Made by a program: the position numbers and the translations under genes
IMG/VR virus record: IMGVR_UViG_3300011334_000072
Location: 1-26,408 of that record
Source: a virus
Taxonomy: Duplodnaviria > Caudoviricetes
Length of the DNA: 26,408 nucleotides
Reading direction: 5' to 3' (one strand)
The notes under the pieces: model-generated
Databases searched by the model: none
Told to the model about the DNA's origin: nothing
Seen by the model: only the letters and a program-made list of their open reading frames with translations
Part shown: positions 1-26,408 of the stretch, one piece after another
How positions within the stretch are numbered: position 1 is the stretch's first letter
How the letters are laid out: the number at the start of each line of letters is the position of its first letter

Positions 1-102
1 ATGCACTGCAAAACTCAAGGGTATATTAAATTTATAAATTCTTTAGTTACATTTGATTGTTATATTGATATTGATGGAACTATTAAACCGAACGAAAAAT
101 GA
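1..102 (+). CDS. 3' end of a hypothetical phage protein (probably truncated by the window edge)
   Basis: Frame 1 is open from base 1 (MHCKTQGYIKF...IKPNEK*). Its TGA at 100-102 overlaps the ATG at 99 (ATGA coupling). Confidence 0.6.
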   Translation: MHCKTQGYIKFINSLVTFDCYIDIDGTIKPNEK

Positions 103-755
103 AAAAAGTATTAATAGCTTGTGAAGAAAGCCAAGCAGTTACAATTGCATTTAGAAAATTAGGATTTGAAGCATATAGTTGTGATATTTTACCTTGCACT
201 GGAGGACATCCCGAATGGCATTATCAACAAGATATATTTGAAGTAATAGATAAAGGTTGGGATTTAATGATTGCTCATCCTCCTTGCACTTATCTTTCAG
301 TTAGTGGAGCAAAGCACCTTTACAATAAAGATGGCAGTCCTAACGAAGAAAGATATAATAATCAAAGAAAGGCTTTACTTTTTGTTAAAAAATTAATGGA
401 TGCAAATATTACAAGTATTGCAATTGAGAATCCAATTAGTGTAATATCAAGTAAACTATGCAAGCCTGACCAAATAGTTCAGCCATATTGGTTTGGGGAT
501 TCAGCAAGCAAAAGCACTTGTTTATGGCTTAAAAATCTTCCTAAATTAGAGCCAACTGATATGGTCGATAAAGGACAGTTTAAAGAATGGATTGGTAAGA
601 ATGGTAAAATTAAAAAACAACCTATGTGGTATTATGAAGCTTTACAAAAAGCAAAGACTACCGAAGAGCGTAGAGGATTAAGAAGCAAAACATTTCAAGG
701 CATAGCAGATGCAATGGCTGACCAATGGGGAAAGTATATTTTAAACCAACAATAA
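99..755 (+). CDS. Atypical DNA cytosine-5 methyltransferase-like protein
   Basis: Catalytic motif IV-like AHPPCT and motif VI-like IENP are present. The N-terminal VLIACEES/YSCD strand replaces the canonical FxGxG. The C-terminal RSKTFQGIADAMADQWG resembles motif X. Confidence 0.75.
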   Translation: MKKVLIACEESQAVTIAFRKLGFEAYSCDILPCTGGHPEWHYQQDIFEVIDKGWDLMIAHPPCTYLSVSGAKHLYNKDGSPNEERYNNQRKALLFVKKLMDANITSIAIENPISVISSKLCKPDQIVQPYWFGDSASKSTCLWLKNLPKLEPTDMVDKGQFKEWIGKNGKIKKQPMWYYEALQKAKTTEERRGLRSKTFQGIADAMADQWGKYILNQQ

Positions 756-756
756 A

Positions 757-966
757 ATGAAAAGAAAACTAATTTATGGAACTGCACTAGCATTAATTTG
801 CTATGCTTATTTTTACGCTCTGAAAAATAAACAGACAATAGAAAAAAAATCAGAGCCAAAGTGGGTATTCGGAATTTCCGAATCTGAGGATATTTACACA
901 GATACTATTGATTTAAGTTTATACACAAGTCACGGAAGATTAAAATATAACAAAAATGACAACTAA
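757..966 (+). CDS. Small hypothetical protein with N-terminal hydrophobic anchor
   Basis: 69-aa ORF starting 1 nt after the previous stop, with hydrophobic stretch LIYGTALALICYAYFYAL. Confidence 0.65.
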   Translation: MKRKLIYGTALALICYAYFYALKNKQTIEKKSEPKWVFGISESEDIYTDTIDLSLYTSHGRLKYNKNDN

Positions 967-1162
967 AAAAACAAAGTTAAGCCTGGAAACTGATGGCAAA
1001 ATTATTTCGGTTGAGTTTGACCATATTGATGTTGACTTGGATGACTATTTTCAAGCGCTTAAAACTTTAGTAATTGGTGCAACATTTACCGAAACTCAGT
1101 TTGAGCATTGGATAATTGATGAGGCTGAAGTGATTAGTGAATATCTGCATAACCAAAAATAG
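956..1162 (+). CDS. Small acidic hypothetical protein
   Basis: 68-aa ORF overlapping the upstream gene, A-rich start context. Confidence 0.65.
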   Translation: MTTKKTKLSLETDGKIISVEFDHIDVDLDDYFQALKTLVIGATFTETQFEHWIIDEAEVISEYLHNQK

Positions 1163-1164
1163 AA

Positions 1165-1391
1165 TTTACAAAAAGCATACAAATTGTAAAATATCTTTAA
1201 TGTTATTGTTGGAAAATTCCGTCATTAAATGAGAAAATGTTACATAGTGAGGGTAATATCCGACAAATTATGTCACAAAATTTAATATAATTGTGACACA
1301 TTTATATGCCAAATTCTATAATATGCTCAATTTTAAGTATTTTATATGCACAAAGGTATAATTTACGCACAACATGGTTTTATAATTAACC
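1165..1391. repeat. Non-coding array of closely packed, mostly different imperfect palindromes (candidate protein-binding sites)
   Basis: TTTACAA-N12-TTGTAAA (1165-1190); TGnnGGAA-AA-TTCCnnCA (1207-1224); TTAC-N9-GTAA (1240-1256); GACA-N5-TGTC (1262-1274); TGTCACAA-N12-TTGTGACA (1271-1298); TTATA-N10-TATAA twice (1302-1321, 1342-1361); ATGCTCAATTTTAAGTAT (1323-1340); GGTT-N8-AACC (1376-1391). Confidence 0.6.
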
Positions 1392-1400
1392 CACTAAAAA

Positions 1401-1625
1401 ATGAAGAAAATTAAATTAATGCACTACCAGCTAGATGGTGAAATATGTATTGTAGATTATAACGATTTAAAAGTTTCCTATTATGGAAACAAAGGTCATC
1501 ACTACAATTTACTAGGAGCGGTAAGCGATAGGATTGAGGCATTCTTAATGCGTAGAAATTGGAGTAAGATTTCAGCCGATACATTTGCCAAATTGAAGTT
1601 AGATATTGATAATGTCAAAGCATGA
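1401..1625 (+). CDS. Hypothetical protein
   Basis: 74-aa ORF with A-rich leader (TAAAAAATG), coupled to the next gene by ATGA. Confidence 0.7.
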   Translation: MKKIKLMHYQLDGEICIVDYNDLKVSYYGNKGHHYNLLGAVSDRIEAFLMRRNWSKISADTFAKLKLDIDNVKA

Positions 1626-1972
1626 GGAACGAACACGAACACAAACTTCAGGTGGCAATTTGCAAATGGTTAGACTGGACTCAGGACTTTTACTATTATG
1701 CGATACCAAACGGAGGTGCAAGGCATAGGCTTGTTGCTATCAAATTAAAGATGGAAGGAGCAAAGGCTGGAGTGGCTGATATGTTTTGGATGGTTTCAAA
1801 TAAACGATGGAAAGGATTATTTGTCGAGGTCAAGATTGAGAAAGGAACTCAGCAACCAAATCAAAAAGCATTTGAGCAGATAGCCATTAATCACGGTTAT
1901 TATTATGCAATTGTAAGATCGATTGAAGACTGCGAGAGTTTAATTCGAAGATTTAGATTAGATGAGATTTGA
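1622..1972 (+). CDS. VRR-NUC domain nuclease (PD-(D/E)xK, Holliday-junction-resolvase-like)
   Basis: E(H)xLQ start, AIPNGG, GxxAGVADM, FVEVK and QxxxQKAF motifs typical of phage VRR-NUC proteins. Confidence 0.85.
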   Translation: MRNEHEHKLQVAICKWLDWTQDFYYYAIPNGGARHRLVAIKLKMEGAKAGVADMFWMVSNKRWKGLFVEVKIEKGTQQPNQKAFEQIAINHGYYYAIVRSIEDCESLIRRFRLDEI

Positions 1973-2181
1973 AAGATAACCATTTAAGTGCTATCAAATG
2001 GATTACAATGAGATTACAACGACCTACGATTCAAGTAGTTATCGACTGCGCTACCTATCACGACTTGAATTATAGCCTTGAAATAAACCTAAATCGAATT
2101 AAAATGGAAAGCGGTGCTTCATATCCAGCATACCGACAAACAAAAAAAATTAAGGATTATTTGGAATTGCACGGATTATAA
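1969..2181 (+). CDS. Hypothetical protein
   Basis: 70-aa ORF whose TTG start overlaps the previous TGA (TTGA). Confidence 0.6.
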   Translation: MKDNHLSAIKWITMRLQRPTIQVVIDCATYHDLNYSLEINLNRIKMESGASYPAYRQTKKIKDYLELHGL

Positions 2182-2195
2182 TGTAAACTTTGCAA

Positions 2196-2426
2196 ATGGA
2201 AAAGATTAATTATCAAGGAGTTATAAAAGAAGAGGTCAATCATCCTGAGCATTATCAGGGAAATGGCATAGAGGTCATTGACATAATTGATGCATTCGAC
2301 CTTAATTTTAATCTTGGCAATTCAATTAAATACATACTTCGAGCTGATAAAAAAGGATTTAAAAAGAAAGATTTAAGTAAAGCAGTTTGGTATTTAAATC
2401 GGGAACTCGAAAAGTGGAAAGGTTAA
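2196..2426 (+). CDS. DUF3310 / SaV-like phage protein
   Basis: VNHPEHY, IEVIDII, FNLGNSIKYILRA and DLxKAxWYL signature motifs. ATG at 2196 is preferred to TTG at 2190. Confidence 0.85.
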   Translation: MEKINYQGVIKEEVNHPEHYQGNGIEVIDIIDAFDLNFNLGNSIKYILRADKKGFKKKDLSKAVWYLNRELEKWKG

Positions 2427-2512
2427 TTTGGGAAGCCATTGCGGTTGGAATAATCGAGGTGGCTTTTATCGTTTATTTTATTTTTGAGATAATCAGAAAA
2501 TCAAAGGAATGA
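2414..2512 (+). CDS. Small single-pass membrane peptide (32 aa), not in the ORF track
   Basis: GTG start, MERLIWEAIAVGIIEVAFIVYFIFEIIRKSKE*. Fills the gap exactly and its TGA overlaps the ATG at 2509. Confidence 0.55.
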   Translation: MERLIWEAIAVGIIEVAFIVYFIFEIIRKSKE

Positions 2513-3021
2513 CCAGGTCGCAAATCATTGAGGAACTTTACAATTCAAAGGAGATTAAACAAGCCTTGATGAAAATGCAACCAGCAAATCTGAGGGAAGA
2601 ATTAAAGCAAGAAATGTTTTTAAATCTTTGCTCAATTTCAGAAGACAAATTTTGGTCGATATACAATAACAACGGAACGAGTGGATTAAAATATTGGTTG
2701 GTCAGATGTATGCTAAATATGATTTATAGTACTGGAATGAATCAACCATTCTTTAGGCATTTTAGAGCCAAGTTTGAAAGCATAGATGAGGTTCACGAAT
2801 TAGTGCAGATTGAAGACGAATCAAAGGAATACAAAGAAAAGCTATTTAATCGAGTGGAGGTAGCACGAAAAGAATTAAGCTGGTATGAAGATATGCTACT
2901 TGATACATACGTTGAATTGAATTTTAATCAGACTGAGATTTCGAGAAAGACTGGCATACCATATATGTCCATTGTCAAAACAATTTCAAACATTAAAAAG
3001 AAGATAAGGGATGAAGCCTGA
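2509..3021 (+). CDS. ECF/sigma-70-like phage transcription factor (candidate late sigma factor)
   Basis: Region-2-like helix (EELKQEMFLNL) and region-4 HTH (LSWYE...NQTEISRKTGIPYMSIVKTISNIKKKIR). Lies just upstream of the late genes. Confidence 0.7.
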   Translation: MTRSQIIEELYNSKEIKQALMKMQPANLREELKQEMFLNLCSISEDKFWSIYNNNGTSGLKYWLVRCMLNMIYSTGMNQPFFRHFRAKFESIDEVHELVQIEDESKEYKEKLFNRVEVARKELSWYEDMLLDTYVELNFNQTEISRKTGIPYMSIVKTISNIKKKIRDEA

Positions 3022-3193
3022 TGAGAAAGCAAAAAGTTTGTTGATTAATTCCCTTTATTTTTGTGGTAATAAAGCACTTGCTTTTGAATTAGCTTTGTAC
3101 ATTTGTTCATTATTACTTGAGCAGAAACTAAAGGCAGATGACCAGGCATATTGGAGTTTAGTTAAGGACGAAATTTACCAAACAAATAGATGA
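3011..3193 (+). CDS. Hypothetical protein
   Basis: 60-aa ORF coupled on both sides. MKPxEKAK...YWxxVKxEI pattern recalled from small phage proteins. Confidence 0.65.
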   Translation: MKPDEKAKSLLINSLYFCGNKALAFELALYICSLLLEQKLKADDQAYWSLVKDEIYQTNR

Positions 3194-3417
3194 TAACTAT
3201 AATCGCAGCCGTTTCCTTTGCAGTCTTTTTTACGATGACAAATCTTTATCAGTCATTCGGACTAAACTTTAAGCCGTTTAGTTGCACTCCTTGTCTAAGT
3301 ACCTGGAGCTCAATCGTTTTAATTGTCGTTCCTTTGCAGTTCCAAGAATGGATTGCAATTGTTTTTAGTTCAGGAATATTAGGTGCAGTCATTTATCGAT
3401 TAATTAATAAACTATGA
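3190..3417 (+). CDS. Small membrane protein with CxxC (DUF1360-like)
   Basis: Two to three hydrophobic segments around KPFSCTPCLSTW. Confidence 0.65.
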   Translation: MITIIAAVSFAVFFTMTNLYQSFGLNFKPFSCTPCLSTWSSIVLIVVPLQFQEWIAIVFSSGILGAVIYRLINKL

Positions 3418-3698
3418 CCGAGCAAGAAATAGCATTTATAGAAGCCAATATTATAAACTTTGAGGCAGTTGCTTTAGGGTTTACTAAAAACATAGAAAGA
3501 GAAATACTTGAGGAGTATGCGAATTTATATCGTAAATATGTCAACAAGGATTTTAATTTCAATTCGTGGTGTGGCTCTTGCGTCTTTGATATGCTTAAAA
3601 GATTGTCAGCACATTACGAAGGATTAAAGTATATTGCCAAACTCAACCAACCAAAACCAAACGATGTCCAAACTAAGAATCTGCGCAGTCGGAAGTAG
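3414..3698 (+). CDS. Hypothetical protein with CxxC motif
   Basis: 94-aa ORF, ATGA-coupled, contains WCGSCV. Confidence 0.7.
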   Translation: MTEQEIAFIEANIINFEAVALGFTKNIEREILEEYANLYRKYVNKDFNFNSWCGSCVFDMLKRLSAHYEGLKYIAKLNQPKPNDVQTKNLRSRK

Positions 3699-4680
3699 AC
3701 ATTCAGGAGTTACTTACCATCGCCTGGCATTGCCTTTGTCGGTAATGCAAAAGGAGTACTGCATTATCACAGATACGATGACCGAAGAGATGCTTATTGA
3801 GAAGTCAATAAACGTGGTTGTCGTTAATCGTTTTTGTGAATTGATACCATTGCCTGAATTATTAAAATGGAAGGCTAAGATTGGCTTTAAATTGGTTGTG
3901 GATATTGATGACTATTGGGAATTGTTTAGCCAGCATTTATCTGCGCCTACATATCGGTCTTTAGGAGTAACTCAAGTTATTAAGAATTATATCAAGGTAG
4001 CTGATATTGTTACGACAACTCATAACCGATTGAGGATTGAGATAGTAAAGATTAATCCTAATTGCTTTGTTTTGCCTAATGCTTTGCCATTTGACAAAGA
4101 CCAATTTACTGCGACAAGAAATGTAAACGAATTTGTTAACATTGCACATACGGGGAGCATAACTCATTTTCCTGATATGAGGCAATTAAAGAATCCGATT
4201 AGAGAATTAGCCAAGTCAAAATCATTTAAGGAGTCAACACGAATGCTTCTATGTGGATGGAATAAGTTTAATGAATTTCATTGGAAACAGATGGGCGATT
4301 GGTTTACTGCTGGCGAGAAACTAAACTATAAAATTCTTGAATCAATGCCAGTAGATTTATATATGAATTTTTATAACGAGGCTGATATATTATTAACTCC
4401 TTTATTAGATAATAAATTCAATCGATTAAAATCAAATCTAAAGGCATTAGAAGCTGGTGCTAAACGGATTCCAATAATGGCTATTAAAAGAGCGCCATAC
4501 GATGACATTCCAACGGTGTGTTGGGTTGATAATTGGGAACGAGATATTAAACGAATGGCATTTAGTTCACAAATGAGAACGGATTTTGGCGAGTCAAATG
4601 CCGAATATGTACGGGAACATTATGACCTATTTAAAATTAATGAAGATAGATTTGCTATTTATTCTAAACTAATAGAATAA
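3664..4680 (+). CDS. GT-B fold (GT4-like) glycosyltransferase
   Basis: GVTYHRLALP, VVDIDDYW, VLPNAL, GSITHxxD and FNxxKSNLKALEAG motifs. ATG at 3664 is preferred to TTG at 3634. Confidence 0.85.
   Translation: MSKLRICAVGSRHSGVTYHRLALPLSVMQKEYCIITDTMTEEMLIEKSINVVVVNRFCELIPLPELLKWKAKIGFKLVVDIDDYWELFSQHLSAPTYRSLGVTQVIKNYIKVADIVTTTHNRLRIEIVKINPNCFVLPNALPFDKDQFTATRNVNEFVNIAHTGSITHFPDMRQLKNPIRELAKSKSFKESTRMLLCGWNKFNEFHWKQMGDWFTAGEKLNYKILESMPVDLYMNFYNEADILLTPLLDNKFNRLKSNLKALEAGAKRIPIMAIKRAPYDDIPTVCWVDNWERDIKRMAFSSQMRTDFGESNAEYVREHYDLFKINEDRFAIYSKLIE
4654..4662 (+). promoter_or_regulatory. GCTATTTAT motif, candidate phage late promoter
   Basis: Exact copy of the recurring 9-mer, 19 nt before the ATG at 4682. 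Confidence 0.45.
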
Positions 4681-4681
4681 G

Positions 4682-5428
4682 ATGCCAGTAATTAAATGTT
4701 CAAATTCGAAATGGCGCATCGGGAACGGTGCTTGTATTTATGAAACGGAAGAAAAAGCAACTGAAGTATGGAAGGCTATATTGGCAAGCGGAGAATACCG
4801 TGCAGATATTAACAAGGTTTCTTTTGATTTCGATGACACATTGTCTACGGCAAGAGGTCAAGAGATTGCGAAAAGGGTTATCAGGGAAGGTAAAGAAGTT
4901 TATATTATAACCAGGAGAAATGAATACAATTCGGCTGAGGTTTATCGTATGGCTGAAAGATTAGGGATATTAAAGTCAAGAGTTTATTTTACTAATGGAC
5001 AATACAAATGGATGACAATTAAACGTTTAGGTATTGGAACTCATTACGATAATAACCAAAAGGAGATTGATTTAATTAAGATTAATACCGATACGAAAGC
5101 AATGAAATTTGCATTTGTAGATTCTTACAATGATTATCCTGAGGCAGCGGTTAATAATGCTAAACGTGCTTTAAAATGGGCAGATGAAAATGGTTGGGGA
5201 GAATGTGGAACTCCAGTAGGTAAAGCAAGAGCAAATCAATTAGCAAATAAAGAGAACATTACAAGGGATACGATTGCAAGAATGGCTTCGTTTAAAAGGC
5301 ATCAACAAAATAAAGATGTTAAATATGGCGAAGGATGTGGAGGCTTGATGTGGGATGCTTGGGGAGGTACTGAAGGAATTGAATGGGCAATAAGAAAACT
5401 TGAGCAAATAGATAATGCCAGCAACTGA
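4682..5428 (+). CDS. Fusion protein: short N-terminal domain, HAD-like domain, and a C-terminal Trp/Gly/Cys-rich domain
   Basis: HAD motif I SFDFDDTLS, IITRR, K and HYDN. A separate C-terminal block reads SYNDYP...GWGECGTPVGKARANQLA...GCGGLMWDAWGG. Confidence 0.65.
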   Translation: MPVIKCSNSKWRIGNGACIYETEEKATEVWKAILASGEYRADINKVSFDFDDTLSTARGQEIAKRVIREGKEVYIITRRNEYNSAEVYRMAERLGILKSRVYFTNGQYKWMTIKRLGIGTHYDNNQKEIDLIKINTDTKAMKFAFVDSYNDYPEAAVNNAKRALKWADENGWGECGTPVGKARANQLANKENITRDTIARMASFKRHQQNKDVKYGEGCGGLMWDAWGGTEGIEWAIRKLEQIDNASN

Positions 5429-5948
5429 CAAAGAATTTTTTGATTATGAATTAAGCATCGGAGTTACTCCTGAGAATCCTGACTATTTTAATTTAATGAA
5501 CGGAGTTGCTAACATCATAAAGAATTATTCAAGAAATATAATTGAGATAGGCGCTGGGGTGGGAACATTAGGCGAATGTTTGATTCAAAAAGGTTGCGAT
5601 TATTATGGCATTGAGCCAAATAAGTTTCATAGGGATTTTTCTTATTCAAGAGGCATCGTTTTAAATGACTTATGTAATTATCCTAACCATTGCCAAATGA
5701 TTGTTAGTATCGAAGTATTTGAGCATTTAACCGATGAGCAGATAAGAGATTATTTAAGCAATATTGAATGCCAATACTTTTACTTTTCATCGACTCCATA
5801 TACAACAACGGAAGAATTTGATAAATGGTGGGGGCATATTAACATTAAATCTGAAGAAGAGTGGATTAAACTATTCTCAGAATTTAAATTTACATTAGAT
5901 AAAAAATTAATTATACCGACCGAGTGGTCATTACTTTTTAAAAAATGA
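5415..5948 (+). CDS. Class I SAM-dependent methyltransferase
   Basis: IEIGAGVG motif I, YGIEPN motif II, SIEVFEHL, GHINIK. Confidence 0.85.
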   Translation: MPATDKEFFDYELSIGVTPENPDYFNLMNGVANIIKNYSRNIIEIGAGVGTLGECLIQKGCDYYGIEPNKFHRDFSYSRGIVLNDLCNYPNHCQMIVSIEVFEHLTDEQIRDYLSNIECQYFYFSSTPYTTTEEFDKWWGHINIKSEEEWIKLFSEFKFTLDKKLIIPTEWSLLFKK

Positions 5949-6484
5949 ATATAACAACAACCAAATTGACCGACATAAAGTCGAATCCAAACAATCCAAG
6001 AATTATCAAGGATGACAAATTTAAAAAGTTAGTAGCATCAATTAAGGAATTTCCTCAGATGCTATCTTTAAGACCTATTGTCGTAAACGATGATATGATT
6101 GTACTTGGTGGGAATATGAGGCTAAAGGCTTGTAAAGAAGCTGGACTAAAAGAAATTCCAGTAATAAAAGCAAGTGATTTAAACGAAGAACAACAGAAGG
6201 CATTTATTATTAAAGACAATGTTGGATATGGAGAATGGGATTGGGATATGCTTGCAAATGAATGGGATGCTGAGGAGTTAGTTGAGTGGGGTTTAGATAT
6301 ACCTAATTTTGTAATTGAACCTAATGCAGATGAATTACTTGGAGAGGATAAGAATAATCCAGCTACAATGAAAATAACCTTTGAAAGTGTAGAGCAATTA
6401 CAACAAGCAGAAAACGATATTAGAGAATTAATTGATAGAAAATATAAAGGCGCTTATTTTTCAGTTTCAGCAGGAGAAATATGA
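5945..6484 (+). CDS. ParB/Srx N-terminal-domain protein
   Basis: NPNNPR, LVASIKEF, RPIVV, LGGNMRLKA and IKDN...GEWDWDML motifs. Confidence 0.85.
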   Translation: MNITTTKLTDIKSNPNNPRIIKDDKFKKLVASIKEFPQMLSLRPIVVNDDMIVLGGNMRLKACKEAGLKEIPVIKASDLNEEQQKAFIIKDNVGYGEWDWDMLANEWDAEELVEWGLDIPNFVIEPNADELLGEDKNNPATMKITFESVEQLQQAENDIRELIDRKYKGAYFSVSAGEI

Positions 6485-7083
6485 GATTAGAAAAAGCATC
6501 TAATAAAGCAATAAAATTTGCTTGCTTAAATTTCCATTATGCTAAAGCAGTTCCAACTTATTCAATTGGTTATGCAGTTTTTAATAATAATAACGAATGG
6601 TGTGGAGTAGTTTTATTTGGCGGAGGCGCTTCGGTTAATATGCCAACAAAATTTAATTTAAAAAATGGTCAATATTTAGAATTAAATAGAATGGCTTTAA
6701 ATGGCAAGCAATCTTCTACAAGTAAAGTTTTATCAATTGCAATTAAATTAATAAAAAAAGAATGTCCAACCATAAAGATACTATTTAGTTACGCAGATAA
6801 AGGGCAAAATCATAATGGTATTATTTATCAAGCAACCAATTGGATTTATATAGAAAATATTGAAAGTAGCGGTACTGAATATTTTTTAGATGGAACTTGG
6901 AAACACGACAGAGGTAGATATAATTGGTCGGTAGATTTTAAAAAATTACCTAAAAGAAAGAAGGCTGGTAAACACAAATATGTTTATCCTTTAGATAAAA
7001 GTTTATTAGAGATTTGTAATAAACTTAAAAAACCTTATCCTAAAAATTTGAGCGATAAGGTAGAATCGAACTCCCCTTCTTGA
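6481..7083 (+). CDS. Mom-like (GNAT-fold) DNA adenine hypermodification enzyme
   Basis: NFHY, GVVLFG, LELNRM, SYADxxQxHxGIIYQATNWxY, KHKYVYPL and terminal PYPK motifs characteristic of Mu Mom-like proteins. Confidence 0.8.
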   Translation: MRLEKASNKAIKFACLNFHYAKAVPTYSIGYAVFNNNNEWCGVVLFGGGASVNMPTKFNLKNGQYLELNRMALNGKQSSTSKVLSIAIKLIKKECPTIKILFSYADKGQNHNGIIYQATNWIYIENIESSGTEYFLDGTWKHDRGRYNWSVDFKKLPKRKKAGKHKYVYPLDKSLLEICNKLKKPYPKNLSDKVESNSPS

Positions 7084-7120
7084 CTGGTTGCCAAGTGTGC
7101 TACCACTACACTATTATCGC
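7051..7120 (-). tRNA. tRNA-Gly-like RNA (anticodon ACC), non-canonical, probably not used in translation
   Basis: Minus strand folds as GCGATAA TA GTGT AGTGGTA GCAC A CTTGG CAACCAG TCAAG AAG GGGAG TTCGATT CTACC TTATCGC T. It has a 7/7 acceptor stem, D-loop GG, T-loop TTCGATT and U73. Atypical features are A33, A34, a 3-nt variable region, a G51-A63 mismatch and no encoded CCA. Confidence 0.8.
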
Positions 7121-7129
7121 ATTGATTAA

Positions 7130-7137
7130 CAAATATA
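7130..7137 (-). promoter_or_regulatory. Bacteroidota-type -7 promoter element (TAnnTTTG) for the tRNA-like gene
   Basis: Minus-strand TATATTTG lies 9 nt upstream of G1. Upstream TTTG copies are 16 and 24 nt away, not at the usual ~19-21 nt. Confidence 0.55.
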
Positions 7138-7157
7138 TAAAAATTATGTAAAACAAA

Positions 7158-7568
7158 ATGGCAAACGAACAAAATTTAGTAAGTTTTAAGAAAGGTCAAT
7201 CAGGGAATCCAAATGGTCGACCAAAGAAATACGTTACTTTGTTAAAAGAATCAGGTTATAATATGACCGAGATTGGAATAACAATTCGTAAAATGCTTGC
7301 TATGAATATTGACCAACTTAAAGAGATATTTGATAATCCTGAAAGTTCAATATTAGAAAAGACAATCGCTGGAGCAATGAATAAGTCTTTAAAAAACGGT
7401 TCATTGTATTCAATAGAAACTTTATTAAGTAGAGTATTTGGTAAGCCTAAAGAATCGGCTGACATAAAACAAGATACTGAAATAACTATAAAATTTGCCA
7501 ATGGAGATTACCCTACCGACTCCACACGAGGCGCAGAAAAAAGTATTACAGAGCAAGGCGAGGTTTAG
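7158..7568 (+). CDS. Terminase small subunit (DUF5681-like)
   Basis: N-terminal NLxxFKKGQSGNPNGRPK, C-terminal LLSRVFGKPKE, directly upstream of the large terminase. Confidence 0.8.
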   Translation: MANEQNLVSFKKGQSGNPNGRPKKYVTLLKESGYNMTEIGITIRKMLAMNIDQLKEIFDNPESSILEKTIAGAMNKSLKNGSLYSIETLLSRVFGKPKESADIKQDTEITIKFANGDYPTDSTRGAEKSITEQGEV

Positions 7569-8667
7569 AGTGCTAATGTGCGGGCGAAGATTTGGCAAGT
7601 CATTGATTAGCCAGGTCATTACTTGCGTAGAGGCATTACAAGGGAAGTCAGTTGCCTACATAACTCCGACCTATAAATTAGCTAAAGTCTTTTTTGATGA
7701 TATTGCTTTAATACTTCCTCCCGAAGTAGCAACTTCTAATATATCAGATTTAACTTTTAAATTGGCTACGGGTGGAACAATTCGATTTTTTACGGGAGAG
7801 CGATTAGACAATCTGCGTGGTTTAAGATTTCATTATGTTATTATCGATGAGGCTTCCTATATCCCTAATTTAGAGAACGGTTGGAATAATGCTATAAGAC
7901 CTACCTTAACTGATTATCGAGGCAAGGCGCTATTCCTCTCGACTCCAAGAGGTAAGAATTATTTCTATTCATTGTATTTAAAAGGATTAGAAGCAAACGG
8001 AGAATGGGAATCGTTTAAATATTCGACTTATGATAACCCGTATATTCCTAAAGATGAGATTGATTCAATTAAGCAATCAGCTATTCCCGTAGTTTTTGAG
8101 CAGGAATATCTCGCCAATCCAGCAGAGAACGCTGCGAATCCATTTGGTAGCGATGCAATTAGGAAGTGTACATCGGACTTATCTACCAATATTGTTAAAT
8201 GTTACGGAGTCGATTTGGCAAAGTACTCAGATTGGACTGTTATTATCGGTTTAGATAATAGTGGTAATGTGGCTTATTATGACCGATTTCAGAAGGATTG
8301 GGCATCAACTCAGAACATAATTCGTAATTTACCAAAAGCACCGATGTTAATTGATAGTACTGGAGTAGGTGACCCGATAGTCGAGCAATTACAACGGGAA
8401 GGGATGGATATAGAAGGGTTTAAATTTACAAGTCAAAGCAAGCAAGAATTAATGCTTGGTCTTCAAGTGGCAATACATCAGGAACGTGTACATTATCCCG
8501 AAGGAATGATTAAAAATGAGTTAGAAGTTTTCGAGTATCAATATACATCACACGGAGTAAAGTATTCAGCACCAACGGGATTTACGGATGACTGCGTATG
8601 CGCTTTAGCATTAGCTTGGCGCAAGTTTGATTTTAAGTCAGGCACGGGCAGATACAACTTTGTTTAA
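7501..8667 (+). CDS. terL: Terminase large subunit
   Basis: Walker A GRRFGKS, Walker B VIIDEAS, STPRG coupling motif, nuclease GVDLA...DWT and DDCVCALALA. ATG at 7501 is preferred to TTG at 7495. Confidence 0.95.
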   Translation: MEITLPTPHEAQKKVLQSKARFRVLMCGRRFGKSLISQVITCVEALQGKSVAYITPTYKLAKVFFDDIALILPPEVATSNISDLTFKLATGGTIRFFTGERLDNLRGLRFHYVIIDEASYIPNLENGWNNAIRPTLTDYRGKALFLSTPRGKNYFYSLYLKGLEANGEWESFKYSTYDNPYIPKDEIDSIKQSAIPVVFEQEYLANPAENAANPFGSDAIRKCTSDLSTNIVKCYGVDLAKYSDWTVIIGLDNSGNVAYYDRFQKDWASTQNIIRNLPKAPMLIDSTGVGDPIVEQLQREGMDIEGFKFTSQSKQELMLGLQVAIHQERVHYPEGMIKNELEVFEYQYTSHGVKYSAPTGFTDDCVCALALAWRKFDFKSGTGRYNFV

Positions 8668-8670
8668 TTA

Positions 8671-8679
8671 GCTATTTAT
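8671..8679 (+). promoter_or_regulatory. GCTATTTAT motif, candidate phage late promoter
   Basis: Occupies the 16-nt gap between terL and the tail genes. Confidence 0.55.
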
Positions 8680-8683
8680 AAAT

Positions 8684-9445
8684 ATGAACTGGAAAGATGT
8701 CACGGTATGGCAATGGCAACAAATTCAAGTTTTATCCGATAAAAAGGATTCAATCAAAGATTATGATTTAATTCTTGAAACGGTTGCAATTTTACAACAT
8801 AAAACAAAGCAAGAGATTCTTGCATTAGATAAAAATAAAATAGAAAAAATAGTAAAAGATATTGAGTTTTTAAATAATTCAAATCCTGAAATTAAAGCGG
8901 TTAATTTTATAAGTGTAGGAAAGAAAAAGTACAAATGTAATTACGATGCTAAGTTTAGTCCAGCTGGTAGATACATTGAAACTAAATATTTCTTAAACGA
9001 TATAAAAGCAAACTTACATAAGATTGGAGCATCAATGATTATACCGATGCGACCAACTTGGCGAGGATGGAAAGAAGATAAATATGAATCTAAATATCAT
9101 ATTGATTATGCGGAGGATTTATTATCAGCACCATTTGAACAAGTCTTTGGAAGTGTAATGAATTGGATTACTAATATTAAAAATCTTGATTCAGGATTTA
9201 AAGGATTATTTAATTCCGAAGGAAAAGGAGAAGTTGAAGATTCAAGGCAAGTAAAGAATAGTTTTATGAGTCAGTTTGGTTGGATATATCAGGCTTCATT
9301 AATTAGTGAACATGAAAAGATTAAACTTGAAGATGTATTTGAATTACCAGCGATTCAGTTTTTAAATGATTTAAGTTATATATCGGCTAAGATAAATTAC
9401 GATAACGAACAAAGAAAAAAGATAAGTGGCAACAAATATAACTAA
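8684..9445 (+). CDS. Hypothetical protein, possible tail assembly chaperone
   Basis: 253 aa at the head of the tail block. Helical C-terminus GWIY...EDVFELPAIQFLNDLSY is reminiscent of chaperone T-segments. The function is inferred. Confidence 0.5.
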   Translation: MNWKDVTVWQWQQIQVLSDKKDSIKDYDLILETVAILQHKTKQEILALDKNKIEKIVKDIEFLNNSNPEIKAVNFISVGKKKYKCNYDAKFSPAGRYIETKYFLNDIKANLHKIGASMIIPMRPTWRGWKEDKYESKYHIDYAEDLLSAPFEQVFGSVMNWITNIKNLDSGFKGLFNSEGKGEVEDSRQVKNSFMSQFGWIYQASLISEHEKIKLEDVFELPAIQFLNDLSYISAKINYDNEQRKKISGNKYN

Positions 9446-10112
9446 GGAACAATTAGCCAATTTAGATGTACTTGAATTAACGGGTAAAGACCGTAATTAT
9501 TACGGTACTCCTAAAGCCTTAGATTCAGTTGGTCAGCTATTAGATAATTCTGTTAAAATATTTCTTAATAGAGCAATTGCTAAAATCAATCAAAAGAAAA
9601 GAATTGATAATGGCAATATGCAAGATATTGTATTAGTTAGAAGAGAATTTTCTAATGGTAGTTATAAATATGATATTGGATATGATGACTCAAATCCAGC
9701 AAGTAAGTATTGGGATTATCAAGATAAAGGAGTAAAAGGAGTTACAAGTGGTCAACCATCAAGTAGTCCTTATTTTTTTAAAAAATTAACGGTTGGAGGC
9801 GAGTTTTTAGAAAGATTAGTTGATTGGTATGGTAGGCATAAAAATTATATTAAAGGTGAAGACCAAAAAAAGAATTTAAGAAACATTCAAAAAAAGAGAG
9901 CAAAACTTGGAAGTATTGCAGATAATAAAATTCGAGGTATTGCTTATGTAACTGGATTAAAAATTAAAAGAGAAGGCTTACCAACAATAGGATTTTCAAA
10001 GGCTGGATATGATGCGGCTTTTAATGAGCAGTTTTTTAAGAATTTAGCTAAAGCATTAGGAAAAGATATTAAAATAAATATTGTAGAAACAATAAATATA
10101 AAACAAAATTAA
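9426..10112 (+). CDS. Basic virion morphogenesis protein (tail completion / HK97 gp10-like)
   Basis: Lys-rich, with a YWDYQDKGVKG motif and IKREG near the C-terminus. GTG start. Confidence 0.5.
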   Translation: MATNITKEQLANLDVLELTGKDRNYYGTPKALDSVGQLLDNSVKIFLNRAIAKINQKKRIDNGNMQDIVLVRREFSNGSYKYDIGYDDSNPASKYWDYQDKGVKGVTSGQPSSSPYFFKKLTVGGEFLERLVDWYGRHKNYIKGEDQKKNLRNIQKKRAKLGSIADNKIRGIAYVTGLKIKREGLPTIGFSKAGYDAAFNEQFFKNLAKALGKDIKINIVETINIKQN

Positions 10113-10114
10113 TA

Positions 10115-11263
10115 ATGGCAATTACAAGTAAGACTGCACCACCATCATATTCTTCGGCACACGATGCTTTATGGCATATAATAAATTCAGATAAAAAAAC
10201 AGAATCATCTTTTAAATATGTATTTGATGTACAAGTTGGTGGGCAATCCGTTGCCACACTTAAAAATTTTGCAGACTCAGGCGGATATGGTGTACTTGAT
10301 GTCGCTCCCATTGTCAGAAATTATTTTGGAAGCGGTTTTAACCCATCAGGACATTCACTCTTACACTATGCTGGTTCATTCTTATTCATTGACTACACAG
10401 TTGCTTACGGAGAAGAATACGGAGGTACAACATATTTGAATTTAAGTTCTGATACTGCTAAGGGATGGAACTATTCTTTAAATCCTTTTAGGACTTCAAT
10501 ATCAACTTATGCAAATAAGTTTTTAACGACACGAGATAGAAATGCTGGAGAGGTAATGAATGGAGAAAAGTTTTACATCACTTATTTTAATGCTAACTTA
10601 TCAGCAGTAACGGCAACAATTCAAAAGATTAATGAAGATGGCAGTAATAATGGAAGTGCTTCAACTGGTGGAACGTTATCGAGTCTTTCATCTTTGCTTT
10701 TAGATTTAAGTCCATATGCAATAAATACCTATTTAGGAACTACATTTATTACGGCTACAACTTATGGATATAAAGTTACGATTGGTTCTGATACGATGAT
10801 TATGAAACAAGTTTGTGCGCCAAGATTTACTCCTATAAATTTAGTATTTCAAAATCAATTTGGAGGATATGATACTTTTGGTTTTAGATTACTTAATCGC
10901 CAACAAAAGAATTTTAAAAGAACAACTTATCAGACTGCTGAATATCAAAGGAACGAAATTTCAATGGCTTATAAATCAAGTTCGGGAGTTCACTATGGTG
11001 GAGTGCAAGCATTAGCCACTCAAATCGATTGGAGTTACCTTGTAACGAGTGATTATATATCAGCAATAGATTATGCTCTTGGCTCTGAATTGCTTGCTTC
11101 TAATGAGGTTTATTTGCATATCACAAATGGAGATTCAGAAGATTATTATCCAATTATAATGAAGGATACAAACTACCAAGAAAAAGTAAGTACTTCAGAT
11201 AAATTATTTAATTATCAACTTCAATTTGATTTAGGTCAAAAACAATTTAGCCAATTTAGATAA
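10115..11263 (+). CDS. Minor tail / baseplate (distal-tail-like) protein
   Basis: 382 aa, beta-rich (FKYVFDV, FQNQFGGYDTFGF, ELLASNEVY), coupled to the next tail gene. Confidence 0.6.
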   Translation: MAITSKTAPPSYSSAHDALWHIINSDKKTESSFKYVFDVQVGGQSVATLKNFADSGGYGVLDVAPIVRNYFGSGFNPSGHSLLHYAGSFLFIDYTVAYGEEYGGTTYLNLSSDTAKGWNYSLNPFRTSISTYANKFLTTRDRNAGEVMNGEKFYITYFNANLSAVTATIQKINEDGSNNGSASTGGTLSSLSSLLLDLSPYAINTYLGTTFITATTYGYKVTIGSDTMIMKQVCAPRFTPINLVFQNQFGGYDTFGFRLLNRQQKNFKRTTYQTAEYQRNEISMAYKSSSGVHYGGVQALATQIDWSYLVTSDYISAIDYALGSELLASNEVYLHITNGDSEDYYPIIMKDTNYQEKVSTSDKLFNYQLQFDLGQKQFSQFR

Positions 11264-13449
11264 TGATAACTGAAATAATAATTGAACAACAAAGACTTGA
11301 TTTATTTGAAGATTTAGGAGCAGAATTAAATTATGCAATAGATGACATTAAAGATTTTTCAGCGAGGAATACAAATTATTCGAAAACGATTAACGTACCT
11401 GGTAACGCAAACAATAATAAAGTGTTTGGTCATATCTATAATTTTACCAGTGGTAATATTAAACTTGTTGATGAAAATGGTCAAGATAATTTACCAAATG
11501 TGGGTTATAATTTTAACCCGACCAAGCAAGCGAATTGTCAGATATTTGTTAACAAGATTCAAGTTTTTAAGGGAGTTCTTCGCCTTTTGGAGATAACCAT
11601 TCAGAACGGAGTTATAGAATATCAATGTGCAGTATTTGGGGAGTTAGGTGGATTTGCCTCCGCAATTGGTAATTCATTGCTTGAGGATATGGATAATTTT
11701 AATAAGTATGTTCAGCAATGGAATAAAAGTACAGTTGTTAATTCTTGGACTGCTTCAGGTGTCGCAAGTGGTTTAGGAATTGTTTACCCATTAATTGATT
11801 ACGGTAATTGTAATGATGTTAAAGATTGGCATTTAGATGCGTTTAGACCAGCATTTTTTGTCCACGAAATAATGGATGGGATAATTACTAATGCAAATTA
11901 CACGTATACTTCTGCTTTTTTTGATACGCCTTATTTTAAAAGTTTAATTATTCCAAATAACAAAGCAAACCTTGAGCAATTAACACAAGATTTATTAAGA
12001 GTAGCAAGCAATACGGCTTTAGATAGTGGTTCAAGTACGGGGACTGGTGGAGATTTAGTTTTTAATGTAATAACAAATTTAGTTTTATTTTCAAATACTA
12101 CTAATCAATCTTTTACATTTATAGCACCAGGCACTAATAATACATTAGGTAAAATTAAATTATCAGGAAGTGTTTCATTGTCAAGACCTGGCACAATGAC
12201 AATTAAACTTTATCAGTCTGCATCTATTGTTTATGAAGAGACTTTTACCACTTATGTAGATTATCAACAAATTCCTATTGATTGGCTTGTAACTACTTCA
12301 TTAGATTTAGGGGATGTATTAAGTGTAAATGCTACTTTTAGTGCAAGCGAAACTTATGTAACACTTGACCCTGATTTAGTTTTAGAATTTGTTGCAGATT
12401 ATCCTCAAAGTGCTAATGCTACATTGGATGTTATATTAAATATGAAGCATTTACTACCTAAAGGAATCCAACAAAAAGATTTTTTTGCTTCAATATGTAG
12501 AATGTTTAATTTATACGTTTATGAAGACCCACAAAAATCAACTCATCTTTTAATTGAGCCATACATAGAATTTTATCGTAAAGGCGCTGGCTTCTTAAAA
12601 ATAAATGATGTAGGCGAATTATTATTGCACGGAGAAACTGGAGATACTACTGGGTTACTTTTGCTTTCAGACCCTATTGCCGATTCTATTGATTGGTCGA
12701 ATAAGATAGACTATTCAAAAGAAATTTCAATTAAACCAATGTCGGAATTAAATGCCCGATATTACGATTTTCTTTATACTGAAGATGATGATTATTACAA
12801 CGAGAGATACAATAAAAAATATAATGAAACCTATGCAGATAGGAAGGAAGATACAAGATTTCCATTTGCTGAAGATAGGTCTGAAACTAAAATAATTTTT
12901 AGTCCAAGTATATTAACTGCTTCAACTACTGATACCAAATTAAGGGCAAATTTATTTAAAGAAACTAATGGAACTGCTGAAAGGAAAGACAATAATATTC
13001 GTATTATGTTTTTTAAAAATGTAGCAAGTGATAGCAGTTACCATATAAAGCGAGTTTATCCAACTAATGGCAATTTACCTGGCGATGCTTTAAATGCTTA
13101 TGGGTACGCTGGACATTTAGATGACCCGATTGAGCCAACGGTAGATTTAAATTTTGGAGCGCCTAATGAATTTTATTTTAAGTTATTAAATCCTTATCCA
13201 TCAGCAAATTTATTTAATGCGTGGTGGGATGAATATTTGGCTGAAATAATAAGCAAAGATAGTAAGCTATTAAGTTGCTATTTATATTTAACCGTTCAGG
13301 ATATTCATTCGCTTGACTTTGCTCAACTAATTTATATTGATGGCGCATTATGGAGATTAAATAAAGTAATTGATTTTAATCCGAGTATTCCTAAAACAAC
13401 CAAATGTGAATTGTTAAGAGTAATTGAATTATTTTATCCAAGTTTATAA
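11263..13449 (+). CDS. Minor tail / baseplate hub protein
   Basis: 728 aa with LDL...IDDIKDFSARNTNYSKTINVPG...NNKVF, YPLIDYG, QKDFF...MFNLY and WRLNKVIDF motifs recalled from Bacteroidota siphovirus tail proteins. Confidence 0.7.
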   Translation: MITEIIIEQQRLDLFEDLGAELNYAIDDIKDFSARNTNYSKTINVPGNANNNKVFGHIYNFTSGNIKLVDENGQDNLPNVGYNFNPTKQANCQIFVNKIQVFKGVLRLLEITIQNGVIEYQCAVFGELGGFASAIGNSLLEDMDNFNKYVQQWNKSTVVNSWTASGVASGLGIVYPLIDYGNCNDVKDWHLDAFRPAFFVHEIMDGIITNANYTYTSAFFDTPYFKSLIIPNNKANLEQLTQDLLRVASNTALDSGSSTGTGGDLVFNVITNLVLFSNTTNQSFTFIAPGTNNTLGKIKLSGSVSLSRPGTMTIKLYQSASIVYEETFTTYVDYQQIPIDWLVTTSLDLGDVLSVNATFSASETYVTLDPDLVLEFVADYPQSANATLDVILNMKHLLPKGIQQKDFFASICRMFNLYVYEDPQKSTHLLIEPYIEFYRKGAGFLKINDVGELLLHGETGDTTGLLLLSDPIADSIDWSNKIDYSKEISIKPMSELNARYYDFLYTEDDDYYNERYNKKYNETYADRKEDTRFPFAEDRSETKIIFSPSILTASTTDTKLRANLFKETNGTAERKDNNIRIMFFKNVASDSSYHIKRVYPTNGNLPGDALNAYGYAGHLDDPIEPTVDLNFGAPNEFYFKLLNPYPSANLFNAWWDEYLAEIISKDSKLLSCYLYLTVQDIHSLDFAQLIYIDGALWRLNKVIDFNPSIPKTTKCELLRVIELFYPSL

Positions 13450-15410
13450 TGGCTCAAAAAGAAAATGTAATAATTACCGTTGAAGCAAAGACTGGAGATT
13501 CTGCAAAGAATGTTGGAGAATTAAAAGACAAGATTGACGAAGTTGGTGATAGTGCTGAGAAAGCTGGTAAGCAAGCATCTGAAAGCAAAGGTGCATTTAG
13601 TTCTTTAGGTCAAGCTGTTAAGACTCTTGCAAGTGCTTCAATTATTTTAAAGGTATTTGAAAAGTTTGGAGAAATACTTTCAGGCAATTCAAAGATTACA
13701 AAAGTATTAGCAGTAGCAACTGAGTCGCTTTCAATTATAGTTAGCGACTTTGTTAATTTTATTGTTGATAATACTGATGCAGTAGTAAATTTCTTTAAAA
13801 ATGCTTTTGAAAAACCTGGTGAGTTTGTTGAAAGTTTAGGGAAAAAAATAAAGGAAAATTTAATTGAAAGATTTAATTCTCTTTTAGAAGTTGGCGGATT
13901 TTTAGCATCGGCATTTAAAAACTTATTTGCGGGAGAATTTGATAAAGCCTTAGAAAACGTAAAAGATGCTGCAAAAGAATCGCTTGACGTTGTTACTGGT
14001 ATTAATAATACGGGAGATAAATTAGCTGATGCTGCTAAAAAAGTTATTGATTATACTAAAAATGTGGTCAAGGCTGCTGAAGCAAATGTTGACTTACAAA
14101 ATAATGCAGAATTAGCCGCTGCGAGATTAGGTGGATTAATTGAAAAATATGATAGACAAGCTGAGAAAGAAAGGCAAATAAGAGATGATACAACTAAGTC
14201 AATTCAAGATAGAATTGATGCTAATAATAGATTAGGAGTTGTTTTAGAAGAATCACAAAAAGCACAATTAGCGCAAGCTGGTTTATTAATTCAAGCGGCA
14301 GATGCTAATTTAAAAAAGGATTCAACTTCAATAGAATTTCAAAAGGCAAAGATTGAAGCACAAAATCAATATGCTGCCGTTTTAGCACAAGTAGAAGGAT
14401 TTAGGTCAGAGCAATTAATTAATCAAACGGGATTATTATTAGAGCAACAAAATCTTGAAAAAACAAGAATACAAAATCAAAGCCTTTTGTTGATTGCTCA
14501 AAAGAAAGCAAATGCTGATTTAATAGTTGATGAATTAGAAAAGGCTCAAGCAAAAAGAAAAATATTAGATGAGGAGGCAAATATTGAATTAAAACGATTA
14601 CAAGATAATATTAACATTGCAAAAGAAGGAACGCAAGCAAGAGTTGATGCTGAAATTGAATTTGCTAATAAGAAACAAGAAATTGAAATAAATAAGTTAG
14701 TTGCTGATAATGAAATAAGGTCAATTTATTATAATAGGCAATTAGAAGATTTGCAATTTATTCAAGATAATGAACTTGCTAAATTTGATGCAAAACGTGA
14801 AGCAGTTCAAGCAGAAAAAGAATTATTAGATAAGCAATATAAAGATAAATTAATAACGGAAAGAGATTACAATAAAAGAGTAAAAGAATTAAGTCTTCAA
14901 AGAAAGGAAATTGATAGAGCGGAACGTGTACAAAAAGAAGAAAACGCTAATGCTATCGGTGGAATATTAGGTGCATTATCAGGATTAGCAGAACAAGGAA
15001 CTGCTTTACAAAAAGGATTAGCATTAGGTCAAGTAGCTATTGACACGGCTACTTCAATTTCTTCTTTAATGGCAGTTTCAGAAGCAAACCCATTGAATAC
15101 ATTAACTTTTGGAGGCGCTGGTATTGCTCAATATGCTACTGGTATTATAAGGATACTTGCAAATGTGGCTCAAGCAAAAAGTATTTTAAGTAGCGTTCCA
15201 GGTGGAGGCTCTGCGCCAAGTACAAGTATTTCAGTGCCTACGGCTGAAGCGCCAGTAACTCCAACTTTTACCCCTAATGCGCCAACTGCTTTAGACCAAA
15301 CTTCTTTAAATGCAATTGGAAACGTTGCAGCAAGAGCATACGTTGTCGAGTCAGATATTACGGGTAGTCAAAAAAGAATTAGAAGAATTGAAAACTCTGC
15401 AAGAATTTAA
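13449..15410 (+). CDS. Tape measure-like protein
   Basis: 653 aa with a long Ala/Glu/Lys/Gln coiled coil, hydrophobic Gly/Ala segments near both ends and a C-terminal RAYVVESDIT motif. Confidence 0.7.
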   Translation: MAQKENVIITVEAKTGDSAKNVGELKDKIDEVGDSAEKAGKQASESKGAFSSLGQAVKTLASASIILKVFEKFGEILSGNSKITKVLAVATESLSIIVSDFVNFIVDNTDAVVNFFKNAFEKPGEFVESLGKKIKENLIERFNSLLEVGGFLASAFKNLFAGEFDKALENVKDAAKESLDVVTGINNTGDKLADAAKKVIDYTKNVVKAAEANVDLQNNAELAAARLGGLIEKYDRQAEKERQIRDDTTKSIQDRIDANNRLGVVLEESQKAQLAQAGLLIQAADANLKKDSTSIEFQKAKIEAQNQYAAVLAQVEGFRSEQLINQTGLLLEQQNLEKTRIQNQSLLLIAQKKANADLIVDELEKAQAKRKILDEEANIELKRLQDNINIAKEGTQARVDAEIEFANKKQEIEINKLVADNEIRSIYYNRQLEDLQFIQDNELAKFDAKREAVQAEKELLDKQYKDKLITERDYNKRVKELSLQRKEIDRAERVQKEENANAIGGILGALSGLAEQGTALQKGLALGQVAIDTATSISSLMAVSEANPLNTLTFGGAGIAQYATGIIRILANVAQAKSILSSVPGGGSAPSTSISVPTAEAPVTPTFTPNAPTALDQTSLNAIGNVAARAYVVESDITGSQKRIRRIENSARI

Positions 15411-15421
15411 AAACAAATAAT

Positions 15422-16012
15422 ATGAAATTACCAATTTACCAACTTGAAATTAGTGAAGATTTAAACGATGATGTCGAGGTTGACTTTGTTGCTTTGGTAG
15501 ACAGACCAGCAATAGAAAGAGATTTCTTAAAGTTTAAAGAAGACAAGGCAAAATTTGTTATTCAGTCAGAGGATAGAAGAATCGTATCAGGCGCTTTAAT
15601 GTTAGCCGATACTCCTATTTATCGTAATGACCAAAATGGCGAATACTACGTTACTTTTACTGCTCCAACGATTGAGAAGATAGCACAAAAGTTTTTTAAG
15701 AAAGGTTATCAATCAAACGTAAACTTGATGCACGATGAGGCTTTAGCAGTTGAAGGAGTAACGATGTACGAATCTTGGCTTGTAGATTCTTCAAGGGGAA
15801 TTATTGCAATGAAAGGATTTGAAGATGCTCCTGAAGGCTCTTGGTTTGGTAGTTTTAAAGTTGAAAATGAATCGGTTTGGAATAAGATTAAATCAGGAGA
15901 ATTTAAAGGATTTAGTGTTGAAGGGGTATTTAACTACAAGAAAGAAAAACAACCGATGAGCGTAGAAGAATCGCTATGGTCTGAGATTTGTTCGATTTTA
16001 GAACAAGTCTAA
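15422..16012 (+). CDS. Prohead serine protease (XkdF-like)
   Basis: VALVDRPAIE, VSGALM..D..IYR, NLMH, GSWF and IKSGEFKGFSVEG motifs. Confidence 0.85.
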   Translation: MKLPIYQLEISEDLNDDVEVDFVALVDRPAIERDFLKFKEDKAKFVIQSEDRRIVSGALMLADTPIYRNDQNGEYYVTFTAPTIEKIAQKFFKKGYQSNVNLMHDEALAVEGVTMYESWLVDSSRGIIAMKGFEDAPEGSWFGSFKVENESVWNKIKSGEFKGFSVEGVFNYKKEKQPMSVEESLWSEICSILEQV

Positions 16013-16033
16013 ATGATAAAGTATTAATTAATC

Positions 16034-16042
16034 AGTATTTAT
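16034..16042 (+). promoter_or_regulatory. AGTATTTAT, variant of the candidate late promoter
   Basis: TATTTAT core in the intergenic gap before the scaffold and capsid genes. Confidence 0.45.
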
Positions 16043-16067
16043 AATCAAACAATAGTAAAAACAATTT

Positions 16068-16646
16068 ATGAACGTTTCAGAAGCAATTGAAAAAATTAAA
16101 GTTATGTTAGCGGATAATGCCGTTCAACAAACTGAAGAAATTGCATCCGAGCCAGCGACTCAATTGGTATTCGAAACTTACGACCTTAAAGATGGTAGCA
16201 AAATCGATTTATCAAGTTTAGAGATTGGCGCAGATGCTATGCTTGTTGATGAATCAGGTAACTCAGTATCTGCTCCCGATGGCGAGTATGAATTAGCTGA
16301 TGGTACTATGATTACCGTTGCTGGTGGTAAAGTTGAAGGAATCGAAACTCCTCAAGCCGAAGCACCAACTTCAGAAGAAGCTCCTATGGAAGCCGATTCT
16401 CAATTTGATGAAATAAACTCAACTATTTCTTACTTGCAAGCCGAGAATGAGGCTTTAAAAAACAAGTTAGGAGAATTAGAGAGCAAGTTTAATCAAGGAT
16501 TTAGCGAAATGTTAAGTGTATTGGAAGGATTTTCAAAGACTCCAGTAGCTGACCCAATTCAAAATCCAAAAAACAATTTTAGAATCGTTGAGCCAAAGGC
16601 TGACAAGATAGAGCGATTCTTGGAAAGAGTAAAAACTTTAAATTAA
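16068..16646 (+). CDS. Capsid scaffolding-like protein
   Basis: Acidic, with an APDGEYELADG motif and a C-terminal coiled coil. Lies between the protease and the capsid gene. Confidence 0.7.
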   Translation: MNVSEAIEKIKVMLADNAVQQTEEIASEPATQLVFETYDLKDGSKIDLSSLEIGADAMLVDESGNSVSAPDGEYELADGTMITVAGGKVEGIETPQAEAPTSEEAPMEADSQFDEINSTISYLQAENEALKNKLGELESKFNQGFSEMLSVLEGFSKTPVADPIQNPKNNFRIVEPKADKIERFLERVKTLN

Positions 16647-16666
16647 ATTTTTAAAAAAGAAAAATT

Positions 16667-17629
16667 ATGGCATTTGTTGTAAGTTCATTAACGGATTACG
16701 CCAAAGAAAACGAAGCATTATTAGTAACATCTTCAGTTCTTGGCTCAAAAACTGCTTCTTTGATTAAGTCTCAAGGAAACGTTTTAGTTGGAGTAAAATC
16801 TTCTGAGAAAATTGGTATTATGGATACTGATGCTTTCTTTCAAGATGATAGCGACTGCGGTTTTAACGCATCAGGTACAACTACTTTCACTCAAAGAAGT
16901 GTAACGGTTGGTAAAATTAAAGTACAAGAGGCATTATGTCCAAAAGGATTAGAGTCTAAGTATTTACAAAAAGCATTATCAGCTGGTAGCACTTACGATT
17001 CAATCGCTTTCGCTGCTGATTATACTAATAAGAAGTCTCAAAGAATTGCTGCTCAATTGGAGACTGCTATTTGGACTGGAGATACTGCTTCTGCAAATGG
17101 TAACTTGAATAAGTTTGATGGTTTTGTTAAGTTAGTTGCTGCTGCTTCTGCTTCAGTTGTTCACGCTAACACTACTACTTATTACGGAACTCCTTTGGCT
17201 GCTTCTGCTGGTATCACTACTTCTAACGTGATTGCAGTATTGGATTCAGTTTATAAGGCTATCCCAGCGCAAATCGTTGATAAGGATGATGTTGCTATCT
17301 TTGTTGGAAACGATGTTTTCCGTACTTATACAATTGCATTGAAAAATGCTAACTTGTTTGCTTATACTTTTGATGGTGCTGCAACTGGAGAATTAACTTT
17401 GCCAGGAACTACTATCAAGGTTATTGCAGTTCAAGGATTGAACGGATTGAGCAAAATATATGCTGGTCGTGTTTCTAACTTATTCATCGGTACTGACTTA
17501 TTGAATGAAGAAGAGCAATTTGAATTATTGCACGACCCTTATGCAATGAACGTTAAGTTTATGGCAGCATTTAAGTTCGGTGTGCAGTTTGCATTCCCTG
17601 ATGAGATGGTTGATTTCATCCCAGCTTAA
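16667..17629 (+). CDS. Major capsid protein
   Basis: 320 aa following the protease and scaffold genes. IAAQLETAIWTGD...FDGF pattern, biased codon use (GCT/ACT/TCT), followed by a hairpin. Confidence 0.85.
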   Translation: MAFVVSSLTDYAKENEALLVTSSVLGSKTASLIKSQGNVLVGVKSSEKIGIMDTDAFFQDDSDCGFNASGTTTFTQRSVTVGKIKVQEALCPKGLESKYLQKALSAGSTYDSIAFAADYTNKKSQRIAAQLETAIWTGDTASANGNLNKFDGFVKLVAAASASVVHANTTTYYGTPLAASAGITTSNVIAVLDSVYKAIPAQIVDKDDVAIFVGNDVFRTYTIALKNANLFAYTFDGAATGELTLPGTTIKVIAVQGLNGLSKIYAGRVSNLFIGTDLLNEEEQFELLHDPYAMNVKFMAAFKFGVQFAFPDEMVDFIPA

Positions 17630-17648
17630 TAATCTTACAAATAAGTTC

Positions 17649-17685
17649 GGGGAGTATCGCTTGGATGCGACTCCCCTAATTTTAA
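17649..17685 (+). terminator. GC-rich hairpin after the capsid gene (weak terminator or stability element)
   Basis: GGGGAG(TA)TCGC-TTGGAT-GCGA-CTCCCC followed by an interrupted T tract (TAATTTT). Confidence 0.55.
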
Positions 17686-17705
17686 CATTTTAAAGAAAAA
17701 CAATT

Positions 17706-18227
17706 ATGGCTTGCGCATTAACTCAAGGATATTCTTTGGATTGCCGTGATTCTTTAGGTGGAATAACAGAAGTTTACTTTATTGAAAAGGGAAATATTAG
17801 TGCAATTACCGTTGCTTCGGGTTCGGTTTCTGCATTAACTAAAGTAGCTGGCAAGAGATTTTGGAAATATGAGTTAGTACCTGGTACTGCTTCTTTGACT
17901 GAAAATATCAATGCCAATGTTCAAAATGGAACGGTGTTTTACGCTCAAGAATTATCAATCGTTTTAAATAAATTACAAGTGTCAACAAGAAACGAAATTC
18001 TTTTGTTGGCTCAAAATACGTTGTTATGTGTTGTAAAAGACAATAATGACAATACTTGGTTGTTAGGTCGTGTAAACGGAATTAACATCACTGGTGGTAA
18101 CGGTGCTACTGGTACTGCTCAAGGAGACCGTTCAGGTTATACTTTGACTTTCTCAGCAACTGAGAAGGAATTAGCACCTACGGTAGCTTCAGGAGTATTT
18201 ACTGCATTGACTACTCCAGGCGCTTAA
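17706..18227 (+). CDS. Major tail tube protein
   Basis: MACALTQG...CRDSLGGI start, NGTVFYAQEL, VVKDNN and GTAQGDRSGYTLTF motifs; highly expressed codon bias. Confidence 0.75.
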   Translation: MACALTQGYSLDCRDSLGGITEVYFIEKGNISAITVASGSVSALTKVAGKRFWKYELVPGTASLTENINANVQNGTVFYAQELSIVLNKLQVSTRNEILLLAQNTLLCVVKDNNDNTWLLGRVNGINITGGNGATGTAQGDRSGYTLTFSATEKELAPTVASGVFTALTTPGA

Positions 18228-18249
18228 GATAGTCGTTTGGTTGACGGGT

Positions 18250-18279
18250 AAGGGGGGAGCAGATGCTTCCCCTTTTTTT
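18250..18279 (+). terminator. Rho-independent terminator
   Basis: GGGGGAGC-AGAT-GCTTCCCC stem followed by TTTTTTT. Confidence 0.85.
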
Positions 18280-18299
18280 ATATAAGAAATTTTGAGAAT

Positions 18300-18308
18300 G
18301 CTATTTAT
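18300..18308 (+). promoter_or_regulatory. GCTATTTAT motif, candidate phage late promoter
   Basis: Immediately downstream of the strong terminator and immediately upstream of the portal operon. Confidence 0.6.
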
Positions 18309-18313
18309 GATTG

Positions 18314-18700
18314 ATGATACATTTAATCAAAGGTCAAGTCAATAAAATAATTTTAACGTTAAGCGAGAAGGCAACTTTGACTTCGCCTAATTGGTTATTT
18401 TATTTTAAGTCAAGAAATACAAATGAAACGGTTGCTTTTGTAATTTTAAATAGCGCCGATTTATCGACATATCAAGAAAGATTTAATGCTTTTAATATTA
18501 CGGTAAATTCCTATTTTACGGGGAAGTTACCAGGTGAATGGTCATATCAGATTTATGAGCAAACATCTACTTCTAATTTAATCCCATCGCAAGCGACTTC
18601 AATGGTTGAAAGTGGACAAGCGACATTAAATGACACAAGTCAATTTAGTTTTACAACTTATAGCAACCAAACAAACACTTACAAAGTAAGAGATATATGA
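18314..18700 (+). CDS. Virion structural protein (neck / head-closure candidate)
   Basis: Beta-rich 128 aa (GEWSYQIYEQ, VESG) coupled to the portal gene by ATGA. ATG at 18314 or TTG at 18311. Confidence 0.6.
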   Translation: MIHLIKGQVNKIILTLSEKATLTSPNWLFYFKSRNTNETVAFVILNSADLSTYQERFNAFNITVNSYFTGKLPGEWSYQIYEQTSTSNLIPSQATSMVESGQATLNDTSQFSFTTYSNQTNTYKVRDI

Positions 18701-20550
18701 GCAATCAATTAATGGTTTTGACCTTTGCGGAGGCAAGGCAACCCGAATACAGAGAGAAGAAAGGCGAAGGAGAAGGTTACATTGAGTTCGGAAAAAAGAA
18801 TGATTATCCTAACTACTTGGTCGATTTATTTAATAAATCTGCTAAACATAATGCGATAATTAAAGGCAAGGTCAACTACATAACTGGGAATGGCTTCAAA
18901 ATCAAAGAGGGCATTGACCCTATTGGTGAACAATTCATCGCACAAGCCAACCGAGTGGAGTCGTTGACCGAAGTATTAAGAAAGGCATCCATTGACATTG
19001 AGTTATTCGGAGGTGCTTACTTGCAAATTATTTGGAGTGTAACGGGAGAAAATCTTGCTGAGGTTTATCACGTTGATTATACAAAGATTCGAACAAATGC
19101 TGACAATACTCAGTTTTGGTATTCAGAGAATTGGGAAGATAGAAAATATAAAAGAGAAGTATTTAACGGATTCAATTCTCAATTAAGACAAGGCACTCAA
19201 ATAATGTATTTAAAGGAATATCGACCTAACTTGAATGCTTATGCATTGCCAGGTTATTTTGGTGCTTTAAATTACGTTGAATCAGATATAGAAATATCTA
19301 AGCACGTTTTAGGTAATGCCCAAACGGGTTTTAGTGCAAGCAAATTAATTACCTTACCTAATGGAGAGCCATCGGATGACGAGAAGCGTCAAATTGAACG
19401 CAAGTTTACCGATAGGTTTACGGGTAGTGATGGCAAGAAGTTTATACTTTCATTTGTTAATGATGCTTCAAGAAAACCAGTCATTGAGGATTTAGGTGCA
19501 AGTGATATTACAAAAGAAGATTTCGGTAATGTAGATAAAATGATTCAGCAAAACATCTTTGCTGGTCATCAAATTACTGCTCCTGATTTATTTGGTATTT
19601 CTACTCCAGGTCAATTAGGAACTCGTCAACAAATGCGAGATTCATACGAGATTTTTAAAAATACTTACGTTAATGATAAGCAAATATTTCTTGAGCAAGT
19701 ATTCAGTTTACTTGCCAAATTACACGGTGCTAATAGTGAACTCCAAATCGTACCAGTCGAGCCGATTGGCATAGAATTTAGTGAATCTATTATTTTACAA
19801 GTTGCACCTAAGCAATGGATACTTGAAAAGTTAGGTATTGATATGAGTCAATATCAGGAAGCTAAAATAATTCCTGAGGTATCACCCGTAGAAGTCCAAC
19901 AATCAAAAGTACAATTTAGCGAAGATGATGTAATTAATTTATTTTCTGAATATGGAGTTCCAAAAAGTGATTATGTAGTTTTTAAATCAAAAGAGGTTTT
20001 TAGTTCAGTAGTTAATGAAGAAGAAGAAAAATTTCATTTAGAATTTGCTGAACAAGCATTATCAGGATTAGAGGCTAACATATTAGATTTAATTCAAAAA
20101 GATAAAAGAATAACTCCTGAAGTTATTGCTGGAAGTCTTGGAGTAGATTTATTAATTATTACCCGTGTTTTAGATGGGTTAGATAAACGAGGAATAATCG
20201 GAAGTTCAGTTTCAAGAGGAATAACTGAAAGAAAACTATCAAAACCATTATCGGAATTAAATGCACCAAAGCCGACGACTACAAGTTTTATGGTAAGGTA
20301 TTCTTACGAATGGAGAAGTGATATACCAAGTAGTGAAAGAGATACATTAGACCATCCAAGTCGTTATTTTTGCAAACGAATGTTACAATTAGATAGGTTA
20401 TATTCAAGGGCAGAGATTGAAACTATTTCAGCACGATTAGGATATTCGGTATTTGATAGGCGAGGTGGTTGGTGGACTAAGCCAAATGGTCAGCATTCTC
20501 CAAGTTGTAGGCACATATTCTATGCCCAAACTATTATAAAGAAAGGATAA
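18697..20550 (+). CDS. Portal protein with C-terminal extension (winged-HTH-like plus MuF-like Cys/His domain)
   Basis: FG..NDYP.YL..L...S..HNAII..K, D..LFGG.Y.QI, Y.LP.Y and I..GH.IT.P.LFGI portal motifs occupy the first ~380 aa. The extension contains ILDLIQKDKRITPEVIAGSLGV and SRYFC...SCRHIF. Confidence 0.85.
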   Translation: MSNQLMVLTFAEARQPEYREKKGEGEGYIEFGKKNDYPNYLVDLFNKSAKHNAIIKGKVNYITGNGFKIKEGIDPIGEQFIAQANRVESLTEVLRKASIDIELFGGAYLQIIWSVTGENLAEVYHVDYTKIRTNADNTQFWYSENWEDRKYKREVFNGFNSQLRQGTQIMYLKEYRPNLNAYALPGYFGALNYVESDIEISKHVLGNAQTGFSASKLITLPNGEPSDDEKRQIERKFTDRFTGSDGKKFILSFVNDASRKPVIEDLGASDITKEDFGNVDKMIQQNIFAGHQITAPDLFGISTPGQLGTRQQMRDSYEIFKNTYVNDKQIFLEQVFSLLAKLHGANSELQIVPVEPIGIEFSESIILQVAPKQWILEKLGIDMSQYQEAKIIPEVSPVEVQQSKVQFSEDDVINLFSEYGVPKSDYVVFKSKEVFSSVVNEEEEKFHLEFAEQALSGLEANILDLIQKDKRITPEVIAGSLGVDLLIITRVLDGLDKRGIIGSSVSRGITERKLSKPLSELNAPKPTTTSFMVRYSYEWRSDIPSSERDTLDHPSRYFCKRMLQLDRLYSRAEIETISARLGYSVFDRRGGWWTKPNGQHSPSCRHIFYAQTIIKKG

Positions 20551-20551
20551 T

Positions 20552-21133
20552 ATGAAGAATACATTATTTATAGGAGCAACGGCAATTAAAGAAAGGACTT
20601 CGGTTCATTCTAATATTGATGACAAATCTATACTACCTGAGATAAAAACTTGTCAGGATATGTATATTTTGCCAGCATTAGGTACGGCACTTTATACGAG
20701 ATTACAAAACGGAATCGTTGCTGCTAATTTAACGGCTAATGAAACGAATTTATTAGATGACTATGTAACTGATACTTTGGTTTATTACGTTTTATCTGAG
20801 TTGCCAGTAGGTTTATCTTTTCAGTTTTATAACAAAGGATTAGTTCGTAAGACTTCGGATAATAGCGACCAACCTAATATGCAAGATTTGATTGATGTGG
20901 CTAATCGTTATCGTTCAAGAGCAGAGTTTTATAAACAAAGAATGATTAAGTACTTGCAAGAGGTAAGCACAAGCAATTTATTCCCTGAGTATATTAATCC
21001 TGGTAGTGGAATCGATACGATGTATCCCGAAAAAGATGGTTATCAGTCGAGTATTTTCTTAGGAGATGAGAATAGCTTATTTGGAATGACTTATCCTCAG
21101 CACGTTTTAAAAAGTAAAGGACATTGTAATTAA
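20552..21133 (+). CDS. Head-tail adaptor-like protein
   Basis: Helical 193 aa after the portal gene, with QDMYI.P.LGT.LY..L, NKG and FPEY motifs. Confidence 0.6.
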   Translation: MKNTLFIGATAIKERTSVHSNIDDKSILPEIKTCQDMYILPALGTALYTRLQNGIVAANLTANETNLLDDYVTDTLVYYVLSELPVGLSFQFYNKGLVRKTSDNSDQPNMQDLIDVANRYRSRAEFYKQRMIKYLQEVSTSNLFPEYINPGSGIDTMYPEKDGYQSSIFLGDENSLFGMTYPQHVLKSKGHCN

Positions 21134-21137
21134 AAAT

Positions 21138-21272
21138 ATGCCAAAAGCATTCTCAACCAAAAACATAAACAAACTAATTGTTTATTTAAATAAAAATGGC
21201 AATAAAACAACTGACATTAAATCAAACAATCAAGCTGATAAGGGATATTGCCCAAAGCCACGACCAAATTAA
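21138..21272 (+). CDS. Small basic protein (44 aa), not in the ORF track
   Basis: MPKAFSTKNINKLIVYLNKNG...PRPN* starts 4 nt after the upstream stop with an AAATATG context and overlaps the next gene. Confidence 0.45.
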   Translation: MPKAFSTKNINKLIVYLNKNGNKTTDIKSNNQADKGYCPKPRPN

Positions 21273-21654
21273 TACGGTCTATTTTGGCGATGTGTGGGAA
21301 TTTCTTTCTCAGCCTGATAATGTTTACCCATCGATGTTCTATTCGTTGACTGGAAGCCAAATAAATGGCAAAGAATTAAGTATGTCATTTAGTTTATTCT
21401 TTCTTGATAGGCAACTTCAAGACGAGACTAACGAAACGGAGGTTTTATCTGACCAATTACTAATCTGCCAAGATATTATTTCAATGTTAAAGCATCCAAA
21501 TTTTAATTGGGAGATTGGCGAAGGAATTACATTAGAATTTTTTACTGAAAACGAGAAAGATTATTTAGCTGGAGTAAAAGCCGATATTACGGTAATTTAT
21601 CCAATGCTTTCTAATCGTTGTCAAATACCAACCGACTTTACATATCCAAATTAA
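21196..21654 (+). CDS. Tail terminator-like protein
   Basis: Acidic 152 aa with H.QI..V.FGD, YP, EVLSD...I..DI and AGV motifs. Confidence 0.6.
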   Translation: MAIKQLTLNQTIKLIRDIAQSHDQINTVYFGDVWEFLSQPDNVYPSMFYSLTGSQINGKELSMSFSLFFLDRQLQDETNETEVLSDQLLICQDIISMLKHPNFNWEIGEGITLEFFTENEKDYLAGVKADITVIYPMLSNRCQIPTDFTYPN

Positions 21655-21657
21655 GAA

Positions 21658-23733
21658 ATGGCAAATAAGAAAATAAACCAATTAGTCTCAAAGACTGCAA
21701 TTTTATCAACCGATTTATTTGGTATCGGAGATGCTACTACGGGGCAACTTTATAAAAAGACTATTGCTGAATTACAAGCTGCGATTGGTGGAGCAGTAAT
21801 TTCAGTAAACGGCTTAATTGGGACGGTTGTTTTGGATACGGATGATATCCAAGAATTAGTCACTCCGACTAATAAATGGTTTACGGATGCAAGAGCAAGG
21901 GCAGCGATTAGTTTAACGGTAACGGGTAACTCAGGTGCTTCGACTTATTCAAGTGGAACGGGTGTCTTAAATGTGCCTACTTACACATTGGCTGGTCTTG
22001 GTGGAATTAGTGCTTCTTTCTTATCGGGTACTTCGGGTATTTCTTATAATTCAACTACGGGCGTTATTTCGTATTCGGGTACGGTTTATACTGATGCTTC
22101 GATTCGTGCTTTGCTAAGTGGCTCAACGGGTATCAGTTATAACTCGACTACGGGTACAATTTCTTATTCGGGAACAGTGTACACGGATGCTTCGGTTAGG
22201 GCATTAATTTCTTTGACAACTACTGGAACGAGTGGCGCATCTACCTATAACAATACAACGGGAGTAATAAATGTCCCTAATTACACTCTTGCTGGATTAG
22301 GTGGTATTTCTTTGACTTCGTTAAGTGGAGGAACTGGCATTACTTATAATAATACTACGGGTTCAATTAGTTATTCAGGTACGGTTTATACGGATGCAAG
22401 TGTGCGAGCATTAATTTCTGCAACGGGAAACATATCTTACAACTCGACTACGGGAGTTATTAGTACTTCATTAACTCAGTACACGGATGCTTTAGCAAGG
22501 GCATCGGTAAGTCTTACGACTACTGGAACTTCGGGAGCATCTACTTATAATTCTACAACGGGAGTTTTTAATATTCCTCAATATCAATCAGTTTTAACTA
22601 ATCCAGTTACGGGTACTGGAACAACAAATTACCATACTAAATGGACTTCTAGTTCTGCAATTGGAGATAGTTTAATTTATGATAATGGAAGTAAAATTTC
22701 AATTGGAACAACAAGTCCTGAGGGATTAGTTACAATTAAAGGTACTTCTGCCCAACCTCCAACGAGTGGAACTACTGCAAATTCATTATTGCAATTAGTT
22801 GGTAGTTTAGGAAATGAATTAAATATTGGTTCAAATACGGTAACTGGAGGATATGGTTCATATATTCAAGCATCTGATAATAATCTTGCAGTACCATATC
22901 CATTATTATTACAACCTAATGGTGGCTCAGTTGGAATTGGAACAAATTCGCCAAGTTATTTACTAGATGTTAATGGTAATGGTGGCAATGCTTATATCAG
23001 GGCATATACAAGTGGGTCAGTTAATTTCTCTACATTATTATTACAAAATGGAGATGGGTCTTGGCACGTAACAAATGACGATACTGGCAAATTTAATATT
23101 GGAACTGGTAACGACCCAAGTGATTTGCAAAAATTTACGATTACTCCATCTGGCAACGTGGGCGTGGGAACGACTACGCCTTCAACAAAATTACACGTTG
23201 CTGGTGCAAATCCTGAAGTAAGAATTGACGCTACTACTGGAGCAGAATCAAGATTATCATATTATGATAATGGAGTTGAAAAATATGATATATTTCTTTC
23301 AGGTGGCAAATTACAATTTTATGGTGCAGTATATGGTAATTATTTTCAAACCGTTTTTACAAGTGGTAATATTGCTTTAAGTTCTACGACAGATAACGGC
23401 TATCGACTTTATGTGTCAGGTACAATTTATGCAACGGGCAATATAACTGCAAACTCCGATTTAACATTAAAGAAAAACTTAAAATTAATTGACAATCCAA
23501 TTGATAAATTGATGCAATTGAATGGATATGCATACCAATGGAAGTCTGACGATAGTCATCAATATGGAGTTATTGCTCAAGAAGTTGAAAAAATACTTCC
23601 GTATGCAGTTAGTACTGGTAACGATGGAATTAAAGGAGTTTCTTATAATCAAATTATTCCCGTATTAATTGAGGCAGTAAAAGAACAAAAAAAAGAATTA
23701 GAAGAATTAAGGAATATTTTAGCTTCTAAATAA
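21658..23733 (+). CDS. Tail fibre with C-terminal intramolecular chaperone (Peptidase S74)
   Basis: MANKKINQL start, SVNG..G.V.L, Ser/Thr/Gly repeats, GxVGIGTxxP repeats, SD..LKKN cleavage motif, GVIAQEVE..LP and V.Y..I..VLIEAVKE. Confidence 0.9.
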   Translation: MANKKINQLVSKTAILSTDLFGIGDATTGQLYKKTIAELQAAIGGAVISVNGLIGTVVLDTDDIQELVTPTNKWFTDARARAAISLTVTGNSGASTYSSGTGVLNVPTYTLAGLGGISASFLSGTSGISYNSTTGVISYSGTVYTDASIRALLSGSTGISYNSTTGTISYSGTVYTDASVRALISLTTTGTSGASTYNNTTGVINVPNYTLAGLGGISLTSLSGGTGITYNNTTGSISYSGTVYTDASVRALISATGNISYNSTTGVISTSLTQYTDALARASVSLTTTGTSGASTYNSTTGVFNIPQYQSVLTNPVTGTGTTNYHTKWTSSSAIGDSLIYDNGSKISIGTTSPEGLVTIKGTSAQPPTSGTTANSLLQLVGSLGNELNIGSNTVTGGYGSYIQASDNNLAVPYPLLLQPNGGSVGIGTNSPSYLLDVNGNGGNAYIRAYTSGSVNFSTLLLQNGDGSWHVTNDDTGKFNIGTGNDPSDLQKFTITPSGNVGVGTTTPSTKLHVAGANPEVRIDATTGAESRLSYYDNGVEKYDIFLSGGKLQFYGAVYGNYFQTVFTSGNIALSSTTDNGYRLYVSGTIYATGNITANSDLTLKKNLKLIDNPIDKLMQLNGYAYQWKSDDSHQYGVIAQEVEKILPYAVSTGNDGIKGVSYNQIIPVLIEAVKEQKKELEELRNILASK
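21880..22584 (+). repeat. Intragenic mosaic repeats in the tail fibre
   Basis: (Y/F)TDAxxRAxxS occurs 5 times, LTxTGxSGASTY...GVxNxPxY 3 times and I(S/T)YNxTTGxIS 4 times. The copies are diverged at synonymous sites. Confidence 0.85.
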
Positions 23734-25854
23734 ATGCCATTACAAGGAAGTGGAGAGATGACCTTTACTCAGGTCTATAATGAGATTACTGGCGAATCGT
23801 TGGCTAATCCTACTATCTCTATTTCCGTTGCTGAACTTGGTCAATTACAAAATTCTTCGGGAGATATAATTCCTTTAAATCAGTATTATACTCCTCGACC
23901 TGATGGTAGTCTTCCAACGGTATTTCCGACTGAATGGTATCTTTATTGTCAACGATGTAACCAACCGACTCCGTACATTACCATAAGTAAAAGTGCGCCA
24001 ACTTCGGTAAATCTTGATACACAATTTGTTTATGATATTGCATTAACTAATAACGGTACTTCTCCGACTGCTGGAACGATTACCGTAGTTGATACATTAC
24101 AAGCAAATCTTCAATTTTTAGGAAGTGGTGGAAGTGCATTTAATGTATCAGTAAACGGTCAAGTAGTAACGGCAACATATACGGGAGTAATTCCAGTTAA
24201 TGGTCAAATATCTTTATATATTTATGTTAAGACTACGACTCAAGGAACGTATTATAATTATGCTTCGGTAAGTGGTGGAGGAGAAACTATTACAAAGACT
24301 TCCAATACTACGACTACTGGTATTGCTCAAGTAACGTTTACAAGTTCAGTTACTAAACGATTAGTTCGTACCATCCAAAAGAATGATTGTGGCGCTTACG
24401 GAGTAGGAACTTTTCAAGAAGTTTATTCGCCTTTCTTCACGGCTACTTACACAAGTACTATAAGTCAAGCAGATGCTGATGCTAATGCAAATACCAATGC
24501 AACGGCTTTATGTAACCAATGGCTGGATGCTAATGGGCAATCAGTAGCAAATCAATATGGCTCTTGTCAGTATGGGTATCCTCAAATGACATTATCAAAG
24601 TCAATGCCAGGTGCATTTAATATAAATCAGTCAGGAACGGTAAGGATAGTGATGCGAATATTTGCAAATGCTACAAGTGGTCAAATAGTGATGTCAGATG
24701 TTTTGCCAACTGGATTTGAATTTGTGAGTATGGTTGATGTGCCAAGTCCATTTAATTCTTCAGTTAGTGGTAGAACGGTGACCTTTACAACTTCGACTTC
24801 ATTGCCGATTGATTATTACGCTGAATTTGCATTTACAATAAGAGCCATAGCATTCGGGAATTATGAAAACTTTGCTTCGGCTTATGGTGGTAATATAATA
24901 AATAATTATGCTCAAAGTAATACATATCAAACCTATGTATTTGGAGCGCCAAGTTTTTCATTTACTTCGAATGTTAATAATAATAGTTATGTACATCCAG
25001 CACCAATAAATGCAACTCCAACAGATGAGGCATATTATAACTATATTGTAACAATAGGAAATCAACCAAGTACTAATTCGACTTTATTAGCGTTAAGAAT
25101 TACATTACCTGGACATCTGAGAATTGTTGATCACGTTTCAGTTTTTATAAATGAAACATATTTTTATTATTCTCAAGGTATTGCACCTAATGAATTACTT
25201 ATATTTCAACAAAATAATGTTACCGTACCCGTTGGGCAATATTTATTTGCAGTAAGGATAAATTTAATTGCTGATTTTTATCGAATGTTTCCATATTCAC
25301 AACCTGAAAGCGCAAGACCTGGAGATAATTTAACCGTAAATTCTTCAGGGGCATTAGTTCCAAGAAGACAAATAACTAATTTTAAAGGTTTTGTTAGTGG
25401 AACTCAAGTTGATAGTAGGGATTCTTCAATAGATTGGGCAAATAATTATTCATTCTTACCTATATTTTCGTTATTTGATGGTAGAACTCCATCTAATACA
25501 AATGGATTAACCTGGTCTTATTCTATAAATGATATTAATAACTTCTCTGAGCAATATCCTATAAATTATAGTAATGGAAACTTCTTTGCTAATAATGTTG
25601 CTTATGTAATAAATCCGACAAGAGATAATATTACTGGTATTTTAAATACTGATTATCCATATCAAGATTCGACTAATTTTGGTATAAGAATTTATTATAA
25701 AATATTCCATCAGGGAAATCAAATAGTTTCAGTTTATCAAAATTATAATCCTTATGATGGAATAACTATTAACCGTGCATATAACGAGCCTAAATATAGA
25801 AATACAACATTCCAAATATATGTTAATGCTGATGGCTCATACATATATTGGTAA
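23734..25854 (+). CDS. Putative fibre-tip adhesin with two DUF11-like Ig domains and one DUF5977-like domain
   Basis: MPLQGSG start; ITISKS...Y.I..TNNG...TVVDTL...LQF and MTLSKS...MSDVLPTGFEFVS; QKNDC...G...YTSTISQADAD..A...NGQ..AN..GSC. Confidence 0.7.
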   Translation: MPLQGSGEMTFTQVYNEITGESLANPTISISVAELGQLQNSSGDIIPLNQYYTPRPDGSLPTVFPTEWYLYCQRCNQPTPYITISKSAPTSVNLDTQFVYDIALTNNGTSPTAGTITVVDTLQANLQFLGSGGSAFNVSVNGQVVTATYTGVIPVNGQISLYIYVKTTTQGTYYNYASVSGGGETITKTSNTTTTGIAQVTFTSSVTKRLVRTIQKNDCGAYGVGTFQEVYSPFFTATYTSTISQADADANANTNATALCNQWLDANGQSVANQYGSCQYGYPQMTLSKSMPGAFNINQSGTVRIVMRIFANATSGQIVMSDVLPTGFEFVSMVDVPSPFNSSVSGRTVTFTTSTSLPIDYYAEFAFTIRAIAFGNYENFASAYGGNIINNYAQSNTYQTYVFGAPSFSFTSNVNNNSYVHPAPINATPTDEAYYNYIVTIGNQPSTNSTLLALRITLPGHLRIVDHVSVFINETYFYYSQGIAPNELLIFQQNNVTVPVGQYLFAVRINLIADFYRMFPYSQPESARPGDNLTVNSSGALVPRRQITNFKGFVSGTQVDSRDSSIDWANNYSFLPIFSLFDGRTPSNTNGLTWSYSINDINNFSEQYPINYSNGNFFANNVAYVINPTRDNITGILNTDYPYQDSTNFGIRIYYKIFHQGNQIVSVYQNYNPYDGITINRAYNEPKYRNTTFQIYVNADGSYIYW

Positions 25855-25868
25855 AATTTTGGATAATA

Positions 25869-25877
25869 GCTATTTAT
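25869..25877 (+). promoter_or_regulatory. GCTATTTAT motif, candidate phage late promoter
   Basis: Exact 9-mer in the intergenic gap before 25903. Confidence 0.55.
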
Positions 25878-25902
25878 GAATGTAAACTAAACAAACAACC
25901 AA

Positions 25903-26172
25903 ATGAAATTAGATTTTAACTTTGACTTTATCGGTCTTGATGACCAAGTTTTTGAGGGTGGTAATGCTGGTAAGATGTTAGCTGGCGCATTAGCCTCCGC
26001 ATCCAAAGGAGATGCACTTAAATTTTGGGATTGGGCAAAGAAATTATTTAAAGGAGAGGTCTTAGATTTAGACAAGTCAGACCAAGAAACTTTAAAAGGA
26101 TTTGTAAAAGATTCAGAGTCATTTACCGTTTTAGCCAAAGCACAATTATTGGAGATTTTTATTAAAGACTAA
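25903..26172 (+). CDS. Hypothetical protein
   Basis: 89-aa ORF with A-rich leader. Confidence 0.7.
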   Translation: MKLDFNFDFIGLDDQVFEGGNAGKMLAGALASASKGDALKFWDWAKKLFKGEVLDLDKSDQETLKGFVKDSESFTVLAKAQLLEIFIKD

Positions 26173-26173
26173 T

Positions 26174-26408
26174 ATGATAGTATTCATCGAGCCAGTTAAG
26201 GGAGTAAGAGAAATTGCAGACCGAGTTGAAATTCGTGTTGTTAATTATGCACTTCAAAATCCTGAGCAAACTTTGTATTTCAAATTGATGAGCCAATTTA
26301 ATCCTATGATTGAAGAAGGCAATTTGATTATCCCTGAGCCTATCGTTGCGCAATGGGGAATCGATGACTCTTTCATTGTTAAATGGGCGCTTGAAACATT
26401 GGGTTTAA
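26174..26408 (+). CDS. Hypothetical tail-fibre-associated protein, truncated by the window end
   Basis: The ATG is 1 nt after the previous stop and the frame is open to the end (MIVFIEPVKG...WGIDDSFIVKWALETLGL). Confidence 0.65.
   Translation, partial: MIVFIEPVKGVREIADRVEIRVVNYALQNPEQTLYFKLMSQFNPMIEEGNLIIPEPIVAQWGIDDSFIVKWALETLGL

Follow-up and report, generated by a model that had tools for sequence, protein, structure and literature searches.

The DNA-modifying enzyme Mom of phage Mu uses Gly-tRNA-Gly as its donor and accepts all three E. coli tRNA-Gly isoacceptors; the available text of that study (Silva et al. 2026, PMC13219725) raises, and leaves open, the question of how Mom copes with diverting charged tRNA from translation. 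In staphylococci, according to the consulted sections of PMC7826273, EF-Tu keeps ordinary Gly-tRNA away from the GNAT transferase FmhB by sequestering it, and the non-proteogenic (NP) tRNAs, described there as a lineage of staphylococci only, escape. How tightly EF-Tu binds is determined by the first three pairs of the T-stem (PMC7826273; PMC3239215), and the accessible part of PMC3239215 holds no EF-Tu binding value for a T-stem with a bulge. Glycyl-tRNA synthetase (GlyRS) recognizes an identity set of G1-C72, C2-G71, U73, C35 and C36 (PMC9976931; PMC7826273). A tRNA-Gly-like locus at a mom gene is also in print. The ssrA islands of Dehalococcoides contain a 76-bp "pseudo-tRNA" Gly (DCC anticodon) embedded in a mom homologue (McMurdie et al. 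2011, PMC3146451), for which that paper, as far as its available text goes, proposes neither a function nor a link to Mom chemistry.

Here we describe a Mom gene with a tRNA-Gly-like RNA at its end in a 26.4-kb phage record (75%-complete, 33.6% GC). The whole of this DNA, 26,408 nucleotides, was analyzed and is called the window below; the features of the locus are collected in Table 1. Upstream of the locus, the window holds further modification genes: a DNA-methyltransferase-like gene (99-755, PHROG), a glycosyltransferase (3634-4680) and a SAM methyltransferase (5415-5948).

Table 1. Features of the window at and around the Mom gene and its RNA.
Feature	Position	Strand	Basis
ParB-N domain protein; head of the swappable DNA-modification slot	5945..6484	+	PF02195
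Mom-family GNAT, predicted DNA adenine-N6 glycyltransferase, 200 aa	6481..7083	+	PF25680, phrog_1384, 8bv8
tRNA-Gly-like RNA, 70 nt	7051..7120	-	ARAGORN, Rfam, model R1, feature parse
Unpaired A in T-stem (bulge or G51.A63 mismatch); EF-Tu contact helix, family signature	7061..7061	-	feature parse
Anticodon ACC, preceded by A33 not U33	7086..7088	-	sequence, ARAGORN
Predicted Bacteroidota sigma-A -7 box TAnnTTTG; ends 9 nt before RNA G1	7130..7137	-	motif match
Likely terminase small subunit (terS); right slot boundary, outside the system	7158..7568	+	DUF5681 and position before TerL
TerL	7495-8667		profile searches (Pfam, PHROG)

The protein is confirmed as a Mom-family GNAT, as a preliminary description of the locus from sequence alone had supposed. 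It matches the Pfam Mom profile PF25680 with 118.5 bits (E 3.9e-34; curated cut-off 27.1) and phrog_1384 (E 1.7e-47), and by sequence it matches the Mu Mom structure 8bv8 (E 2e-11, 28% identical). NCBIfam profiles gave no match above cut-off. A Foldseek search with an AF2 model (pLDDT 88) returned 8bv8 as the top match (E 4.6e-13, TM 0.73), followed by a match at E 2.8e-5. In the sequence alignment with 8bv8, where an offset of +9 was taken for the PDB chain in numbering the Mu residues, His-58, Tyr-59, Arg-111, Ser-124, Asp-149, Tyr-159 and Trp-181 of Mu Mom align to His-19, Tyr-20, Arg-70, Ser-81, Asp-106, Tyr-116 and Trp-140. Seven of the eight Mu activity residues inside the aligned stretch are thereby kept; Mu Arg-151 aligns to Gly-108, with Lys-107 adjacent. 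Among 134 Mom relatives the seven kept residues are near-invariant, with Trp-140 as the exception. Where Mu Mom has an essential HTH-like insertion of ~35 residues, the AF2 model has just a short helix (143-148), and the insertion appears in this model to be shorter than that of Mu. The gene had been described as ending in PYPK, but the ORF runs 12 codons further to a stop at 7081-7083 and overlaps the RNA in antisense by 33 nt.

The element on the opposite strand is confirmed as a tRNA-Gly-like cloverleaf that carries the GlyRS identity bases. ARAGORN calls a tRNA-Gly(ACC) at 7050-7120(-), its sole tRNA in the window, and Rfam RF00005 matches with 40.4 bits, above the gathering score, as the sole Rfam match in the window up to E 5. 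The sequence itself shows G1-C72, C2-G71, G3-C70, U73, C35 and C36. The 70-nt cloverleaf, its identity bases and its being the one tRNA-like element of the window, all put forward in the preliminary description, are therefore upheld. The anticodon loop is CAACCAG, with neither the U33 nor the GCC, UCC or CCC anticodon of a translational tRNA-Gly. The T-stem begins with G-C and G-C followed by a bulged A, in place of the A49-U65, U50-A64 and A51-U63 pairs of the staphylococcal NP lineage; pair 51-63 is broken, so there is no intact 5-bp T-stem. The 3' tail is CAA, and CCA is not encoded, which is normal for the likely host, because all ten Bacteroidota tRNA-Gly genes that were read lack an encoded CCA. 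The preliminary description had mentioned neither the ACC anticodon with A33, nor the broken 51-63 pair, the CAA tail or the TAnnTTTG motif, which lies at the very end of the region that it covered (7137). Single-sequence folding of the RNA is modest (z -1.78, 10/200 shuffles). Support for the fold beyond chance comes from covariation in the family.

The family was collected with a descriptor that yielded 103 distinct candidates, of which 83 were aligned to build the covariance model R1; 11 matches that were not cloverleaves and 9 near-duplicates were left out. R1 scores the window RNA, itself in the training set, with 78 bits. In an alignment fitted to a hand-drawn cloverleaf, 95.5% of the cells are paired and 18 of the 20 pairs have changed on both sides; none of 500 shuffles and no slid control came near this, and the model alignment gives a similar result.

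Features were counted in 105 distinct RNAs from the Mom-first sample, three weak R1 matches (22-24 bits) having been dropped beforehand. C2-G71 and the central CC are present in all 105, G1-C72 and G10 in 104, and G3-C70 and U73 in 103, a conservation of identity bases that is partly by construction, because the seed descriptor required GC...GCU ends and the central CC. Other features of a tRNA are poorly kept: U8 is found in 53/105, U33 in 50/105, a 7-nt loop in 50/105 and the D-loop GG in 63/105. As controls we used 120 canonical phage tRNA-Gly. The pattern that found them already prescribed U8, U33, the T-loop and both acceptor ends, which leaves the T-stem, position 34, the D-loop and the tail for a fair comparison with the family. 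The 5-bp T-stem is intact in 1/105 family RNAs and in 116/120 controls, and the third-last base on its 3' strand is A in 104/105 versus 3/120. Position 34 is U in 74/105 family RNAs, A in 26/105 (controls 4/120) and G in one (controls 36/120). CCA is encoded in 28/105. The near-constant A at the bulge hints, at the level of sequence, at recognition by Mom besides disruption of the stem.

Some copies deviate further. In a set collected with a 5-bp-plus-bulge pattern, 22/80 loci are 69 nt or shorter, which is too short for a D-arm. The copies of Arthrobacter phage BarretLemon and Microbacterium phage MenE have no bulge, and the T-stem of MenE is normal. In GenBank, the single copies in Salinibacter phage B2_17 and MenE are annotated as tRNA-Gly. 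Psychrobacter phage vB_PmaS_Y8A (OQ059336) carries two D-arm-less Gly-identity RNAs in tandem directly behind mom (L591:2162-2226 and 2234-2299). Both have the bulged T-stem, encode CCA and are missed by ARAGORN, and this phage is given in the available text of PMC10434257 as having no tRNA genes.

The linkage of RNA and Mom was examined from both sides. The Mom-first sample comprised 95 viral loci (93 distinct contigs), 80 GTDB loci and six phage records. At the first 15 Mom loci, default ARAGORN calls a tRNA directly behind Mom in nine, and the element is visible by eye in all 15. R1 (>=55 bits) finds the RNA beside Mom at 88 of the 95 viral loci; of the seven misses one is truncated and six are without the RNA, and relaxed ARAGORN on these seven found no tRNA of other identity beside Mom. 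The RNA is also found at 31/80 GTDB loci, including Bacteroidota prophages, Acidobacteriota and Chloroflexota, where it lies at the mom 5' end, and in two of the six phage records.

Searches that started from the RNA gave a matching picture. A 4-bp-plus-bulge pattern provided 80 loci with 1.5-kb flanks, of an estimated 500 or so stretches; 40 further loci with 300-nt flanks were excluded from the counts. Mom lies within 1.5 kb at 78/80 (77 by one HMM, 78 with a second). Seventeen of these loci overlap the earlier collection, and 60 of the 63 new ones score with the first HMM, plus L213 by the second. In 50 of them the enzyme belongs to a second Mom clade, two members of which were verified against Pfam. 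The 5-bp-plus-bulge pattern (80 loci of an estimated 1300 or so) has Mom within 2.5 kb at 75/80, one of them weak (19 bits), with the RNA on the 3' side in 57 and on the 5' side in 18; in four of the five misses the stretch ends within about 110 nt of the match, on the RNA 5' side. With the canonical phage tRNA-Gly pattern, none of 80 loci had Mom nearby by any of the three HMMs. Neighboring genes were followed as well. Among 80 TerL relatives, ten of which hold <1.5 kb upstream, four have the RNA and the same four have Mom; among 79 new ParB relatives, 30 have the RNA and 31 have Mom, the additional Mom locus being truncated. The linkage is seen across Moms best matched by three different profiles, with the RNA 3' or 5' and on either strand. 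The pairing of RNA and Mom is a family trait, and the enrichment of Gly-identity cloverleaves at Mom homologues, which the preliminary description had predicted, is borne out by the viral loci and by the reciprocal and slot controls. In these scans the RNA signature locates Mom loci with about 95% precision.

RNA and gene overlap at most loci of either orientation. The mom ORF of 76/85 forward loci stops within the RNA or beyond it (e.g. L017:3065-3138), and at 25/26 reverse loci the RNA overlaps the tail of the mom ORF in antisense. At forward loci, maturation of the RNA would strip the stop codon from the mom mRNA, a possible built-in feedback.

Sibling phages with TerL 95-97% identical differ in the content of the stretch between ParB and terS (window 5945-7157; loci L427-L450). 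It is filled by a ParB-N6/N4-methyltransferase fusion, by ParB with an ABC-ATPase/GNAT, or by ParB with either Mom clade and the RNA, and it is therefore an exchangeable DNA-modification slot. The swap junctions are close to ParB codon 120-125 on one side and to where terS starts on the other. One such locus, L445, carries an RNA and promoter identical to those of the window behind a clade-2 Mom 29% identical to that of the window. Identical RNAs were also found behind Moms 53-65% identical in five pairs. Strict co-evolution of RNA and protein is thereby ruled out, and the RNA is interchangeable between Mom clades, not lock-and-key. On a quick tree the reverse orientation label changes 17 times, at least 11 of them forced; module swapping at the mom 3' end explains the two orientations as well as repeated local inversion does. 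An inversion within the acceptor stem was ruled out by eye, since the U73-C tail moves with the RNA.

The RNA is optional in the Mom family. On the tree, 34 of 134 Moms are without it and still keep His-19, Tyr-20, Arg-70, Ser-81, Asp-106 and Tyr-116, so that it is not required by Mom. Losses concentrate in gut-associated and Flavobacteriaceae prophage clades (L089-L128). Position 82 of Mom is Lys in 86/100 RNA-bearing and Gln in 24/34 RNA-less members, a difference that may be due to kinship alone. Among 16 cultured phages picked by hand, BarretLemon, B2_17, MenE and Y8A have the RNA beside Mom and 11, including Mu, do not. The ambiguous case among the 16 is the Methylophilales phage Melnitz, in which an odd tRNA-like element (L605:1501-1569) lies ~1 kb upstream of mom; its acceptor is rich in G, it has U73 and a CC within a loop of 8-9 nt, and ARAGORN calls it Trp. 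Two loci of Chitinophagaceae MAGs (L098:3401-3471 and L137:3106-3176) seem to have either a broken Mom match or an RNA shifted by ~300 nt. At L189:1501-1571, on a 54%-complete contig, a family RNA overlaps the start of a terS-like gene. Our own Mom HMMs found no Mom at the L189 and L244 loci, and the L189 RNA is possibly an orphan that remained after a slot swap. Two kinds of candidate were discarded. The strongest R1 matches in A511, AS-sw, Darwin and Bacteroidota hosts are ordinary tRNA-Gly, and a hairpin at the Mu com start (L592:751-790), which resembles a Gly acceptor stem in opening with GCG and closing with CGC-U, is probably a chance match (E 0.5).

TAnnTTTG is the flavobacterial sigma-A -7 box, as given in the accessible text of PMC9723704. 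Across the whole window this motif is at chance level (43 versus 41.6 expected). It lies within 33 nt upstream of 30/38 reverse-strand RNA copies, with a shuffled mean of 1.9 and a maximum of 7 in 1000. Forward-strand copies have it in 0/50 Mom-first and 10/29 pattern-first loci. A hairpin with a T-run stands behind 11/22 reverse copies; the window copy has the T-run only. A sigma-70 scan gave 9 promoter-like sites versus 5.6 expected, its consensus being uninformative for the likely host type, and the terminator scan run alongside it found none. From the TAnnTTTG motif and the prophage relatives we infer a Bacteroidota host. Two sequencing runs, contigs only, share 4-5% of words; one contig of a relative, from an RNA library, spans 7090-7366, without strand or ends, and weighs neither for nor against expression.

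Taken together, the RNA that co-occurs with Mom is probably a dedicated, non-translational glycyl donor for DNA adenine modification. The preliminary description had proposed this reading of the pair, and the sequence evidence supports it with two qualifiers, that the RNA is optional in the Mom family and interchangeable between clades. The kept bases are the GlyRS identity set; the damaged features are the T-stem pairs read by EF-Tu and U33, which decoding requires. In the proposed pathway, the RNA of the window would be transcribed from its own predicted minus-strand TAnnTTTG promoter; in its forward-strand relatives, the RNA would be part of the mom transcript. Maturation would involve host RNase P, 3' trimming and CCA addition, and host GlyRS would charge the RNA through G1-C72, C2-G71, U73, C35 and C36, bases that are present in the sequence. 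With its bulged T-stem A and its defective anticodon loop, the RNA would escape EF-Tu and the ribosome, and Mom may in addition recognize the bulge. Mom would then transfer the glycyl group to adenine N6 of phage DNA, giving 6-NcmdA and restriction resistance, an outcome established for Mu Mom alone. The phage would gain a pool of free Gly-tRNA that EF-Tu does not sequester. The proposal applies the logic of the staphylococcal NP tRNAs, in that the RNA would be charged by host GlyRS, left free by EF-Tu and used by Mom on phage DNA. Several observations count against a donor. Mu Mom works with host isoacceptors and Mu has no such RNA, 34/134 Moms do without it, the BarretLemon and MenE copies are without the bulge, and the L189 RNA is without a Mom on its 54%-complete contig; the window protein, too, has no aligned Arg-151 and an apparently shorter insertion than Mu Mom. 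A more specific version, in which the RNAs are orthogonal, ribosome-excluded tRNA mimics charged with glycine, with bulged T-stem A and D-arm-less forms, preferred by Mom and swapped between clades, seems to us slightly better than an even bet.

The mom gene of Mu is tightly regulated, and Mu has a com gene. The RNA could regulate Mom, either as a decoy that binds the enzyme and inhibits it until late infection or by holding down mom mRNA as a processing or antisense signal. The stop codon in or after the RNA at forward loci, where 5' maturation would cut the mRNA before the stop, and the antisense overlap at reverse loci suit this idea, as does the invariant A, which suggests recognition by a protein. 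We nevertheless judge it unlikely, because C35/C36 and U73 throughout the family would not be needed by a processing signal or antisense RNA, a decoy, once charged, would act as a donor too, and the occurrence of the RNA 3', 5' and on either strand fits a trans-acting molecule. It is less probable still that the RNA is a translational tRNA-Gly that refills a pool depleted by Mom or cleaved by anticodon nucleases of the host. ARAGORN and Rfam do call the window copy a tRNA, U34 in 74/105 copies matches GGA, the commonest Gly codon of the window (242/556), and the MenE copy has its normal T-stem; but the rarity of an intact T-stem in the family, the loss of U33 and of the 7-nt loop in about half of the copies, the many copies without a D-arm and the A33-A34 of the window copy all speak against decoding.

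A third alternative, in which the RNA is part of the packaging genes or the remnant of an attachment site and stands by Mom by chance, has been largely refuted and is very improbable. It often lies just before the small terminase gene, and at L189 it is found at a terminase gene without Mom. However, 76/80 TerL relatives (with the ten short upstream stretches among the 80) have neither Mom nor RNA, and the RNA follows Mom where the next gene is not a terminase; it is also full-length, covaries and differs from host tRNA-Gly. The dedicated glycyl donor remains the reading that we favor.

As to precedent, that Gly-tRNA-Gly is the Mom donor had been stated in the preliminary description and is reported for Mu Mom in the available text of Silva et al. 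(PMC13219725); term searches of their main text, two supplements and 2023 preprint turned up no phage-encoded tRNA. We found no paper that links a tRNA-Gly-like RNA to Mom as donor, in a literature whose subscription journals were mostly outside our coverage. What is already known is the mom-embedded pseudo-tRNA-Gly of Dehalococcoides, in print since 2011 without a function. Under the more specific version given above, the RNA would be a phage-encoded RNA cofactor for DNA hypermodification, widespread on mobile elements. If the donor reading is true, it would offer a testable answer to how Mom takes charged tRNA despite translation, namely by a carrier that EF-Tu cannot hold, and would account for phage tRNA-Gly annotations that are odd or absent, such as that of Y8A. 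A natural tRNA that is charged but avoids EF-Tu would moreover be of use in DNA labeling or orthogonal acyl transfer.

Compared with the known systems, the window enzyme resembles Mu Mom in its GNAT fold, its activity residues and its predicted glycyl transfer to adenine N6. In contrast to Mu, which has no tRNA-like RNA and uses host isoacceptors, the window phage has an RNA beside Mom, and its Mom comes without a com gene or an aligned Arg-151, in a ParB-Mom-RNA-terminase slot. An ordinary phage tRNA-Gly or Rfam RF00005 shares the cloverleaf with the window RNA, which differs in the T-stem bulge, the missing U33, the ACC anticodon and the near-exclusive linkage to Mom. The Dehalococcoides pseudo-tRNA is likewise a tRNA-Gly-like locus at mom in a module with ParB, although it was found in one lineage, lies at the 5' position and served as a primer target (PMC3146451, in its available text). 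Given the R1 matches at the mom 5' end in Dehalococcoidia, it probably belongs to the same family. Closest in logic are NP1-NP3 of Staphylococcus with FmhB, FemA and FemB, in which, as the consulted sections of PMC7826273 describe, GlyRS identity is kept, the EF-Tu contact helix is altered and the partner transferase has a GNAT fold. The NP tRNAs are chromosomal and serve the cell-wall peptide, whereas the window RNA is encoded on a mobile element beside its enzyme gene, with DNA as the proposed target. Their T-stem is weak but intact, whereas the present family has a bulged A and is sometimes D-arm-less. If the donor reading holds, dedicated non-translational tRNAs would extend from staphylococcal cell-wall synthesis to phage anti-restriction chemistry.

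Follow-up and report, generated by a model that had tools for sequence, protein, structure and literature searches.

The virus record IMGVR_UViG_3300011334_000072 is a linear sequence of 26.4 kb, and its whole length of 26,408 nucleotides is referred to below as the window. A gene of the Mom family of GNAT DNA-modification enzymes (200 residues) sits between a ParB-N domain gene, which overlaps its start, and the packaging genes (Table 1). The first of the latter, a DUF5681 gene, is probably the terminase small subunit, judging from its position ahead of the large subunit. The best match of the large terminase is only 30% identical and does not indicate a host. Upstream lie a DNA methyltransferase-like gene (99–755), a glycosyltransferase gene (3634–4680) and a methyltransferase gene (5415–5948), so the region is rich in modification enzymes. 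A Pfam and PHROG scan of 27 window ORFs identified no integrase. The sole tRNA call in the window is a tRNA-Gly(ACC) at about 7050–7120 on the minus strand, and the corresponding RNA gene overlaps the final 33 nt of the mom reading frame in antisense orientation.

Table 1. Features of the mom locus in the window.
Feature	Position	Strand	Basis or remark
ParB-N domain gene	5945..6484	+	Overlaps mom start; Pfam scan and comparison of the slots of relatives
Mom-family GNAT DNA-modification gene, 200 aa	6481..7083	+	PF25680; phrog_1384; 8bv8 profile match
CAA trailer, CCA not encoded	7048..7050	-	Sequence
tRNA-Gly-like RNA gene	7051..7120	-	tRNA call, Rfam RF00005, family comparison
4 bp T-stem (7074-7071 with 7063-7062 and 7060-7059)	7059..7074	-	Family comparison
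Bulged A in T-stem	7061	-	Gives a 7+4 acceptor branch
C32-G38	7090, 7084	-	Sequence
Anticodon ACC	7088-7086	-	Sequence
A33	7089	-	Anticodon loop CAACCAG
TATATTTG, match to the -7 box TAnnTTTG	7130..7137	-	9 nt before G1; predicted own promoter
DUF5681 gene	7158..7568	+	Right edge of exchangeable slot; probable terminase small subunit

The product of ORF 6481–7083 passes the curated cut-off of PF25680 (118.5 bits against 27.1; E = 3.9e-34) and matches phrog_1384, and a profile built from 56 proteins of its clade matches the Mom structure PDB 8bv8 with an E value of 7.6e-16. The clade is ∼30% identical to Mu Mom. Counted along the 8bv8 alignment, Mu residues His58, Tyr59, Arg111, Ser124, Asp149, Tyr159 and Trp181 fall in invariant columns of the clade. 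Seven of the eight important Mu residues are thus matched; the eighth, Arg151, which is reported to be essential (PMC13219725), aligns with Gly108, beside the invariant Lys107. Formation of 6-NcmdA from Gly-tRNA-Gly has been demonstrated for Mu Mom. This enzyme takes glycine from Gly-tRNA-Gly-CCA and attaches it to N6 of adenine in double-stranded DNA; it accepts all three tRNA-Gly isoacceptors of E. coli and rejects Gly-tRNA-Ala, and the authors of that study suspect that only the acceptor end is read (PMC13219725).

The RNA runs from G1 at 7120 to U73 at 7051 and scores 40.4 bits with Rfam model RF00005 (gathering threshold 29; E = 1.8e-5). The cloverleaf of a canonical elongator tRNA-Gly is present, as are the determinants of glycyl-tRNA synthetase (GlyRS), which consist of G1-C72, C2-G71, C35, C36 and U73 (PMC7826273); the window RNA has all of these together with G3-C70. 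A preliminary description of the same DNA, made from the sequence alone, had reported the anticodon loop CAACCAG with A33 and the anticodon ACC, an acceptor stem paired at 7/7 positions, U8, A14, G18G19, the T-loop TTCGA and CAA in place of CCA after U73, and each of these features is found in the sequence. That account did not mention the C32-G38 pair, the position of the RNA over the end of mom or the promoter motif discussed below. The RNA departs from a canonical tRNA in having A33 in place of the U33 expected of a 7 nt anticodon loop, and in lacking the uninterrupted 7/5 acceptor branch, which is replaced by 4 bp with a bulged A. It would need trimming of its 3′ end and addition of CCA by the host, for which RNase P and the CCA enzyme would have to accept a bulged 7+4 branch. 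Folding of the single sequence also leaves the bulged A unpaired, but is only weakly better than that of shuffled sequences (z = -1.76), so that the case for this RNA rests on comparison with its relatives.

Related elements were collected with two detectors. The earlier one, which rewarded GCG, CGC and CC, gave 111 distinct elements; identity counts were repeated with the other, a structure-only detector that sets no requirement for particular letters and gave 116. Model R1 also scores ordinary tRNA-Gly and hence was not used to define the family. With the structure-only detector, the GCG/CGC acceptor pairs are present in 114 of 116 elements (the other two are compensated at 3-70), U73 in 115 and the loop CC (C35 and C36) in all 116. 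In an alignment of 33 copies of equal length (mean identity 70%), double-sided changes occur at 14 of 20 pairs and 99.8% of cells are paired, a pairing count favoured by the choice of these copies for the structure. Compensatory changes are found in all four helices. Covariation of this kind largely refutes an origin as a decayed tRNA or attachment-site relic, as well as a role as a DNA packaging signal beside the terminase genes. The low Rfam score, the missing CCA, the weak folding z score and the position just before the packaging genes would all suit such a relic; however, a pattern for the bulged type, which catches 62 of the 111 elements, gave no match when run against 151 genomes from the family to which one Flavobacterium genome belongs, no integrase was identified among the 27 window ORFs scanned, and the RNA is absent from 20 of 24 relatives whose small-subunit gene is near-identical. 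We therefore consider a relic or signal of this kind highly improbable.

The substitution pattern agrees with the earlier proposal that selection, rather than random decay, keeps the RNA chargeable while its translational features are lost. Mutations spread evenly, as in an ordinary pseudogene, are not what is seen: 1-72, 2-71, 35, 36 and 73 are almost fixed and the stems covary. That proposal had anticipated fixed positions 35, 36 and 73 alongside variable positions 32–34 and 51-63. The former are indeed fixed and 33 and 34 do vary, but 32 is mostly C and the 51-63 region carries an invariant bulged A. The retention of U8, G18G19 and TTC holds for the window copy and fails across the family, in which they occur in 52, 75 and 75 of 111 elements, respectively; among 92 canonical phage tRNA-Gly controls, U8 is found in 89 and GG in 91.

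The anticodon loop is the most changed part of the RNA, with 33 different sequences among the 111 elements and lengths of 7 nt (68), 8 nt (35) or 6 nt (8). A 7 nt loop and U33 occur together in only 26 of 111; A33 is present in 35 and C32-G38 in 62 of the 68 seven-nucleotide loops, while the canonical controls have U33 in 88 and A38 in 86 of 92 cases. A C32-G38 pair would be expected to hamper decoding. The anticodons are TCC in 94 elements, ACC in 14 and CCC in three, so ACC is not a selected trait. Nor is the lack of CCA a defect, as had been supposed, because 38 of the 92 ordinary phage tRNA-Gly genes also lack it; it is encoded in eight of the 111 elements. C74 is nevertheless present in all 111, compared with 20 of the 38 canonical controls without CCA.

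These data bear on two further explanations. The RNA might be a functional tRNA-Gly that resists nucleases and replenishes the general pool for both translation and Mom, for example by reading GGT, which makes up 186 of 524 glycine codons in 25 window ORFs. Such a role would be in keeping with the intact cloverleaf, U8, G18G19 and TTCGA of the window copy and with the proposal that phage tRNAs evade nucleases through changes in their loops (PMC10264068), but it fits poorly with loops of 6 or 8 nt in 43 of 111 elements, A33 in about half of the others, ACC in only 14, a bulged T-stem in 116 of 116 and the copies without a D-arm in Psychrobacter phage Y8A (see below); it appears quite unlikely. 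Alternatively, the RNA could be a decoy for host anticodon nucleases or for tRNA-acetylating toxins aimed at tRNA-Gly, the former of which had been suggested in the preliminary description. A decoy would likewise keep the marks of tRNA-Gly and lose those of translation. A decoy of an anticodon nuclease should, however, mimic the loop of the host tRNA, which is where these elements vary most, and the decoy reading offers no reason for the element to track two distant Mom clades or to be absent when a methyltransferase fills the slot. With the tight tie to mom left unexplained, we regard a decoy as very unlikely.

When the bulged register is used, the T-stem is fully Watson–Crick paired in 110 of 111 distinct relatives (71 with 4 bp and 39 with 5 bp), whereas the canonical register is fully paired in none and one element fits neither. 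The bulge lies two pairs from the acceptor junction, and the bulged base is invariably A across the 111 elements; this bulged A is also present in 116 of 116 elements from the structure-only detector, in which the canonical model was permitted, and in 66 of 66 copies from a second Mom clade. In the 33-sequence alignment, the bulged register is 100% paired and the canonical register 61%, column 48-60 is unpaired in 33 of 33 sequences, and the pair beside the bulge shows a two-sided exchange of G-C and A-U in seven of 33. The canonical controls have a bulged T-stem in 0 of 92 cases, by their definition. The G51-A63 mismatch and the 3 nt variable region described earlier are consequences of forcing a 5 bp T-stem onto the sequence; in the bulged register the variable region has the normal 4 nt.

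The affinity of a tRNA for EF-Tu is set by pairs 49-65, 50-64 and 51-63 (PMC3239215), and the bulge falls among them. Our literature search found no EF-Tu measurement for a bulge at this place in the T-stem, so escape from EF-Tu by means of the bulge is an inference. tRNAs with 8/4 and 9/3 acceptor branches do translate (PMC5389517). Recognition by Mom is an equally possible role for the bulge, by analogy with FmhB, which recognises features of the D- and T-arms (PMC7826273).

Linkage to mom was counted on the protein side in 178 loci plus the window, of which 174 had enough DNA past mom; four cut loci (L030, L112, L134 and L148) were left out beforehand. The structure-only detector finds a like RNA at the 3′ end of mom in 164 of 174 loci, with a background of 0 in 453 windows, and the identity-bonus detector in 158 of 174 (106 sense and 52 antisense), with a background of two in 587. 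Three of the ten structure-only misses are called by the latter, leaving seven of 174 loci without an element. In the second Mom clade, which is 29% identical to the window Mom, the RNA is present in 80 of 80 loci (66 distinct RNAs, 41 sense and 39 antisense). The clade sets contain related and some duplicate contigs, so these counts are not independent events.

Searches that start from the RNA give a similar picture, within a test for mom that spans about 1.2–1.5 kb and uses a profile from one Mom clade. Among 120 loci matching the bulged-type pattern, mom lies beside all 74 of those whose flanks measure 700 nt or more at either end; in the 46 with short flanks it is present in 16 and absent in 30. 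Among 120 loci matching a generic tRNA-Gly(TCC) pattern, those with long flanks have mom beside seven of seven A-bulged and 0 of 57 canonical elements, and one C-bulged and six unclassified elements are all without mom.

Anchoring on the neighbouring genes shows how the pair is gained and lost. The downstream gene is accompanied by both mom and the RNA in four of 52 loci and by neither in 48. For ParB-N, 30 of 80 loci have both, 48 neither and two mom only; of the latter two, L502 is cut and L501 has the RNA on inspection. Relatives without mom have an N6/N4 methyltransferase, a C5 methyltransferase or an ABC-GNAT protein in the slot and no RNA (nine proteins scanned), and in most of those tested the ParB-N domain is fused to, or precedes, another modification enzyme. 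Co-loss alone is weak evidence because adjacent things travel together. The RNA of L422, L427 and L429, however, is identical to that of the window and stands behind a Mom that is only 29% identical. Together with the changes of orientation described below, this indicates that the RNA follows the enzyme family and not one cassette, strand or frame.

A comparison of window positions 5945–7157 with L419–L444 also shows that near-identical phages exchange DNA-modification genes in the slot bounded by ParB-N and the terminase small subunit. This slot holds Mom with the RNA, an N6/N4 methyltransferase–ParB-N fusion, a C5 methyltransferase or an ABC-ATPase–GNAT fusion.

Most copies (99 of 111) overlap the mom reading frame and the other 12 are located beyond its stop codon. 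The orientation of the RNA changes 23 times on a quick Mom tree, at least 11 of these changes being forced by strong branches; such changes may reflect recombination rather than inversion. In a separate observation, many Mom proteins in databases have C-terminal tails (such as GGANPTQPL and LSDKVESNSPS) that are the translated embedded RNA in either orientation, and such tails could flag an embedded RNA from protein data alone.

The motif upstream of the window RNA corresponds to TAnnTTTG, the -7 promoter box of Flavobacterium and Bacteroides (PMC7641319), and the host may, on the basis of this motif, belong to the Bacteroidota. In clade 1, 26 of 37 antisense copies have it no more than 30 nt away; the adjoining 30 nt contain it in one of 37, and shuffled sequences give a mean of 1.5 (maximum 7); in clade 2 it precedes 30 of 34 antisense copies. 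Among sense copies it is found in 0 of 74 in clade 1 and in 17 of 32 in clade 2, often inside the mom coding sequence. A rule that the promoter accompanies antisense copies alone is thus true of clade 1 and is broken by the sense copies of clade 2. The distribution of the motif before antisense copies points to an RNA that is transcribed separately and would act in trans. A sigma-70 scan was not above chance and no terminator was found. Four RNA-labelled runs yielded short contigs of relatives only, one of which spans 7090–7366; it carries no information on strand or ends and does not count as evidence of expression.

This arrangement invites the alternative that the RNA regulates Mom, either as a charged or uncharged mimic that restrains the enzyme until late in infection or by antisense overlap with mom. 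Mom activity is toxic in Mu and is under tight control. A regulator would show the same tight linkage, and the frequent overlap with mom, with a third of copies antisense and carrying their own promoter motif, would suit it. However, the fixation of C35 and C36 in 116 of 116 elements fits recognition by GlyRS and would be unexpected in a mimic of the acceptor end, and the repeated orientation changes and the copies past the stop codon argue against pairing with the mom mRNA as the function that is conserved. Regulation of this type is therefore unlikely.

The closest functional parallel is provided by the non-proteogenic (NP) tRNA-Gly species NP1–NP3 of Staphylococcus aureus, which are donors for FmhB, FemA and FemB (PMC7826273). 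Both they and the phage RNA have GlyRS determinants, a T-arm that departs from the norm and a GNAT-fold transferase as partner, which is predicted in the case of the phage. In contrast to the NP tRNAs, which are of staphylococcal lineage and serve peptidoglycan, the phage RNA is phage-encoded and fixed to the gene of its enzyme, and its target would be DNA. The NP T-stem is made of the weak pairs A49-U65, U50-A64 and A51-U63, whereas that of the phage RNA is G-C rich with a bulged A (in 4 bp elements the outer pairs are G-C in 66 of 71 and 61 of 71). The NP T-loop has TGC or TGT; the window RNA has TTC, and of the 36 relatives in 111 without TTC many have TGC. The anticodon loop is deranged in the phage RNA, unlike in the NP tRNAs. 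Weak binding to EF-Tu and preferential use by a transferase, which mark the NP tRNAs, are predicted for the phage RNA as well. In the Mu system (PF25680, PDB 8bv8), the enzyme is of the same family, but Mu uses host tRNA-Gly and has no RNA beside mom.

A short 4 bp T-stem and a T-stem bulge are also known from the allo-tRNAs (8/4 and 9/3), from 8/4 tRNA-Sec and from SelC* with its bulge at 51a, and some irregular tRNAs of the allo-tRNA set are charged yet not used in translation (PMC5389517). Allo-tRNAs and tRNA-Sec, however, keep 12 bp by means of a longer acceptor stem, whereas the phage RNA has a 7 bp stem and a 7/4 or 7/5 branch; its bulge is on the 3′ strand and its identity is Gly. By analogy, the phage RNA would work like an NP tRNA-Gly, although it fails the sequence tests for one, and it is not an allo-tRNA. 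Beyond the Mom papers, our search of the literature, in which subscription journals were thinly covered and a prior mention is possible, returned nothing relevant on a Mom-linked phage tRNA. The available portions of the Mom paper (PMC13219725), of its supplementary files and of the preprint make no mention of a linked RNA.

Eighteen hand-picked mom neighbourhoods from cultured phages were also inspected. A Gly-like RNA lies beside mom in four of them (Salinibacter B2_17, Psychrobacter Y8A, Arthrobacter BarretLemon and Microbacterium Appa) and is missing next to mom in the other 14, Mu included; the RNA is therefore optional for the Mom family. The Salinibacter RNA, annotated as tRNA-Gly, has a 5 bp T-stem with a bulged A. 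Psychrobacter phage vB_PmaS_Y8A (OQ059336.1) has two unannotated RNAs in tandem (L642:1262-1402), flanked by a Mom-like gene and the terminase small-subunit gene. Both lack a normal D-arm and are missed by ARAGORN, and each keeps the bulged A, U73 and an encoded CCA. The Y8A paper, in its available part, reports no tRNA genes and lists a separate MOM gene, ORF69 (PMC10434257).

The other two RNAs are unbulged. That of BarretLemon (L552:1195-1265) is an unannotated tRNA-Gly(TCC)-like element that starts inside the end of mom and has an odd D-arm and loop. That of Appa (L554:1251-1325) is annotated as tRNA-Gly(CCC), is convergent with mom with a hairpin between them, and has A8, G9 and a canonical T-stem. 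A further mom-linked Gly-like RNA, in the region L252:1201-1240, has a shrunken D-arm, a 4 bp anticodon stem and an unbulged T-stem; its locus was dropped from the generic tRNA-Gly(TCC) scan by the acceptor filter. A blastn search of cultured phages with the window RNA gave no full match. Separately, cyanophage S-SSM6a has a tRNA cluster directly upstream of a Mom-like gene; the cluster opens with a tRNA that is flagged as pseudo and has the loop CTTATAA (L648:303-374), and it contains no Gly tRNA.

The interpretation that we favour, with a probability of roughly three in four, is that the product of this conserved tRNA-Gly-like gene at the 3′ end of mom serves as a private, non-ribosomal glycine donor for Mom. 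The RNA would have its own promoter, and host enzymes would trim the transcript, add CCA and charge it; the bulged T-stem and altered anticodon loop would keep the RNA off EF-Tu, to which it would bind weakly, and off the ribosome. The window Mom, which would be active and prefer the linked RNA, would then use the charged RNA to place glycine on adenine of the phage DNA, and the glycylated DNA would be protected from restriction. A private donor is not required by the enzyme as such, because any of the three E. coli tRNA-Gly species will serve Mu Mom, which is suspected of reading the acceptor end only. The cultured phages and the seven clade loci that lack the RNA, the Gly108 at the position of Mu Arg151, the rarity of encoded CCA, the use of tRNAs with 8/4 and 9/3 branches in translation and the unbulged mom-linked RNAs also count against this interpretation.

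In a broader form, to which we give an even chance, Mom and its own orthogonal glycine carrier would constitute a two-part module in hundreds of phages, with the bulged A as a new block to EF-Tu and possibly the handle for Mom, and with an RNA that sheds its D-arm, flips strand and swaps between distant Moms. The invariant bulge would be a one-base candidate for escape from EF-Tu, and the bulged form is available in cultured Salinibacter B2_17 and Psychrobacter Y8A. If the interpretation as a glycine donor is correct, a phage could modify thousands of sites in its DNA with glycyl-tRNA and yet not compete with EF-Tu, and phage 'tRNAs' that are now miscalled as pseudogenes or missed would have a non-translational job, which would bear on the long-standing puzzle of tRNA genes in phage genomes.
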